Below are positions 1-64,000 of a stretch of 64,000 nt of DNA, in pieces; the first letter of the stretch is position 1; the number at the start of each line of letters is the position of its first letter. A program made the translations under genes and the position numbers. The DNA is taken from contig JBFWNV010000010.1 of the NCBI GenBank assembly GCA_050250875.1, forward strand, positions 22,221 through 86,220. The letters run 5' to 3'. Source of the stretch: Vicinamibacterales bacterium (GTDB lineage Bacteria; Acidobacteriota; Vicinamibacteria; Vicinamibacterales; UBA2999). The notes below the pieces were generated by a model. The model saw nothing but the letters and a program-made list of their open reading frames with translations, did not search any database and had not been told where the DNA came from.

Positions 1-356
1 GCGTAGCCGTAGCCGCCCTCGCCGCTGCCGGTGTTGACGAGCCAGTGCGCGTAGAGGGTGCCGTCGGCCGCCGCCGTCACCGACGGGTGGTCGGCCCAGT
101 TCACGAACCAGTTGTTGGCGCGCGCGATCTCGACCGGGGCGCTCCACGCGCGGCCGTCCAGGCGCGAAAAGCGCAGCGCGTGCGCGCCGCCGCCGGCCGG
201 CTCGAGCCACGAGAGGTAGGTGCGGCCATCGCGCCCGGTGGTGAGCGAGTACATGCCGCTGCCGTCGCCGGCAGGCGTCGCCAGCGGTTCCACCGGGCCG
301 GCGGCCGGCACGCCGGCTACGGCGACGAGCCCGAGCAGGAGCAGTGACGCGCGCAT
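1..356 (-). CDS. Secreted BNR/sialidase-like beta-propeller protein (5' part; runs off the window start)
   Basis: Manual translation from ATG 356: MRASLLLLGLVAVAG (signal peptide)...TYLSWLEP...LRFSRLDGRAWSAPVEIA...WFVNWADHPSV. Not in the ORF track. Confidence 0.65.
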   Translation of the reverse strand, partial: MRASLLLLGLVAVAGVPAAGPVEPLATPAGDGSGMYSLTTGRDGRTYLSWLEPAGGGAHALRFSRLDGRAWSAPVEIARANNWFVNWADHPSVTAAADGTLYAHWLVNTGSGEGGYGY

Positions 357-419
357 GGCGCCATTGTGCCGCAAGTCAACGACCTGGGGCATCGTGTCCG
401 ACCCGCGGGGCCCGCGACG

Positions 420-1355
420 TCAGCCGGCCGCGCTGATGAGGTCGCGGCGTTCGGTGTCGGTCAGCGGCCTGGCGGCCCCGGCGGCGGCGTTCTCGGCCAT
501 GTAGACCGGGTTGCCGGTGCCCGGAATCACGCAGGTGACGGCCGGATGTCCGAGCACGAACCTGAGGGCCAGCTGCGCCCAGCTCACGGCGCCCGCATCG
601 GCGGCCCAGCCGGGCAGCGGCCGGCCACGCAGCCGGCGCAGCAGGCCGCCGCCGCCGAACGGCATGTTGACGATCACCGCCACGCCGCGGTCGCGCGCCA
701 GCGGCAGCACCCGCGCCTCGGCGGCGCGGTCGTCGAGCGCGTAGTTGATTTGCAGGAAGTCGAGCGGCTCGACCTTCAGCACCGCCTCGACCTGCGGATA
801 CGACGAGGCCGTGTAGTGCGTGATGCCGACGTAGCGGATCCGGCCCTGCTGCTTCCACGCCCGCAGCGTCGTCAGGTGCGTACGCCAGTCGAGCAGGTTG
901 TGCACCTGCAGCAGATCGATACGCGTCGTGCGCAGCAGCCGGAACGACTGCTCCATCTGGGCGATGCCGGCGTCGCGCCCGCTGGTCCACACCTTGGTGG
1001 CGAGGAACGCCGGCGGCCGGGTCGCCCGGGCGGCGAGCAGCTCCCCGGTGGTCTGCTCGGCGCGGCGATACATCGGCGAGCTGTCGATCACGGTGCCGCC
1101 GGCGGCGAACAGCGCATCGAGCACGCCAGGCAGCCGCTGGTAGTCGGCGCTGCCGGGAGCGACGTCGAAATTGAGCCAGGTGCCGACGCCGACGACGGGC
1201 AGGGCCTCGCCGCTCGACGGGATCGGTCGGGTGTGCATGCGGGTGGACACGATGGGCTGGGCAGCGACGTCGAGGGCGCCCGGTGGCCACAGCGCCGCCC
1301 CGGCGGCGGCTCCGGCGCGACGAAGGAAATGGCGGCGGGAGCTGACTGGCGGCAT
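420..1355 (-). CDS. Aldo/keto reductase with Tat-like signal
   Basis: SRRHFL twin-arginine N-terminus; LPVVGVGTW, IDSSPMY, LATKVW, DLLQVHN, VIPGT AKR motifs. Start moved to ATG 1355. Confidence 0.85.
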   Translation of the reverse strand: MPPVSSRRHFLRRAGAAAGAALWPPGALDVAAQPIVSTRMHTRPIPSSGEALPVVGVGTWLNFDVAPGSADYQRLPGVLDALFAAGGTVIDSSPMYRRAEQTTGELLAARATRPPAFLATKVWTSGRDAGIAQMEQSFRLLRTTRIDLLQVHNLLDWRTHLTTLRAWKQQGRIRYVGITHYTASSYPQVEAVLKVEPLDFLQINYALDDRAAEARVLPLARDRGVAVIVNMPFGGGGLLRRLRGRPLPGWAADAGAVSWAQLALRFVLGHPAVTCVIPGTGNPVYMAENAAAGAARPLTDTERRDLISAAG

Positions 1356-1445
1356 CGCGGCGTCTGCTGTCAGCCTAGCAGCCCGGGAGCGGCGTGGCCG
1401 AACCGAGACCGGCCGGGCTGGCGTATCGTGGGGACGGCCCTCGTG

Positions 1446-2339
1446 ATGAACCCGCCGCCGTCCTTCGGCATCGTTCCCCCCGGATTCCGCCTGCCGGACG
1501 CCACGCACGTCGGCGCCATGCGGCTGCAGGTCGGCGATCTCACCCGGTCGCTCGAGTACTACACCGACGTCCTCGGACTGCGCGCCGTCCGCGCCACCGA
1601 TGCGGCGGCGTGGCTCGCGCCGGCGGGCAGCGATCGGGTGCTGGTCGAGCTGCAGGCTCGCCCCGGCGCCCGGCCGGTGCCGCGCCAGGGCCGGCTCGGG
1701 TTGTTCCACTTCGCGATTCGCGTGCCCGACCGCCCGACCCTCGGCCGCTTCGTGCGGCACCTCGCCGACCGCGGCGTGTACGCCGGCAGCGCCGACCACG
1801 CCGTCAGCGAAGCCCTCTACCTGACCGACCCCGACGGCCTCGGCATCGAGGTCTACGCCGACCGCCCGCGCGACGCCTGGCGTCTGGCCGGGCGTGAGCT
1901 CTACATGACCACCGAGGCGCTGGATCTGCGCGACCTGGTGCGCGCCGCCGGCGACACGGCGTGGACGGGACTGCCGGCCGGGACGACGATGGGCCACGTG
2001 CATCTGCACGTCGGCGACCTGGCCGCCGGCGCGGCGTTCTACCACCTCGCGCTCGGCTTCGATCAAGTGGTGTGGAGCTATCCGGGGGCGCTCTTCCTGT
2101 CGGCCGGCGGCTATCACCACCACCTGGGCACCAATACCTGGGCCGCCGGGGCGCCCCCGGCCGAGGAACACGAGGCCCGCCTGCTCGACTGGGCCCTGGT
2201 GCTTCCGGACGCGGCATCACGTGACGCCGCGGCGGCCAGCCTGCAGGCCGCGGGCTACGCCACCACCGGCGACGGCCACGACGTCATTGCCCGCGATCCC
2301 TGGGGCACGGCGGTGCGTCTGCAGGCCCCGCAGACGTAA
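1446..2339 (+). CDS. VOC family protein, catechol 2,3-dioxygenase (CatE)-like
   Basis: GLFHFAI, DHAVSEALYLTDPDGLGIEVYADRP, MGHVHLHV, GGYHHHLGTNTW motifs in the C-terminal part of ORF 366..2339. Confidence 0.85.
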   Translation: MNPPPSFGIVPPGFRLPDATHVGAMRLQVGDLTRSLEYYTDVLGLRAVRATDAAAWLAPAGSDRVLVELQARPGARPVPRQGRLGLFHFAIRVPDRPTLGRFVRHLADRGVYAGSADHAVSEALYLTDPDGLGIEVYADRPRDAWRLAGRELYMTTEALDLRDLVRAAGDTAWTGLPAGTTMGHVHLHVGDLAAGAAFYHLALGFDQVVWSYPGALFLSAGGYHHHLGTNTWAAGAPPAEEHEARLLDWALVLPDAASRDAAAASLQAAGYATTGDGHDVIARDPWGTAVRLQAPQT

Positions 2340-2436
2340 TCGGGACTGTCACGATGACATCTTCAGCCAGCGCAGAGACTGCGACCCTGGCAGCAATCGC
2401 GCGGCGTTGAGGTGTCTCCGTGACAGTCCCGGTTAC
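2336..2436. repeat. MITE-like element with 18-bp terminal inverted repeats
   Basis: GTAATCGGGACTGTCACG (2336-2353) vs reverse complement of 2419-2436, GTAACCGGGACTGTCACG: 17/18 match, with imperfect complementarity continuing inward. Confidence 0.6.
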
Positions 2437-3164
2437 ATCGCGTCGTGGAAGATGACCCCGAGCGTGTGCCGCTGGCCCCGATGCAGCCGGCTGACACCAT
2501 GACGCATCGTGACGCGATAGGGCCCGCGGGCGCCGGTCACCGGCCGGTGGCTGACCGCGAATATCACCGCATCGCCCTGGCCGAGCGGCACGACGTGCAC
2601 CCGTGACTGCTGGCGCGGCCGCTGCTCGGTGAGCACGAACTCGCCGCCGTCGAAATCGACCCCGGGCCGCGACAGCAGCACGGCGAGCTGCAGCGGGAAC
2701 ACGTGGTCGCCGTAGAGGTCCTGGTGCAGCGCGTTGAAGTCGCCCTCACCGTACTGCAGCAGCAGCGGCGTCGGCCTGACCTGGCCGGCGGCATGGCAGC
2801 GCGCCAGGAAGGCGTCGTGGTCGGGGGGAAACGACGCGTCGCGACCGAGCTGGGCGTGCCAGCGGTTGGCGATCGGGGCCAGACGCGCGTAAGCGTCGGC
2901 CCGCAGCGCGGCGATCGGCTCGGGCAACGGATAGGCGAAGTACTTGTACTCGCCCCGGCCGAAGCCGTGCCGCGCCATCACGACGTGGCTGCGGAACGGG
3001 CCGGCCTCGTCGTAGCGCGCGGCCACCGCCCGGCAGGTGTCCGCGCTCAGCACGCGGCGGCAGACGGCCCAGCCGCAGGCGTCGAGATCGGCGTCGATGG
3101 TGGACCAGACGGCAGCGTCGAACGAGTGGCCGGCAATGGGCGGCGCCGTGGCGGCAACGGTCAT
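2433..3164 (-). CDS. 2OG-Fe(II) oxygenase (DUF2086 / prolyl-4-hydroxylase-like)
   Basis: HQD...H iron triad (LHQDLYG...MRHGVS), GRGEYKYF, C-terminal RHTLGVIFHDA. Confidence 0.85.
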   Translation of the reverse strand: MTVAATAPPIAGHSFDAAVWSTIDADLDACGWAVCRRVLSADTCRAVAARYDEAGPFRSHVVMARHGFGRGEYKYFAYPLPEPIAALRADAYARLAPIANRWHAQLGRDASFPPDHDAFLARCHAAGQVRPTPLLLQYGEGDFNALHQDLYGDHVFPLQLAVLLSRPGVDFDGGEFVLTEQRPRQQSRVHVVPLGQGDAVIFAVSHRPVTGARGPYRVTMRHGVSRLHRGQRHTLGVIFHDAM

Positions 3165-3258
3165 GCGTCCACGATGTCACGGCCCGACGCCTGGCGCACT
3201 CCGCGGCATGCGGTCGAAGTCGCCGTACGCGTCGGGCGACCGGCCCTCGGAGCCGGAC

Positions 3259-4254
3259 TCAGTGTTCGTACGGGACGTCGATCAGCCGATCGCCCGTCCG
3301 CATGTCCTCGTCGACCACGTGGAGCAGCGCCTTGGCGATCGGCCCCGGCCGGCCGTCGCCGATCGGCTGACCGTCCCACGCGACGATCGGCGCGACCCGC
3401 ACCGAACTGCCGATGAGCAGCATCTCGCGGGCGGCCCTGGCGTCGGCGACCGGGATGTCGCACACCTCGACGCCCTTCAGCACGCCGCGGCCGACAAGGC
3501 CGCGCGCCAGCTCCAGCATCCGCAGCGCCGTGCAGCCCGACAGGATGTGGTCGAACTTCGGGTGGCGCAGCACGCCGTCGGCCATCACGAAGGCGACGTT
3601 CATGTTCGAGCTCTCGCCGACGTGGCCGTTGGCGTCGATGAACACGCCGTTGTCCATGCCCGCCGCCTTCGCTTCCATCTGCATCAGGACGTTGGGCAGG
3701 TAGTTGGTCGTCTTGGTGATCGCGTACAGGGGCGGCTTGATCGGATAGGTGGTGGTCATCACCTTGAGGCCGTCGGTGTACCAGCGGTCGGGATAGGCCA
3801 GCCCCGGGAAGATCATCACGAAGAAGCCCGGAGCGGCGCCGGCCGCGGGGCTCAGCTCGAGGCTGCCCGGGCCCGACGACAGCCAGTAGCGGATGGCGCC
3901 GTCGCGCCGTCCGCTGACCGCGGTGGTGCGGATGATGATCTCGCGCATCTCCTCGCGCGTGCCCGGCAGGGTCAGCTTCGAGCGCTCGGCCGAGCGGGTG
4001 AACCGATCGAGATGCGCCTCGAGGTCGTAGATCTTCCCGCCGACCAGGCCGGCGGTGTCGAAGATGCCGTGGCCGCGGTGCACCATGTGGTCGTCGAACG
4101 GAATGACCATCAGCGCCGGATCGGTCACGATGCCGCCGAGCTGGCTGGAATAGAAAGCCGAGTACTTCACCGGCTGACGCTCGCGGAGGGCGCGCAGCTG
4201 GGCGAGCACCTGGGCGTCGGACAGCACATGGAGACTGGTCGTCGAGGCGGACAT
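3259..4254 (-). CDS. Class IV PLP aminotransferase (D-amino acid transaminase / ADC lyase-like)
   Basis: DDHMVHRGHGIFDT, HLDRF, KTTNYLPN (PLP Lys), ESSNMN, ILSGCT. Start ATG 4254. Confidence 0.85.
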   Translation of the reverse strand: MSASTTSLHVLSDAQVLAQLRALRERQPVKYSAFYSSQLGGIVTDPALMVIPFDDHMVHRGHGIFDTAGLVGGKIYDLEAHLDRFTRSAERSKLTLPGTREEMREIIIRTTAVSGRRDGAIRYWLSSGPGSLELSPAAGAAPGFFVMIFPGLAYPDRWYTDGLKVMTTTYPIKPPLYAITKTTNYLPNVLMQMEAKAAGMDNGVFIDANGHVGESSNMNVAFVMADGVLRHPKFDHILSGCTALRMLELARGLVGRGVLKGVEVCDIPVADARAAREMLLIGSSVRVAPIVAWDGQPIGDGRPGPIAKALLHVVDEDMRTGDRLIDVPYEH

Positions 4255-4338
4255 GGCGGCCACTCTAACAAATCCCCTGGCGCCCGTGGGATCCTCGGGG
4301 GCGGCCGGTCGTGCCGCCTTCGCCGCGGTCGCCGGGCG

Positions 4339-4386
4339 AGGGCAGAGCTTCAGCTCTGCCAAGAGGCGGCTGAAGAGCCGCCCTAC
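4339..4386. repeat. Inverted pair of GTAG-family REP-like palindromes
   Basis: AGGGCAGAGCTTCAGCTCTGCC (4339-4360), then in opposite orientation GTAGGGCGGCTCTTCAGCCGCC (reverse complement of 4365-4386). Confidence 0.7.
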
Positions 4387-4509
4387 GTCGTTCTCATCCG
4401 GGACACCGCGCAATTGGGCCTGGCGGCGGCGTGGGTGGCCGCCCGCGCAGGACAGGGCGGTCCGCGCCGCTGAGCCGCCCGTCGGAACGAATCGTGCACT
4501 ATTGGCCAC

Positions 4510-5610
4510 ATGCGGCTGGGCTTCGTTCTGCTCCTCGTCCTCCACGGCCTCATCCATCTGCTCGGCGTCGCCAAAGCCTTCGGCCTGGCCGCGCTGCCGC
4601 AACTGACCCGGCCGATCCCGCCGGCCCGGGGCCTGCTGTGGCTGGCGGCGGCGCTGGCATGCCTCGGCGCGGCAGCGGCGGTGTACGCGGCGCCGCGGTG
4701 GTGGTGGGCGGTTGGACTGGCGGCGGTGGCGCTCTCGACCGTCGCCATCGCCGGCTCGTGGATCGATGCGCGGGCCGGCGCCGTCGTGAACGTGATCGTG
4801 GCCGCGGTGGCGGTGGTGGCGATGGCGATCGACGGCCCCTGGGGCTACCGGGCCGAGTACGAGCGCGACACCCAGGCCGTGCTCGCCCGGCCGCGCCAGA
4901 CACTGCCGTTGACCGATGCCGACCTGGCCCCACTGCCGCCGCCGGTGCAGCGCTACCTGCGCGTGAGCGGGGCCGTCGGCCAGCCGCGCGTGTGGAGCAT
5001 GCGGGCGCGGATGCGCGGCCGCATCCGCGGCGCCGCCGACGCGCGGTGGATGCCGCTGCGCGCCGAGCAGGTCAACGTCTTCGACCAGCCGGCGCGACTG
5101 TTCTACATGACGGCGACGATGTTCGGCGTGCCGGCCGACGGCTACCACCGCTTCGCCGACGGCGCGGCGACGATGCGGGTCAAGGCCGCCGGTCTCGTGC
5201 CGGTCCAGCGCTCGGCCGGGGCCGAGATGACCCAGGCCGAAACCGTCACGCTCTTCAACGACATGTGCGTGATGGCCCCGGCGACCCTGATCGATCCGGC
5301 GATCCGCTGGGAGGCGGTGGACGACCGCCGCGCCCGGGCCACGTTCGCGCACGCCGGCCACACCATCCGGGCCGAACTGGATTTCAACGACGCCGGCGAA
5401 CTGGTGGACTTCCGGTCCGACGACCGCCGGCGGTCAGAGGGCGACGGCCGCACGATGACCGCGGTGCGCTGGTCGACGCCGCTTCGCGACTATCGCCAGT
5501 TCGGCGCCGCGCGTCTGATGGGCCGCGGGGAAGCACGCTGGCACGACCCGGCCGGCGAGTTCGCGTATATCGAGTTCGAGATGGAGGACGTGCGCTACAA
5601 CGTGCCGTGA
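4510..5610 (+). CDS. Membrane-anchored DUF6544-like protein
   Basis: About 4 N-terminal TM segments (LHGLIHLLG), then DLAPLPPPVQRYL and ETVTLFNDMC...AP in the soluble domain. Confidence 0.7.
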   Translation: MRLGFVLLLVLHGLIHLLGVAKAFGLAALPQLTRPIPPARGLLWLAAALACLGAAAAVYAAPRWWWAVGLAAVALSTVAIAGSWIDARAGAVVNVIVAAVAVVAMAIDGPWGYRAEYERDTQAVLARPRQTLPLTDADLAPLPPPVQRYLRVSGAVGQPRVWSMRARMRGRIRGAADARWMPLRAEQVNVFDQPARLFYMTATMFGVPADGYHRFADGAATMRVKAAGLVPVQRSAGAEMTQAETVTLFNDMCVMAPATLIDPAIRWEAVDDRRARATFAHAGHTIRAELDFNDAGELVDFRSDDRRRSEGDGRTMTAVRWSTPLRDYRQFGAARLMGRGEARWHDPAGEFAYIEFEMEDVRYNVP

Positions 5611-5719
5611 CCGACCCGCATCCGGCGCGGCATCCGGCGCCACCGGGCCCAGACCCCGGCCCGGGCGCGGGCAGCCGTGCCCGCTTGACAGGCGCGGCCC
5701 GCGGTGGCCACGCTGGGCC

Positions 5720-6673
5720 GTGCCCGCCGCCGCTTCCTCGATCGACCGCGACGCCGTCGCGGCCACCGCCACCCGCATCCGTCCGTACGTGCGCCGGACA
5801 CCCACCGTCGAGATCGACGTCCCGCTCACCGCCGGCGGCGCGGTGCCGGCCGTGCTCAAACTCGAACACCTGCAGCACGCCGGCTCGTTCAAGACGCGCG
5901 GCGCGTTCGCCAACCTGCTGCTGCGCGACGTGCCGGCTGCCGGCGTCGTCGCCGCGTCGGGCGGCAACCACGGTGCCGCCGTCGCCTATGCCGCGCAGCG
6001 CCTCGGGGTGCCCGCACGGATCTACGTGCCGACCGTCTCGTCACCGGCCAAGATCGCGCGCATCCGCGGCTACGGCGCCGATCTCGTCGTCGAGGGCGAG
6101 CGATACGCCGATGCGCTCGCCGCCAGCCAGGCCTGGCAGGCCGGCTCCGGCGCCTTGCCGGTACACGCCTTCGATCAGCGCGAGACGCTGCTCGGCGCCG
6201 CCTCGGTGGGCATGGAACTGCTCGACCAGGCGCCGGACGTCACGACGGTACTCGTGGCCGTCGGCGGCGGTGGGCTCATCGGCGGCATCGCCGCGTGGTG
6301 CGCCGGTCGAGTCAGAGTCGTCGGCGTGGAGCCGGTCGGCGCACCGACGCTCACCGCCGCCCTCGCTGCGGGGCGCCCCGTCGACGCCCCGGCCGGCAGC
6401 GTGGCCGCCGACTCGCTGGCGCCACGACAGGTCGGCGCGCTGATGTTCCCGATCGCGCAGGCGCACGTCGCCGAGGTGGTGCTGATCACCGACGCCGACA
6501 TCCGCCGGGCGCAGGCCACGTTGTGGGAGGCGTTCCGGCTGGTCGTCGAACCCGGGGGCTCGGCGGCGTTCGCGGCGCTGGCGTCGGGGGCGTACGTGCC
6601 CGCACCTGGCGAACGCGTCGCCGTCGTCGTGAGCGGCGCCAACACGGTGCTCGAGGGCTGGCCTCCGGCATGA
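5720..6673 (+). CDS. Threonine/serine dehydratase family PLP enzyme
   Basis: [39 protein letters not shown]. Confidence 0.9.
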
Positions 6674-6686
6674 ACAGGAGACCGAC

Positions 6687-7772
6687 GTGATGCGGAGGGT
6701 GCCGGCGGCGCGCGACCGGGTCCGCGCGTTCTGCGAGGCCAACGGGCTGCGGCTGCCCATCCTGCTGGCACCGATGGCGGGCGCGTGCCCCGTCGCGCTG
6801 TCGGTGGCCGTCGCCCGCGCCGGCGGCATGGGCGCAATGGGGGCGCTGGTGCATCCGCCCGACGAGATCCGCCGCTGGGTCGAGGACTTCCGCGCCAGCG
6901 GCGAGGCGGCGGTGCAGCTCAACACGTGGATTCCCGATCCGCCGCCCGTTCGCGATGCCGGTGCCGAAGCGCGCCTGCGCGCGTTCCTCGGCGGCTGGGG
7001 CCCGGCGGTGGCGGCCGCCGCAGGAGACGCCGTGCCGCCCGACTTCGCGGCGCAGTGCGACGCGTTCGTCGAACTGGCGCCGCCGGCGGTGTCGTCGATC
7101 ATGGGGCTCTTCCCCGCCGATGTCGTGGCCCGGCTGAAGGCGCGGCGCATCCGCTGGTTCGCCACGGCGACGACGCTGGACGAGGCGCTGGCGGCGGAAG
7201 CGGCCGGGGCCGACGCGGTGATTGCGCAGGGCATCGAGGCGGGCGGCCATCGCGGCGTGTTCGACGCGGCGCGGGCCGAGCGTCAAGCCATCGGCCTGAT
7301 CGCGCTGGTGCCCCGTCTGGCCGATCGGCTCACCGTGCCGATCATCGCCGCCGGCGGCATCGCCGACGGGCGCGGCGTGGCCGCTGCGCTCACGTTGGGC
7401 GCATCCGCGGTGGCGATCGGCACGGCGTTCCTGCGCTGCCCCGACGCCGGCGTGGCGCCGGCCTGGGCCGCGGCGCTCAGAGACCTCGCTCCCGAGGACA
7501 CGACGCTCACGCGGGCCTTCACGGGCCGGCTCGCACGCGCGGTGGACACCGACTACACGCGGGCCGCGCGCGCGCCGGATGCGCCGCCGCCAGCGCCGTA
7601 TCCGGTCCAGCGCGGACTGGCGCGTGCGATGACGACGGCGGCGGCGGCCCGCGGGGATGCGCGCGCGATGCAGATGTGGGCTGGCCAGGCGGCGGCGCTG
7701 GGTCGGGGCGAGCCGGCCGGCGAGGTGGTGCGGAGAATCTGGGAGGAGGCCCACGGCCTCCTCCCCCGATAG
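6687..7772 (+). CDS. Nitronate monooxygenase family flavoprotein
   Basis: [49 protein letters not shown]; AGGAG RBS at 6676-6680. Confidence 0.9.
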
Positions 7773-7822
7773 GGGTCAGACCCCATTCTGGCCGGGCCCA
7801 GAATAGGGGTCAGACCCCTATC
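7768..7822. repeat. GGGGTCAGACCCC doublet forming a long hairpin between convergent genes
   Basis: GGGGTCAGACCCC at 7772-7784 and 7806-7818; GATAGGGGTC pairs with GACCCCTATC and ATTCTGG with CCAGAAT. Confidence 0.7.
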
Positions 7823-7855
7823 TGGGCGCGAACAGACTTGTGGCAGTTCCTGCGA

Positions 7856-9334
<1,479 letters not shown>

Positions 9335-9412
9335 GCCTCCTGGACATTCGCCCCCGCGCGGGGGCACATCTGAATAGACGCAGCGCCCCCTGGCATCGGC
9401 CTGTCGCGCGGA

Positions 9413-10855
9413 TTACACCTGTGACAGGCGGCGCCCGCGGGAGCGGTCCGGCCCTCCGGCGGCGGGCGCGGCCGGCAGGGTGACGGTGAAGGTGCTGCCC
9501 TCGCCGACCACCGAGGCCACGTCCACCCGCCCGCCGTGCGCCTCGACGACCGCCTTGACGAGCGACAGGCCGAGGCCGAGGCCGCGCGCCGACCGGCTGG
9601 CGTCGCCGCGGTAGAGACGATCGAACACCAGCGGCAGATCCGACGCCGGGATGCCGACGCCGGTGTCGCGGACGCGAATCGCCACGCCGTCGCCGTTCGA
9701 CGCCGCGGCGACGTCGACGCGGCCACCCGCCGGCGTGTACTTCACGGCGTTCTCGATCAGATTGGCGAGCACCTGGCGCAGCCGCGTGTGATCGGCGACC
9801 ACCCGAAGTCCGGGCGGCACGGCGGCCGCCAGCGCCAGGCCGCGGTCCTCGGCGTCATCCGCATAGAGCGCGATCGCCTCGTCGACCACGGCACCCACGT
9901 CGGTCGGGGCCAGGGTGAGCCGCATCGTGCCGGTCTCGGCTTCGGAGATGTCCATCAGCGCGGTCAGCGTCGCGCCGAGCCGGTCGGCTTCCTCGAGCGC
10001 CTGGCCGAGCCCGTCGCGCACCGCCGCCTGGTCGCCGCTCGTCAGCGCCGTCTCGGCGACGTTGCGGAAGCGCGTCAGCGGCGTCCGCAGGTCGTGGGCG
10101 ACGTTGTCGAGGGCGCCGCGCATCCCGCCGACCAGCCCCTGGATCTGCGCCAGCATCGCGTTGATGCGGGCGCCGAGCTGATCGAGCGGATCGGCGGTGC
10201 CGCGCACCTCGACCCGGGCGTCGTAGCGGCGGGTCTCGAGAATCTGCCGCGTCGTGGCGTCGAGCGCGCGGACCGGCGCCAGGCCGACGTAGGCGATCAG
10301 CACGCCGCCGGCGACGGCGATGAGCGCCAGCAGCAGGCCCACCTGCAGTGCCCGGGCGCGGAAGTGCGCCAGCAGCTCGTCGCGCACGTGTGAGGTGCGG
10401 CCGACCTGCACGCGCACGCCGTAAGGCAGCTCGGCGGTGCCGATCTCGAGCGAGCTGCCGTCGATCGGGCTCGACTGCAGCATCCACGGCGAGCCGCGCC
10501 GCAGCGCCTCGACACTGGCGAGATCGACGGCCCGCCAGTCGGGCGGCTGCGAGGTGTAGATGACTTCGGCGCGGCCCGAGACGACGCGCACCAGCAGGCG
10601 CTCGTGCCGGCCCTCGCTGGCGTCGGCCTGGACCAGCCGCTGCAGGCCGCCGAGTCCGGCACGCTGGTACTCGAGGGCGTAGCGCGACAGCATCGAGGCG
10701 AGCACGTCGTGGTCCTGCGCCGCCAGGGCGCGCCCGAGCAGCGCGTAGGTGAAGACGAGCAGCGCCGTCGCGCTCACCGCGAAGAGCGCGGCGTACCACA
10801 GCCCCAGCCGCAGCGGCAGCGCGTGCCGCAGCGCGTCACTCCACCTTGAGGACAT
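9413..10855 (-). CDS. HAMP-domain sensor histidine kinase
   Basis: Two TM helices, AHDLRTPL H-box, NLIENAVKY, DTGVGI, GLGLGL; overlaps the end of the regulator gene. Confidence 0.92.
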   Translation of the reverse strand: MSSRWSDALRHALPLRLGLWYAALFAVSATALLVFTYALLGRALAAQDHDVLASMLSRYALEYQRAGLGGLQRLVQADASEGRHERLLVRVVSGRAEVIYTSQPPDWRAVDLASVEALRRGSPWMLQSSPIDGSSLEIGTAELPYGVRVQVGRTSHVRDELLAHFRARALQVGLLLALIAVAGGVLIAYVGLAPVRALDATTRQILETRRYDARVEVRGTADPLDQLGARINAMLAQIQGLVGGMRGALDNVAHDLRTPLTRFRNVAETALTSGDQAAVRDGLGQALEEADRLGATLTALMDISEAETGTMRLTLAPTDVGAVVDEAIALYADDAEDRGLALAAAVPPGLRVVADHTRLRQVLANLIENAVKYTPAGGRVDVAAASNGDGVAIRVRDTGVGIPASDLPLVFDRLYRGDASRSARGLGLGLSLVKAVVEAHGGRVDVASVVGEGSTFTVTLPAAPAAGGPDRSRGRRLSQV

Positions 10856-11510
10856 AGCCGACGCCGCGCACCGTGTGCAGCAGCTTGGGATCGAAGCTGC
10901 GATCGATCTTGTCGCGCAGGCGGTGCACCAGCACATCCACGGCGTTGGTGCCGGTGTCGAAGCTGTAGTCCCAGACGTGCGAGATGATCATCGCCTTCGA
11001 CACCACCCGCCCCGGCTGCCGCATCAGGAACTCCAGCAGGGCGTACTCGCGCGGCCTGAGTTCGATGGGCACGCCGTGCCGCTCGACCCGCCGCGTCAGC
11101 CGGTCGAGATGGAGGTCGGCGACGGTGAGGGCGGTGGGCTCGGCGGACACCGGCCCACGCCGGGTGATGGCCTGCAGCCGCGCCAGCAGCTCGGCGAACG
11201 CGAACGGCTTGACCAGGTAGTCGTCGCCGCCTGACTGCAGGCCCTTGACGCGGTCGTCCACGGTATGGCGGGCGCTCAGGAACAGCACCGGCGTGGCGAT
11301 GCCGGCCCGGCGCAGCGCCGTCACCAGGCTCAAGCCGTCGAGCCGCGGCAGCATGACATCGACCACGGCGGCATCGTACGGCGCCTGCTGCGCGCGCTCG
11401 AGGCCGACGACGCCGTCGGCAGCGACGTCCACGGCATGGCCCTCCTGCCGGAGCCCCGCCGCGACGAACTCGGCGATGCTGCGATCGTCCTCCACCACCA
11501 GCACGCGCAC
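10836..11510 (-). CDS. OmpR/CusR family response regulator
   Basis: VLVVEDD, DVMLP, GGDDYLVKPF, winged helix ending LLHTVRGVGY; GTG start at 11510. Confidence 0.93.
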   Translation of the reverse strand: MRVLVVEDDRSIAEFVAAGLRQEGHAVDVAADGVVGLERAQQAPYDAAVVDVMLPRLDGLSLVTALRRAGIATPVLFLSARHTVDDRVKGLQSGGDDYLVKPFAFAELLARLQAITRRGPVSAEPTALTVADLHLDRLTRRVERHGVPIELRPREYALLEFLMRQPGRVVSKAMIISHVWDYSFDTGTNAVDVLVHRLRDKIDRSFDPKLLHTVRGVGYVLKVE

Positions 11511-11574
11511 GCCGCCATCGTCCCGTGAGCGGCGGAAGGCCGTCAAGACAGCACCGTGGCGCGCCGCCGCGCCG

Positions 11575-13020
11575 TCAGGTGCGGCGCGCGATCCGGCCGT
11601 TGACGCGGATCCAGCGCACGGCGCCGCCGCCGTCGCGGACGAACTCGAACGGCATGCCGGTGTAGGCGCCGCTGACCGCGTACGCCACGTCGGGCCCGTA
11701 GAAGACCACCGCGGCCTCCGGCTGGCCGCCGCCGGTGGCGACGACCAGCCGCGACCCGTCGCGCCGCACCACCACCTCGCCGACCGGCGGCCGCGCGTAC
11801 TGGCCGACGTACTCGGCCAGCGGCGGCTGCGTCGCCAGCGGCATGCTGTGCAGGCTCATCGCCTCGTTGACGCCGCGGTGGCCGATCCGTTGTCCGGGCG
11901 CGAGCGTGGCGTCGGCGTACCGCTTCAGCACCGCGTGCTCGACGTCCTGCACGAGGCGCCAGCCTTCGACGTGGTTGGTAAGCACCGCGAAGGCCAGGCC
12001 GTGCGCCGGCACGAGCTGCACCAGCAGGCAGTGGCCGTTCAGCGTGCCGCCGTGGGCCAGCGTCGTCGTCCCGCCGAGCCGGCGGACGTGCCAGCCGATC
12101 CCCATCTCGTCGTCGGTGCCGTGCTTCGGCACCTGCCCGCGCTGCATCTGGGCCAGGCGCGGCCGCTGCAGGTACTGGCTGCCGTCGCCGGCGCGGCCAT
12201 CGCCGAGGTGGAAACGCGCGTAGCGCATCAGGTCGCTCAGCGAGGTGACCACTCCGCCGGCCGTGGTGCTCGACGTCGTCTGGAACGGCCGAATCACCTC
12301 GGTGCGGCCGTCGAGCTCGCGGTGGCCGAGCGTCACGGGATGGGTGAGCACGTCGGTCAGGCGGGTGAAGGTGCTGGTGAGGCCGAGCGGCGCGAACACC
12401 AGCTCGCGGAGCGCGTCGTGGATGCCCCGGCCGGTCAGCGTTTCGATCAGCCGGCCCGACAAGGCGAAGCCGGCGTTGTTGTAGCTCCACGTCTCGCCGG
12501 GCGCGGCCAGTTGCGGCAGGGTCGGCATGATCGACGACACGAAGTGGGCGAGCGCCTCGGCGCCGCGGTCCTCGGTGGTCAACTGGCCTTCCCAGCCGGG
12601 CGTGTGGGTCAGCAGGTGCCACGGCGTGACCTGCGCGGTGGCCGCCTGGTCGCGCACCCGGAACCCCGGCAGCACCTCGTGCACCGGGGAATGGAGCTCG
12701 AGCGTCCCCTGCTCGACGAGCTTCATCACCGCCGTCGCGGTCATCGTCTTCGAGATCGACGCGATGGTGAAGAGCGTGTCGGCGGTGATCGGCCGCGGAT
12801 CGTCGACGCTGGTCACCCCGAACCCGCGCAGGTGCAGCTGGTCGGCGTGCCACACGCCGAGGGCGACACCCGGCACGTGATAGCGCGTCATCGCATCGCG
12901 GACCACCGCCGCGATCGCCTGGAAGCGATCGTCGGTGAGCGGGGCGGCCGGCGACGGTTGGGCGCGGGGGGAGACGAGGGCGGCAGCCCCGGACAGCTGG
13001 AGGAACTCCCGGCGATTCAT
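11575..13020 (-). CDS. Serine hydrolase (class C beta-lactamase family), Tat-exported
   Basis: MNRREFL Tat motif; SxxK (ASISK), LLTHT, YNN, HGG motifs. Confidence 0.88.
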   Translation of the reverse strand: MNRREFLQLSGAAALVSPRAQPSPAAPLTDDRFQAIAAVVRDAMTRYHVPGVALGVWHADQLHLRGFGVTSVDDPRPITADTLFTIASISKTMTATAVMKLVEQGTLELHSPVHEVLPGFRVRDQAATAQVTPWHLLTHTPGWEGQLTTEDRGAEALAHFVSSIMPTLPQLAAPGETWSYNNAGFALSGRLIETLTGRGIHDALRELVFAPLGLTSTFTRLTDVLTHPVTLGHRELDGRTEVIRPFQTTSSTTAGGVVTSLSDLMRYARFHLGDGRAGDGSQYLQRPRLAQMQRGQVPKHGTDDEMGIGWHVRRLGGTTTLAHGGTLNGHCLLVQLVPAHGLAFAVLTNHVEGWRLVQDVEHAVLKRYADATLAPGQRIGHRGVNEAMSLHSMPLATQPPLAEYVGQYARPPVGEVVVRRDGSRLVVATGGGQPEAAVVFYGPDVAYAVSGAYTGMPFEFVRDGGGAVRWIRVNGRIARRT

Positions 13021-13059
13021 GCGCGGGCAGTGTACGTCGTTCCTGTTATCGTGCCGCGC

Positions 13060-13575
13060 ATGGCCCCCATTCCTCGCCCCGCGCCCGCCATCGGCCCGCG
13101 GGTCATCGCCGCAGTGCTGTGCGCGCTGTCGGCCGGCGCCCCGGCCACCGCGCAGCCGCCGGCCGACGCCGACGCGATCCGCGCCGCCCGCGCCGCCTCG
13201 AACCGCGCCATCGCCGCCCACGACGTCGCCGGCATCGCCGGACACTGGCTCCCCGACGTGCACATCGTCACCTCGACCAGCGCCCAGGGGTCCGGCCGCG
13301 AGGCCAATGGCGAGCGCATGGCGCAGCAGTTCGCGCGCCGGCCCGACACCGTCTACGTCCGCACGCCCGCTCGCGTGGACGTAATGGGCGCTTGGGCGGT
13401 GGCGTCGGAATCGGGCACGTGGACCGGCCGCTGGACCGAGCCCGACGGCGTCGTCGAGATCGCCGGCACCTACCTGGCCCAGTGGCGCAAGGTGGACGGC
13501 GCGTGGCGGATCCAGGCGGAGCTGTTCGTGCCGACGACGTGCCGCGGCGCGCGCTACTGCGCGGCCCGGCCGTGA
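13060..13575 (+). CDS. Secreted NTF2-like (DUF4440) protein
   Basis: Signal peptide, then AIRAARAASNRAIAAHD...GTYLAQWRK...WRIQAELF. Confidence 0.75.
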   Translation: MAPIPRPAPAIGPRVIAAVLCALSAGAPATAQPPADADAIRAARAASNRAIAAHDVAGIAGHWLPDVHIVTSTSAQGSGREANGERMAQQFARRPDTVYVRTPARVDVMGAWAVASESGTWTGRWTEPDGVVEIAGTYLAQWRKVDGAWRIQAELFVPTTCRGARYCAARP

Positions 13576-13588
13576 TCGGCGCCGCCCG

Positions 13589-14329
13589 TCACTGCCAGCT
13601 GCCGTACATCGGGTTCGGCACGACGAAGTAGCGGACCCCGAACTCGGCGAAGACGGCCGCCGGACCCTTGGCCAGCGCCTGGCTGAGCTTCGGGAAGTCC
13701 TGGATGTTGTCGCCGACGAAGGCGACGACTTCGAGGGGCGTCGCCCCGGCCGGCGTCTTCCCGGCGGCCACCGCCTCGAAGCGTGGATTCTTGTCGGAGG
13801 GCGAGCCGTCGGGACGGCAGAGCATCGCGTCGTAGACGAGCTGGTGCGCGATGAACACGGCGGCGGTGTCGTCGCACTCCGACTGGAGGCGATTGGTGAC
13901 GATGGCGACCCGGCCGCCGAGCGCGCGGACGCGGGCCAGGAATTCGCCGGCGCCGGGCAGCGGCGTCGCCTCGCGGCGCTTCACCCAGGCGTTCCAGCTC
14001 TCCGCCGAGAATCCGGCGCCGATCGCCGCCCGTTCGCGCTGATAGGCGGCGTTGTTGATCACGGTCTCGTCGGCGTCGAGGATCACCGCCCAGGTGCCGG
14101 CGGCGCGGCCCGCCGCGACGCGCTCGACGTGCGCGGCGGCCAGCCGATAGGTCTGGTGGAACGCCGCCTGGAATTCGGCCGACTGCTGCACCCAGCGGAT
14201 GCTGTCGGGCACCGCCGCCGGCGCGGGCGTTGCCGCGACCGGCGGACGGGTCGGGGCCGGCGCGGGTGCGGTGCGGGTCGCGCACGCGGCAGAGAGGGCG
14301 ACGACGAACACGGTCGAGAGGCGACGCAT
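13589..14329 (-). CDS. Class C acid phosphatase / 5'-nucleotidase lipoprotein (e(P4) family)
   Basis: Lipobox-like LSAAC; HAD motifs ILDADET, VTNR, VGDNIQDF, PNPMYGSW. Confidence 0.88.
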   Translation of the reverse strand: MRRLSTVFVVALSAACATRTAPAPAPTRPPVAATPAPAAVPDSIRWVQQSAEFQAAFHQTYRLAAAHVERVAAGRAAGTWAVILDADETVINNAAYQRERAAIGAGFSAESWNAWVKRREATPLPGAGEFLARVRALGGRVAIVTNRLQSECDDTAAVFIAHQLVYDAMLCRPDGSPSDKNPRFEAVAAGKTPAGATPLEVVAFVGDNIQDFPKLSQALAKGPAAVFAEFGVRYFVVPNPMYGSWQ

Positions 14330-14419
14330 CCCCGAATGATACGCGCGCCAGTTTGGCCCGTTCCTGCGCTGTCGCGCGCCCACGTTGCGTCGGCGCCGCT
14401 CCGCGCATACAGTGCCGGG

Positions 14420-14812
14420 ATGGCGGTCCCCGACCTCAAGCAGGTCACCCGCGAGATCCTGCAGGGCTTCTGGAAGGTCCATATCCTGCATCACGCCGCC
14501 GCGCATCCCGTCGTCGGCCAGTGGATGCTCGCCGAGCTGCGCCGTCACGGCTACGAGATCAGCCCGGGCACGCTGTATCCGCTGCTCAAGCGCATGGAGC
14601 ACAATGGCTGGCTGCGCTGCGCGGTCGAAAAAGGCGCCGGGCCGCGCGCCCCGCGCTACTACACGCTGACACCCCTCGGCCGCGCCGTGCTGGCCATCGT
14701 CAGCGACAAGGTCGGCGAGCTGCGCCACGAAACGCACGAGGGCCCGAAGGGCCGCGGCAAGGCGCTGATCCCGACGCGCGCCCGCGCCGGCGGCGCGCGC
14801 CGCGCCTCCTGA
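14420..14812 (+). CDS. PadR family transcriptional regulator
   Basis: ISPGTLYPLLKRME..GWL and RYYTLTPLG. Confidence 0.88.
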   Translation: MAVPDLKQVTREILQGFWKVHILHHAAAHPVVGQWMLAELRRHGYEISPGTLYPLLKRMEHNGWLRCAVEKGAGPRAPRYYTLTPLGRAVLAIVSDKVGELRHETHEGPKGRGKALIPTRARAGGARRAS

Positions 14813-14827
14813 TCGGCGTTTGGGCCG

Positions 14828-14846
14828 GTAGTCGGTTTTCGACTAC
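14828..14846. promoter_or_regulatory. Palindrome upstream of tolC, putative operator
   Basis: GTAGTCG-GTTTT-CGACTAC, 13 nt before the TolC ATG. Confidence 0.35.
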
Positions 14847-14859
14847 AGTAGCCGACCAG

Positions 14860-16263
14860 ATGGATCCGGCCATTCGCCGGTCGGTCGTCGTCGCGGTCGC
14901 CCTCACGGTCGCCGTCGGCACGACGACGCTGACCGCCCAGACCCTGCCCCAGCCTCTGACGCTCGATGCCGCCCTCGAGCATGCCGCGGCGAACTATCCG
15001 GCGCTGCGCGCCGCCCTCGAGGTCGTCGCCGCGTCCGAGGCCACCGTCGATGCCGCCAGGACGCAGTACCTGCCCCGTCTCGACGGGCTGTGGCAGGTCA
15101 ACCGCGCCACGGTCAACAACGTCACCGGACTGCTCTTCCCGCAGTCGGTCGTGCCGTCGATCTCCGGTCCGCCGTTCGCGGCCACCAGCGGGCAGAGCGT
15201 GTGGGGAAGCGCGATCGGGGCGCTGCTGTCGTGGGAACCCGTCGACCTCGGCCAGCGGCGCACGGCGGTGCGCGAGGCCGAGGCGGCCGTGGCCCGCGCC
15301 CGCGCCGGCCAGACCCTGACCCGGCTCGAGGTCCAGCACGCGGTCGGCACCGCCTACCTGGCCGTCGTCGCCGCCGAGCGGATCCTCGCCGCCGCCGACG
15401 CCGATGTCGACCGTCGAACGGTGGTGGCCAGGACGGCCCGTTCGCTGGCCGATGCCGAGCTTCGACCGGGCGCCGACGCGTCGCGCGCCGAGGCGGAACT
15501 GGCCGCGGCGACGACCCGCGCCGTCCGCGGCCGCCTGCAGGTTGCGATCGCCCGCGCTGCCCTGGCCCGGCTGCTCGGCACCGACACGCTGCCGGCCCTC
15601 GACACGAGCCGGATCCTCGCCGTCGTGCCACCCGCGCCCCCCGCCGCGACCGCGCCCACGGCGCATCCCCTGGCCGTCGCCCGCCAGGCCGCCGTGGACG
15701 AGGCGCGCACCCGTGACGACGTGCTGGCCACCAGCTGGCGGCCGCGGGTCTACCTCCAGTCGAGCGTCTTCGCCCGCGGCACCGGCGCCAACGAGGACGG
15801 GCGGCTCGAGGGCGGCGCCGATGGACTCGGGTTCGAGCGGGCCAACTGGGCGATCGGCTTCCAGGTGGTGCTGCCCAATCTGTTCGACCGGGCCGCGGTT
15901 CGCGCCCGGCGGAGCGCCGCCGGCGCGATGGCGCGCGCCGAGGCCGCGCGCTACGACGAGAGCCTGCTGGCCATCGCCGCCGACCGCCAGGTGGCGGCGG
16001 CCGCGGTCGCCGCCGCTCGCGAGGTCGCCGCTCAGACACCGGTGCAGCTCGCCGCCGCCCGGCTCAGCGAAACCCAGGCCCGCGCCCGCTACGACGCCGG
16101 TCTGGCGCCGCTCACCGACGTCGCCGACGCGCAGCAGCTGCTCGCCGCCGCGGAGGCCGAGCACGCCCAGGCGCAGATCGACGGCTGGCGGGCGCTGCTG
16201 GCCCAGGCGGTCGCCGCCGGCGACGTCGCCCCGCTCGTCGCCCTTCTCCGGAGCACGCCCTGA
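14860..16263 (+). CDS. TolC family outer membrane efflux protein
   Basis: Signal peptide, [24 protein letters not shown]; first gene of the RND trio. Confidence 0.88.
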
Positions 16264-16265
16264 CC

Positions 16266-19200
16266 ATGGGTCTGATTCGCGCCGCGCTGCGGCGGCCGCT
16301 CACCGTGCTGGTCGCCATCGTCGCCGTGGCGCTCACGGCCGGCTTCGCCGTGAGCCGGATGCGCGCCGACATCTTCCCCGACCTCGACCTGCCGGTGATC
16401 TACGTGGCCCAGCCGTACGGCGGCATGAGCCCGGCGCAGATGGAAGGGTTCATCACCTACTACTACGAGTACCACTTCCTCTACGTGAACGGGATCGAGA
16501 GCGTCGAGTCGAAGTCGATCCAGAACACGGCGCTGCTCAAGCTGACCTTCCATCCCGGCACCGACATGTCGGAGGCGCTGGCGCAGACGATCGGCTACGT
16601 CAACCGGGCGCGGGCGTTCATGCCCCCGGGCACCGTCGGGCCGTTCATCATGCGCTTCGACGCCGGCACGGTGCCGGTCGGCTACCTGGTCTTCCGCAGC
16701 GAGACGCGCAGCCTCGGCGAAATTCAGGACCTGGCGCTCAACCGCGTGCGGCCGCAGTTCGCCACCCTGCCCGGCCTCACCTCGCCGCCGCCGTTCGGCG
16801 GCAGCCAGCGCACGATCGTGATTCGCGTCGATCCGGATCGGCTGCGCGCCCACGGCATGTCGCCCGACGAGGTCATCGACGCGGTGACCTCCGGCAACGT
16901 CATCATGCCGTCGGGCAGCGTCAACATCGGCGACGAGACGCGCATCTCGCCGGTCAACACCGTCGTCACCGCCATCGACGAGTTGCTCGACCTGCCGATC
17001 CGCACCGGCGCCGGTCCGCCGGTGGCGATCCGTGACGTCGGATCGGTGGCCGACAGCACCGACATCCCCAGCGCCTACGCTTTGGTCAACGGCCGCCGCG
17101 CCGTCTACATCCCGGTCACCAAGCGGCCCGATGCCTCGACGCTCAGCGTCGTCGCAGAAGTCAAGGCCAACCTGGCGCGCTTCCAGGCGCTGGTGCCCGA
17201 CGACATCGCCGTGTCCTACGAACTGGACCAGTCCACCAACGTCTCGTCGGCGCTCACCACCGTGGTGGTGGAGGCGCTGCTCGGCGCGCTGCTGACCGGC
17301 CTGATGGTGCTGCTGTTCCTGCGCGACGGCCGCAGCGCGGTGATCGTCGTCCTGACCATCCCGTTCGCGCTGCTCTCGGCGGTAGTCGCGCTCTGGGGCG
17401 CGGGCCAGACGATCAACATCATGACCCTCGGCGGTCTGGCCCTGGCCGTCGGCATCCTGGTGGACGAGGCCACGGTGGCGATCGAGAACATCCACACCCA
17501 CCTGGCCCGCGGCACGGCCACGGCGCGGGCGGTGCTCGACGCCAGCGGCGAGGTCGTGGTGCCGCGGCTGCTGGCGATGTTCTCGGTCGTCGCCGTGTTC
17601 GTGCCGTCGTTCTTCATGACCGGCGTCTCGCGATCGCTGTTCGTGCCGCTGTCGCTGGCGGTCGGGTTCGCGATGATCGCGTCGTTCCTGCTGTCGAGCA
17701 CGCTGGTACCGGTGCTGTCGGTATGGTGGCTGCGCGGCGCCACCGGCCACGGTGAGGGGCGCACCGACTGGGTCGATCGGCTGCGGGATCGGCTGGCCGC
17801 GCTGCTCACGCGGCTGGCCCCGGCGCGCGTGCCGCTGGTGGCCGTCTACCTCGTGGTGGCCCTGGGCATCGCCGCCGCCCTCGGCTCGACGCTCGGGCGC
17901 GAGATCTTCCCGGCCAGCGGCGTGAAGGCGTTCCAGCTGCGGTTCCGCGCCCCGGCCGGCACCAAGTTCGAAGTGACCGAACGGCTGGCCGGCGCGGTGC
18001 TGGACGTCATCCGCCGCGAGGCCGGCGGGCACGTCGCCATCACGCTGGGCTACGTCGGCGTGCAGCCGACGTCCTATCCCATCAACAACATCTTCTTGTG
18101 GACCGCCGGATCGCACGAAGGCGTGCTGCAGGTGGCGCTGTCGCCCGACGCCCCCGGCACCCTGGAGTCGCTGCAGGCGTCGCTGCGCCGGGCCTTCGCC
18201 GCCGAGTTCCCCGACGCCCGCTTCTCGTTCGAACCCGGCGACATCGTCAGCCGGATCATGAACTTCGGCGCGCCGACGCCGATCGAGCTGGCCATCGCCG
18301 GCCCCGACTTCGCCGCCAGCCGGGCATTCGCGGCCAGGGTCTTCGATCGGCTGCGCGGCATCGCCTCGCTGCAGGACCTCCAATACGGCCAGGCGCTCGA
18401 GTACCCGGCGATCCAGGTCAACGTCAACCGCCAGCTCGCCGGCCAGCTCGGGCTCACCGTGGACGACGTCGGCCGCTCGTTCGCCGCCGCCACCTCGTCG
18501 AGCCGGTTCGTGGCGCCGAGCTACTGGGCCGATCCGCGTACCGGCATCGCCTTCCAGGTGCAGGTGCAGGTGCCGCAGCCGCGGATGACGACGCTCGAGG
18601 ACCTGCGGGTGGTGCCGGTCACCGCCGGCGGCGCGCCGACCACGCTCGGCGATCTCGCCCGCATCGAGCCGGCGACCATCGTCGGCGAGTACGACCGGCT
18701 CAACGGCCAGCGCATGGTGACGATCACCGCCAACATCGCCGGCGCCGACCTGGGCCGCACGGCCGCCGACGTGCAGGCGGCCGTCCGCGCCGCTGGCGAT
18801 CCGCCGCGTGGCGCCGCCGTGCTGGTCCGCGGGCAGATGGCTGCGCTCGGCGAGACGCTCGGCAACGTCACCGCCGGGCTCGCCGTGGCGGTCGTCGTGA
18901 TCTTCCTGCTGCTCGCCGCCAACTTCCAGTCGCTGCGCCTCGCCGTGGCGGTGCTGTCCACCGTGCCGGCGGTGCTGGCCGGCGTGGCCGTGCTGCTGCG
19001 CCTGACCGGCACCACGCTCAACGTGCAGTCGTTCATGGGGGCGATCATGGCGGTGGGCGTCGCGGTCGCCAACGCCATCCTGCTCGTGACCTTCGCCGAG
19101 CAGCGGCGCCGCGCCGGGGTGGCGCCCGTGGCCGCCGCCATCGACGCCGCCCGGGCCCGGCTGCGTCCGGTGCTGATGACCAGCGCGGCGATGATCGCCG

Positions 19201-19412
19201 GCATGGTGCCGATGGCGCTGGCCTTCGGCGAAGGCGCGCAGGCCACGGCGCCGCTCGGCCGCGCCGTGATCGGCGGCCTGGCCGCCGCCACGGTGGCCAC
19301 GCTGGTCGTGCTGCCGTCGGTCTATGCGTTGACCCAGCACGGCGCGGCGACGGCATCGCCGTCGCTCGACCCCGACGATCCGGCCAGCCCCCATCACACG
19401 CAGGTGGCGTAG
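16266..19412 (+). CDS. RND efflux permease subunit
   Basis: 1048 aa; [50 protein letters not shown]. Confidence 0.95.
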
Positions 19413-19416
19413 TCCC

Positions 19417-20604
19417 ATGACCGTGCTCTCACAGCCTTTCATCCGTTCGTGGCGTCGGCGTCTGGCGTTGGTGCCGATCGCGGCGTTGACCGCTGGCTGC
19501 GGCGGCGGCACGGCCAACGCCCCGGCGACGCCCGCGGCCACCGCGGCGGCGGCCACCGAACCCCGCGCCATCGACGTCGTCGCCGTCGTGCAGCAGCCGC
19601 TCGAAGTGGACCTCACGCTCGCCGGCGAGCTGACCGCCTACCAGGCGGTGGCGGTGCACGCGCGCGTCGAGGCCTTCGTCAAGACGGTGCACGTCGATCG
19701 CGGGTCGCGGGTGGGCGCCGGCGCCCTGCTGGTCACGCTCGATGCGCCCGATCTGGTCGCCCGGCGGGCCGAAGCGCAGGCGCGGGTCGCGTCGGCCGAA
19801 GCCGAACTGGCATCGCGCCGCGCCCGGGCGTCGGCCGACGCCAGCACGTTCGCAAGGCTGAAGGCCGCGGCGTCCACGCCCGGTGTGGTCGCCGGCAACG
19901 ACCTGGCGATCGCCGAGAAGGCCATGGACGCCAGCGCCAGCGAGGTCGCCGCCGGCGAGCAGGGCGTCGAGGGCGCGCGCCAGGCGCTGGCCGCCGTCCG
20001 CGAACTCGAGGCGTACCTGCGGGTGACGGCGCCGTTCGACGGCGTGATCACCGAGCGCCTCGTGCATCCCGGCGCGCTGGTCGGCCCTGGCGAGTCGGCG
20101 CCGATGCTGCGGCTGGTCGATGCGCGGCGGCTGCGCCTCGTGGTCCCGGTGCCCGAAGCCTACGCCGCCGGAGTGAAGCCCGGGGCTGCGATCCCCTTCT
20201 CGGTGGCCGGCTATCCGGGGCAGCCGTTCACCGGCACGGTGGCGCGCCTCGCCGGCGCCGTGGACGTCGCGACGCGCACCATGCCGGTCGAGCTCGACGT
20301 CGCCAACGGCGACGGCCGGCTCGCGCCGGGCACCTTCTGCCAGGTGCGCTGGCCGGTGCGCCGCACCGCGCCGTCGCTCTTCGTGCCCGCGGGCAGCGTG
20401 GCGTCGACCACCGACCGCACCTTCGTCATCCGCGTGAAGAACGACACGGCCGAGTGGGTGCCGGTGCGCACCGGCCTCTCTGCCGGGCCGCTGCTGGAGG
20501 TGTTCGGCGCGCTGGCGCCGGGCGACGACGTCGCGGTCCGCGGCACCGACGAGATCAAGTCCGGCGATCCCGTACGCCCGCGCCGTCCCGCGCCGAAGGC
20601 CTAG
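19417..20604 (+). CDS. RND periplasmic adaptor (membrane fusion protein), lipoprotein
   Basis: LTAGC lipobox; VTAPFDGVITER, VDVATRT, LAPG. Confidence 0.92.
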   Translation: MTVLSQPFIRSWRRRLALVPIAALTAGCGGGTANAPATPAATAAAATEPRAIDVVAVVQQPLEVDLTLAGELTAYQAVAVHARVEAFVKTVHVDRGSRVGAGALLVTLDAPDLVARRAEAQARVASAEAELASRRARASADASTFARLKAAASTPGVVAGNDLAIAEKAMDASASEVAAGEQGVEGARQALAAVRELEAYLRVTAPFDGVITERLVHPGALVGPGESAPMLRLVDARRLRLVVPVPEAYAAGVKPGAAIPFSVAGYPGQPFTGTVARLAGAVDVATRTMPVELDVANGDGRLAPGTFCQVRWPVRRTAPSLFVPAGSVASTTDRTFVIRVKNDTAEWVPVRTGLSAGPLLEVFGALAPGDDVAVRGTDEIKSGDPVRPRRPAPKA

Positions 20605-20627
20605 AGCGGAGGGGCTTCGTCGCGCGC

Positions 20628-20651
20628 GTAGGGCAGAGCTTCAGCTCTGCC
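20628..20651 (+). repeat. GTAG-family REP-like palindrome
   Basis: GTAGGGCAGAGCTTCAGCTCTGCC; 22 nt identical to 4339-4360. Confidence 0.7.
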
Positions 20652-20689
20652 TCCGGTAGGTATACTCGGCCGGCGGCGCCCCAACCGCC

Positions 20690-21886
20690 ATGGCTGAGAC
20701 TTCCCGATTGGCGCTGCCCCGCTCGGTCTGGATGCTGGGCCTCGTGTCGCTCCTGATGGACACCTCCTCGGAGCTGACGCACAGCCTGCTGCCGCTGTTC
20801 ATGACCACCATGCTCGGTGCCGGCGTGATCGCCGTCGGCATCGTCGAGGGTGTGGCCGAAGCCACCGCGGCGGTCGTCAAGGTGGCGTCTGGCGCACTGA
20901 GCGACCGCTGGCGCCGACGCAAGCCGCTCGTCGTCGTCGGCTACGGGCTCGCGGCGTTGTCGAAACCGGCGTTTCCGCTGGCCACCTCGGTCGGAGCGGT
21001 CTTCGCCGCCCGGTTCGCCGATCGCCTCGGCAAGGGCATCCGCGGCGCGCCGCGCGACGCGCTGGTGGCCGACGTCACCCCGGAGCCCCTGCGCGGTGCG
21101 GCCTACGGACTCCGACAGGCGCTCGACTCGGTGGGCGCGGTGCTCGGACCGGCGCTGGCCGTGCTGCTGATGGGGTGGCTGGCGGGCGATGTGCGCCTGG
21201 TGCTGTGGTGGGCGGCGGTGCCGGCGCTGCTGGCCGTCGTGTTGCTGGTGGTCGGGCTCGAGGAGCCCTCCGCGCCCACCCGCCGCGAGCCGGCGCACCG
21301 GCCGCGGCTGGCCGGCATGGCCGCCCTGCCGGGAGGTTTCTGGCGGGTGGTCGGGATCGCCGTGCTGTTCACGCTGGCCAGGTTCAGCGAGGCCTTCCTA
21401 GTGCTTCGCGCCGACAGCGTCGGGCTGCCTGCCACACAGGTACCGCTGGTGATGGTCACGATGAGCGCCGTTTTCGCGGCCGGCGCCTACCCGGCCGGCG
21501 TCGCGGCCGACCGGATCGGCGGCCGCGGCCTGTTGCTGGGCGGTCTGGCCGTGCTCGCGCTGGCCGACCTGGCGCTGGCCCGGGCGACGACGCCGACGCT
21601 CGTGCTGGTCGGCGCGGCGGGGTGGGGCCTGCACCTGGCCTTGACCCAGGGCCTCTTCTCGGCGCTCGTCGCTGCCGCCGGGCCTCCGGCCCTGCGGGCG
21701 ACGGCGTTCGGCGTCTACGGTCTGGCCACCGGCGCCGCGCTGCTGGCCGCCAGTGTACTGGCCGGAGCCTTGTGGCACCTGGCCGGTCCCGCGATGACGT
21801 TCTACGTCGGGGCCGGCTTCGCGGTCGTGACCATGTTCGGCGCGATCGCACTCGGCGACGAGTCGATGGGTCGTAGGCTGTCCTGA
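20690..21886 (+). CDS. MFS transporter
   Basis: About 12 TM; GALSDRWRRRK, DRLGKGIRGAPRDAL. Confidence 0.9.
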   Translation: MAETSRLALPRSVWMLGLVSLLMDTSSELTHSLLPLFMTTMLGAGVIAVGIVEGVAEATAAVVKVASGALSDRWRRRKPLVVVGYGLAALSKPAFPLATSVGAVFAARFADRLGKGIRGAPRDALVADVTPEPLRGAAYGLRQALDSVGAVLGPALAVLLMGWLAGDVRLVLWWAAVPALLAVVLLVVGLEEPSAPTRREPAHRPRLAGMAALPGGFWRVVGIAVLFTLARFSEAFLVLRADSVGLPATQVPLVMVTMSAVFAAGAYPAGVAADRIGGRGLLLGGLAVLALADLALARATTPTLVLVGAAGWGLHLALTQGLFSALVAAAGPPALRATAFGVYGLATGAALLAASVLAGALWHLAGPAMTFYVGAGFAVVTMFGAIALGDESMGRRLS

Positions 21887-21967
21887 CCGGTGGCCGATGA
21901 GTGCGGGCCGGAGGACGCTTCCCTGCCGCGGAACGCGAGATCCCGCGATGTCCCGCCGTGCCGGAAC

Positions 21968-21983
21968 TGGCATCGTCGTTGCT
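21968..21983 (+). promoter_or_regulatory. Putative sigma-54 (-24/-12) promoter
   Basis: TGGCATCGTCGTTGCT matches TGGCAC-N5-TTGCW with GG-N10-GC spacing, 33 nt before the PEGA gene. Confidence 0.6.
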
Positions 21984-22016
21984 TCGCCGGGGTGCGCGCC
22001 TGTCTCGGAGCTTCCG

Positions 22017-22832
22017 GTGATTCCACGCGTCCGAGCCACATCCCTCATCCTGGCGGCCGTCGTCTGCGCCGCCCTCGTCACCCTCTTCCCCGCCGATGCC
22101 AGCGCCCAGCGCCGCGGCCGCCCCGGCTGGGGCCGCGGTGCCGTCGTCGTGGCGGCGCCGGTGTTCTACGGCTATGGCTACCACGACCCCTTCTGGTGGG
22201 GTCCCGGCTGGGGACCCGGCTGGGGCCATCCCGGCTGGTTCGGTCCCTGGGGCACGCCCTTCGGCGCGTTCGGCTCGGCGCGGCTGCAGGTGACCCCGCG
22301 CCAGGCGGAGGTGTACGTCGACGGCTATCTGGCCGGCCTCGTCGACGACTTCGACGGCGTGTTCCAGCGCCTGCAGGTCCCCCCGGGCGAGCACGAGCTG
22401 ACCATCTATCTCGAGGGCTACCGCACCTTCACGCAGAAGCTGCTCTTCCGGCCCGGGGCGACCATCGACATCAAGCAGCCGCTGGTGCCGCTCGCGCCCG
22501 GCGAATCCACCGGCCCGCGGCCGCAGGCGACGGCGCCGCCGGCCGGCTCGCCGGCCGGAGTTCCGCCACCGTACGGCGGACCGCCACCGATCGGCCCCGA
22601 CCGGGCGGCGGCCTTCGGCACACTGGCCATCCGCGTGCAGCCAGCCGAGGCGACGCTCCTGGTGGACGGCGAGGAATGGTCGGCGCCGGGGGGCGGCGAG
22701 CGGTTGCTCATCGAACTGGCCGAGGGCACGCACGACATCGAAGTGCGGCTCGACGGCGCGGCGCCGTATCGGCGCACCGTCGAGGTGCGGGCCGGACGCA
22801 CGACGACGCTCAACGTCAGCGTGCCGCGCTGA
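22017..22832 (+). CDS. Secreted PEGA-domain protein with a Gly/Trp/Pro-rich N-terminus
   Basis: Signal peptide; two PEGA-like domains (VTPRQAEVYVDG; VQPAEATLLVDG); GGAG before GTG 22017. Start uncertain. Confidence 0.75.
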   Translation: MIPRVRATSLILAAVVCAALVTLFPADASAQRRGRPGWGRGAVVVAAPVFYGYGYHDPFWWGPGWGPGWGHPGWFGPWGTPFGAFGSARLQVTPRQAEVYVDGYLAGLVDDFDGVFQRLQVPPGEHELTIYLEGYRTFTQKLLFRPGATIDIKQPLVPLAPGESTGPRPQATAPPAGSPAGVPPPYGGPPPIGPDRAAAFGTLAIRVQPAEATLLVDGEEWSAPGGGERLLIELAEGTHDIEVRLDGAAPYRRTVEVRAGRTTTLNVSVPR

Positions 22833-23781
22833 CCTGGATCGCCGGTCGCGCCGCCCCGTAGCCCGCCAGGTACTTCATCCCGGTGTCGCACGCCACGGTC
22901 ACCACCGTGTCGTGCGGCCCCAGATCGCCGGCGACTCGCAGGGCGGCCACCACGTTGGCGCCGGTGGAGGTGCCGGCGAAGAGGCCCTCCTCGCGCGCCA
23001 GCCGCTGTGTCATGGCACGGGCGTCCGTGGTCGAGACCCGCTCGATGCGCGACGCCAGGCCCGGCTGCCACAGCGGCACGACGAAGCCGGCGCCGACGCC
23101 GTCGATCGTATGGGCGCCGGGCGCGCCGCCCGACAGCACCGCCGACTCGTCGGGCTCCACCGCGACCACGGCCGTGGCCGCGCCGCGCCGGCGCAGCCCC
23201 TCGGCCGTGCCGCGCAGCGAACCCGCGGTGCCGACCGCCTGCACCACCGCGGCCACCGGACCGTCGACCGCGTCGAGCACTTCCTCAGCGAACGCGTCGT
23301 AGGCCGTCAACTGGTCGGCGTTGCGCAGTTGATCGGTCCAGTAGGCGCCGGTCTCGGCGGCAATCGCCCGGGCCGCCTCCACCATCGCACGGGTCAGTTC
23401 GGCCGTCATCCGCCCGCCGTCGCTCGGCACGATCGTCAGCCTCGCGCCAAGCAGCGCCATGTGATCGAGCTTCTCGCGGGCAAAGGCGTCGGAGGTGACG
23501 ACGTGCAGCGGATGGCCGAGCGCGGCGCAGACGAAGGCCAGCGACACGCCGGTGCTGCCGCCGGTGTACTCGACAGCGGGCCCACCCGGCGCCAGTCGGC
23601 CGTCGGCCAGCGCCCGCGCGATCATCGCCCGGGCCATCCGGTCCTTGATGCTGCCAGTCGGGTTCTCGCTCTCCAGTTTCACGAGCACGCGCGGGCCGCC
23701 GGCCGGCGCCACGCGGCGCAGGCGGACGAGCGAGGTGCCGCCGATGCAGTCGAGAAGGTCGGCGGGCCCGCGACGTGGCAT
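22816..23781 (-). CDS. Cysteine synthase family PLP enzyme
   Basis: VKLESENPTGSIKDR, VGTAGS, EEGLFAGTSTG, DTGMKYL. Confidence 0.88.
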   Translation of the reverse strand: MPRRGPADLLDCIGGTSLVRLRRVAPAGGPRVLVKLESENPTGSIKDRMARAMIARALADGRLAPGGPAVEYTGGSTGVSLAFVCAALGHPLHVVTSDAFAREKLDHMALLGARLTIVPSDGGRMTAELTRAMVEAARAIAAETGAYWTDQLRNADQLTAYDAFAEEVLDAVDGPVAAVVQAVGTAGSLRGTAEGLRRRGAATAVVAVEPDESAVLSGGAPGAHTIDGVGAGFVVPLWQPGLASRIERVSTTDARAMTQRLAREEGLFAGTSTGANVVAALRVAGDLGPHDTVVTVACDTGMKYLAGYGAARPAIQVSAAR

Positions 23782-23969
23782 GGCCCCACGCTATCCGGGG
23801 GCCGCCGCCCCGCCGAGAGCCATCCGCGCCAGATTCGTCGTCGCGGTTGCCAGGGCCGCGCCCGGCCGCCGTCGTGCATCCTGCCGGGACATGCGTACCA
23901 CGCGTTCGACTCACGGGCGAGATGAATTTGGATGCGCTCGCCCCGGCGCGCGCGCTACCATGAGCGGTC

Positions 23970-25262
23970 GTGCCCCACCTGAGCGCGCTCGCGCCGTCGG
24001 AACTCGCCGCCGTCCACGCCGACATCCAGCGCCGCTACGAGGCGTTCGCCGGCCGCGGTCTCTCGCTCGATCTCACCCGCGGCAAGCCGTCGAGCGCGCA
24101 GCTCGACCTGTCGAACGGCCTGCTCGATCTGCCCGGCGCCGCCGACCACGCCGCCGCCGACGGCAGCGACGTCCGGAACTACGGCGGCCTGCAAGGCCTG
24201 CCCGAGCTGCGGGCCCTGCTCGCGCCGCTCTTCGCGGCCCCGCCGGCCCAGATCGTGCTCGGCGACAACTCGAGCCTGGCGCTGATGCACGACGCCGTCG
24301 CGTTCGCGCTCCTCAAGGGCACGGTCGGCAGCCCGCGGCCGTGGAGCCAGGAGCCGCGGGTGGCGTTCCTGTGTCCGGTACCGGGCTACGACCGGCACTT
24401 CGCCATCTGCCAGGACCTCGGCATCGAGCTCATCGCCGTGCCGCTCACCGACGCCGGCCCCGACATGGAGGTCGTCGAGCGGCTGGTGGCCGGCGACGCC
24501 GCCATCAAGGGCATGTGGTGCGTGCCGAAGTACAGCAACCCGACCGGCACCGTCTACAGCGACGCGGTCGTGGAGCGGCTGGCGGCGATGCCGGCGGCCG
24601 CGCCCGACTTCCGCCTGTTCTGGGACAACGCCTACGCCGTGCACCACCTCACCAGCGAGCGGGTCGAGATCGCCAACGTGCTGGAGGCCTGCGCCCGCCA
24701 CGGCCACGCCGACCGCGCGTTCGTGTTCGGCTCGACGTCGAAGATCACGCTGGCCGGATCGGGCGTGGCGCTCTTCGCCGGCTCGCCCGGCAACGTCGCC
24801 TGGTACCTGGCGCGGATGGGCAGGCGGACCATCGGCGGCGACAAGGTGAACCAGCTCCGCCACGTCCGCTACCTGAAGGACACCGCCGGGCTGCTGGCGC
24901 TGATGGATCGCCACCGCGCCATCGTCGCCCCGAAGTTCGCCGCCGTCCTCGCCGCGTTCGACCGCGATCTGGCCGGCACGGGCGTGGCGTCGTGGGCGGC
25001 GCCCAAGGGTGGCTACTTCATCAGCCTCGACGTGATGGACGGCTGCGCGAAGGAGACGGTGCGCCTGGCCAAGGCCGCCGGGGTCGAGCTGACGCCGGCC
25101 GGATCGACGTGGCCGCTCGGCCACGATCCGCGCGATCGCAACATCAGGGTCGCGCCCACCTTCCCCGATCTGGGCACGGTGACGGCGGCGGCCGAAGGCA
25201 TGGTGCTCAGCGTGCTGCTGGCGGCGACGACGGCGCTGCAGCAACGCTCGACGGCGGCTTGA
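23970..25262 (+). CDS. Class I/II aminotransferase, Rv3722c/AspT-like subgroup
   Basis: LDLTRGKPS, PGYDRHF, VPKYSNPTG, WDNAY, STSKIT, PKGGYFI. Confidence 0.85.
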   Translation: MPHLSALAPSELAAVHADIQRRYEAFAGRGLSLDLTRGKPSSAQLDLSNGLLDLPGAADHAAADGSDVRNYGGLQGLPELRALLAPLFAAPPAQIVLGDNSSLALMHDAVAFALLKGTVGSPRPWSQEPRVAFLCPVPGYDRHFAICQDLGIELIAVPLTDAGPDMEVVERLVAGDAAIKGMWCVPKYSNPTGTVYSDAVVERLAAMPAAAPDFRLFWDNAYAVHHLTSERVEIANVLEACARHGHADRAFVFGSTSKITLAGSGVALFAGSPGNVAWYLARMGRRTIGGDKVNQLRHVRYLKDTAGLLALMDRHRAIVAPKFAAVLAAFDRDLAGTGVASWAAPKGGYFISLDVMDGCAKETVRLAKAAGVELTPAGSTWPLGHDPRDRNIRVAPTFPDLGTVTAAAEGMVLSVLLAATTALQQRSTAA

Positions 25263-26535
25263 GCGCCTTGACCAGCACCTTCGATCGCCGGCCGCTCTGC
25301 TCGTAGCGCTCGCGCCGCGCCGGCGGCAGGTCGTCGGGCCTGCCCTCGACGAACCCGCCCTTCGACTGGAAGTAGCTGAACGCCTGGGTCGACAGTACGA
25401 GCAGCGACCCGAGGCCGAGATCGCGGGCCCGCTTCTCGACGAACTGGATGAGCTTGCGGCCGATGCCCTGGTTCTCGTGCGACGCGCTGACGTAGAGGCA
25501 GGCCAGCTCGCCGGCGTTCTGCTCGGGATAGACGTGCAGGGCGACGCAGGCGACCGGGTTCCTGTCCACCTCGAAGATGTAGTAGTCGGCCAGGTCGCGT
25601 TCGATGGTCGCGCGGGTGCGGCGCACCAGCTCGTCGGCCTCGACCGCCTGACGCGTGAGCATCTGGATGGCGCGGACGTCCTTCTTCTGCGCCGGGCGGA
25701 TCTGCTCGTACTCGTTGACGTGGATGAGCGTGCCGAGGCCGAGGTTCGAGAACACCTCGCCGAGCAGCCCCTCGTCGAGCGTGCCGTTGATGACGTGGAC
25801 GCGCGGCACCCCGGCCTGGCACGCCGCCGCCGCGTACGACGCCTTCGACAGCTGGCCGGGCGCGAAGCCCTCGGGCGCGTCGCGGATGAGGTCGCGCAGC
25901 TCGTCGGGCAGCATCTGGCGGATCAGCGCGCCGCGGTGGAGCAGGCCGTCCTGCGCGGTGACGAACATCAGCTTGATGGCCTTGAGCTGTTCGGCGACGG
26001 CGACGGCGACGCGGTCGGAGTTGAGGCGGTAGGTGCGGCCCTCGCCGTCGAAGCCGAGCGGCGGCACCACCGGCACCACGCCCTGCGCGATCAGCGCCTC
26101 GAGGAAATCGACGTCGATGCGCTCGACCTTGCCGGTCCACTGGTGATCGACACCCTGCAGGATGCCGACCGGATAGGCGGTGACGACGTTGGCGCAGGCG
26201 GCGCGCAGGTCGTTGGCCGACAGCCCTTCGAGCAGCTCGTGGGTGACGCGGGTGGCGGCGGTGATCGCCAGGTCGAGCGTGGCCGCATCGGTCACGCCGG
26301 CGCCGTCGAAGTCGGAAGCGGTCACACCGCGCGCGGCGGCCAGCGCCTCGATCTGCCGGCCGGCGCCGTGCACGAGCACGACGCGGATGTTGACCGAGCG
26401 CAGCAGCGCGACGTCGAGCAGCAGCGTCGCGAAGTTGTCGTCGGCGACCACCGCGCCGTCGACGGCGAGGACGAAGGTCTTGTCGCGGAACTGGAGGACG
26501 TACTGGAGGATGCCGCGGAGTTCGGCCAGCTTCAT
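25207..26535 (-). CDS. argA: N-acetylglutamate synthase (amino-acid N-acetyltransferase)
   Basis: N-terminal AAK-like domain (FRDKTFV, LVHGAG) plus C-terminal GNAT domain (ELACLYV, LPPARRERY..GRRSK). Confidence 0.85.
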   Translation of the reverse strand: MKLAELRGILQYVLQFRDKTFVLAVDGAVVADDNFATLLLDVALLRSVNIRVVLVHGAGRQIEALAAARGVTASDFDGAGVTDAATLDLAITAATRVTHELLEGLSANDLRAACANVVTAYPVGILQGVDHQWTGKVERIDVDFLEALIAQGVVPVVPPLGFDGEGRTYRLNSDRVAVAVAEQLKAIKLMFVTAQDGLLHRGALIRQMLPDELRDLIRDAPEGFAPGQLSKASYAAAACQAGVPRVHVINGTLDEGLLGEVFSNLGLGTLIHVNEYEQIRPAQKKDVRAIQMLTRQAVEADELVRRTRATIERDLADYYIFEVDRNPVACVALHVYPEQNAGELACLYVSASHENQGIGRKLIQFVEKRARDLGLGSLLVLSTQAFSYFQSKGGFVEGRPDDLPPARRERYEQSGRRSKVLVKALKPPSSVAAAPSSPPAAR

Positions 26536-26559
26536 GGGCACTTCCCGGATGGTACGTGA

Positions 26560-26587
26560 AACGGGGCTGCCCGTGGGCAGCCCCGTT
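26560..26587 (-). terminator. Hairpin, probable intrinsic terminator
   Basis: Perfect inverted repeat AACGGGGCTGCCC-GT-GGGCAGCCCCGTT downstream of the 26636 stop; short U-tract. Confidence 0.55.
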
Positions 26588-26635
26588 GGTGTCGTGCCTC
26601 GGCGCCCCGGCAGGAGCGCGGTCGGGACCGCGGCG

Positions 26636-27817
26636 TCAGCCGCGGGCGGCCATGGTCGTGACCGCCGCCTTCTTCGGGAGGATCTCCTTGAAGGCCTTCA
26701 TGAAGCGGTCCATCTCCTCGGGCAGCCCGACTGAGACGCGCAGATGGTTCAGCATCGGCGGGAACGGCCGGCCGACCAGCACGCCCTTGGCGCGGAACTC
26801 CTGGATCACCGGCTGCACGGTGCGGCCCTCGAGGCTGACCATGAAGAAATTGGTCTGCGACGGGATCACCGGGTAGCCGTAGGCCTCGAGCTCGCGGGTG
26901 GTCTTGTTGCGGGTAGCGAGGATCTTGGTCTTCACGTCGGCCTGGGCCGCGGTGTCCTTGATCGAGGTGGCGGCGCCCCACTTGGCCAGCACGTTGACGC
27001 TGTTCGACGCGTAGACGCGCAGCTGCTTGATGATGTCGGGCGTCGAAATGGCGTAGCCGACGCGCATCGCCGCCAGGGCGGCGATCTTCGAGAACGTACG
27101 GGCGACGATCACCGGCCGGCCCTCGATGACATAGGGGATGGCGGTGCCGTAGGCCGGGTCGTCCACGAAGTGATGGTAGGCCTCGTCGATGAGGATCGGC
27201 ATCGTCTTCGGGATGCCCTCGACCACCTGGCGCACCTCGGCGGCCGACACCACCACGCCGGTCGGGTTGTTCGGGTTGCACAGGTAGAAGAACCCGACCT
27301 GCGCCGCGTTCCTGTTGGCCGCCTCGATCATCGCCGGCATGTCCTGCCGGTAGTCCTTCAGCAGCGGGATCTTGATGCCCTCGGCCTTGATGTTGCTGGC
27401 GTGCTGATAGACGGTGCCGTAGGTGGGCTCGGCGCCGACCACCTTCTTGCCACCCTGCAGGAAGGTGGTTCCGACCACCGACAGCACCTCGCCGGAGCCG
27501 GCCGTGAGCAGGACGTTCTCGGGCTTCACGCCGTGGTGGTCGGCGATCACCTGGACAACGTTGCCGTCCGGGTAGCCATAGCGGTTGGCGTACTTCCACG
27601 CCGAGTTCATCGCCTTCATGACCGACTCGGGCGGGCCGTAGTTGTTCTCGTTGCTGGCCAGCTTGGCGAAGGCGTCGTACTCCGCGTCGCTGCCGGAGAA
27701 CTGCTGGGTGGTGGCCTGCGCGAAGAGCGCCGGCGCCGGGCGCAGCCCCAGGGCGCCCACGGTAGCGGCGACCCCTCCAAAGAACCGACGGCGAGAAAGC
27801 GGATGCCTGACGTCCAT
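26636..27817 (-). CDS. HisC-like class II aminotransferase with Tat signal
   Basis: LSRRRFF Tat motif; SNENNYG, CNPNNPTG, DEAY, RTFSKI, SQTNF, LRVSVG. Confidence 0.85.
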   Translation of the reverse strand: MDVRHPLSRRRFFGGVAATVGALGLRPAPALFAQATTQQFSGSDAEYDAFAKLASNENNYGPPESVMKAMNSAWKYANRYGYPDGNVVQVIADHHGVKPENVLLTAGSGEVLSVVGTTFLQGGKKVVGAEPTYGTVYQHASNIKAEGIKIPLLKDYRQDMPAMIEAANRNAAQVGFFYLCNPNNPTGVVVSAAEVRQVVEGIPKTMPILIDEAYHHFVDDPAYGTAIPYVIEGRPVIVARTFSKIAALAAMRVGYAISTPDIIKQLRVYASNSVNVLAKWGAATSIKDTAAQADVKTKILATRNKTTRELEAYGYPVIPSQTNFFMVSLEGRTVQPVIQEFRAKGVLVGRPFPPMLNHLRVSVGLPEEMDRFMKAFKEILPKKAAVTTMAARG

Positions 27818-27944
27818 CAATATCCTCCCGGTGGAAAACGGCCAGTCGGACAAGGTTACCCGATCTTCCCGCCGGCCCCCAAGAGGATCGAATGAGCCGT
27901 GGACGGCCCATGCTTCCGGGTTATCGCATGCAGAATCAGACACC

Positions 27945-28409
27945 GTGAACACGCTGTCGCTGCCCCTGGCCGCCCGGGCCCTCCTCGTCGCCGCAGTGGT
28001 CGCCCTGGCCGCCGACGGCCTGCTGGCGCTGATGACGGGCCTGGCCGACGTCGCCGACCGGGCCGCCCGCCCACCCTGGTGGGTGGCGGCGCACGTGGTC
28101 GAACGGAGCCGATGGGTGGTCGTCGCGCTGCTGTTGCTGGCGATCGGCCGCCGCGGCGCCCAGGCCGCGCCGCCTGCCGATTCGCCCGCGGTCTGGCGCC
28201 TCGTCGGCGGCATCGTCATCGCCGCGCCGCTGGTCTGGACCCTGGCGACGTTTATCGTCCAGGCCGGGCTCTTCACCGTGGCCGGACGCTGGGACGTGGA
28301 CGGGCGGATGTTCCTGGCGGCCGGATTCTACCGGCAGGCGTTCGTGGACTACGTGCCGTGGCTGCTGGGCGGCGCCACGGTGCGGGCGGTCGCCCGGCAC
28401 CTGCGGTGA
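27945..28409 (+). CDS. Hypothetical membrane protein
   Basis: About 4 hydrophobic segments, GC-rich third positions; GTG start inferred. Confidence 0.55.
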   Translation: MNTLSLPLAARALLVAAVVALAADGLLALMTGLADVADRAARPPWWVAAHVVERSRWVVVALLLLAIGRRGAQAAPPADSPAVWRLVGGIVIAAPLVWTLATFIVQAGLFTVAGRWDVDGRMFLAAGFYRQAFVDYVPWLLGGATVRAVARHLR

Positions 28410-28446
28410 CGCGTACAGCAAAACGCGCTACCGTGGATCCCTCGCC

Positions 28447-29373
28447 GTGACCGCCGCACCCGACGACGCGCTGGAGCGCCTGGACGTTCGCATCCGCACC
28501 CTGCTGCCGGAGGACTATCAGGCCAGCTACCAGGACCTGCAGCCGGTGCCGATGCGCTCGGCCGGTCTCGTCTACGGCGACGACCGCCGGGTGGCGTGGG
28601 ATCGGATCTGGGGCAGCTTCTGCGACCTGGCGATGGCCGGCGGGCCGCCGCACAAGGGCCGGCTGCTCGCGCCCGGCGCGCCCGACGAGATCGCGGCGCA
28701 CCCGGAGCGCTACGACGAGGTGGTCGAGGAGATCTGCCGCGGCGTGTGGCTGGCGGCGGCGCTCGAAGCGCGGCCCTCGCCGGATCCGGGCTGGGTGCGG
28801 GTCCGCTGCTTCGGCGAGCCGATGGCCGGCTGGCTGCTGCGCGCCATCACGATGGAGAACGTCGCCGTACGCGGCGAGCGGGCCACGCTCGACCTGCCGG
28901 CATCGCCGGCCTTCCGTCTCGAACGGGAGATCAAGAACGTCGTCACGGTGATCGCCAAGACCACGCACTACTGGATGGGCCACATGCCGCAGAGCCAGCA
29001 GCGGGCGATCGCGGCGCTCTTCGCCGAACTGGCCGCGACGACGCCGCTGCTCCGCCCGTCGGGCGGTCCCGCCGACGAACCGCTGGCCGGCACCATCGCC
29101 GCGGCGATCCTCGACCGCACCGGCCTGGCGCGTGCCGAACACGACGCCCCCGGCTGGCTCGGCCTGGCTTGCGCCAGCGTCGGCGACGCGATCTGGCGGA
29201 TGCGCGCGCTCGTCGCCAGCAACGTGCTGGCGCGGCGCGAGGGGACGACGCTGCTGGTGCCGATCGATCCCGTCGCCGATCCCGACGGCACGCGCGTCGT
29301 CGCCGCCGTGGCCGACGTACACGAACTCGCCGCAGTCGCCGCTGGCGCGTCCCGCCGACACGAGCAGGGATAG
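28447..29373 (+). CDS. Hypothetical protein of unknown function
   Basis: 308-aa ORF with two similar halves and a WGSFCDLAMAGGPPHKG motif. Confidence 0.7.
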   Translation: MTAAPDDALERLDVRIRTLLPEDYQASYQDLQPVPMRSAGLVYGDDRRVAWDRIWGSFCDLAMAGGPPHKGRLLAPGAPDEIAAHPERYDEVVEEICRGVWLAAALEARPSPDPGWVRVRCFGEPMAGWLLRAITMENVAVRGERATLDLPASPAFRLEREIKNVVTVIAKTTHYWMGHMPQSQQRAIAALFAELAATTPLLRPSGGPADEPLAGTIAAAILDRTGLARAEHDAPGWLGLACASVGDAIWRMRALVASNVLARREGTTLLVPIDPVADPDGTRVVAAVADVHELAAVAAGASRRHEQG

Positions 29374-29375
29374 CG

Positions 29376-30434
29376 TCAGCGCCGCCGCGAGTTCTCCGCG
29401 ACCACGGCCGGCTCGCGCGCGCGCAGCGCCGCCAGTTCGTCCACGGTGAACATCGGCGGCACGGGATCGGCGGGGCGATCCAGCACCTCGCCAGGGGCCA
29501 CGTCGTCGATGACCCGCAGCGGCAGGAACGCGGAGGCCGCGAACAGCCCGTCGGCGATCAGCGTCCGGCGGGCCCGCGCGCTCACCGCGAGTTGACGGAA
29601 GCGCAGCATCTTGCCGGCGCGGTTCGGGCCGTCTTCACCCCATGGCAGATAGGCGGCATCACCGGGCGGCACGGCGCCGGCCCAGTAGCGCGGCACGGTG
29701 ACGAATTGCAGGCCGTCGAGTCCCGAGGTGTACGACACCGGCGGCGGACACAGCGTCAGCAGCCGCGCGAGCGGCGGCTCGAGCGCGGCCTCGGGCCGCA
29801 GCCAGCGCTGGTGGAACGTCGACTGCCCGACGTCGAGGGCCGACGACCGGCGATCGGGACGCCCCGCCACGTCGCGCCGCCACGTCGCGCGGGCGAACCA
29901 CGGATGGTCGAGGCCGCGGCCCAGGCTGCGGTCGGGCAAGGCGACGAACCACGGCGGGCCGGCCTTGCGGCCGCGCGACGCGCAGGCCAGGAAGCCGGCA
30001 CCGGTCAGGCCGTGCCGCCGCCACGACTCGACGAACGCCGACGAGACGAACGTGTGGTTCAGGGCGTGCACGGCCGGAAGCGTCCCGACCTTGGCGCCGG
30101 GATAGTCGTCCCACAGCGAGAAGTCATCGACCGTACGGGTCGCGACGAGCGACCAGGCGGCGTCGGCCCGCTCGGCGTCGGTAATCACCTCGGTCAGAGT
30201 GGCCGCCCCCACGAACGCGCGGCCGGCCAACCGTTCCTCGATGAGCCGCTCGACGACGGCATCGCCCTTGGTCGTGCCGGGCGTGGTCGTCACCCAGGCG
30301 ACGCTGCGCGCCTTCAAACCGAGCTCGCGGTACAGCCGGGCTCGCAGGGCCTGCGACGACGCCGAGAGCATCGACGGCGCGCCGTCGGGCCCAGGCGGGG
30401 CGTCGACGCGCAGCAACAGCGAGAATCGGCTCAC
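29376..30434 (-). CDS. Hypothetical protein
   Basis: C-terminal part of ORF 29376..31349; GTGA overlap with the upstream stop at 30431-30434. Confidence 0.6.
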   Translation of the reverse strand: MSRFSLLLRVDAPPGPDGAPSMLSASSQALRARLYRELGLKARSVAWVTTTPGTTKGDAVVERLIEERLAGRAFVGAATLTEVITDAERADAAWSLVATRTVDDFSLWDDYPGAKVGTLPAVHALNHTFVSSAFVESWRRHGLTGAGFLACASRGRKAGPPWFVALPDRSLGRGLDHPWFARATWRRDVAGRPDRRSSALDVGQSTFHQRWLRPEAALEPPLARLLTLCPPPVSYTSGLDGLQFVTVPRYWAGAVPPGDAAYLPWGEDGPNRAGKMLRFRQLAVSARARRTLIADGLFAASAFLPLRVIDDVAPGEVLDRPADPVPPMFTVDELAALRAREPAVVAENSRRR

Positions 30435-31060
30435 GGCTGACACCGCCTGGCGACCGCTCTGAGCGGCAGTACGAGCGCGCAGGCCAGCAGCACGTAGTCG
30501 GCGGTCACGGCGAGCACGATCGCCGCCGAGCCGCCGATGAGAGTCCAGACGAACGGCACGATCAGCGCGGCGATCGGCGGCCGCGCAACCGTCACCAGCA
30601 GGCCAACCGTGAAGATGCCGGTCGGGCACGGCACGCCGAAGGTCGGCGACGCCGGGTAGGCGTGGCTCCACGCGCTCACGAACGGATACAGGAGCGCGTA
30701 CGCGGCCAGGCTGAGCCCCAGCACTTGGCCGGCGCCGCCAGCGGCGCCGAAGTGCAGGCGTTGACGGACCAGCCCGAACCAGCCGAGCGCCATCGCCTGG
30801 AGCACGAACAGCGCGGCGAAGCCCCAGGCCGCCGGGTTGATGGCGGTGAAGTAGCCGGCGTGGTAGACGAGCCCGCCCCACAGCCAGAGGCCGGCCAGCA
30901 CCGCGGCGGCCACGCGGTCGGTTGCCGGGCCGGGGCGCCAGACCACCGCCGCCAGCGTCAGCGCGGCCGCGGTCCACCACGCCACCACGAGCGGTAGGTG
31001 CGCAGTGTTGTAGCGCGCGAACACCTCGAAGAACGCGTCGGCGGTGAAGGGCAGCGACAC
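30431..31060 (-). CDS. DUF6064-like membrane protein
   Basis: LPFTADAFFEVFARYN, INPAA, PTFGVPCPT. Alternative start at 31081. Confidence 0.75.
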   Translation of the reverse strand: MSLPFTADAFFEVFARYNTAHLPLVVAWWTAAALTLAAVVWRPGPATDRVAAAVLAGLWLWGGLVYHAGYFTAINPAAWGFAALFVLQAMALGWFGLVRQRLHFGAAGGAGQVLGLSLAAYALLYPFVSAWSHAYPASPTFGVPCPTGIFTVGLLVTVARPPIAALIVPFVWTLIGGSAAIVLAVTADYVLLACALVLPLRAVARRCQP

Positions 31061-31103
31061 GGGCGGCGGCCAGTGTGCCATCGCGGCGCCGCCGGCGCCA
31101 ATT

Positions 31104-31147
31104 TTGACAACGTTCTATGGTTTCTATATATGTAACTATCGTTACAT
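31104..31147 (+). promoter_or_regulatory. AT-rich promoter with operator-like palindrome
   Basis: TTGACA at 31104-31109, TA-rich -10 region at about 31125-31132, and perfect palindrome ATGTAAC-TATC-GTTACAT at 31130-31147. Confidence 0.6.
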
Positions 31148-31203
31148 TCACAATTGAGCGTCCCGATGCGGCGGTGAGCCGCCCGGCGGCGCGGAGGACG
31201 GCC

Positions 31204-32511
31204 ATGCAGTGCACCCGGCGCGCGTTTCTCGACCTCCTCGGGGCCAGCACCGCGATCCCGGCGGTGGTGGTCACCCACCAGGCCGCAACGGCCGGCGCCG
31301 CCGCCTGGCGGCGGGAGTTCCCGGCCCTCGACCAGACCATCGACGGCAAGCCCCTCGCCTACCTCGACAGCGCCGCGACCACGCTGCGGCCGCGGGCGGT
31401 GATCGACGCCCAAGGTCGATTCGACGCCGCCGACAACGCCAACCCAGGGGCGGCGCTGCACACGCTGGCCCGGCGCGCCGCGGCCCACTACGGCGGCGCC
31501 CGCGCCCGCGTGGCGCGCTTCCTCAACGCCGGCTCCCCCGCCGAGATCGTCTTCACCAGGGGCACCACCGAGGCGATCAACCTGGTGGCCGCGACGTGGG
31601 GCGCCGCCCACGTCGCCCGCGGCGACGAAATCGTGCTGACCGTCGCCGAGCATTATTCGAACCTGCTGCCATGGCGGGCCGTCGCCGAGCGCGCCGGCGC
31701 GACGATTCGACTGGTGGACGTGGGCGACGACGGCCGGCTGCACCCCGACCGCGTGGCCGCGGCGCTGACCCCGCGCACCAGGCTGCTGGCGTTCAGCCAC
31801 GTGTCGAACGTGCTCGGCCTCGTCAATCCCGCGGCCGAGATCGCGGCACGCGCTCGGGCCCGGGGCGTGGCCGTGCTCATCGACGCCGCGCAGTCGGCGC
31901 CGCACGTCGGCCTCGACGTGCAGGCCCTGGGCTGCGATTTCCTGGCCTGCTCGAGCCACAAGCTGCTCGGCCCGATGGGCGTCGGCGTGCTGTGGGCCCG
32001 GCAGGCCACGCTCGACGCGATGCCGCCCTATCACCTGGGCAGCAACATGGCCCACGAGGTGGAGGCCACGTCCGTGCAGTTCGAGCACGGCGCCATGAAG
32101 TACCAGGCGGGCACGCCGGACGTGGCGGGAGCCGTCGGCCTGGCCGCCGCGCTCGACGTGCTCGATCGCTTCAACCTGGCGGCGGTCCGCCGCCACGACG
32201 CGTCACTCGTCGAGCACGCGCGCCGTGGCTTCGCGTCGGTGCGTGGGCTGCGTGTGCTCGGTGCGCTGACCGACGGTGTGGAGCGGCTGCCGGTGTTCAC
32301 CTTCACGCTGCCTGGCGTGGCCGTGAGCCGTCTGGTCGCGGCGCTCGACGCCGAAGGCATCGCCGTGCGCGGCGGCGACATGGCGGCGCTGCCGCTGCTG
32401 CGGCGGTTCGGCGTCGCCGAGACCGTCAGGGCGTCGTGCTACGTCTACACGACGACCGACGAGATCGACCGGATGGTCGATGTGCTCAGGCACCACGCTC
32501 GTGCGGCGTGA
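31204..32511 (+). CDS. SufS/CsdA-like class V PLP enzyme lacking the catalytic Cys, with Tat-like signal
   Basis: YLDSAATT, FTRGTTEAIN, DAAQS, SSHKLLGP and QAGTP are present; the RxGHHCA loop reads RGGDMAA; N-terminus MQCTRRAFL. Confidence 0.85.
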   Translation: MQCTRRAFLDLLGASTAIPAVVVTHQAATAGAAAWRREFPALDQTIDGKPLAYLDSAATTLRPRAVIDAQGRFDAADNANPGAALHTLARRAAAHYGGARARVARFLNAGSPAEIVFTRGTTEAINLVAATWGAAHVARGDEIVLTVAEHYSNLLPWRAVAERAGATIRLVDVGDDGRLHPDRVAAALTPRTRLLAFSHVSNVLGLVNPAAEIAARARARGVAVLIDAAQSAPHVGLDVQALGCDFLACSSHKLLGPMGVGVLWARQATLDAMPPYHLGSNMAHEVEATSVQFEHGAMKYQAGTPDVAGAVGLAAALDVLDRFNLAAVRRHDASLVEHARRGFASVRGLRVLGALTDGVERLPVFTFTLPGVAVSRLVAALDAEGIAVRGGDMAALPLLRRFGVAETVRASCYVYTTTDEIDRMVDVLRHHARAA

Positions 32512-32518
32512 GGTGCCA

Positions 32519-33256
32519 TCACCTCCAGGTGATCTCCATCCCGAAGAAGTGCAGGAACACCTGCCGGGCGGGGCGGTTCTTCGGGTTCGGTTGCGGGCTG
32601 CGGATGTAGAAGTCGATCTGCTGGGTGGCCGGGTTGGTCTCGCCGCCGGGCAGCTTCTTGCCGGCCAGCGGGTACTGGACGCGCAGCGTCTTGCGGTCGC
32701 GCAGGCCCTGCGTGACCATGAAGTGCATCTCGTAGTCCTGGTAGAGCGGCTTGCCGTTGAGCGTCGCGTGGCCGTAGCCCCAGCCAGCCAGGAAGCCGAC
32801 GGTCTTGGGCCAGTTGTCGTCGCCGCAGCCCGAATCGGTGCCGTGCTCGTGGATGTAGGCGACGATGCCGCCGTGCTGGCAGGGGCTGAACTCGTGCCAG
32901 CGATCCATCGCCAGCACCAGGTCACCGTCGGGAATCCGCAGCCGCGCTGTGAACGACCCGGTGTTGCGGATCTCGTCCACGTCGATCTCGGCGGTGCCGG
33001 TCACCGGGCGCACCGACGTCGCGTCGTTGTCGAGGTGATCCCAGCCCTCCGGATCGTTCAGGCCGCCGATCATGTGGATGCGGTTGGCCGAGATCACGAA
33101 GCGGCCATCGTAGAGGTCGTGCTGATCGGGCGCGAAGATGTGCACCTGGGCGCCCGGCTGCTGCCGCGGGTTCGGGGTCTGCCGGGCGAAGGGCCGCTCC
33201 GCGACCAGCCCGACGATCAGGGCCAGCCCTGCGGCCACCATGCAGGCGCGCGTCAT
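32519..33256 (-). CDS. Secreted hypothetical protein
   Basis: Signal peptide, GGAGG RBS, strongly GC-biased codon usage. Confidence 0.75.
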   Translation of the reverse strand: MTRACMVAAGLALIVGLVAERPFARQTPNPRQQPGAQVHIFAPDQHDLYDGRFVISANRIHMIGGLNDPEGWDHLDNDATSVRPVTGTAEIDVDEIRNTGSFTARLRIPDGDLVLAMDRWHEFSPCQHGGIVAYIHEHGTDSGCGDDNWPKTVGFLAGWGYGHATLNGKPLYQDYEMHFMVTQGLRDRKTLRVQYPLAGKKLPGGETNPATQQIDFYIRSPQPNPKNRPARQVFLHFFGMEITWR

Positions 33257-33282
33257 CGTCCACCTCCTGGGCCCGGCACCGG

Positions 33283-33328
33283 TTGCCGGCGGGTAACCAG
33301 GCGACTATACTCTGAAACGAACGTTACA
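33283..33328 (+). promoter_or_regulatory. Sigma-70 promoter plus operator-like palindrome of the chrB-like gene
   Basis: TTGCCG (33283-33288), 17 bp, TATACT (33306-33311); TGAAAC-GAAC-GTTACA (33313-33328) reaches the ATG. Confidence 0.6.
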
Positions 33329-34434
33329 TGACCAAGACGCCCGCCGCCCTGGCCCCGCCCAGGGCACCGCTCCGCCCGGCGCCGGCCGCGGCCACGCCGC
33401 GCTGGCTGCTGTTCGTGCACCAGCTGCCGGCCACGCCCTCGAACCTGCGCGTCCGCACCTGGCGGCGGCTGCAGCAGATCGGCGCCCTGCCGGTGAAGCA
33501 GGCGGTGTATGCGTTGCCCGACTCGCCGGCCGCGCGCGAGGACTTCGAGTGGCTGCGCAGCGAGGTCAAGGGCTCGGGCGGCGACGCCACGGTGTTCGTC
33601 GCCGACGCCGTCGATCGCTGGACCACCGACGCCCTGGTGGACGAGTTCCGGCGGGCACGGCAGGAGGCCTACGCGGCGCTGGCGGCCGACATCGACCAGG
33701 CGCTCGGCCGGGTCGCCGCGAAACGGCGTCCGCGCGGCACCCGGGCCCCGGCGGTCGGCCGCCTCGCCGACGGGTTCCGCGAGCGGCTGAGCGCGCTCGA
33801 GCGCATCGACTTCTTCGGCAGCGCCGGCCGCGACCGCGTCGTGTCGCTCCTGGCGCGGCTCGACGAGAAGACGCGGCGCGGCCGACCGGCCGCCGCCGCG
33901 CCAGCCGATGCCGGGCCGCTCGACCGCGCCGACTACCTGGGCCGGCTGTGGGTGACCCGCCCGCGCCCCGGCGTGGATCGCATGAGTTCGGCGTGGCTGA
34001 TTCGCCGCTTCGTGGACGGCCAGGCGCGCTTTGCGTTCGCCGCCGATCGCGAGAGCCTGCCGTCGGCGGCGGCCCTGCCCTTCGACATGTTCGGCGTGGA
34101 GTTCAGCCACCACGGCGACGACTGCACCTTCGAGACGCTGTGCCGCGTGTTCGGCATCGACGAGCCGGCCGTGGCCCGCATCGCCGCCATCGTCCACGAC
34201 CTCGACCTGAAGGACGGCCGTTTCGGCGCCGCCGAGGCCGCCACCGTCGGCGCCCTCATCGACGGCTTGCAGCGCGCGACCGACGACGACGGGCTGCTGC
34301 TCGAGCGCGGCATCACGCTCTTCGAGTCGCTCTACCAGTCGTTCGGGCACGCCGAGCGCCCGCCGCGTCCACGCGCCGTCGCCGGCACGCGGTCCACGCG
34401 TCGCGGCCAGGGGCCGTCCCGCCGCCAGCGGTAA
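33328..34434 (+). CDS. chrB: ChrB family chromate-resistance regulator-like protein
   Basis: N-domain WLLFVHQLP..RVRTWRRL...DFF; C-domain WVTRPRPGVDR..SAWLIRRFVD...PFDM...FSH...CTFE...IVHDLDLKD. Confidence 0.8.
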   Translation: MTKTPAALAPPRAPLRPAPAAATPRWLLFVHQLPATPSNLRVRTWRRLQQIGALPVKQAVYALPDSPAAREDFEWLRSEVKGSGGDATVFVADAVDRWTTDALVDEFRRARQEAYAALAADIDQALGRVAAKRRPRGTRAPAVGRLADGFRERLSALERIDFFGSAGRDRVVSLLARLDEKTRRGRPAAAAPADAGPLDRADYLGRLWVTRPRPGVDRMSSAWLIRRFVDGQARFAFAADRESLPSAAALPFDMFGVEFSHHGDDCTFETLCRVFGIDEPAVARIAAIVHDLDLKDGRFGAAEAATVGALIDGLQRATDDDGLLLERGITLFESLYQSFGHAERPPRPRAVAGTRSTRRGQGPSRRQR

Positions 34435-34446
34435 GGCTCGGTCCCG

Positions 34447-35664
34447 ATGCCCGGGCCCGCCGCCGCAGCCGTCCACGACGCCGGCGACGTGCGCGGCTTT
34501 CGCCGCTTGTGCGCCGCCGCGGTCGTCGCCTACTGCAGTTACGCCATCTGCCGCACGCCGCTCCTGCCGCTCTACGCCCGCGAGCTCGGGGCCGGGCCGG
34601 AACTCGTCGGCGCCGTTGTCGGAGCGTCCACGCTGGCCGGCGTGGTGATGAAGCTGCCGGCCGGCGCGCTGTCGGACGTGGTCGGCCGCCGGCCCATGCT
34701 GCTCGGCGGCGCCCTGCTGTTCGCGGCGCTGCCGTTTGCCTACGCGGCCGTCTCGACGTTGGCCGGGTTGATCGCGCTGCGCTACGTCCATGGCCACGCG
34801 ACGGCGATCTTCGGGCCGGTGGCGTCGGCCAGCGTCTCGGACATCGCGCCCCCGGGCCGGCGCGGCGCGTGGCTCAGCGGCTACGCCGCCGCGCAGGGGG
34901 CCGGCCAGGCCATGGGGCCGCTGGTTGCCGGCGCGCTCATCGCCGGCGGGTCGTTCGGCCCGGCGTTCCTCGTCGCCGGCCTGGTCGGTCTTGCCGCGCC
35001 CGTCGTCGTGGCCACCTGGACGCCGCCGCCGCGCGAACCGGTGACGGGCCCGCGCTGGCCGCTCTTCGCCGCCGGCATCCGCGAGGTGCTCACCCATCGC
35101 CTGCTGCTCGTCGCCAGCGTGGCCAACGCCGGGCAGTTCGTGGTGAGCGGGGCGTTGAACGCGTTCCTGCCGCTCTATGCCCGCGACCTGGTGGGACTGA
35201 CGACCACCGAAGTCGGCGGCCTCTTCGCCGCGCAGACGGTGACCACGCTGGCCATGCGGCCGCTCGTCGGCCGGCTGTCGGATCAACTCGGGAGACGTGC
35301 GCTCGTCGTCGCCGGGCTGGTCGCGTGCGCCGTCACCGTGTGGGTGCTGCCCCTGGCCGGCGATGGCGCGTCATTGGCGGCGTTCGTCGTCGTGTACGCG
35401 GCCGGGGTCGCGGCCACCGCCATGGCGACCACGGCCTTCGTCACCGACGTGACCAGCCGGGCCCGCTACGGCGCCGCGCACGGTGTGTTCGGCACCATCT
35501 ACGACATCGGCGACGCGCTGGGCCCGCTGGCCGGCGGACTGGTGGTGGCGGCAGCCGGTTATCCGGCGATGTTCCGCGCCGCCGCGGTGCTGGCGCTGGT
35601 CATCGCCGCCGTATTCGCGGTGGCTTCACGGAATGCGACGGTCGGCGCGGCGGCCGCCACCTGA
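34447..35664 (+). CDS. MFS transporter
   Basis: GALSDVVGRR and GRLSDQLGRR motif A; about 12 TM; 12 nt after chrB. Confidence 0.9.
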   Translation: MPGPAAAAVHDAGDVRGFRRLCAAAVVAYCSYAICRTPLLPLYARELGAGPELVGAVVGASTLAGVVMKLPAGALSDVVGRRPMLLGGALLFAALPFAYAAVSTLAGLIALRYVHGHATAIFGPVASASVSDIAPPGRRGAWLSGYAAAQGAGQAMGPLVAGALIAGGSFGPAFLVAGLVGLAAPVVVATWTPPPREPVTGPRWPLFAAGIREVLTHRLLLVASVANAGQFVVSGALNAFLPLYARDLVGLTTTEVGGLFAAQTVTTLAMRPLVGRLSDQLGRRALVVAGLVACAVTVWVLPLAGDGASLAAFVVVYAAGVAATAMATTAFVTDVTSRARYGAAHGVFGTIYDIGDALGPLAGGLVVAAAGYPAMFRAAAVLALVIAAVFAVASRNATVGAAAAT

Positions 35665-36320
35665 TCGACTGGGGTCGCCGCGGCCCGCCTGAACAGCACC
35701 GCCAGCGACCAGGTCGCGCCCGGGAACGTGATCGCCCACAGTGCGGCGATCCAGATCAGCCAGTGCACGTACATCTGCAGCGCGATGAACGGCACGATCA
35801 GGCCGTTGGCGGTGAGGAACCACCGGGCGGTGCGCTCGATCCCCGGCCCGGTGAGCGCCCGCGCCGCGGCCAGCGTCGCCAGGCTCATGAAGCTGTAGCC
35901 CAGGATGTCCACCGCGTAGAGGAACGAGTCGAACGGCGTGAAGATGAACGGCTCCATGCCGGCGATTCGGCCGGCGGCCAGCCGCGGCCCCACCCAGGTG
36001 AGCTGCACGTAGTAGTTGATGGCGATGAGCGCGGTGTAGATGGTGGCGAAGGTCACCGCCACGTGGCTCCACAGCCGGCGCTCGGGCGGCACCCAGTGGT
36101 GCAGGCTCACCATCAGGATCAGGAACGACGGCCCGAGGAACAGCGACGGCGTGAGCAGCACGACGATGCCGAGCGGCGTGCTGAGGTTGTGCGCGCCGCC
36201 GCCGGATCCGAGCCAGCCGGCCCACTCCGCCAGCTGCGCCACCACGTACATCAGGCTGAAGACCGTGGCGGCGATCGCGGACCAGAATCCTACGGCAGGC
36301 ACGGACGAGGTGGCAGCCAT
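35559..36320 (-). CDS. Hypothetical multi-pass membrane protein
   Basis: About 6 TM (YYVQL, DILGYSFMSLA); GAGGAG RBS; the tail overlaps the MFS gene. Confidence 0.75.
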   Translation of the reverse strand: MAATSSVPAVGFWSAIAATVFSLMYVVAQLAEWAGWLGSGGGAHNLSTPLGIVVLLTPSLFLGPSFLILMVSLHHWVPPERRLWSHVAVTFATIYTALIAINYYVQLTWVGPRLAAGRIAGMEPFIFTPFDSFLYAVDILGYSFMSLATLAAARALTGPGIERTARWFLTANGLIVPFIALQMYVHWLIWIAALWAITFPGATWSLAVLFRRAAATPVDQVAAAAPTVAFREATANTAAMTSASTAAARNIAG

Positions 36321-36355
36321 GACACGCTCCTCTCGAGGCGGACCACGGCCCGCAC

Positions 36356-36371
36356 TGCACGGGGGATGCCA
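36356..36371 (-). promoter_or_regulatory. Putative sigma-54 promoter
   Basis: Minus strand TGGCATCCCCCGTGCA, GG-N10-GC, 35 nt upstream of ATG 36320. Confidence 0.45.
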
Positions 36372-36484
36372 GCGGCGCGGCCCGGCCAGCCACAGGGGAA
36401 CTCGCGCACCGCGCCCGGGTGGGCGCCGGCGTCGGCCGGGAAACCCCCCGGGCGCCGGGAATTCCGGGCGGCGTCAGCCCACGC

Positions 36485-37924
36485 TCACAGCAGGCCAAGC
36501 CACGGGCCGATGAGCAGCAGCAACCCGGTCAGCACCACCACCCAGGCCACGGTGAGAATGGCGCCGGGCAGCAGCATGTCGAACATGCGGTAGTAGCCCT
36601 TGCCGTAGGTCACCAGCGTCACGGCGTCGAGCGGCAGCAGGAACGCGCACGACGCCGAGAACACCACCGGCAGGCCGTAGAGCGCCGGGTTCTGCCCGGC
36701 CGACAGGGCCAGCAGCGCAATCGGCGGCGTCATCGACGCGACGATCGCCGGGTTCACCGGCACGATCAGGTGGATGAGGGCGATGAAGGCGCTGATGCCG
36801 GCGACGACCACCGCCACCGGCAGTTCGGTGAGGCCGCCGAGCACGCCGTCCACCAGCGCCTTGGCCAGTCCGGAGCTGGCCGACACCGCGCCCAGCGAGG
36901 TGACGCTGCCAATCATCAGCAGCGAGTCCCAGGCGGTGGCGCGCTCGACCTCCTTCCATGAGGCGAAGAGTCCCATGCCGGGCAGGAACAGCACCACGGC
37001 GCCGAGCACGGTGACGATCACGACGTCGATGCGCGGGATCCACGAGCTGGCGATCCACAGCGCGAGCATCACCGCCGCCACCAGCAGCACCCGCCACTCG
37101 CGCGCGGTCACCGGTCCGAGGGCGCGCAGCTCGGCGGCGAAGTCGATGCCTTCGATGCGCCGCTGCTCGGGCGGGTAGCACCACAACAGCACCTTGGCGG
37201 CCAGCGGCACCAACAGGATCACCATCGGCAGGCCGATCGCCATCCAGTGCACGAATGGCACGCGCACCTTGCCGTACTGCTCGAGAAAGGTCAGGCCGAG
37301 CACGTTCACCGAGCTGCCGGCCGGCGTGCCGATGCCGCCGATGAACGAGGCCATCGGGATGCCGATCATCACCCCGCGGGCGAACTGCGAGCCGGGTGTG
37401 AGACCCATCCGATCGAACAGGCCGAGCGCCGCCACCATGAACACCGCCGCCGCCGGCACGTCCGAGATGATGGTGGAGACCGCCGCGGTGCCCACCATCA
37501 GCAGGGTGAGCGTGCGATGCGTCGAGCCGTCGGCGCGGGCCAGCAGCCAGCCGGCGAAGCGGCGATCCAGGCCGCTGACCGCCATCGCGTGGGTGAGCAC
37601 GAACATCGCCAGCACGAAGAAGAACACCGGCGACATGAAGCTGGCGAAGGCGGCGCCGAGCGGGGCCAGGCCGAGCATCGGCTGGAGCACCAGCACCAGC
37701 AGCGCCGTGACGGCAATCGGGATGGCCTCGCTCACCCACAGGATGAGCGCCACGATCAGCAGCGCCCCGGCGCGCTGCGCCGCCGGCGGCAGGCCGCCGG
37801 GCCACGGCACGGTCGCCAGCAGCACGCCGACCACGACGGCCGCGAGCAGCGCCCGCCGGGCGGCACGCGACGCTGCCGCGGGCGTGGGGGATGTCGGGGC
37901 GGGCGGTGGGAGCGCGGTGACCAT
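36485..37924 (-). CDS. SLC13/DASS family anion transporter
   Basis: LWVSEAIP, IGGIGTPAGSSVN, SCAFLLP; many TM segments. Confidence 0.88.
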   Translation of the reverse strand: MVTALPPPAPTSPTPAAASRAARRALLAAVVVGVLLATVPWPGGLPPAAQRAGALLIVALILWVSEAIPIAVTALLVLVLQPMLGLAPLGAAFASFMSPVFFFVLAMFVLTHAMAVSGLDRRFAGWLLARADGSTHRTLTLLMVGTAAVSTIISDVPAAAVFMVAALGLFDRMGLTPGSQFARGVMIGIPMASFIGGIGTPAGSSVNVLGLTFLEQYGKVRVPFVHWMAIGLPMVILLVPLAAKVLLWCYPPEQRRIEGIDFAAELRALGPVTAREWRVLLVAAVMLALWIASSWIPRIDVVIVTVLGAVVLFLPGMGLFASWKEVERATAWDSLLMIGSVTSLGAVSASSGLAKALVDGVLGGLTELPVAVVVAGISAFIALIHLIVPVNPAIVASMTPPIALLALSAGQNPALYGLPVVFSASCAFLLPLDAVTLVTYGKGYYRMFDMLLPGAILTVAWVVVLTGLLLLIGPWLGLL

Positions 37925-37995
37925 CGGCGGTGACGGGCGGCGGCGATAGCATAGTCGCAGCCGCGGCTGCTGCCGCGCCGTCCGAGGTTCCCCGC

Positions 37996-39105
37996 ATGCA
38001 TCGCGACACCGCCCTGCTCCACGCCGGCCATCCGCCCACCGCCGCGCCCGGTCCGTTCAGCGGCGGTCCGGTCTTCGCGTCCACCTATGTCACGCCCGGC
38101 GAACCGGCGGCGCACGGCCTGACCTACGGCCGCTTCCACAATCCGACGTGGACCGCCTGGGAACAGGCCCTCGGCGAACTCGAAGGCGGCGAGGTGGTGG
38201 CGTTCGCGTCGGGGATGGCCGCGGTGTCGGCGCTGCTCGGCACTACGCTGTCGCCCGGCGACGTGCTGGTCGTGCCGTCCGACTGCTACTACACGGTGCG
38301 CGTCGTCGCGGCGAACTGGCTCGAGAAGATCGGCATCACCGTGCGCCAGGCACCCACGGCCGGCGCGGGGCTGGGGGCCGCGCTCGACGGCGCACGCCTG
38401 CTGTGGCTGGAGACGCCTTCGAATCCGCACCTCGACGTGTGCGACATCCGTCAGCTCGCCGAGGCGGCGAAGGCGCGCGGCGCCCTGACCGCGGTGGACA
38501 ACACGACCGCGACCGCCTATCTGCAGCAGCCGCTGGCGCTCGGCGTGGACTACGTCGTCGCCTCGGACACCAAGGCCATCACCGGCCACAGCGACCTCAT
38601 CCTCGGCCACGTCGCCACGCGACACGCCGACGGCCTGACGGCGCTGCGCACCTGGCGCACCCAGCACGGCGCCATCCCGGGCCCCATGGAGGTGTGGCTC
38701 GCCCATCGCTCGTTCGCCACCCTCGCCCTGCGGATGAACCGGCAGTGCGCCTCCGCCGCGCAGCTGGCGGCGCGCCTGGCGGCGCATCCCGCGGTGACGG
38801 CCGTGCACTACCCCGGCCTGCCGAGCCATCCGGGCCACGCCGTGGCCGCCCGGCAGATGTTTGCGTTCGGCGGGGTCGTGAGCTTCGACCTGCGCACCCG
38901 GGCCCGCGCCGAACGATTCCTGCAGTCGCTCACGCTGGTGCGCGAAGCCACCAGCTTCGGCGGCATGCACTCGAGCGCCGAGCGCCGCGCCCGCTGGGGC
39001 GGCGACGCCATCGGCGAGGGCTTCATCCGCTTCAGCGTCGGTTGTGAGGACGCCGGCGACCTGCTGGCCGACGTCGAGCAGGCGCTGTCGGCCCTGCCGT
39101 CGTGA
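37996..39105 (+). CDS. Cystathionine gamma-lyase / Cys-Met metabolism PLP enzyme
   Basis: YGRFHNPT, FASGMAA, ETPSNP, VDNT, SDTKAITGHSD, ATSFGG, RFSVGCED. Confidence 0.88.
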   Translation: MHRDTALLHAGHPPTAAPGPFSGGPVFASTYVTPGEPAAHGLTYGRFHNPTWTAWEQALGELEGGEVVAFASGMAAVSALLGTTLSPGDVLVVPSDCYYTVRVVAANWLEKIGITVRQAPTAGAGLGAALDGARLLWLETPSNPHLDVCDIRQLAEAAKARGALTAVDNTTATAYLQQPLALGVDYVVASDTKAITGHSDLILGHVATRHADGLTALRTWRTQHGAIPGPMEVWLAHRSFATLALRMNRQCASAAQLAARLAAHPAVTAVHYPGLPSHPGHAVAARQMFAFGGVVSFDLRTRARAERFLQSLTLVREATSFGGMHSSAERRARWGGDAIGEGFIRFSVGCEDAGDLLADVEQALSALPS

Positions 39106-39119
39106 GATCATCTCCGCCG

Positions 39120-40079
39120 ATGGCGAGACGAGTGATGTCGCGGGTGCCCCTGGCGTGGCTGGTCGTGGCGGCCTCGGCTGCCGTGCCGGCGCTGCCGGCC
39201 GGGCAGTCGAGCGGGCGGGCGGCGATCGAGGGCCTGTGGAACTCGGCCACGACCACGCCGATCGAGCGGCCCGCCGAGCTGAAGGACAAGCCCGTCTTCA
39301 CGCCCGAGGAAGCGGCCGCCTGGGACCGGCGTATCGCCGAACGCAACGCCGAGCCGGCGCCCGGCACGCCCAACCGCGGCACCGGCACCTACAACACGTT
39401 CTACCGCGAGTTCGGCACGGCGACGGTGAAGACGCTGCGCACCTCGATCGTCACCGACCCGCCCGGCGGACGCATCCCGCCGCTCACGCCCGCAGCCGCC
39501 GAACGGCGGCGGCAGCGCATCGAACGCCAGCGGGCCACGGAGAACGCCGAAGACCTGGGGCTCCAGGATCGCTGCCTGACGTTCCTCACGGCCGGGCCGC
39601 CGCTGCTGCCCTACACCTACAACAGCAACTACCAGATCGTGGTCACGCGGGAGGCCGTGGTGATCCACGCCGAGATGATCCACGAGGCGCGCGTCGTCCA
39701 CATGAACCGCGAGCATCTGCCGGCGGCCGTGCGCAGCTGGACCGGCGACTCGATCGGCCGCTGGGAGGGCGACACGCTGGTCGTGGACACCACCAACTTC
39801 AACGACGGCGGCGGCTTCTACGGCGACGCCGGCGGCAACTTCGGCTGGGACGAGAACCTGCACGTCGTCGAGCGCTTCAGCCTGCTCGATCCGGAGACGC
39901 TGCTCTACCGCTTCGAGATCGACAACCCTACGGCGTTCACGCGGCCGTGGCGGGGCGAGCTGACGATGAGCCGGACCACGGGCCTCATCTACGAGTTCGC
40001 CTGCCACGAGGGCAACTACTCGCTCGAGAACATGCTGCGCGGGTTCCGCGCCGCCGAGAAGGCCCGCGGCGGCCGCTAG
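39120..40079 (+). CDS. Secreted hypothetical protein (CHEGN-motif family)
   Basis: Signal peptide; RTSIVTDPPGGRIP, DRCL, GDSIGRWEGDTLVVDTTNF, EFACHEGNY. Confidence 0.75.
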   Translation: MARRVMSRVPLAWLVVAASAAVPALPAGQSSGRAAIEGLWNSATTTPIERPAELKDKPVFTPEEAAAWDRRIAERNAEPAPGTPNRGTGTYNTFYREFGTATVKTLRTSIVTDPPGGRIPPLTPAAAERRRQRIERQRATENAEDLGLQDRCLTFLTAGPPLLPYTYNSNYQIVVTREAVVIHAEMIHEARVVHMNREHLPAAVRSWTGDSIGRWEGDTLVVDTTNFNDGGGFYGDAGGNFGWDENLHVVERFSLLDPETLLYRFEIDNPTAFTRPWRGELTMSRTTGLIYEFACHEGNYSLENMLRGFRAAEKARGGR

Positions 40080-40099
40080 CGCCATCGGACCCGGCTCGA

Positions 40100-40690
40100 C
40101 TACGCCAGTGATGCTCGACTGGCATCGAGGGCGAGGGCGATGACGTGCCACTCCTCGCCGGTGATGTCATCGGGATAGACGTGGATGGTCTCGAAGCCAA
40201 CGCGGCGGTGAGCACGAAGAGAGCGGGTGTTGCGGGCCGCCACTTCGGTCACCGTGAAGTCGTAGCGTTCGCGACACTGCTCGGCCATCGCCCGGTAGAG
40301 GCCGTCGAAGATGCCGGCGCCGCGATAGCCCTCGGCGACGCAGATCTGGCCCATCACGAACCAGCGGGGATCGTCGCGCAGCGGCCGACCACGCCATTGC
40401 AGCCCCTCGAGCACGGCGAACAGCGGCCGCAGAATCGGCACGTCGGCGGCGAACTCCCGCGGCATGACCAGCGCGTAGCCGACCACCGCGTCGCCGTCGG
40501 TGGCGATGACGCCGGGCGCGACGTCGCTCATCCGCTGCAGCACCGCGAGGTCATGGCGCACCGTGACGAATCCCTGCGCCGCCATCTCCGCCGCGGTCAG
40601 CGCCGTCGGGTGGTTGGCGGCCTGGAGCGCGTGAATCTGCCGCACTTCGGCGGAGTTGGAGACGGCGCGGTAGACGATCGGCGGCGGCAT
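40100..40690 (-). CDS. GNAT family N-acetyltransferase
   Basis: MGQICVAEGYRGAG motif A; NTRSLRAHRRVGF. Confidence 0.85.
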   Translation of the reverse strand: MPPPIVYRAVSNSAEVRQIHALQAANHPTALTAAEMAAQGFVTVRHDLAVLQRMSDVAPGVIATDGDAVVGYALVMPREFAADVPILRPLFAVLEGLQWRGRPLRDDPRWFVMGQICVAEGYRGAGIFDGLYRAMAEQCRERYDFTVTEVAARNTRSLRAHRRVGFETIHVYPDDITGEEWHVIALALDASRASLA

Positions 40691-40762
40691 GGCTTCTGGA
40701 TTATGGCGGGTGCGTGACCGCCGCTCGAGCCCGGGGCTGGTGCTACCGTGCGGCGGGCGTGC

Positions 40763-41254
40763 TCAGACCGGCGGGACCAGGTCGGTGTCCGCTCCGGCTG
40801 GAAACGGATGGCCGAGCGTCCGCCCCATCGCCAGCATCTGCCCTTTGTGGTGGAACTCGTGCGTCAGCGGGTGCATCAGCAGCCAGCGCCGGGTGACGCG
40901 CATCGACCCGGCCTCCGGGTGGCGGATCGTGAACTCGCGGTCCGGATCGGCGAACGTCGCCAGCGCCTGCGCCACCACCTCGTCCACCTGCCGGTAGTAC
41001 GCGCGCATCGCCGCCACGTCGTGAATCGTAAGGGGATCGCGATCGAGGGCGGCCCAGTCGAGCCCGAGGCCGAAGTGGCCGGTCCACCACAGGTAGCACT
41101 GGCCGGCGTGCGCCTGCACCGTGCGCAGGCTGCCGACGGCGAACTCGGGCCGCTCGGCCGTGTAGATAGCCGGCGGCAGCGACGCGGTCCAGTCGAAGAC
41201 CGTCTCACGGGTGCGCCGCACCCAGCCGTAGAGGACGTGCAGGTCGTCGTTCAT
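40763..41254 (-). CDS. DinB family protein
   Basis: H...HEFHHKGQ metal-binding motif; ATGA overlap with the AraC gene. Confidence 0.85.
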   Translation of the reverse strand: MNDDLHVLYGWVRRTRETVFDWTASLPPAIYTAERPEFAVGSLRTVQAHAGQCYLWWTGHFGLGLDWAALDRDPLTIHDVAAMRAYYRQVDEVVAQALATFADPDREFTIRHPEAGSMRVTRRWLLMHPLTHEFHHKGQMLAMGRTLGHPFPAGADTDLVPPV

Positions 41255-42111
41255 CGCCAGGCCCCGGCACGGGTCGCGGCCCGCCGATAGGCGCCCGGCG
41301 TGACGCCGTAGGCGCGGCGGAAGCGATCGGCGAGGTGGCTCTGGTCGCAGAACCCGGCGCGGGCCGCGACCTCGGCCAGCGGCAGACCGCGATCGATCAG
41401 CCGGCGGGCGCGCACCAGCCGTCGCTGGATCTGCCAGGCGTGCGGGGTCATGCCGAAGGCGCGGGCGAAGCTGCGCACGAGGTGGTGCGGGCCGAGGCCG
41501 GCAACCGCGGCCAGCGCCTCGAGCGACAGATCGGCAGCCGGCGACGCGTCGATGAGGTCGCGGACGCGCCGCAGCCGCGCGTCGGTCGCATCCAGTTCGG
41601 GCGCGCCAGCGACCGACAGGTCGGCATGGCGCATCACCAGGTCGGCGAGCCACGCCCACAGCGCCTGCTCGCGCGCCACCCGGTCGGGCGCCAGGTCCAT
41701 CCGCTCGTGACAGGCGACGAACCGTCGCGCCAGCTCCGGGTCGTCGATCGCCGAGCGCCGGAGCGTGGGCGCTACCGCGCGCCCGGTGAGCGACGCGGCC
41801 ACGCGCGTCAGTACGTCGACGGAGGGATAGGCCATCCGATAGGCCCATCCGGATGGACCCGCACTGGCGCCGTCGTGCACTTCGCCCGGGTTGATCGCGA
41901 TGATCGTGGCGAGCGGCGCGGCGTGCCACTCGCGGCCGTTGCAGGTGAAGCGCTCGGCGCCGTGGACGACCACCCCGAGCGCGTAGCCGTCGTGCCAGTG
42001 GCGGGCATAGCGGTGGGTGGTGAAGCGGGCCGCGAAGCAGTCCACGCCGCCCAGGGCGTCGGCGCGCCAGTAACGGCTGTCTGGCGGCTGCCGGTCGAGT
42101 CCTTCCGCCAA
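41251..42111 (-). CDS. AraC family transcriptional regulator
   Basis: Cupin RHWHD..NPGEVHDG; double HTH ending GFCDQSHL..FRRAYGVTPGAYR; TTG start after GGAGG. Confidence 0.88.
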   Translation of the reverse strand: MAEGLDRQPPDSRYWRADALGGVDCFAARFTTHRYARHWHDGYALGVVVHGAERFTCNGREWHAAPLATIIAINPGEVHDGASAGPSGWAYRMAYPSVDVLTRVAASLTGRAVAPTLRRSAIDDPELARRFVACHERMDLAPDRVAREQALWAWLADLVMRHADLSVAGAPELDATDARLRRVRDLIDASPAADLSLEALAAVAGLGPHHLVRSFARAFGMTPHAWQIQRRLVRARRLIDRGLPLAEVAARAGFCDQSHLADRFRRAYGVTPGAYRRAATRAGAWR

Positions 42112-42160
42112 GTCAATTTCCTCCGAGACGGGCCGGGCACGACTGCGCGATCCTGCCTCC

Positions 42161-43414
42161 GTGACGCCGACACCCACGAATACCACGGACCACGCCGCCA
42201 CGCTCGCCCGCCTCGACGCCTGTGTCCGCGGACTCAGGTCCGAGATCGTCGCCTTCACCGAAGCGCTGGTCAACGTCGCGTCCGAGAATCCGCCGGGCGT
42301 CGCCTACGGCGAGTGCGTGCGCCTCATCGAGACGCACCTGCGCGGCCTCGGGCTGCCGGTCGAGCGCGTGCCGTTCCGCCCTCGGCGGGGCCGCGGCGAC
42401 GGCTCCGAGGCCGCGGTCGTCGTGAGCGGCGTCGGCACGGGCCGCCGCACGCTGTACTTCTCGGGGCACTACGACGTCGTGCCGGTCTCGCGGCCAGGCC
42501 AGTGCCGGGCGGAGCGGCGCGGCCCGGCGCTGTTCGGGCGCGGCACGGCCGACATGAAAGGCGGGCTGGCCGCCATGACCTATGCCGCCGTGGCCTTGCG
42601 GCGCGTCGGCGTCGCGCTCGACGGCCGGGTCGCGCTGGTCTTCGTCCCCGACGAAGAGACGGGCGGCGCCCGCGGCTCGGGCTTCCTCGCGGCAACCGGA
42701 CGGCTCGGCCGCAACGGCATCGGCATGCTGACGCCGGAGCCGACCAGCGGCGTGGTGTGGAACGCCAATCGCGGCGCCATCACCGTGCGCGTCACGGTGC
42801 GCGGCCGCCAGGCGCACGTCGGGCTGATGCACCAGGGCCGCAACGCCTTCGAGGACGCGATCGAGGTCGTCGCGGCGCTGCAGGCGCTGCGCCGGCGCGT
42901 CGGCCGGCGCCAGACGCGCTACCGGCTCGTGCCCGCGGCGGCGCGCCGCTCGCTGATGCTGATCGGCGGACGGGTCGAGGCCGGCAGCAACTTCAACGTC
43001 GTGCCCGACGTGTGCACCTTCACGGTCGATCGGCGCATGAACCCGGAGGAGGACTTCTCCGCCGAACGCGAGGCGCTGTTCGACGTGTTCGCCCGGGCAC
43101 GGCGGCGAGGCCTCGCGCTCGACGTGGAGGTGCTGCAGGAGGGCCAGCCGTCGGGCAGCGACGAGAGTGCGCCGCTCGGTCGGTCCCTGCGCGATCAGGT
43201 GCGAGCCGTGACCGGCCGGGCGCCGAGATTCGAGATGTGCCCGGGCCTGCTGGAAATCCGCTTCTACGCCGCGCAGGGCATGCCCGCGTACGCCTATGGG
43301 CCCGGGCCTCTGGCCGTGTCGCACGGCCCGCGCGAGTTCGTGCGCATCGATCGCCTGGTCGAATGCGCAGCGGTCTACGCGCGGACGGCGGCGGCACTGC
43401 TGATCCGCAGCTGA
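42161..43414 (+). CDS. M20 family ArgE/DapE-like deacylase
   Basis: GHYDVVP, GRGTADMKGG, PDEETGG, NVVP, YGPG...HGPRE. Confidence 0.9.
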   Translation: MTPTPTNTTDHAATLARLDACVRGLRSEIVAFTEALVNVASENPPGVAYGECVRLIETHLRGLGLPVERVPFRPRRGRGDGSEAAVVVSGVGTGRRTLYFSGHYDVVPVSRPGQCRAERRGPALFGRGTADMKGGLAAMTYAAVALRRVGVALDGRVALVFVPDEETGGARGSGFLAATGRLGRNGIGMLTPEPTSGVVWNANRGAITVRVTVRGRQAHVGLMHQGRNAFEDAIEVVAALQALRRRVGRRQTRYRLVPAAARRSLMLIGGRVEAGSNFNVVPDVCTFTVDRRMNPEEDFSAEREALFDVFARARRRGLALDVEVLQEGQPSGSDESAPLGRSLRDQVRAVTGRAPRFEMCPGLLEIRFYAAQGMPAYAYGPGPLAVSHGPREFVRIDRLVECAAVYARTAAALLIRS

Positions 43415-43442
43415 CGGAAGCCCGGCGCCGTTCGGCGGCGAC

Positions 43443-43829
43443 TCACAGCGCCTGGCCGAACCCGAGGACGTGGCCGTCGCAGTCGCGTACCGCGAACTCG
43501 AGCATGTGATACGCCTCCTGGCGCACCGGGCCGTAGACGATCGTGGCGCCGGCGCGTCCCAGCTCCTCGCACAGGGCCGCGGCATCGCTCACCCAGAAGA
43601 AGGCGTCCCAGGTGCCGCCCTGCGATTCCATCGGCCGGACGGCCGCGGCGTCCGCCACCCGCCGCAGCATCACGGCGAGGCCGTCGCGGGCGCAGATCGC
43701 GAACTGGGCCGGCACGCCGGCGAGGTACTCGGTGCGGAACCCGAGCACGCGGGCGTAGTAAGCGGCCGACACGTCCACGTCGGCCACCGGGAAGTAGGGG
43801 GCGCTTCGCAACAGTGTGGCCGTGCCCAT
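43443..43829 (-). CDS. VOC/glyoxalase family protein
   Basis: VADVDVSAAYY..LGF; EFAVRDCDGHVLGFG. Confidence 0.8.
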   Translation of the reverse strand: MGTATLLRSAPYFPVADVDVSAAYYARVLGFRTEYLAGVPAQFAICARDGLAVMLRRVADAAAVRPMESQGGTWDAFFWVSDAAALCEELGRAGATIVYGPVRQEAYHMLEFAVRDCDGHVLGFGQAL

Positions 43830-43869
43830 CGCGATCCTCCCTCGAGTCGGCGTCCTGCGCCGGCTCGCG

Positions 43870-44925
43870 TCAGTCTCCGGCCGGCTTCCGGTCGAGCGGC
43901 TTCAGGGTGACCGTGAAGCTGAACGGCACCCTGGCGGGGTTGAAGCACACCTTGTCGTCGCAGGCCTGGTACTCGAGGGCGCCGCTGATCGTCGCCGTCG
44001 GCATCGCGCCGAGCACCTTCTGCATCTCCGGCGTGGCCAGCAACGTGAAGTCGCGCTGCAGCCGGAACGGCCTGGTGTAGACCTCGACCCGTTCGTCGAG
44101 CGGCTCGAAGTGGTAGATCTCCGACGCCGGGTAGACGGTGTCGTGGGCGCGCAGCCACGGCTGGGGATCGAGCCGCAGCGTGACCACCTGATAGTCGTGC
44201 GTCCCCGGCGCATACAGGTGCATCGTCGGCCGCGGCGTGACGTCGGCGACGATGCTCAGCCGATGGCCGGGGGCCGCCACCGCGTCGCTGATGCGCGCCG
44301 ACATCGTGAGGTGGTCGGTCCGCGAGGTGGCCGGCGCACCGGCGGGCGCGGCGCCGATCGTCGCCAGAATCGTCGCCGCGGTGTAGCGCTCCTGGTAGGC
44401 GTCCTCGAAGAAGCGGGCCACCACCGTGCCCTTCGGGTCGAGGATGAACGTGCCGGGATGCGGGATGCCGTAGGCGCGGGTCTGTGGATCGACGGTTGTG
44501 TTGAACAGCCCATAGCGCTTGATCGCCGCCGAGCCGGGGTCGGAGAGCAGCGGAAACGTGATGCCCCGCGAGTCGGCGAACTTCTTCAGCGTCTCGGGCG
44601 GATCGTAGGTGATGGCGACGAGGCCGAGGCCCTGCGCCTTGATGGTGTCGTAGCGGCTTTGCAGCTCCACGAGCTGCGTCTTGCAGTACGGTCACCAGTC
44701 GGCCGAACGGCTGAACACGAGCATCAGCCCCTTCGGCCCCGACAACGTCGCCAGCGACTGGGCCGTGCCGAACTGATCGGTGCCCGACAGCGGCGGCACC
44801 ACCGTGCCCACCTGCGGCCCGATCGCCGCGGTATCGACCGCGGGTGCGGGCGATTGGGCGCGGCCGACAGCCGGGGCGGCACTCAGCAGGGCGACCATCG
44901 CACCCGCCGGCAAGAGTCGCTTCAC
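43870..44925 (-). CDS. Exported AhpC/TSA-like selenoprotein (UPYC) fused to a DsbD-N-like domain
   Basis: ORFs 44692..45006 and 43870..44670 share one frame, separated by a single TGA (44692-44694): FSRSADW-U-PYCKTQLVELQ. SECIS-like hairpin follows; C-terminal YQACDDKVC; signal peptide. GTG start inferred. Confidence 0.85.
44661..44677 (-). promoter_or_regulatory. Bacterial SECIS-like hairpin
   Basis: mRNA GCAGCUC-GUG-GAGCUGC: perfect 7-bp stem with a G-containing loop, starting 14 nt after the UGA. Confidence 0.7.
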
Positions 44926-45048
44926 GATCACCAGGACCACCTTTCGCACGGACGAGCCGGGACCCGAGGTCCGCGTCGCGCCGTTGCGCACTTGGATGAT
45001 ATCCACGGCGCGCCGGATACACCGCCACCTCGGACGGCCGCCGCCCGC

Positions 45049-46392
45049 CTACATCGCATGGCGGATCGGCCGCAGCGAGAGGAACAGCGCGACGCCCGGC
45101 CGCACGCGGCCGCCGTAGCGCGGCGCCAGCTCGGCCGGCACCAGGCTGAGGGCCACCGACCCGCCGATGCCGGGCACCAGCCCCTGGCGCGCCGGGAACT
45201 GCCGGACGTAGCCGGCCTGCACCTTGCCGAGCGGCAGGACCAGCCGGGCGTACTCGTGCGCGTGCAGGTGGTGCGCGGGCATCGCCGCCAGCTCGGTGCG
45301 GCCGAACAGCGTATGCCGGCCGCTCGCCAGGGTCAGGCTGCTCTCGATCAACGCGGCGCTCGACACGGCGTCGAGCACGCCGCTGGAGAGCTGCTCGCGG
45401 GCGCGGTTCACCCCCAACGCGATCGTCGTCGCCCACAGGCCGCGGTCGCCGTGCGGCCGATGGTAGATGGCCGAGGCGGTGAGGTGGGTCCCGGCGGGCT
45501 CCGCGGGCTGGACGAACGCCGACCGGGCCACGCGCATCCGCGCCGCCGACACCTGCACGGCCAGGCGGTCGGTGGGCAGGAAGGACACGCGGGTCGAAAC
45601 GGCGTCGAGGCTGCCCAGATCCAGATCGGCCCGCCGCTCGTCGGGCGATCGGCTGTTGAAGATCGAGGCCTCGGTCTTCCAGCGGCGCGTGTGCGCGCCG
45701 AGCGTGACGACCCCGAACGCCACGTGGGTCGCGTCGAGCCAGTGGTGCGACACCGGCGCCACCGGGTTGGCCACGGCCGACGGCCGGTGCGCGTAGCTGG
45801 TCGGCCCGAATGCCGGTTCGCCGGCGAGTGCGGCGTAGATCTGCCAGCGCCACGGGCCGCCGAGCGGCGCGTCGTAGTCGGCGGCCAACTCCATCACCAG
45901 ATCGTGCGGCTGCTGGCGATCGTGAATGGTGTCGTTCTCGCAGACCTCGCCGGTCGCGAAGTAGTTCAGCGAGCCGCAGTCGGTGACGGTCCACGGCTCG
46001 GCACTCAGCATCGTGCGGACGCCGATCCGGCCGGTGCCGACGTTGCGCCGCGCCATCGCCATCCCCCAGTTGACGCTGCCGGCCTGACGCGCCGCCACGC
46101 CGCCGGTTCGATGCCGGTCGCCGGGCTCGTAGAGGAACTGCACGAACACCGCGGCGTCGAGCCGGACGTCCCAGCCCCGCCAGTCGCGATGGACGCCGTA
46201 CATCGGCGTCGTTTGCGGCATCCAGGCGGTGCCGGAGAAGTCCGTCGGCGGCGTGAGGAGCGTTCCGGCCACCTCGACGTGCTCGTGGACCTCGGCCGGA
46301 GGCGCCGGCGGCTGCGGCTCCTGTGCCGCCGCGGCGGAACCGCCGCAGGCGAGCAGCGTCATCCCGAGCACGGCCAGCCGCCGCCCCGGCAT
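45049..46392 (-). CDS. His-rich envelope (probable outer-membrane) protein of the copper cluster
   Basis: Signal peptide with LLAC; SGTAWMP, HDRQQPHD, SHHWLDATH, HHLHAHE; alternating beta-strand pattern; start overlaps the TBDR stop. Confidence 0.7.
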   Translation of the reverse strand: MPGRRLAVLGMTLLACGGSAAAAQEPQPPAPPAEVHEHVEVAGTLLTPPTDFSGTAWMPQTTPMYGVHRDWRGWDVRLDAAVFVQFLYEPGDRHRTGGVAARQAGSVNWGMAMARRNVGTGRIGVRTMLSAEPWTVTDCGSLNYFATGEVCENDTIHDRQQPHDLVMELAADYDAPLGGPWRWQIYAALAGEPAFGPTSYAHRPSAVANPVAPVSHHWLDATHVAFGVVTLGAHTRRWKTEASIFNSRSPDERRADLDLGSLDAVSTRVSFLPTDRLAVQVSAARMRVARSAFVQPAEPAGTHLTASAIYHRPHGDRGLWATTIALGVNRAREQLSSGVLDAVSSAALIESSLTLASGRHTLFGRTELAAMPAHHLHAHEYARLVLPLGKVQAGYVRQFPARQGLVPGIGGSVALSLVPAELAPRYGGRVRPGVALFLSLRPIRHAM

Positions 46393-48552
46393 CAGAAATC
46401 CAGGCGCACGCCGCCGTTGATGGCCCGGCCATCGAGCGGCGCCCACGCGTCCACCGTGAGGCGGCCGTCCGGACCCGGGTGCGGTCGGAGCAGGCGGTCC
46501 CAGCGGGTCTGTCGTACGTCCGTGACGTTCTCGGCGTTGATGAACACGCGGACCCGTCCGACGCGGCGCTCGGCCAGCATACCGGCGATCACGTAGGGAC
46601 GCGACTGGTCTCGATACGGATTGACCTCGAGGCGCTGGCGACCCGTGTAGTACAGCTCGAGGCCGATCCGTCCGGCGTCCTCGGCTTCCCACATCCCGAC
46701 CAGCCCCGCGCCGTGCCGCGGCGTGAGTTCGGCGTCCTGCCGGCGGGCGCGCTTCGCCCTCGCGCGACCGCACGTAGGTGTAGCTGGTGGTGGCCACGTA
46801 GGGCCCGCGACGCCACGTGCCGAGCAGCTCGAGTCCGGCGTTGGTCGCGGCGGCGGACTCGTTGAACAGGACGAACGCGTCGGCGCGCTCGACCCGCAGC
46901 GGATCGACGATGCGCGACCCGAAGACGGTCGCGGTGGCCGTGCCCCACGGGAAGGTGCGGGTGAGATCGATCGACGCGCTGGTGCCGCGTTCCGCCTTCA
47001 GCGGACCACGGATGGTCAACCGCGACAGGCCGGCGGCCTCGGTCTCCTCGGTGAGCGGCGTCGCCGCGAAGAACCCCTGCCCCACCGACGCCCGGCTGGT
47101 CCACGCCCCCGAGCGCAGCAGCGCCGACACCCGCGGGCTGAAGAACGTGCCGTACTCGCTGTGATGGTCGACGCGGCCCCCGCCCGACACCGCCAGCCAC
47201 GGCGCCGCCTGGATGTCGGCCTGGGCGAACGCCCCGGGCACGTCGTAGGTGTAGGCGAACTGTCGGACATCACGCGGCCGGTAGGCATCGCGCTCGTAGG
47301 CGACGCCGGCCACCCAGGTGGTCGGGCCGGCCGCGCCACGCAGGGCCACCTCGGAGAAGACATTGCCGTAGCGATCGCGCTCGCGCGCCGCCCCGAACGT
47401 GTGATCGTGCCGCTGCCAGGTGGCGGAGCCCCGCGCCGTGAGCACGAAGCGGCCGCCGACGAGCGTCTGGACATGCCCCCCGACGTCGTAACGGCGCGTG
47501 TCGAGCGCCTCGCGGTAGGCCGCGCCGGTGGCCGGCAGCACGGCATCGTCCATCGTGCCGCCCTCGCGGTCCTCCCAGGTCAGCCCGGCGGTGAGGAAGG
47601 CCGATCGACCGCCGCCGCCATCCCAGAAGGCACGCGGCCGGACGACGGCGCGCCGATAGCCGGCCAGATCGGCCCACCCGTCGTCGTCGCGGTCGTTCTT
47701 CATCTGGCCATGGCCGCCGGCGAGCAGCGATCCGCTCCATCCCTCGCGCGCGCCCGACGACAGAAACATCACCGCATCGGTGGCGCCCAGCGTCGAGGCA
47801 TTGAGCAGGACGTCGTAGGCGGGCTCGCCGCCCGGACGCCGCGACAGCAGGTTGACCACGCCGCCCATCGCGCCGGCCCCGTAGAACGCCGACGCGACGC
47901 CCTTGATCACTTCGACCTGGCCGAGATCCATCGGCGGGATCTGCAGCAGGCCGAGCCCGCCCACCTGCTGGCCGAAGAGCGGCAGCCCGTCGCTGAGAAA
48001 GCGGGTGTAGCGGCCCTTCATGCCCTGCACGCGCACGCTGGCGGCGCCGATCGAGGGCGACGTCGCCTGCACGCGCAGCCCACCCATCTCGTTGAGCATC
48101 ATCACGATGTCGCCCGGCGTCATCAGCAGCTTCTCTTCGATCTCCTCGCGGCCGATGACCTCGACACGGGTCGGCTGATCCTCCAGGCGGCGGCCGGTGC
48201 GGGTGCTGGCGACGACGACGACCTCCTCTTCGATCTCCGGCTGTTCGGAGAGCTCGACCTCGAGGGTCGCGGTCTGGCCGGCGGCGACCTGGGCCTCGGC
48301 TCGAGCGGCGACGAAGCCGTCCTTGGTCACCACCACACGCACGGCGCCGGCCGGCACGTCGAGCACCGCCGCGCCGTCGTCACCCGTCTCGGCCGTTCGC
48401 TCGGCCACCGTCACTGAGGCATCGGCAACCGGCTCGCGCTCGCTCCGCACGACGACGCGGAGTCGGCCGCGCGGCTCCTGGGCGAGGGCGTCAGCCGGAG
48501 ACACGAGCAGCCAGATGGCCAACAGCCGGCCGACCGCCGCGACCGACGTCAT
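46392..48552 (-). pseudogene. TonB-dependent receptor with a single frameshift near 46745 (real or assembly error)
   Basis: Plug motifs (VEVIKG.ASAFYGAGAMGGVVN) lie in one frame; the C-terminus (ELTPRH...FINAENVTD...GGVRLDF*) lies in another. Span 2161 bp = 3n+1. Confidence 0.8.
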
Positions 48553-49313
48553 CGACGCGATGCCCGGGAGACCGATCCCTCGTGCGAGCTCGAAGCGCGC
48601 CGGAGCAGCACGACGCCGGCGCACACGGCCATGAACGCCAGCACGTGCGCCACCGCGAACGGACCGACGAGCGGCTGGCGCCAGCGCAGGAACTCGATGC
48701 CGAAGCGCACCAGTCCCGTCGAGACGAGATAGGCGCCGAGCACGAACGCGTCCGGCCGGCCCTGCCCTCGCCAGCGCTGCAACAGCCAGGCGATCGGCAG
48801 CAGCGCCACCGTTTCGTAGAGCTGCGTCGGATGGACGGGCACCGTCGTCGGCGGCAGTCCTTCGGGGAACGCGACCGCCCACGGCAGGTCGCTCGGGATG
48901 CCGTAGTCGTCGCCGACGAGGAAACAGCCGATGCGGCCGATCGCGTGTCCCAGGGCGAGGGCCGGCGTGGCCGCGGCGACGACGGCCACGATCGACAGCC
49001 GATGCCGGCGCAGCATCACGATGCCGGCGAGCAGGCCGCCGGCGAGGCCGCCGAACCAGCTCAAACCGCCGCGCGACAGCAGCAGTTCGAGGAAGGGGCC
49101 CTCGCGCCCCGCGTGCTCGAGGGCCCACACCAGCTTCGCCCCGGCCAGGCCGCCGACCACACCGGCCATGGCGGCATCGAGCGCGCCCTCGGGAAGTCCG
49201 GACCGCCGGCGTTCGCGGTCGAAGACGTAGATGCCGACGGCGGCGGCGATGGCGACGAGGACGCCGAAGCTGGTGACCTCGTACTCGCCGATCCGGAACA
49301 GGACGGGAATCAC
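48549..49313 (-). CDS. lgt: Prolipoprotein diacylglyceryl transferase family protein
   Basis: GGLSWFGG, IGRIGCFLVGDDYG, VHPTQLYE, RFGIEFLR; 4-bp overlaps on both sides. Confidence 0.8.
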   Translation of the reverse strand: MIPVLFRIGEYEVTSFGVLVAIAAAVGIYVFDRERRRSGLPEGALDAAMAGVVGGLAGAKLVWALEHAGREGPFLELLLSRGGLSWFGGLAGGLLAGIVMLRRHRLSIVAVVAAATPALALGHAIGRIGCFLVGDDYGIPSDLPWAVAFPEGLPPTTVPVHPTQLYETVALLPIAWLLQRWRGQGRPDAFVLGAYLVSTGLVRFGIEFLRWRQPLVGPFAVAHVLAFMAVCAGVVLLRRASSSHEGSVSRASRR

Positions 49314-50194
49314 ATCCAGAACCTTACGCCAAGTGTCAGCCGTGTGCTGCTCGTGCGCTCGCCGGCGGCTTCGGCGCGGTCGGCGGTGCCGAAGAAGCGG
49401 CGGTTCCAGACCACCCCGACGTAGGGCGCGAACTCCCGCTTGAACTCATAGCGCAGGCGGACGCCGAGGTCGGCAGTGGACAGCCCGGTGCCGATGTGGC
49501 GTTCGGGGTCGGAGCGGCCGTAGATCTCGAACTCGACCAGCGGCTGCAGCACGAGGCGGTTGGCCAGCAGCAGGTCGTACTCGGTCTCGACCCGAATGTG
49601 GGAGCGGCCCGAGACGTCGAGGTAGGCCGAGGCTTCGACCTCGAACCAGTACGGGGCCAGGCCCTGCACGCCCACCGCCAGCGCTGTACGCGGGGTGCCG
49701 GGCAACGTGTCGAGACGGATGCCGGCCGTCGCGTCCCACCAGCGCGAGATGGCCCGGCCGTAGAGCAGATGGGTCTGCGCCTGCTCGGTGCGGCCGCCGG
49801 CGCGGTCGCCCTCGGTGCGGAACCAGAACCGGTGGCGGTCCTGGCCGATCCACCCCTTGGTGTCCCAGCTGAAGGCGTCGTCGCCGCGGCCCGCCTGCCA
49901 TTCGAACTGGTCGAACAGCACGAAGTAGTTGATGGCCGTGTCGTGCACGGCATGGCCCTGCACGTCGGGGAACGCGGCCTGCCGGTCGGCGTCGGTGACC
50001 GGCGGAATGAACTCCGGCAACGACACCGGCGCCGGCGGCTGGTGCGCCGAGTGGTCTTCGGCGGGCGGCGGAGGCGGCGGCGTCTGCCCGTGCTGGTGCG
50101 GCGGTTCCGGGCTCGGTGTGGGCGTCTGCGCCTGCGCGGCGAACGGATCCGCCAGCATCAGCAGCGCCACGAGACCGGCAGCGGCTGGCGTCAT
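49310..50194 (-). CDS. copB: Copper resistance protein B
   Basis: LFDQFEW, GVQGLAPYWFEVEA, LRYEFKREFAPYVGV, GVRFW; His/Pro-rich N-terminus. Confidence 0.92.
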   Translation of the reverse strand: MTPAAAGLVALLMLADPFAAQAQTPTPSPEPPHQHGQTPPPPPPAEDHSAHQPPAPVSLPEFIPPVTDADRQAAFPDVQGHAVHDTAINYFVLFDQFEWQAGRGDDAFSWDTKGWIGQDRHRFWFRTEGDRAGGRTEQAQTHLLYGRAISRWWDATAGIRLDTLPGTPRTALAVGVQGLAPYWFEVEASAYLDVSGRSHIRVETEYDLLLANRLVLQPLVEFEIYGRSDPERHIGTGLSTADLGVRLRYEFKREFAPYVGVVWNRRFFGTADRAEAAGERTSSTRLTLGVRFWM

Positions 50195-52035
50195 GACGTG
50201 CGGCCCTCGTCGACGCGCACCTCGCGGAACATCCCGGCTTCCATGTGGAACAGCAGATGGCAGTGATACGCCCAGCGGCCGAGGGCATCGGCGGTCACCC
50301 GGTAGCTGCGCCGCGCCCCGGGCGGCATGTCGATCGTGTGCTTGCGCACCTTGAAGCGCCCCTGGTCGTCCTCGAGATCGCTCCACATCCCGTGCAGGTG
50401 AATGGGGTGCGTCATCATCGTGTCGTTGACCAGGACGATGCGGACGCGCTCGCCGTAGGTCAGCCGCACCGGCTCGGCGGCCGAGAACTTGACGCCATCG
50501 AACGACCAGGCGAAGCGCTCCATGTGGCCGGTCAGGTGCAGCTCGATCGTGCGGGTCGGCTCACGGCCGTCGGGATCGGCGAACGTGCTGGTCAGGTCGG
50601 CATAGGTCAGCACGCGCCGGCCGTTGCCGCGCAGGCCGATGCCCGGGTCGTCGAGCTTGGCGGTGGGCGACGTCGTCTGCATGTCGACGAGCGGATTGCC
50701 GGCTTCGGTCGGCGGGTGGGCCTGGGTGGCACCGCCCATGGTCGACATGTCGTGGCCGGCGTGAGGATCGGCCGCGACCGGCGGCGGCATCGCGTGGCCC
50801 GCATGCGGGTCGTCCGCGGCGGGCGGCGGGCTCGGCATCACGTGGCCCGCGTGAGGATCGGCGGCGGCCGGGACGGAAGGGGTCGGCGCGGCGCCCGCGT
50901 CGTGACCGGCGTGGCCCGCATGGCCCATGTCGGTCATGGTCAGCACCGGGCGCGGATCCACGTCCGGCACCGGCGCCGACAGGCCGGCGCGGATGGCGAG
51001 CGTGCCGGCGGCAAAGCCGGTGCGATCCATCGCCTGCGCGAAGATGGTGAACGCCTCCTGGCCGCTCGGCTCGACGACGACGTCGAAAGTCTCGGCCACG
51101 GCGATGCGGAACTCGTCCACCGTCACCGGGCGCACCGGCAGTCCGTCGGCGGCCACGACGGTCATCTTCAGCCCCGGAATGCGCACGTCGAAGTACGACA
51201 TCGCCGATCCGTTGATCAACCGCAGCCGCACCTTCTCGCCCGACGCGAACAAGCCGGTCCAGTTGCCCGCCGGCGTCTGCCCGTTCATCAGGTAGGTGTA
51301 GGTGTAGCCGGTGACGTCGGCGAGATCGGCGGCGCTCATGCGCATCTCGCCCCACGCCTTCCGCTCGGCCAGCGTCGCGCCCAGACCGCGCTCCCGCACG
51401 TCGCGCAGGAACGTGGCCAGCGTGCGCTGCCGGAAGTTGTAGTAGTCCGACTGCTTCTTGAGCTTCTTGAAGACGCGCTCGGGATGTTCGTCGGTCCAGT
51501 CGGTGAGCATCACGACGTGCTCGCGATCGACCTGGAACGGCTCGGGCTCGCGGGGCTCGATGATCAGCGGACCGTACACGCCCTGCTGTTCCTGGAACCC
51601 CGAATGGCTGTGGTACCAGTAGGTGCCGTGCTGCTTCACCGTGAAGCGGTAGCGATACGACTGGCCGGGATGGATGCCCGAGAAGCTCAGCCCGGGCACG
51701 CCGTCCATGTTGGCCGGCAGGATGATGCCGTGCCAGTGAATCGACGTGTCCTCGTCGAGCCCGTTGGCGACGTCGAGGGTGATCGTGTCGCCCTCCTTCC
51801 AGCGCAGCAGCGGCCCCGGCAGCGAGTCGTTGATGGTCAGCGCGGTGCGCGGCCGGCCGGTGAGGTTGACGTCGGTCTCGCCGATCCGGAGGCTGAACTC
51901 CGTCCCCGACAGCACGCCTGAGTCGCGGCGCGCCCGTGACTGCGCCCATGCCGGCTGACGCAGCAGGCCGACGCTGGCGGCCGCGCCACAGGTGGCGAGG
52001 CCCTTGACGAACGTCCGTCGCGACGGTCGGTCCAT
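50191..52035 (-). CDS. copA: Copper resistance multicopper oxidase CopA/PcoA (Tat)
   Basis: SRRTFV Tat motif; HWH, HSH, HPIHLH and HCHLLFHM copper motifs; His/Met-rich insert. Confidence 0.95.
   Translation of the reverse strand: MDRPSRRTFVKGLATCGAAASVGLLRQPAWAQSRARRDSGVLSGTEFSLRIGETDVNLTGRPRTALTINDSLPGPLLRWKEGDTITLDVANGLDEDTSIHWHGIILPANMDGVPGLSFSGIHPGQSYRYRFTVKQHGTYWYHSHSGFQEQQGVYGPLIIEPREPEPFQVDREHVVMLTDWTDEHPERVFKKLKKQSDYYNFRQRTLATFLRDVRERGLGATLAERKAWGEMRMSAADLADVTGYTYTYLMNGQTPAGNWTGLFASGEKVRLRLINGSAMSYFDVRIPGLKMTVVAADGLPVRPVTVDEFRIAVAETFDVVVEPSGQEAFTIFAQAMDRTGFAAGTLAIRAGLSAPVPDVDPRPVLTMTDMGHAGHAGHDAGAAPTPSVPAAADPHAGHVMPSPPPAADDPHAGHAMPPPVAADPHAGHDMSTMGGATQAHPPTEAGNPLVDMQTTSPTAKLDDPGIGLRGNGRRVLTYADLTSTFADPDGREPTRTIELHLTGHMERFAWSFDGVKFSAAEPVRLTYGERVRIVLVNDTMMTHPIHLHGMWSDLEDDQGRFKVRKHTIDMPPGARRSYRVTADALGRWAYHCHLLFHMEAGMFREVRVDEGRTS
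50747..50860 (-). repeat. Three DPHAGHxM peptide repeats in CopA
   Basis: DPHAGHVM, DPHAGHAM and DPHAGHDM separated by Pro-rich spacers; DPHAGH also occurs in the CusB tail. Confidence 0.7.
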
Positions 52036-52141
52036 GATCCGACATCCCTTCCGAACACGGCGCGACCACACGGGCCGCGGCAATTGCCGACTACCAGACC
52101 TGGAGGCAGAACCGGGGCGGGAACGCCCCGTGACCGCGGGA

Positions 52142-52615
52142 TCAGATCCGCAGAACGGCGGGCGTGCGAGGCGGAGAGGGCGGAGTGGGCGGTGGAGCGG
52201 TAAGGCGCGGACGCGTCTCCGGGAGCCAGATGACGGCGGCCGAATCGTGAGCGGTGAGCGTCGCCAGCAGCGCCTGCGACTGCGGGTTCTGCCGCAGCGG
52301 CGCAACGGCTGGCACGGTCGTGGCGACGCCGTCGGCGCAGCACTCGTCGCACGCCGCGGTCCACTGCCCCGAGGTCGCCGGCGCGGGCGGTACGGCCACC
52401 GCGTCGGCGTGTCCCATGGCGTCGTGGTCGTGAGCCGCGGCCGCGGCAGCTGGCACTGCGGCTGTCGGCACAACGCCACCTGGCCCGCCGTCGAGTCCGG
52501 CGTGACCGGCGGTCGGCGGCAGGCACAGTGTCACGCACGCCGACAGCACGGCCGGCGCCCCCGCGAGGGTGAGCACCGTCACGAGGGCCGCGACGCGCCC
52601 GACCATTGCCATCAT
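52142..52615 (-). CDS. CopL/CutF-like Cys/His leader protein upstream of copA
   Basis: Hydrophobic N-terminus, CVTLC, HDHDAMGH, CDECC, Pro-rich tail ending PAVLRI*; TATACT at 52619-52624 just upstream. Confidence 0.7.
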   Translation of the reverse strand: MMAMVGRVAALVTVLTLAGAPAVLSACVTLCLPPTAGHAGLDGGPGGVVPTAAVPAAAAAAHDHDAMGHADAVAVPPAPATSGQWTAACDECCADGVATTVPAVAPLRQNPQSQALLATLTAHDSAAVIWLPETRPRLTAPPPTPPSPPRTPAVLRI

Positions 52616-52647
52616 CCGAGTATAGCCCCGGACGCCGCTCCGGCGGC

Positions 52648-55080
<2,433 letters not shown>

Positions 55081-55093
55081 GGGAAGAATCCTC

Positions 55094-55118
55094 GGGGCCG
55101 GCCCGAGAGGCCGGCCCC
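55094..55118 (-). terminator. GC-rich hairpin between the YHS gene and the ATPase
   Basis: GGGGCCGGCC-CGAGA-GGCCGGCCCC, 10-bp stem abutting the ATPase SD. Confidence 0.45.
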
Positions 55119-55128
55119 TGAAATGGTG

Positions 55129-55269
55129 CTACTTGGCGTACTGACCGGGGTTCGCGTCGAACTTCGTCTTGCAGCCTTTCGAGCAGAAGTAGTACGTCTG
55201 CCCCTGGTACTGGCTCGTCCCCGCGGCCTTGGCCGGGTCCACCTGCATCCCGCACACCGGATCCTTCAT
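55129..55269 (-). CDS. Stand-alone YHS/TRASH domain protein (46 aa)
   Basis: MKDPVCGMQVDPAKAAGTSQYQGQTYYFCSKGCKTKFDANPGQYAK*; GGAGG RBS; absent from the ORF track. Confidence 0.9.
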   Translation of the reverse strand: MKDPVCGMQVDPAKAAGTSQYQGQTYYFCSKGCKTKFDANPGQYAK

Positions 55270-55293
55270 GGTCGTCCTCCCCTTCTACCCTCC

Positions 55294-55321
55294 TTCACGC
55301 AACCGCCGCAGCTTCATTACA
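55294..55321 (-). promoter_or_regulatory. Putative ECF sigma promoter
   Basis: Minus strand TGTAAT-N16-CGTGAA between the sigma gene and the YHS gene. Confidence 0.45.
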
Positions 55322-55333
55322 CGCCAGGATTTC

Positions 55334-55909
55334 CTAACGTTTTCCGCAGGAACAGTCGAGGCACCCGTGTTCGGCGCAGGTACCGCACGACCGCACGACC
55401 TGCTTGCGCAGCGCCTCCCGCGCCCGGAAGAGTCGGACGCCGGCATTCGACGGGGTCAGTCCCGCTGCCTCTGCAAACGCCTTGACGGGGGTGTCGTCGA
55501 CGTCCACCGCGCGGATCGCCTGGGCGTACTCGGGCTTGAGGGTCTGCGCCAGCCGTCCGATGCAGGCGCAAATCTCCTCGCGCAGCTCGGCCGGCGGCGC
55601 GGCCGCGTCGGCCATCTCCCGGGTAAGCGCCGCGAGCCCGCGTGCCTCGGCGCCCCGACGCCGGTAGCGGTCGATCGCCGCATTGCGCAGCACGCGGTAG
55701 AACCACGGCACCAGACCGTTTTCGGGGACGGCGGCAAAGCGATCCAGGTTGCGGACGAAGGCGTCCTGCAGGATGTCCTCGGCGAGCGCGCGGTCGCCGA
55801 CCCGTCGCTCGAGGTAGCGCAGGAACGCGCGGTGGTTCTCGACGAGGATGTCAGCTGCCTGCCGATCCATGGTCACGGCATCCGCGCCCGGCTCTGCGTC
55901 TCCGCTCAT
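55334..55909 (-). CDS. CorE-like ECF sigma factor with a C-terminal Cys-rich domain
   Basis: AEDILQDAF, WFYRVLRNAAIDRYR, CAC between regions 2 and 4, tail CGTCAEHGCLDCSC. Alternative start at 55870. Confidence 0.88.
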   Translation of the reverse strand: MSGDAEPGADAVTMDRQAADILVENHRAFLRYLERRVGDRALAEDILQDAFVRNLDRFAAVPENGLVPWFYRVLRNAAIDRYRRRGAEARGLAALTREMADAAAPPAELREEICACIGRLAQTLKPEYAQAIRAVDVDDTPVKAFAEAAGLTPSNAGVRLFRAREALRKQVVRSCGTCAEHGCLDCSCGKR

Positions 55910-55913
55910 GCCG

Positions 55914-58900
55914 TCAGTATAGGCAGGCACTGGAGTGGGCGGGCAGGGCCGCCACCTGGTGCCGTCGCCACATGGTGTACGCCGCTGGCAATACGAGCAG
56001 GGTGAGCACCATGCACGACCACAGGCCCCCGACCACCGGCGCGGCTGTGCGCGCGGAGACGTCGGCGCCCACGCCCGATTCCCAGAGCAGCGGCAGCAGC
56101 CCGAGCACCGTCGTGGCCACCGTCATGAGCAGCGGTCGCACCCGCGCCGACGCCCCTTCGATGACGGCCGCGTCCACGTCGGCAGGCACCTGGATGCGGC
56201 CTTCGCGCGTGTACCGCGCAAAGGCCTCGTCGAGGTACACCACCATCACGATGCCGGTCTCGGCCGCGACGCCGGCCACGGCGATGAGCCCCACCCACAC
56301 GGCGGTGGACAGGTTGTAGTGCATGTACGACAGCAGCCAGACACTGCCGGCCACCGCGAACGGCAGGCTCGAGAGCACGAGGAACGTCTGGGGCCACCCC
56401 TGCATCGAGAGGCGGAGCAGGATGACGACCAGGAGGAGTGTCAGCGGGATGACATAGCGGAGACGGGCCTCCATCTCCGCCAGGAACTCGTATTGTCCGG
56501 TCCACTGCAGCCGGGAGCCGGCCGGCAGCGTCAGCTGCGCCGCGACAACGGCTTTGGCGTCATCCACCCAACCGCCGAGATCGCGCTGGGTCTGGTCGAT
56601 GTCGGCGAAGACATACCCGACGAGCACGCCATTCTCGTCCTTGATCATGGGCGGCCCGGTCGTCACCCGCACGTCGGCGAGCTGTCCGAGCGGGACGGAT
56701 GCGGCGGGTTGGCGCCACTGCTCGAGGAAGTCGGGGTCCGACGTCGCGGTCCCGCCCATCGGGGGCTGCGACACGCCCGACGCCATGCCGCCAGCCGTGG
56801 CCGGCCGCGCTCCGCCGCCGCCCATTCCGCCCATGCCCCCGCCACCGGCCGCCGTTAGACCCACCAGTCCGGCGCCCGCCCCACTGGCGCCCGCCCCGGT
56901 ATTGGTGCCAGCGACGTCGACCAGGGCGCCTGTGGAGGGGACGGGCACGAGCAGCGCCCGCAGGGCCTCCGGGTCCGACCGCTGATCGGCGGCGACGCGG
57001 AGATTGATCGAGAAGCGCGCCCGACCGGCGATCGCCGTCGACACAGGCATGCCCCCGATGGCCGCTTCCACCACGTCCTGCACATCGCGCACGGTGAGCC
57101 CGTAGCGGGCGATGGCCGTCCGATCGGGCGCGATATCCACGTACTCGCGCCCCGTCTGACGCTCGGCGAACGTGCTGCGCGTGCCGGCCACCTGCCGGAG
57201 CAGGCCTTCCAGGTGGACGCTGATGCGCTCGATCTCGTCGAGGTTCTCGCCGAACACCTTCACACCGACGGGCGTCCGCACGCCCGTCGTCAGCATGTCG
57301 ATCCGGGTCCGGATCGGTGGCGCGATCGCCATCTGATAGCCGGGCATCCGCAGTGCGGCATCGAGGTCGCGCGAGAGCTGCGCCAGCGTGCGTGGCTCCT
57401 GCTCCGGCCAGAGGCGGCGGAGGACGGCCCGCTTGAGCCAGTCGGGCGCGTAGTTGCTGTGCCAGCGCGGGGTGTAGCGGGTGGGCCACTCCCCTCGGGG
57501 CTTCAGCGTGACCACCGACTCGATCATGTCGAGCTGGGCCGGATCGGTCGCCGTCTCGGCACGGCCGGCCTTCCCATGGACCGACCGCACCTCGGGGAAG
57601 CGCATGATGATCCGGTTCTGCACCACCAGCGCCCGGCGCGCCTCCTCGATCGCGATGCCGGGAAACGTCGTCGGCATGACCAGCAGTGAGCCCTCGTCGA
57701 GCGGCGGCATGAACTCCGACCCGAGCCGCTGGAACACCGGCACGGTGGCCACCATCAGCGTGATCGCGATGAGCACCACCACCACGCGCGCCCGCACGAC
57801 GAGCGTCGCCACCGGGCGGTAGACGGCGCTCAGCAGGCGGCTGACCGGGTTCGTGGCGTCGGTGCGGAAGCGCCCCCGGAGCAGCAGCACCATCAGTGGC
57901 GGCGCCAGCGTGATCGACAGGATCGCCGCCGCGAACATCGCGAAGGTCTTCGTATAGGCCAGCGGCGTGAAGAGCCGCCCCGCCTGGCCGGCCAGCGTGA
58001 AAATCGGCAGGAAGCTGATCGTGATGAGGAGCAGCGAGAAGAAGATCGGCCGTCCCACCTCCTTGCACGCGTCGACGATGACCCGCTTGCGGTCGCTGCC
58101 CGCCGGCGCCGCGGCCAGGCGTACGTGGGCGTTCTCGATGAGCACGATGACCGCGTCGGCGAGTTCACCCACCGCGATGGCGATGCCGCCGAGCGACATG
58201 ATGTTGGACGTCAGGCCGAGGTAGCGGATGGCGATGAACGACATCAGCACCGACATCGGCAGGACGATCATCACGACCAGGGCCGAGCGGGCGTGGAAGA
58301 GGAAGACCAGGCAGATGATCGTGACGATGACCGCCTGCTGCACGAGGGTGTTGGTCAGCGTCTTGACCGAGCCGATGATGAGTTCGGACCGGTCGTAGGT
58401 GGGAATCAGGCGGACGCCGTCGGGCAGCCGCAGCGTGGCCATCTGTGCCTCGAGGGCACGGATCACGTCGAGGGCATTCGAGCCGATCCGCATGACCACG
58501 ATGCCGCCGACCGTCTCCCCCGTGCCGTTCAGATCGGCCGCGCCGCGGCGGATGTCGGGGCCGTACCGGACGCGCGCAACGTCGCGCAGGCGGACCGGGA
58601 TCCCGCCTCGGCCCACCGCGACGACGCTGCTCTCGAGGTCCGCCAGCTCCTTGACGTAACCCCGGCCGCGCAGGACGTATTCACGCCCCGCGAGCTCGAG
58701 CACACGGGCTCCGACTTCCGCATTCGCGTCGCGCACGGACCGCGTGATGTCGCTGAGCGTCACGCCGAAGCCGACGAGCCGGTCGGGGTCGACGACGATC
58801 TGGTATTGACGCTGGAACCCGCCGAGTGAGGCTACCTCCGCCACGCCGGTGACCGCCTGCAGCGCCGGCCGGATCGTGAAATCCTGCAGGGTGCGCAGTT

Positions 58901-59363
58901 CGGCGAGGTCGAGCCGGCCCGTGGCGTCCGTCAAGGCGTACTGGTAGACCCACCCGACCCCACTGGCGTCGGGCCCCAGCGTCGGCGTCACGCCGGGCGG
59001 GAGGGACTGCTGGACGCGCCCGAGCTGCTCCAGCACACGGGTACGCGCCCAGTAGATGTCGGTGCCTTCACCGAAGAGGGCGTAGGTGAAGCTCATGCCG
59101 AACATCGAGTAGCCCCGGACGGTCACGACGCCAGGCGTGCTCTGCAGCGTGCGGACGAGCGGGTAGGTGATCTGGTCTTCCACCAGGTCCGGGCTCCGCC
59201 CCATCCACTCGGTGTAGACGATCACCTGCGGATCGGAGATGTCGGGCAAGGCGTCGAGCGGCGTCTTGCGGACCGAGTCGGCCGCCCATAGGGCGAGGAC
59301 GAGCACCACGCCGAAGACCACCCACTTGTGCTTGGCCGACAGCTCGATGAGACGTTCGACCAT
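55914..59363 (-). CDS. cusA: CusA family heavy-metal RND permease
   Basis: LDALPDISD.QVIV, LGPDASGVGWVYQY, EFMPPLDEG, RIDMLTTG, GPPMIKDENG, GVAAETG. Confidence 0.93.
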   Translation of the reverse strand: MVERLIELSAKHKWVVFGVVLVLALWAADSVRKTPLDALPDISDPQVIVYTEWMGRSPDLVEDQITYPLVRTLQSTPGVVTVRGYSMFGMSFTYALFGEGTDIYWARTRVLEQLGRVQQSLPPGVTPTLGPDASGVGWVYQYALTDATGRLDLAELRTLQDFTIRPALQAVTGVAEVASLGGFQRQYQIVVDPDRLVGFGVTLSDITRSVRDANAEVGARVLELAGREYVLRGRGYVKELADLESSVVAVGRGGIPVRLRDVARVRYGPDIRRGAADLNGTGETVGGIVVMRIGSNALDVIRALEAQMATLRLPDGVRLIPTYDRSELIIGSVKTLTNTLVQQAVIVTIICLVFLFHARSALVVMIVLPMSVLMSFIAIRYLGLTSNIMSLGGIAIAVGELADAVIVLIENAHVRLAAAPAGSDRKRVIVDACKEVGRPIFFSLLLITISFLPIFTLAGQAGRLFTPLAYTKTFAMFAAAILSITLAPPLMVLLLRGRFRTDATNPVSRLLSAVYRPVATLVVRARVVVVLIAITLMVATVPVFQRLGSEFMPPLDEGSLLVMPTTFPGIAIEEARRALVVQNRIIMRFPEVRSVHGKAGRAETATDPAQLDMIESVVTLKPRGEWPTRYTPRWHSNYAPDWLKRAVLRRLWPEQEPRTLAQLSRDLDAALRMPGYQMAIAPPIRTRIDMLTTGVRTPVGVKVFGENLDEIERISVHLEGLLRQVAGTRSTFAERQTGREYVDIAPDRTAIARYGLTVRDVQDVVEAAIGGMPVSTAIAGRARFSINLRVAADQRSDPEALRALLVPVPSTGALVDVAGTNTGAGASGAGAGLVGLTAAGGGGMGGMGGGGARPATAGGMASGVSQPPMGGTATSDPDFLEQWRQPAASVPLGQLADVRVTTGPPMIKDENGVLVGYVFADIDQTQRDLGGWVDDAKAVVAAQLTLPAGSRLQWTGQYEFLAEMEARLRYVIPLTLLLVVILLRLSMQGWPQTFLVLSSLPFAVAGSVWLLSYMHYNLSTAVWVGLIAVAGVAAETGIVMVVYLDEAFARYTREGRIQVPADVDAAVIEGASARVRPLLMTVATTVLGLLPLLWESGVGADVSARTAAPVVGGLWSCMVLTLLVLPAAYTMWRRHQVAALPAHSSACLY

Positions 59364-59368
59364 GGCCA

Positions 59369-60694
59369 CTACTCCTGGCGAGGCGGAGCCTCGGTCCGGG
59401 TGGGCGTGGAGTGCCCGGCGTGCGGATCGGCCGGCGGAGGGGCCGCGGCCTTCGGCGGCGCGCCGGGTGACGCGTCGGGCGTCGGCGTGCCGCCGTGCGC
59501 GTGACCGCCCATGCCGCCGGTCGCCCGCAGTCGGCTCTCGGAGTCGAGCAGGAACACGCCCGCGGTGACGACGAGGTCGCCGTCGTTCAGACCGGTCCGG
59601 ACTTCCACGCGGTCGGCCAGTTGGAGCCCCAGCGTCACGGGGCGAGGCTCGAAGCGGTCGCCGACCACCACGAACACGTGCTGCTGGCGTCCGGTATCGA
59701 CCACAGCGTCCCTCGGCACGGTGATGGCGGGTGTGCCGGCCACCGAGAAGGCGGCCGTCCCGTAGAGGCCTGGGCGCAGCGTGCCGCGGCCGTTCCCGAC
59801 GGTGAAACGCACGCGAAGCGTGCGCGTTCGCTCGGTGAGCGTCGGGTACAGGAAGTCCACGCGCGCGGTGAACGGCGCGCGGCCGGACGCGGGAAAGTCG
59901 AGCGTCGCGACCGTGCCGGGCCGCACCGACGGGATGCTCGCTTCGGGCACCTCGGCCAAGACCCACACGGACGACAGATCGGCAATGGTGAGCAGGGGCG
60001 TCGACGGGTCGACGGCCGTCCCCACCGTGACACCGCGGGTCACGACCACGCCGCGTCGTGGCGCTACCACGGTGATCAAGCGTCGCGGCTCGCCGCTCGC
60101 TTCAATCGCCGCGATCTCCTCGGGCGACATCCCCAGAACGCCCAACCGGGTACGGCCGCCTGCCACGACCGCGCTCGATATGCCAGACGCCGTGACGGCC
60201 TGACGGGCGGCCAGATACTCCGTCTGGGACGACAGCAGTTCCTGCGAGAAGACGCGCGCCAAGGGCTGTCCAACGCGCACGGTCTCGCCGGTGGTGTTGA
60301 CGTCCAGTTGCTCGACCCATCCGGCGACGCGTGTGTGCACGTGCGAGATGCGCGACTCGTCGGGCGCCACGGTGGCCACGGCCTGAATGGTGTCGGTGAG
60401 CGCCTCGCGCCTGACCGGCTGAATCTGCACGCCCAGCGTCTGCAGCGTCTCGGCCGTGACGTCGATGACCACGCGGGACGGCGGATTCCCGGCGGTCGCG
60501 CCGCTCATGTCCATACCCGCCATGTCCGCGCCGGCGGCCGGGCTCGCCGCCGAGGCGACCTCTTCCGGCGCAGCGGTAAACGGCCAACCCTGGCGCTGGC
60601 GCTGCACCCACAATGCCCCTACGAGCACGGCGGCGGTGACGACCGACGCCAGGACCGGGGCCAGGGCCCCACGAACGCCAGAGCGACCAGTCAT
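59369..60694 (-). CDS. cusB: CusB family periplasmic adaptor
   Basis: MAGMDM, RVAGWVEQL, IADLSSVWV, YPTL..RTRT, FLLDSESRL; His-containing tail. Confidence 0.9.
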   Translation of the reverse strand: MTGRSGVRGALAPVLASVVTAAVLVGALWVQRQRQGWPFTAAPEEVASAASPAAGADMAGMDMSGATAGNPPSRVVIDVTAETLQTLGVQIQPVRREALTDTIQAVATVAPDESRISHVHTRVAGWVEQLDVNTTGETVRVGQPLARVFSQELLSSQTEYLAARQAVTASGISSAVVAGGRTRLGVLGMSPEEIAAIEASGEPRRLITVVAPRRGVVVTRGVTVGTAVDPSTPLLTIADLSSVWVLAEVPEASIPSVRPGTVATLDFPASGRAPFTARVDFLYPTLTERTRTLRVRFTVGNGRGTLRPGLYGTAAFSVAGTPAITVPRDAVVDTGRQQHVFVVVGDRFEPRPVTLGLQLADRVEVRTGLNDGDLVVTAGVFLLDSESRLRATGGMGGHAHGGTPTPDASPGAPPKAAAPPPADPHAGHSTPTRTEAPPRQE

Positions 60695-61947
60695 CGCAGC
60701 ACCTCCTCGTACGAGCCGATGGCGCGGCCCAGCCGCACCCACGCCAGGCCGAGTTCGACGTCGGCCACAATCACGTCCGCCTGCACCGTCCACAGGGCCT
60801 GCACGGCTTCGATCACGCTCACCAGCGGAAGTTGGCCGGCGGTGTAGCCGGCGACGGCCGGAGCAATCGCCATCCGCGCTCGCGGCAAGACGTTCGTGTT
60901 GAGTGCGTCCTGGCGGTCGCGCCACGCCTGAACCTGATTGGTCGCCGTCGCGGCCTCGCCCTCGAACATGCGCGTCATCGCCCGCAGGTCGGCTTCGGAC
61001 ATCGCGCGCATGGCTTGGGCTTCGGCGACGCCGGCGCGCAGCTTCCCGCGCCAGATCGGAAGGCTGAGGCCCACCATCGCCATCCAGCCCTTGCCGTCGG
61101 TCATCGTGTAGGAGGGACCCGTGCGAATGGTGGCCATCGGCCGATACATGTCGCGCATGACCTGCACGTCGGCCTCGGCCCGCGCAATCTCGGCGCGGAC
61201 CGCAGTGAGTTCCGGGCGCTCGATGAGCGCCGCGCGAAGCGCCGGCCAAGGTGGCGGAGGCTGCGTCACGACAACGGGCTGCAGCGGCGGCAGTGCCGTG
61301 TCGGCGTCGAGACCAAGGCTGGTGGCGAACATGCTCTCAGCTCCTCGGACCTCGCTCACGAGGGCGCGCGCCAGCGCCTCCAGACGGGCGACCTCCACTT
61401 CGGCGCGCAGCACATCCGACTGCGGCGCCGTGCCGGCGGCATATCGGGCGTTCGCCGCGGCGACGACGTCGCGTGCGAAGGCGACCTGCTCCGACAGCAG
61501 CGCCTGCGTGCGCTGCCGCTCCTGCAGCATCAGGAACGCGTTCGCGGCCTGCAGTCCGACGTCCAGGCCAGCACGGCCCGTCTCGGCACGGAGCCGGTCG
61601 ACGTCTGCAAGCGCAGAGGCGCGCCGATGGCCGCGGATGCCGGACAGCGGGATCTGCTGTTCGATGGTGACGCTGACGTCCGCCCCGCTCCACATGAACG
61701 GCAGGTGGTCGAGCGACGGCGACACCATCGGATCCGGGAGCGCCGACACGATGGTCGGCCGCTGCTCTCCGGCCCGAGTTCGTGCGCGCGCGGCGTCGAT
61801 CTCCGCCCGTCGTTCTCCAGCGATGCGCACGGCATCGACGAGCCGGAGTGGCGACGGCAGGGCCCCCGGTGTCTGGGCCAGGGCCGATGACCCGGCAGCC
61901 AGGATCGCCAGCGCCAGGCCGGCAACCCGCAAGGGCGAGCGAACCAT
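60691..61947 (-). CDS. TolC/CusC family outer membrane factor
   Basis: Signal peptide, ALPDPM, ARYAAG..PQSDVLRA, LSLPIW; GGAGG RBS. Confidence 0.88.
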   Translation of the reverse strand: MVRSPLRVAGLALAILAAGSSALAQTPGALPSPLRLVDAVRIAGERRAEIDAARARTRAGEQRPTIVSALPDPMVSPSLDHLPFMWSGADVSVTIEQQIPLSGIRGHRRASALADVDRLRAETGRAGLDVGLQAANAFLMLQERQRTQALLSEQVAFARDVVAAANARYAAGTAPQSDVLRAEVEVARLEALARALVSEVRGAESMFATSLGLDADTALPPLQPVVVTQPPPPWPALRAALIERPELTAVRAEIARAEADVQVMRDMYRPMATIRTGPSYTMTDGKGWMAMVGLSLPIWRGKLRAGVAEAQAMRAMSEADLRAMTRMFEGEAATATNQVQAWRDRQDALNTNVLPRARMAIAPAVAGYTAGQLPLVSVIEAVQALWTVQADVIVADVELGLAWVRLGRAIGSYEEVLR

Positions 61948-62091
61948 GATCGATTCCTCCGGATCTGATGTGCCGGGAACGTCGGCCCCCCGGCGTGACC
62001 GCGTCAGCCAGAGGCCGGACGTGGCCGGCCGGTCACACACGCCGAGCCGCCGTGTCGCGGTCACGAGCCGACCGCCGGCGGCCAAGGCGTT

Positions 62092-64000: not shown

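Follow-up and report, generated by a model that had tools for sequence, protein, structure and literature searches.

A putative exported selenoprotein joining a redoxin domain to a DsbD-N-like domain in a Vicinamibacterales bacterium

We predict that a gene of a Vicinamibacterales bacterium, located in a window of 64,000 nucleotides (the whole stretch of contig JBFWNV010000010.1 that was analysed), encodes a single exported selenoprotein of about 351 residues. The codon that interrupts its reading frame, an in-frame TGA, very probably encodes selenocysteine (Sec), judging from homologues and from the Sec machinery of the genome. The complete reading, which we regard as likely, is that a SECIS-type hairpin aids the decoding of Sec and that the product serves as a thiol-disulfide reductase of the cell envelope, fed with electrons by DsbD. 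The coordinates of the gene, its domains and its neighbours are listed in Table 1.

Table 1. Features of the putative selenoprotein gene and its surroundings (positions are those of the window)
Feature	Position	Strand	Basis or remark
Exported selenoprotein CDS, putative	43873..44925	minus	351 codons, one frame when TGA is read as U
Ends of the gene	GTG start 44925, other possible GTG 44931; terminal stop TGA 43870-43872	minus	
Signal-peptide-like N-terminus, MKRLLPAGAMVALLSAAPAVGRA	44857..44925	minus	putative cleavage after GRA, judged by eye
Thioredoxin-fold AhpC/TSA (redoxin) domain	44416..44811	minus	Pfam PF00578, E 2e-28
TGA codon, probable Sec, residue 78	44692..44694	minus	aligned Cys/TGA column in homologues
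Redox motif U-P-Y-C after invariant Trp	44683..44694	minus	alignment of 28 sequences
SECIS-type hairpin, GCAGCUC-GUG-GAGCUGC	44661..44677	minus	starts 14 nt past UGA, 7 bp perfect
DsbD-N-like immunoglobulin-fold domain	43933..44274	minus	Pfam PF11412 and Foldseek
Cys pair C322-x4-C327 in YQACDDKVC	43945..43962	minus	invariant in homologues
Upstream neighbour, 447 aa, signal-peptide-like start	45052..46392	minus	~125 nt gap to selenoprotein start
Copper genes, further upstream, same strand	49310..55080	minus	Pfam
CopB	49310-50386	minus	Pfam CopB
Multicopper oxidase	50191-52479	minus	Pfam Cu-oxidase 1/2/3
Copper P-type ATPase	52648-55080	minus	Pfam E1-E2_ATPase, HMBD and YHS

The reading frame, its TGA codon and the hairpin

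Under genetic code table 11 the region yields two ORFs in the same frame, one at 44692..45006 (104 aa, with the C-terminus ...SRSADW) and one at 43870..44670 (266 aa). Only the TGA parts them, and when it is read as U the two join through SADW-U-PYCK. The preliminary description had proposed this single interrupted frame, together with a signal peptide, a C-terminal YQACDDKVC and a hairpin of 7 bp, perfectly paired and with GUG as its loop, 14 nt past the TGA; all of these were recovered on the minus strand, YQACDDKVC at 43945-43971 and the hairpin at 44677-44661. Translation from GTG 44925 starts with MKRLLPAGAMVALLSAAPAVGRA/QS, and each of the 28 aligned sequences (the selenoprotein and 27 homologues) has a hydrophobic stretch (Kyte-Doolittle mean over 10 residues of at least 1.6) ahead of its mature portion. 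This N-terminus suggests that the selenoprotein is exported. Its residues 1-26 have a pLDDT below 50 in the full-length AlphaFold2 model, which as a whole reaches a pLDDT of 90.8 and a pTM of 0.85; the pLDDT values of the structure models are 90.8 and 92.8.

The earlier proposal also implied that homologues with Cys should align at the TGA, that the genome should encode the machinery for Sec and that the TGA should not be a read error, and all three expectations were borne out. Of 30 homologues drawn from 61 related genomes, 20 have TGA in this column and the other 10 have a Cys codon (TGC or TGT), one of the latter (L048) coming from an unpublished genome (G030). The wider set of 80 loci, taken from a species-representative collection, has TGA in 52, a Cys codon in 23 and 5 that were unparsed. 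The TGA forms span many genera, and their frames are intact on both sides of the codon. The genome encodes selA (524 bits), selB (316 bits), selD (353 bits) and a tRNA-Sec (65.7 bits, and SeC(tca) according to ARAGORN), all four above the curated cut-offs. The selD gene of this genome carries a TGA of its own, at ...SCAGU....

The TGA is unchanged in contigs assembled from other sequencing runs, one of which belongs to a different study; in run X3 the contigs break at 44688/44696 and do not bridge the codon. One contig of 217 nt over 44710-44926 comes from a run labelled metatranscriptomic, and as its RNA nature is a guess, it was not counted as expression.

The hairpin has an energy by itself of -10.1 kcal/mol and a z-score of -1.69 in a 66-nt fold. 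Hairpins of this kind are frequent in the GC-rich DNA here: perfect 7-bp stems with a 3-8 nt loop occur at ~0.002 per base within the window. Taken alone the hairpin is weak evidence, because the chance that one would start in the 18-nt span past any given TGA is ~4%, and it is the Sec/Cys column together with the conservation of the hairpin across homologues that raises it above chance. In the 20 Sec forms 97.9% of the alignment cells are paired, with two compensatory pairs, C-G to A-U in L036 and G-C to C-G in L047. The 10 Cys forms have 71.4% paired and no compensatory change, and most of them code for the same QLVELQ peptide despite the decay of the hairpin. All seven pairs are intact in 45/52 Sec forms of the wider set vs 2/23 Cys forms. 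These comparisons indicate that the stem-loop 3' of the UGA is probably under selection as a SECIS element. A scan of 44500-44800 against Rfam (E <= 10) found no SECIS family, only two chance-level matches, the best to an unrelated family with E 0.08.

Could the TGA be a true stop or a lesion, so that the locus is either a broken gene or encodes a peptide of 77-104 residues plus a protein of 266 residues that begins at GTG 44670? Gene callers using table 11 do yield two ORFs, the terminal stop of the gene is likewise a TGA and 117 of the best 120 matches in public protein sets are 262-276 residues long. The GTG at which callers start the 266-aa product is the GUG loop of the hairpin. However, the truncated product would lack the active site as well as the signal peptide. 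A stop also fits poorly with a TGA that recurs at the catalytic Cys column in the majority of homologues between intact flanking frames, with a hairpin selectively retained in TGA forms only, and with a genome in which the Sec machinery is complete. We consider this explanation close to refuted, and its probability very slight indeed.

The two domains and their predicted chemistry

The N-terminal domain scores 99.2 bits against PF00578 (cut-off 26), and none of the residues W77, C78 (U), P79 and C81 varies among the 28 aligned sequences. Its top structural matches in Foldseek are AhpE, BCP and ResA. No curated NCBIfam model covers the redoxin/DsbD-N-like selenoprotein family: ResA (41.6 bits, cut-off 170), TlpA (14.4, cut-off 230) and DsbE (14.2, cut-off 123) all stay below their cut-offs, as do the selenoprotein models SelL-related redox (43.8, cut-off 120), WAxxUGC_long (16.5, cut-off 300) and PrxU (19, cut-off 270). 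BCP, with 40.1 bits, is about level with ResA.

These matches leave room for a rival, namely that the protein is a periplasmic Sec peroxidase. Sec would then reduce hydroperoxides directly, in the manner of glutathione peroxidase or PrxU, with the adjacent Cys resolving the resulting selenenic acid and the site being recycled by the DsbD-N-like domain. Sec is a good peroxide nucleophile, the top Pfam family is AhpC/TSA, and AhpE, BCP (PrxQ) and other peroxiredoxins are among the top matches of both sequence and fold. Such an enzyme could be likened to the envelope peroxiredoxin PprX, which is fed by ScsB/TlpA in Caulobacter, and a DsbD-like system that reduces an envelope peroxiredoxin is known (PMC3322552). 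However, in the alignment to AhpE it is the Thr of TxxC that corresponds to the Sec, the peroxidatic Cys being matched by Cys81, and the conserved Arg of peroxiredoxins is replaced by Pro. The signature of a catalytic peroxiredoxin (PxxxT/SxxC with the peroxidatic Cys, plus Arg) is therefore changed at two positions, Thr to Sec and Arg to Pro. Oxidoreductases of the ResA/TlpA type share the W-C-x-x-C context and the GxPxPGTF loop, ResA scores about as high as BCP and the PrxU score is far from its cut-off. We consider a peroxidase unlikely and a thiol-disulfide reductase of the envelope the most likely function.

The C-terminal domain matches PF11412 (DsbD_N) with 25.2 bits in the full protein, a narrow margin over the cut-off of 25, and with 28 bits when the domain is searched alone; among 26 C-domains of homologues, all but one match with an E-value of 0.01 or lower, the best at 1.1e-10. 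A profile of the domain gave only a chance match (E 0.24) among the sequences of solved structures, so a fold search was needed. The top Foldseek matches (6dps, 1l6p, 6dnv, 1vrs_C, 1jzd_C, 1z5y_D and 6c29) have E-values of 6e-5 to 6e-4 and TM-scores on target of 0.37-0.64, and 12 of the 15 first rows listed are nDsbD or ScsB-N. The Y, the Q and the two Cys of YQAC-x4-C do not vary in either alignment (28/28 and 26/26 sequences). The models point to an nDsbD immunoglobulin-like fold with a candidate redox Cys pair, and Pfam and Foldseek agree on both parts of the architecture put forward earlier, a thioredoxin-fold UxxC domain and a DsbD-N-like domain. A stand-alone paralogue of the DsbD-N-like domain also exists.

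The genome has one DsbD, composed of DsbD_N, DsbD_TM and Thioredoxin_7 and located on another contig. The selenoprotein has no DsbD_TM match (Pfam) and would not itself be classed as a DsbD electron transporter. No CcdA or DsbD gene adjoins it in the window or adjoins its homologues in 20 relatives' loci, among the ORFs scanned (162 of 196 called and 3 extra); the GC3-based ORF calling for the relatives' loci was incomplete and missed some genes.

The N-domain and the C-domain are predicted to pack together. The complex scores 0.90 vs 0.14 for the best control, a mark that 58 of 80 solved complexes attain, compared with 2 of 110 mismatched pairs. However, because both partners come from a single chain, and complexes of nDsbD with a thioredoxin fold have been solved, the score may reflect likeness. 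The partner pLDDT is at least 88, the contact agreement between runs at least 0%, and one of the three runs reached only 0.48.

The C-terminal Cys pair is absent from the named contacts of the docked model, and this is one reason to consider that the C-domain is a substrate- or metal-binding module, binding Cu(I) through the Cys pair or a bufferin-type partner, while another reductant recycles the Sec. The nDsbD TM-scores on target are moderate (0.57-0.64), the Cys are spaced by x4 vs the x5 that we take to be the spacing in E. coli nDsbD, the domain has its stand-alone paralogue and the family recurs close to copper-defence loci (see below). Against a pure binding module stand the Pfam matches of nearly all members, the predominance of nDsbD and ScsB-N among the first fold matches and the invariant YQxC...C, whose position is presumably the site of the nDsbD redox pair. 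On balance, we judge it improbable that the domain carries no electrons.

The preferred reading, a putative electron relay through the two domains, can be described as follows. The UGA would be read as Sec by SelA, SelB, SelD and tRNA-Sec, aided by the hairpin downstream, and the signal peptide would direct the selenoprotein out of the cytoplasm. In the W-U-P-Y-C context, next to a cis-Pro-type loop, Sec would be the exposed nucleophile of a CxxC-type motif. Electrons would pass from the membrane DsbD to the DsbD-N-like domain and on to the Sec-Cys site, possibly between subunits, and this site would then reduce oxidised thiols of envelope proteins. Both the direction of electron flow and the substrates are what we would expect from the domain types. 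A role within metal or oxidative stress defence is probable.

Genomic neighbourhood and copper

The preliminary description had placed the gene at the end of a copper cluster, which is correct in the window, and had suggested that the protein may protect thiols under copper stress. The 447-aa upstream neighbour has no Pfam family at E <= 1, and a scan of 43400-45300 found neither promoter-like nor terminator-like sites.

When 13 window neighbours were compared by tblastn with loci of 12.5-19 kb, none of 20 relatives' loci had these neighbours, copper genes included, beside the homologue, and the one match was unrelated (the query for the 447-aa neighbour was in the wrong frame and does not count). 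The neighbourhoods are heterogeneous, with genes for phosphate uptake, arsenic-type genes and ECF sigma factors, and clustering of ORFs from all frames was noisy because antisense frames remain open in GC-rich DNA. Eleven relatives carry an MbnB gene (bufferin-type), and in 7 of these 11 the distance between it and a member of the family is no more than 8 kb. In G006 the family member comes immediately after DUF2282-MbnB-DUF2063, on the same strand. In one genome the fusion gene is at the place in the bufferin operon that DoxX/BufD occupies in Caulobacter. Bufferins are copper-protective (PMC11626156). The main text of the bufferin landscape paper does not mention redoxin, AhpC, DsbD, thioredoxin or Acidobacteri.

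It is the gene neighbourhood, then, that suggests a link between the selenoprotein and copper, and the protein may protect thiols under copper stress. A more specific idea is that in Vicinamibacterales the Sec-dependent redoxin/DsbD-N fusion is an envelope reductase devoted to copper defence and recruited to bufferin operons or cop clusters. With electrons from DsbD, it would either reverse copper-driven thiol oxidation or keep the metallophore or its targets reduced. We offer it tentatively, as something that is more probably wrong than right.

Relation to known systems and significance

The TlpA, ResA and CcmG proteins are envelope thiol-disulfide reductases that receive their electrons from DsbD or CcdA, and the protein described here resembles them in having a thioredoxin fold that is exported (a prediction in our case), a W-C-x-x-C-type site in which the first of the two redox residues is the nucleophile, a loop with Pro in place of the peroxiredoxin Arg and a DsbD-type membrane protein as the expected donor. 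It differs from them in the replacement of the first Cys by Sec, in the fused DsbD-N-like domain, in NCBIfam scores far under the cut-offs and in the lack of a cytochrome c maturation context around its gene. With the N-terminal (alpha) domains of DsbD and ScsB it shares the immunoglobulin-like fold, the Pfam DsbD_N match and the YQxC...C Cys pair; however, the domain is joined to the C-terminus of a redoxin and not to the DsbD membrane domain, its Cys spacing is x4 and the similarity is moderate. The ScsB/ScsC/ScsD proteins of Salmonella and relatives combine a DsbD-like source with a thioredoxin-fold reductase and are linked to copper stress (PMC10907172 and a 2026 bioRxiv preprint on ScsD). 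The scheme proposed above is like the Scs system in outline, its copper link coming from gene neighbourhood, but the two share folds and no homology beyond these, and there is no Scs operon at the selenoprotein locus.

Redoxin selenoproteins with a UxxC motif and an ordinary bacterial SECIS are a well-known kind, of which the protein with its added domain is a variant. Prx-like thiol:disulfide oxidoreductase selenoproteins (PF00578, UxxC/UxxU), with a Geobacter protein as the prototype, are credited to Kryukov & Gladyshev 2004 (PMC13188914, PMC9312934). By its PF00578 domain and U-P-Y-C motif, the protein appears to belong to this kind, with which it has in common the AhpC/TSA thioredoxin fold, Sec as the first residue of UxxC, homologues with Cys and a SECIS hairpin after the UGA. 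The family here adds a putative signal peptide and the C-terminal DsbD-N-like domain, and it occurs in MAGs of Vicinamibacterales/Acidobacteriota. The entry 'Redoxin family protein, PF08534, UxxC' of PMC13188914 may be the same family. The preliminary description was thus right that UxxC AhpC/Trx-like selenoproteins exist; to call this one 'hidden' was too strong, as UxxC AhpC/TSA-type selenoproteins have, according to reviews (PMC13188914, PMC9312934), counted as a family since 2004. We found no description of the redoxin/DsbD-N-like fusion in the selenoprotein or Vicinamibacter literature, of which supplementary tables may list it.

The expectation that standard pipelines would mishandle the gene did hold, in that the same 117 of the best 120 public matches start past the TGA. 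These truncated copies are without the signal peptide and the Sec-x-x-Cys site, which biases function predictions and counts of the selenoproteome of the phylum. A natural Cys form, 75% identical, is present at full length in public data. The family is common in soil Acidobacteria, and nearly all public copies of this widespread protein are cut short.

In conclusion, the gene offers a case in which the use of selenium in the cell envelope could be put to the test in aerobic soil bacteria. Its fusion to a DsbD-N-like domain, together with the copper-defence loci that recur nearby, suggests that selenium and copper tolerance may be connected, and if the protein were indeed a reductase of copper defence, then the fusion would be a selenium-requiring arm of copper tolerance.

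The in-frame TGA and its hairpin

The two table-11 ORFs that gene callers place on the minus strand (see the table below) are a single reading frame, as the preliminary description had proposed, and a TGA is its sole interruption. With this codon read as U, the frame gives ...LMLVFSRSADW-U-PYCKTQLVELQ.... Because homologues align from around KRLLP, the likely start is the GTG at 44925 (or the one at 44931), which would give a 351-residue protein with selenocysteine (Sec) as residue 78. The GUG-loop hairpin described just past the TGA is present; by itself it has a fold energy of -10.1 kcal/mol, and gene callers begin their 266-residue ORF at its GUG. Comparable hairpins are frequent in the GC-rich DNA of the window (about 0.002 per base), with about a 4% chance of a suitably placed one after a given TGA, and so the case for Sec rests on comparison with relatives.

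Features around the selenoprotein gene, from high to low coordinates; gene order on the minus strand is from an ORF scan
Feature	Position	Strand	Remark
RND pump		minus	
Copper P-type ATPase		minus	
Multicopper oxidase		minus	
CopB		minus	
Lgt		minus	
TonB-dependent receptor	46700-48450 and 46392-46694	minus	apparent change of frame
Long ORF of the receptor	45049-49128		plug and barrel
447-residue exported protein	45052-46392	minus	then a gap of about 125 nt
Table-11 ORF, first part	44692-45006	minus	
Candidate start codons	44931 or 44925	minus	GTG
Selenoprotein gene	43873-44925	minus	
In-frame TGA	44692-44694	minus	Sec position
Hairpin GCAGCUC-GUG-GAGCUGC	44677-44661	minus	perfect 7 bp, 14 nt after TGA
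Table-11 ORF, second part	43870-44670	minus	
Terminal TGA	43870-43872	minus	
Glyoxalase-family gene		minus	
ChrB-family gene, then MFS transporter	33328-34434		about 10 kb from selenoprotein gene

The genome to which the window belongs (5.9 Mb, 79 contigs, 97.5% complete) has a complete set of selA (524 bits), selB (316 bits over two matched parts), selD (353 bits, with its own in-frame TGA at ...SCAGU...) and tRNA-Sec (65.7 bits; called SeC by ARAGORN, anticodon tca). This selD (locus L010, G000:C1:1266441-1267358, minus strand; …SCAG-U-ASK…) thus also encodes a selenoprotein, and a stem-loop of its own lies immediately 3' of the TGA.

Cysteine-containing homologues aligned at the TGA, which had been named as a check, were found in two overlapping samples. 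Searching all six frames of 60 related genomes, together with the genome of the window itself, yielded 30 loci of full or almost full length, with TGA at the aligned column in 20 and TGC or TGT in 10; one of these Cys forms (L048) comes from an unpublished genome, G030, and two others (L045 and L046) have degenerate C-terminal ends. A collection of species-representative genomes held 515 stretches encoding a relative, and the best 80 of the 515 had 52 TGA codons, 23 Cys codons (13 TGC and 10 TGT) and five loci that the motif did not parse.

Conservation of the hairpin goes with the TGA. Among the 20 Sec forms, 97.9% of the pair cells hold standard pairs, with compensatory changes at two pairs (C-G to A-U in L036 and G-C to C-G in L047), values that only 1 of 500 shuffles matched; the 10 Cys forms have 71.4% of cells paired and zero compensatory changes, which 270 of 500 shuffles equalled. 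In the second sample, 45 of the 52 Sec forms retain every one of the seven pairs and the remaining seven forms retain six, and the 23 Cys forms keep seven, six, five, four or three pairs in 2, 5, 9, 5 and 2 loci, respectively. Several Cys forms encode the same QLVELQ peptide with synonymous codons that disrupt the stem, and this is selection on the RNA, linked to the TGA. A few Cys forms (L077/P0002, L145 and L051; TGT or TGC) retain a perfect 7-bp hairpin, which would fit a recent replacement of Sec by Cys.

Contigs from other public runs also have TGA: record 16 of run X4 spans 44677-45100 and record 20 of run X5, from a different study, spans 44659-44703, both with zero differences from the window. 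Reassignment of TGA throughout the genome is not indicated: of 45 nearby ORFs scanned, 20 have ordinary Pfam matches under table 11. We regard decoding of the TGA as Sec as almost certain. In all three DNA metagenome runs compared, the summed depth of contigs is 5 to 15 times higher over 44636-44723, which covers the active site and SECIS, and contigs break there; many related organisms sharing a nearly invariant nucleotide stretch would fit this rise.

A known selenoprotein kind, split in public records

Two reviews (PMC13188914, PMC9312934) catalogue a 'Prx-like thiol:disulfide oxidoreductase' (PF00578, UxxC/UxxU), credited to Kryukov and Gladyshev 2004, as a high-confidence predicted selenoprotein family, and likewise a 'Redoxin family protein' (PF08534, UxxC). 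A 2006 survey counts eight Prx-like members and three selenoprotein families in Acidobacteria (PMC1794560). The gene therefore belongs to the known Prx-like UxxC kind. The literature searched, a scope outside which the supplements and the 2004 paper lie, held no description of the DsbD-N fusion, the spread in Vicinamibacterales or the bufferin neighbourhood discussed below.

Standard pipelines do split the gene, as was anticipated: 117 of the best 120 matches in public protein sets are fragments of 262-276 residues named 'redoxin domain-containing protein' or 'hypothetical protein', alongside two Cys forms of full length and a single record with the TGA read as Trp. The selenoprotein identity, the architecture and the mis-annotation given in the preliminary description are all supported. 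Several public MAGs bearing the family (L074, L081, L082, L088, L103, L116, L136 and L140) are titled Bifidobacteriaceae, Bifidobacterium, Dehalococcoidia, Acidimicrobiia or Betaproteobacteria; for a gene of Acidobacteria type, these look like mislabelled bins.

Two domains and the active site

The N-terminal half matches AhpC-TSA in Pfam (2e-28) and the C-terminal half DsbD_N (25.2 bits against a cut-off of 25), a domain that 25 of 26 homologous C-domains also match. The AlphaFold2 model of the full protein, from a 28-row alignment, has a pLDDT of 90.8 and a pTM of 0.85, with residues 1-26 below 50; the C-domain modelled alone reaches 92.8. Foldseek places the N-domain near AhpE, BCP and ResA, and the N-terminal domains of Neisseria DsbD, E. 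coli DsbD and ScsB make up 12 of the first 15 matches listed for the C-domain (TM on target 0.37-0.64). Together with an invariant YQAC-x4-C motif, these results bear out the DsbD-N-like domain first described, and a signal peptide is probable, the N-terminus being signal-peptide-like in all 28 members.

In a residue-level alignment with AhpE, Sec78 stands opposite the Thr of the peroxiredoxin TxxC motif and Cys81 opposite the peroxidatic Cys, and the Pro within GIPHPGTF is where peroxiredoxins have Arg. With the invariant Trp before the Sec, this is the layout of a CxxC-type thiol-disulfide oxidoreductase rather than that of a canonical peroxiredoxin. The motifs of ResA/TlpA are similar; the curated NCBIfam models for ResA, TlpA, DsbE, PrxU, SelL-related and WAxxUGC selenoproteins all scored far under their cut-offs.

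The N- and C-domains of a natural Cys form (75% identical), entered as separate chains, were predicted to bind with a score of 0.90 against 0.14 for the best control, a mark that 58 of 80 solved complexes and 2 of 110 mismatched pairs attain; contact agreement among runs was at least 0%, partner pLDDT did not fall below 88 and the score was 0.48 in one run. Because the two parts come from one chain, and complexes of nDsbD with thioredoxin folds have already been solved, the result speaks of packing or likeness rather than function. Among the contacts named for the predicted interface are the residues on either side of the C-P-Y-C motif and the conserved C-terminal tail, and not the Cys pair of the C-domain, so the prediction does not depict the geometry of a relay within the chain. 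The one-chain redox relay first proposed, which the predicted packing supports in part, may or may not operate; electron transfer between subunits, or after a movement of the domains, is possible. The genome has one DsbD with canonical DsbD_N, DsbD_TM and thioredoxin parts, on a separate contig, and among the ORFs scanned no CcdA/DsbD gene adjoins a family member in the window or at the loci of 20 relatives.

A paralogous subfamily (L048-L051 and further places) has an insertion of about 25 residues (…EEALGPNGKDPAV…) within the redoxin domain and includes both TGA and Cys forms. The window's genome also encodes a 193-residue stand-alone DsbD-N-like paralogue (L153 8014-8595; G000:C4:14037-14489, minus strand), 55% identical to residues 218-368 of P0001, the 379-codon reading of the frame. 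It sits between a pyrophosphatase and an Omp85-family gene, with a response regulator and a histidine kinase nearby; some relatives have a full-length selenoprotein in a similar neighbourhood, and many have similar stand-alone copies.

Neighbourhoods and the copper question

The 447-residue protein between the receptor and the selenoprotein gene has a signal-peptide-like start (MPGRRLAVLGMTLLACGG...) and no Pfam match at E <= 1. The long ORF of the receptor runs into low-complexity junk past about residue 790, and a distinct ORF of 100 aa in a different frame encodes a typical receptor C-terminus (ending ...INGGVRLDF); a frameshift, an assembly error or decay to a pseudogene could account for this. 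The ChrB/MFS pair, ChrB being a chromate resistance regulator, adds to the metal-related gene content of the window.

The copper cluster on which the earlier suggestion drew does lie upstream of the gene in the window, but its gene order is not conserved: no neighbour from the window turned up in the 12.5-19-kb loci around 20 homologues, a search in which one query was mis-framed. The relatives' neighbourhoods, for which 162 of 196 called ORFs and three extra were scanned (locus L072 left out), are heterogeneous. Phosphate uptake and two-component genes occur at five loci; other neighbours are ECF sigma/anti-sigma pairs, pyridine-nucleotide disulfide oxidoreductases, DUF6526, a second redoxin, arsenic-type genes and a chromate transporter. 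At some relatives' loci the selenoprotein gene is flanked, on its own strand, by genes for a second AhpC/TSA-type redoxin and a small cytochrome c (L055 10279-11091 and 8755-9165; L065 8083-9021).

MbnB-family genes are present in 11 of 60 relatives and lie within 8 kb of a family member in seven of these (G001, G002, G006, G008, G026, G029 and the unpublished G030), a count that overstates independent events, related genomes not being independent. The two genes are less than 2 kb apart in G006, G008, G029 (two places) and G030 and 32 kb apart in G017, and they lie on other contigs in G007, G012 and G035. In G006 one strand reads DUF2282-MbnB-DUF2063-selenoprotein, and NrsF and an ECF sigma factor are close by. 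According to PMC11626156, bufferins are copper-protective periplasmic peptides from DUF2282/MbnB(DUF692)/DUF2063/DoxX operons, regulated by SigF/NrsF in Caulobacter. Neither MbnB nor DUF2282 was found in the window's own genome.

Tentatively, then, the selenoprotein might act against redox stress of the envelope that is linked to copper or metals, in a system that would resemble, in outline, the Scs system portrayed in PMC10907172.

What the first reader, a model, noticed from the sequence alone, without database searches (positions are those of the whole stretch)
52035..52624. Second, divergent copy of the same leader architecture in front of copA-copB
Seen: an ORF with a hydrophobic N-terminus, CVTLC, HDHDAMGH, CDECC and a very Pro-rich tail (APPPTPPSPPRTPAVLRI*) ends 106 nt before copA with the same CGG ATC TGA codons. 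mRNA GAUCUGA-UCCC (52138-52148) can pair with GGGA-UG-UCGGAUC (52036-52048), covering the SD region up to the AUG (11 bp, one G-U, 2-nt bulge). Nested stems fill the spacer (CGCGGUCAC with GUGGUCGCG; GGGGCG-UUCC-CGCCCC). The two leaders look dissimilar elsewhere but share the CxxxC position, LRI-stop and anti-SD pairing. Inference: one conserved mechanism is used twice in this cluster. TATACT a few nt before the tandem ATGs suggests a leaderless transcript.
Basis: partly seen in the sequence, partly recalled or inferred. Interest (0 to 1): 0.85.

Follow-up and report, generated by a model that had tools for sequence, protein, structure and literature searches.

The report
Copper-sensing leader peptide before copA
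A small exported Cys/His/Pro-rich gene just upstream of the copper oxidase gene copA belongs to a conserved but unannotated family in Acidobacteriota, and it most likely works like the known CutF/CopL copper-sensing leader peptides that switch on the downstream gene.

Summary
The ORF is real. It belongs to a conserved family with 271 representative clusters. Neither Pfam DUF2946 nor NCBIfam CopL_fam detects this family.

Family hallmarks:
- an N-terminal hydrophobic helix that ends in CxxxC
- His-rich and CC motifs
- a tail of consensus PPxPPSPxRAPLVLRI-stop, with LR[IV] at the end in 140 of 150 representatives

The leaderless-transcript idea is well supported. A TATA[ACG]T box followed by N6 (N7 once) and GTG/ATG occurs in 18 of 22 loci, and the genome as a whole shows a strong peak at the same spacing.

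The specific anti-SD pairing can be drawn as described but is weak. It lies 2.8 kcal/mol above the MFE, has about 1% ensemble probability, and is no better than shuffles (p=0.68). In longer contexts the copA SD pairs instead with proline codons (CCCUCUCC, 52180-52173).

At family level, pairing between the leader tail and the SD is strong in 9 of 20 loci. One of these is the window's first leader: 12 perfect bp, z=-5.5.

Verdict: this is a CutF/CopL-like cis-acting copper-sensing leader. It is a new variant of a known kind, and the exact RNA switch is unresolved. A C-rich, rut-like tract keeps Rho attenuation open as a rival. Interest is moderate.

The parts
52619..52624 (-). -10-like box TATACT, 6 nt upstream of the second ATG; putative promoter of a leaderless transcript
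   Evidence: Sequence. TATA[ACG]T at N6 (N7 once) before GTG/ATG occurs in 18 of 22 related loci. TATAMT-N6-RTG is found twice in the window against 0.03 expected. Genome-wide spacing peak. The TSS has not been mapped.
52142..52612 (-). Leader ORF of 156 aa plus stop. The start is taken at the second ATG, 52612, which is in register with the GTG of the homologues; ATG 52615 is an alternative.
   Evidence: Family of 271 representative clusters. GC by codon position is 0.79/0.65/0.83.
52520..52612 (-). N-terminal hydrophobic segment (residues 1-31), signal-peptide or membrane-anchor like. It ends in the lipobox-like LSAC and the CxxxC pair (Cys codons at 52537-52535 and 52525-52523).
   Evidence: AF2 helix 2-31 with pLDDT about 90. 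Both Cys are invariant or nearly so in the family alignments. No signal-peptide predictor was available.
52145..52198 (-). Pro-rich C-terminal tail APPPTPPSPPRTPAVLRI, the candidate ribosome-pausing or arrest segment
   Evidence: Family consensus PPxPPSPxRAPLVLRI. 140 of 150 representatives end in LR[IV]. Synonymous codon variation at L, R and I.
52173..52180 (-). CCCUCUCC (Pro-Ser-Pro codons), the predicted alternative anti-SD partner of the copA GGAAGGG
   Evidence: Paired with 52052-52046 in 3 of 4 longer folding windows. Masking this region raises the unpaired fraction of the SD from 0.14 to 0.57-0.68. Prediction only.
52130..52230 (-). C-rich, G-poor tract (C about 47-53%, G about 23-27% in 78-nt windows). 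It is rut-like and covers the Pro-rich codons and the stop.
   Evidence: It compares with the C>G bubble of cruR (PMC9426467, passages read).
52138..52148 (-).
   Evidence: Pair probability is about 0.01 in this locus. Analogous tail:start pairings occur in other loci.
52114..52129 (-). Hairpin GGGGCG-UUCC-CGCCCC, starting 13 nt after the stop
   Evidence: In the MFE. A GC-rich hairpin with different stem sequences starts at stop+12..14 in 12 of the 21 family loci as scored, and by eye also as the inner stem of 3 more, this locus included.
50191..52035 (-). copA, a TAT-exported multicopper oxidase and the regulated gene; copB follows at 49310-50386
   Evidence: TIGR01480 at 1.3e-291. Pfam Cu-oxidase domains and CopB.
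62092..62436 (-). The other leader (114 aa from GTG 62436; ...LVTPLRI-stop). It lies in front of an OEP/MFP/RND copper-type efflux operon and serves as the comparison copy.
   Evidence: CUCCGGAUCUGA pairs perfectly with UCAGAUCCGGAG at the SD of the OEP gene.

Best explanation
The ORF encodes a co-translationally exported, largely unstructured Cys/His/Pro-rich leader peptide. It acts in cis as a copper sensor for copA-copB and is a functional analogue of Rhodobacter CutF and Xanthomonas CopL.

Proposed course (all steps inferred unless marked):
1. A transcript starts at or next to the ATG at 52612 and is leaderless.
2. The N-terminal hydrophobic segment takes the nascent chain to the membrane.
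3. Cu(I) at the periplasmic face is bound by CxxxC and the His and CC motifs.
4. This slows release of the conserved tail (PPP...PPSPPRTPAVLRI-stop) from the ribosome.
5. The paused ribosome occupies the C-rich 3' end of the leader ORF. In the free mRNA this region is base-paired with the copA ribosome-binding region, so copA can now be translated.
6. The paused ribosome may also shield a rut-like tract from Rho.

Shown here: the gene family, its conserved motifs, the promoter box, and the predicted sequestration of the SD. Inferred: export, copper binding, pausing, and which of the two candidate anti-SD segments is used. For this copy, folding favours the proline codons at 52180-52173 over the stop-codon segment.
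For: Conserved family: A2 holds 18 loci. Profile search finds 271, 110 and 18 representative clusters at E<=1e-3, 1e-10 and 1e-30. CxxxC is present in 141 of 150 representatives and LR[IV] at the end in 140 of 150.

Peptide-level selection on the tail: Leu uses 3 codons, Arg 3, Ile/Val 3. The second family uses 6 Arg codons and all three stop codons.

Context: 13 of 19 loci are followed by a TAT-signal CopA at 98-166 nt (228 nt in one locus after correcting its start) and 4 by a cytochrome c.

Fold: AF2 gives one N-terminal helix (2-31) and low confidence elsewhere, pTM 0.28. This fits a nascent-chain sensor rather than a folded protein.

SD sequestration: the unpaired fraction of the copA SD is 0.14 in the free mRNA, and 0.57-0.68 when a ribosome footprint covers the PSPP/PPP codons. 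A mid-ORF control footprint leaves it at 0.14.

Family-level tail:start pairing: at least 6 expected pairs in 9 of 20 loci, against 3 of 20 and 1 of 20 for arms shifted by 25 and 50 nt. A same-genus relative keeps an analogous AUCUGAU-CCC / GGG-UCA-AUCAGAU pairing at its copA AUG.

The protein atlas places DUF2946-bearing clusters among the nearest named neighbours, at score 0.93 and with the family on 23% of members. This is a lead only.
Against: - There is no detectable sequence homology to the known families: PF11162 matches 0 of 132 members at E<=1, NF033807 gives no hit, and hhalign against X. citri CopL gives probability 0.4%.
- The spacer of this copy does not fold unusually well (z=-1.47).
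- A tail:SD helix is absent or weak in 11 of 20 loci. In several loci of the second family the complementary segment lies 30-50 nt upstream of the start rather than on the SD.
- All folding is thermodynamic prediction in a 72.5% GC sequence, where strong helices arise easily.
- Nothing here tests export, copper binding, stalling, or cis versus trans action.
- The C-terminal LRI could instead be a degradation or sorting signal.
Confidence: 0.62

Rival explanations
1. One reading: the last codons plus the stop (52148-52138) are the anti-SD. They pair with 52048-52036 up to the copA AUG, and a ribosome arrested at the LRI-stop melts this helix directly.
For: - The pairing exists as drawn.
- The window's other leader has a perfect 12-bp version that includes the SD GGAG, with z=-5.47.
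- L021, L004, L028, L026 and L002 have duplexes that beat shuffles at p<=0.08.
- 9 of 20 loci have at least 6 expected tail:start pairs.
- Same-genus G004 has a comparable pairing at its copA AUG.
- There is an apparent compensatory change between loci: CGG AUC pairs with GAUCCG in the window's leader 1, and CGA AUC with GAUUCG in L051, L054 and L056.
Against: - For this copy the structure is 2.8 kcal/mol above the MFE, with about 1% probability, and is no better than shuffles (p=0.68).
- Masking a ribosome footprint at the stop leaves the SD accessibility at 0.14.
- The Leu codon here is CUG, so the CUCC anti-SD used in other loci is missing.
Confidence: 0.25
2. Transcription attenuation of the CruR/TnaC type: the C-rich, G-poor 3' end of the leader is a Rho loading site. 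A ribosome pausing on the tail or the stop shields it, so RNA polymerase reads on into copA. Without pausing, Rho terminates in the spacer. This could act alone or together with SD unmasking.
For: - A C>G bubble lies at 52230-52130, with C about 47-53% and G about 23-27%, like the one described for cruR (PMC9426467, passages).
- The tail consensus contains R-A-P at -8..-6, reminiscent of the RAPP arrest motif of DUF2946 (PMC9426467).
- The stop is UGA in 20 of 21 loci of this family, as in TnaC, where RF2 is inhibited (PMC8450073, listing and abstract only).
- A hairpin sits at a fixed offset of stop+12..14 in most loci and could be a pause site.
Against: - A proline-rich coding region is C-rich by necessity, so the bubble may be a by-product.
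- No intrinsic terminator-like site was found.
- No tool here predicts Rho sites.
- In CruR copper relieves stalling, which is the opposite logic to what a resistance operon needs.
Confidence: 0.2
3. The ORF encodes an ordinary trans-acting small periplasmic or lipid-anchored copper-binding protein of the cop system, and the RNA pairings are incidental to a GC-rich intergenic region.
For: - The Cys, His and CC motifs are conserved across the whole length.
- LSAC resembles a lipobox.
- An lgt paralogue lies just after copB.
- The spacer fold is not significant.
Against: - AF2 finds no globular fold (pTM 0.28).
- The C-terminal LR[IV]-stop is near-invariant and the Pro-rich tail is shared by two otherwise dissimilar families.
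- The gene is always immediately upstream of, and on the same strand as, a metal gene, with a structured spacer of about 100-170 nt.
- CutF and CopL, the closest analogues, do not act in trans (PMC9973294).
Confidence: 0.13

Closest known systems
CutF of Rhodobacter capsulatus (cutFOG operon; DUF2946; PMC9973294 and bioRxiv 10.1101/2025.02.05.636593)
   Same: A small ORF immediately upstream of a TAT-exported multicopper oxidase. It has an N-terminal export signal, a CxxxC motif, and a proline-rich C-terminus containing PPP followed by Arg and a hydrophobic last residue (CutF ends ...GPPPRL; this protein ends ...RTPAVLRI). The downstream SD is predicted to be sequestered.
   Different: No sequence homology is detectable, and the Pfam DUF2946 model does not match. 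This protein is 156 aa against 118 aa. It has an invariant LRI-stop tail and a leaderless promoter signature. Its candidate anti-SD lies inside the leader's own last codons rather than in an intergenic stem-loop. It comes from Acidobacteriota, not Pseudomonadota.
CopL of Xanthomonas/Stenotrophomonas (NCBIfam NF033807 CopL_fam; copLAB)
   Same: Same gene order, with copL then copA then copB, and a spacer of about 115 nt in pLH201.1. CopL also has a hydrophobic N-terminus, His/Cys-rich middle with a CC motif, and a Pro-containing C-terminus (...HLIRPPIG). It is reported to be needed in cis for copper-induced CopA (as cited in PMC9973294; the primary papers were not read).
   Different: The NF033807 model scores X. 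citri CopL at 2.7e-32 but gives no hit for either window leader at E<=10. hhalign probability is 0.4%. CopL has no CxxxC at the end of its signal segment and no LRI-stop.
CruR of Bordetella pertussis (DUF2946 uORF; PMC9426467)
   Same: A copper-sensing uORF with a Cys motif, a C-proximal arrest motif containing R-A-P, and a C>G rut-like region at its 3' end.
   Different: CruR has CXXC and RAPP three residues before its end. It controls a TonB-dependent importer negatively through Rho, and it does not depend on its signal peptide. Here the motifs are CxxxC and RAPL/RTPA at -8..-5, and the target is a resistance operon.
SecM, VemP, MifM and TnaC-type regulatory arrest peptides
   Same: The logic is the same: a nascent chain pauses the ribosome near the 3' end of a leader ORF and remodels the downstream mRNA, or blocks Rho.
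   Different: The arrest sequences are different. Here the signal would be periplasmic copper rather than secretion activity or tryptophan. Arrest has not been demonstrated.

Membership tests
Pfam DUF2946 (PF11162; CutF/CruR family) | Match to the family HMM above the gathering score (23.7 bits) | tested here: not met
   There was no hit for P0001 or for leader 1 at E<=10. 0 of 132 family members hit at E<=1. A six-frame search of the window's own genome gave no match over the cut-off, and neither leader was among the three weak hits.
Pfam DUF2946 (PF11162; CutF/CruR family) | Conserved Cys pair (CXXC in the HMM logo; CxxxC in CutF) | tested here: met
   CVTLC is in this protein. CxxxC is in 141 of 150 representatives. 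The spacing matches CutF (CxxxC), not the CXXC of the logo described in PMC9426467.
Pfam DUF2946 (PF11162; CutF/CruR family) | C-terminal RAPP motif three residues before the end | tested here: not met
   The family consensus at -8..-5 is RAPL (29 of 132), RTPL (11) or RSPL (11). This protein has RTPA. The last three residues are LRI.
NCBIfam NF033807 CopL_fam | Match to the model (cut-off 40 bits) | tested here: not met
   X. citri CopL scores 112 bits; the two window leaders give no hit at E<=10. hhalign of A2 against CopL gives probability 0.44%.
CutF-like proteins by the rule set of Ozturk et al. 2023 (PMC9973294, section 10) | Shorter than 150 aa | tested here: not met
   The protein is 156 aa from ATG 52612. 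Database gene calls of relatives are often 180-190 aa because the callers extend the ORF upstream.
CutF-like proteins by the rule set of Ozturk et al. 2023 (PMC9973294, section 10) | PP motif within the last 15 residues | tested here: met
   The last 15 residues are PTPPSPPRTPAVLRI. 91 of 132 family members meet this rule.
CutF-like proteins by the rule set of Ozturk et al. 2023 (PMC9973294, section 10) | N-terminal signal peptide | tested here: inconclusive
   The N-terminus is hydrophobic with a basic residue before it, and AF2 models residues 2-31 as a helix. No signal-peptide predictor was available. The LSAC is lipobox-like.
CutF-like proteins by the rule set of Ozturk et al. 2023 (PMC9973294, section 10) | [quoted passage not shown] | tested here: met
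   106 nt to copA.
CutF mechanism | mRNA structure that shields the downstream SD and is opened by a ribosome at the leader's 3' end | tested here: inconclusive
The SD is predicted to be 0.14 unpaired in the free mRNA and 0.57-0.68 unpaired with a footprint on the PSPP/PPP codons.
CutF mechanism | Action in cis only; dependence on leader translation, export, CxxxC and the Pro motif; copper dependence | not testable with these tools
   This needs genetics and biochemistry.

The most novel reading that the evidence does not exclude
...(P)LVLRI-stop may be a previously unrecognised arrest or termination-pause peptide. Two otherwise dissimilar exported Cys/His leader families of Vicinamibacteria-type Acidobacteriota share it. 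One family is transcribed leaderless from a TATACT box; the other from a sigma54 promoter. In this reading the shared tail couples periplasmic copper sensing by the nascent chain to expression of copAB and of an RND efflux pump. The last codons would then serve twice: as the arrest peptide and as one strand of the switch helix.
Probability: 0.3. Interest if true: 0.75.

Novelty: new variant of a known kind. Interest (0 to 1): 0.55.

Why it matters
Post-transcriptional copper sensing by nascent exported leader peptides (CruR 2022, CutF 2023-2025) is recent and has been studied only in Pseudomonadota. This locus would extend the principle in three ways:
- to Acidobacteriota, through a family that the current DUF2946 and CopL models miss and that annotation calls 'hypothetical';
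- to a different conserved C-terminal motif (LRI-stop), which is worth testing as an arrest sequence;
- to leaderless transcripts.

It also flags an annotation problem. Gene callers extend these ORFs upstream across the -10 box. It provides two natural paired cases in one gene cluster for dissecting RNA-level against peptide-level constraints on the same codons.

Tried and rejected
- RNAalifold on a MAFFT alignment of 21 post-stop regions gave no consensus structure. The stems were out of register, so I described the hairpins locus by locus instead.
- Rfam: there was no family match in 51900-52750. The only hit was a chance miRNA match on the other strand, E=0.27.
- The consensus scan found no sigma70 promoter with a -35 element and no intrinsic terminator in 51900-52800.
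- An upstream alignment of 18 loci showed no conserved -35 element or operator, only the TATACT(CGG) box.
- The metagenome scan with A2 failed for lack of a conserved stretch. The scan with P0001 found no relative. The scan with A1 gave 5 distant loci and no close orthologue that could test covariation of this copy's pairing.
- Public runs: 23 runs were listed, nearly all DNA metagenomes and all kept as contigs only. After laying 4 runs, two short contigs from one metatranscriptomic library covered 52025-52352, from a relative with 9 differences each. Contigs cannot show a start, a strand or a level, and DNA may be present in such libraries. I draw no conclusion on transcription or on the TSS.
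- The idea that the conserved CCAGnUCnG element about 50 nt after the stop is the general partner of the tail was rejected. It pairs well only in this window (11 bp, in the MFE). By eye it offers about 4 bp in the other loci of A4.
- Leader 1 against the leader 2 family by hhalign gave only a 25-column match at CxxxC. Homology of the two leaders is therefore not claimed.
- The search for homologous proteins with A2 returned only 10 proteins, none with a Pfam domain or a name beyond 'hypothetical protein'.
- Supplements of PMC9973294 (Fig. S5-S7, the HMM logos of the 29 CutF-like clusters) could not be seen. One of those clusters might already contain an LRI-type tail.
- Literature searches turned up no paper on an acidobacterial CutF/CopL-like leader or on an LRI-stop motif. 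These four searches are the only basis for saying it is not in print.


Full report
**What is there.**
All genes of this island lie on the minus strand of a 72.5% GC window. The order along the strand is as follows:
- a first small ORF, with its stop at 62092;
- an outer-membrane factor, a membrane-fusion protein and an RND pump, ending at 55914;
- an ECF-type sigma factor (55909-55338);
- a 47-aa ORF (55270-55130);
- a YHS/HMBD copper P-type ATPase (55080-52648);
- the ORF of the finding;
- copA (52035-50191), copB (50386-49310) and an lgt paralogue (49313-48549).

The ORF of the finding reads MMAMVGRVAALV...CVTLC...HDHDAMGH...CDECC...APPPTPPSPPRTPAVLRI-stop. Its stop is at 52144-52142, 106 nt before the copA ATG.

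**It is a real, conserved gene.**
- phmmer and profile searches of related genomes, and a scan of 185,579 species genomes, found full-length relatives. The record titles name Acidobacteriota MAGs in 5 of 6 cases. The sixth, labelled Bifidobacteriaceae, has the same leader as L002.
- After dropping two duplicate loci (L014 = L002, L018 = L003), I had 21 loci of this family and 18 with a defined start (alignment A2).
- A profile search of 1.84 billion representative proteins gave 271 clusters at E<=1e-3, 110 at 1e-10 and 18 at 1e-30.
- Of the 150 best representatives, 141 contain CxxxC, 122 end in LRI and 18 end in LRV.
- The tail consensus is PPxPPSPxRAPLVLRI (those 132 sequences were selected for ending in LR[IV], so positions -3 and -2 are fixed by construction).
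- Leu, Arg and Ile are each encoded by several codons, so the peptide, and not only the RNA, is under selection.
- GC by codon position is 0.79/0.65/0.83, which fits this reading frame.
- AlphaFold2 with 132 sequences gives one confident helix (residues 2-31, which includes both Cys) and low confidence elsewhere, with pTM 0.28.

**Leaderless start.**
- In 18 of 22 loci examined, a TATA[ACG]T box lies upstream of an in-frame start codon. The box is TATACT in 14 loci, TATAGT in 2 and TATAAT in 2. The start is GTG in 16 and ATG in 2. The gap is exactly 6 nt in 17 loci and 7 nt in one.
- The four loci without the box are L015, L031, L034 and the window's first leader.
- In the window the box is at 52624-52619, and the ATG in register is the second one, 52612.
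- No -35 element or operator is conserved, and the consensus scan finds no full sigma70 promoter.
- TATAMT-N6-RTG occurs only twice in the 64-kb window, against 0.03 expected. The two sites are this leader and the ECF sigma gene.
- Genome-wide, TAnAnT is followed by ATG or GTG 163 times at spacing 6 (107 of these with an ORF of at least 150 codons) and 108 times at spacing 7. At spacings 0-5 the counts are 17-34 (4-16 with a long ORF).
The 5' end itself remains unmapped.

**Relation to known families.**
- CutF of R. capsulatus has a Sec signal, a CxxxC motif and a C-terminal PPP motif. [quoted passage not shown]
- CruR of Bordetella has CXXC and RAPP motifs and acts through Rho (PMC9426467).
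- Xanthomonas CopL is proposed to be isofunctional with CutF (PMC9973294).

By sequence, this family belongs to none of them:
- Pfam and NCBIfam give nothing for either window leader, even at E<=10.
- 0 of 132 members hit PF11162 at E<=1.
- The window's own genome has no DUF2946 match over the cut-off.
- X. citri CopL, taken from NZ_CP018859.1, scores 112 bits on NF033807 but aligns to the family profile with probability 0.4%.
- The protein atlas lists only unnamed clusters among its 30 best hits. A cluster in which 23% of members carry DUF2946 appears at score 0.93, which is a lead and no more.

Under the rule set of PMC9973294 (section 10), the protein passes the PP rule and the neighbour rule, and probably the signal-peptide rule. 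It fails the length rule (156 aa against under 150). That failure, together with upstream-extended gene calls, would have kept the family out of that survey.

**The RNA.**
- The MFE is -61.1 kcal/mol, and the best structure containing the helix has -58.3. Pair probabilities are about 0.01.
- The duplex is no better than shuffles (p=0.68).
- The spacer is not unusually stable (z=-1.47).
- In the short window the copA AUG sits in a local hairpin.
- In three of four longer windows the SD-like GGAAGGG (52052-52046) pairs with CCCUCUCC (52180-52173), which are Pro-Ser-Pro codons of the tail.

I simulated ribosome occupancy by masking a footprint:

| State | Fraction of SD unpaired |
|---|---|
| Free mRNA | 0.14 |
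| Ribosome at the stop codon | 0.14 |
| Ribosome on the PSPP or PPP codons | 0.57-0.68 |
| Mid-ORF control footprint | 0.14 |

For the first leader the picture differs. CUCCGGAUCUGA pairs perfectly with UCAGAUCCGGAG at the SD, and the spacer folds with z=-5.47.

Across the family:
- 9 of 20 loci have at least 6 expected pairs between the tail and the start region, against 3 of 20 and 1 of 20 for shifted control arms.
- Only 6 loci beat shuffles at p<=0.08.
- A same-genus relative (G004) keeps an analogous pairing at its copA AUG. In that genome a 1-nt insertion removes the leader's stop codon, and I cannot tell whether this is a real mutation or an assembly error.
- A GC-rich hairpin with varying stem sequences starts 12-14 nt after the stop in 12 of 21 loci as scored. 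By eye it is also the inner stem in three more loci, this one included.
- The last 100 nt or so of the leader form a strong C>G tract. This keeps a Rho-based mechanism of the CruR type open.

**The second family.**
The window's first leader has its own relatives. About 30 genomes of 401 match at E<1e-6; the printed tally of 70 of 401 at E<=0.01 includes weak hits and one unpublished genome, which I did not use.
- These relatives again end in ...LRI, but they use six Arg codons and all three stop codons.
- All 16 loci with an identified start carry a sigma54-type GG-N8-TTGC box 22-30 nt upstream of the GTG.
- The window's copy is the only exact TGGCAC-N5-TTGC match in 64 kb.

The two leaders thus share an architecture and the LRI-stop, but they differ in promoter type, and homology between them is not demonstrable.

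**Conclusion.**
The finding is a genuine CutF/CopL-like leader of a new, unannotated family. The specific anti-SD helix for this copy does not stand on the evidence available. A proline-codon anti-SD, a Rho component, or both are at least as likely.

**Limits.**
- Everything on mechanism is inference from sequence, from thermodynamic folding in very GC-rich RNA, and from analogy.
- Loci from related genomes are not independent.
- The label 'CorE-like' for the sigma factor, the primary CopL literature, and general statements on ribosome footprints are recalled, not taken from a call.

Noticed in passing
window 62460-62474 (-), and L042-L058: A sigma54-type promoter (TGGCAC-N5-TTGC) sits 23 nt upstream of the GTG of the first leader. 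It is the only exact match in the window. A GG-N8-TTGC box lies 22-30 nt upstream of the start in 16 of 16 homologous loci. No enhancer-binding protein gene was seen in the part of the window upstream of it; a Peptidase_M28 gene lies there.
   Followed up: partly
window 55338-55909 (-): An ECF-type sigma factor (its best NCBIfam match is SigZ-like and below the cut-off). It has a Cys-rich C-terminal extension (...CGTCAEHGCLDCSCGKR) and its own TATACT-N6-ATG leaderless signature. It resembles the copper-sensing CorE type; that label is recalled and was not tested.
   Followed up: partly
whole genome G000: There is a genome-wide excess of TAnAnT boxes 6-7 nt before ATG or GTG: 163 and 108 cases, against 17-34 at spacings 0-5. 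This suggests that leaderless mRNAs are common in this Acidobacteriota genome.
   Followed up: partly
window 48549-49313 (-): An lgt (prolipoprotein diacylglyceryl transferase) paralogue lies directly after copB in the copper island. The leader family has a lipobox-like L-[SA]-A-C in which the first Cys of CxxxC would be the lipidated residue.
   Followed up: no
L025 (G004, same genus), about locus positions 1380-2010 (-): The orthologous leader has ...PLVLRI followed by TCG instead of TGA. This looks like a 1-nt insertion, and it extends the ORF by about 37 codons to 30 nt before copA. I could not tell whether it is a real mutation or an assembly error.
   Followed up: partly
L003, L013, L017, L019, L062-L065: In a subgroup of the leader family the gene that follows, after about 108-110 nt, is a membrane-anchored cytochrome c (Pfam Cytochrome_CBB3 at 9.6e-10) rather than copA. 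The spacer in this subgroup is strongly conserved (...UUGAUUCCAGUUCAGUCGUAGG...).
   Followed up: partly
window 55130-55270 (-): A 47-aa ORF rich in Cys (MKDPVCGM...YYFCSKGCK...), resembling a YHS or zinc-ribbon motif, sits between the sigma gene and the ATPase. The ATPase itself begins with a YHS domain. This ORF gave no significant family hit.
   Followed up: no
protein database hits P0012-P0158: Many database gene calls for this family are 20-30 residues too long. They read through the -10 box, which shows up as an in-frame ...YTR.V... just before the likely start.
   Followed up: partly
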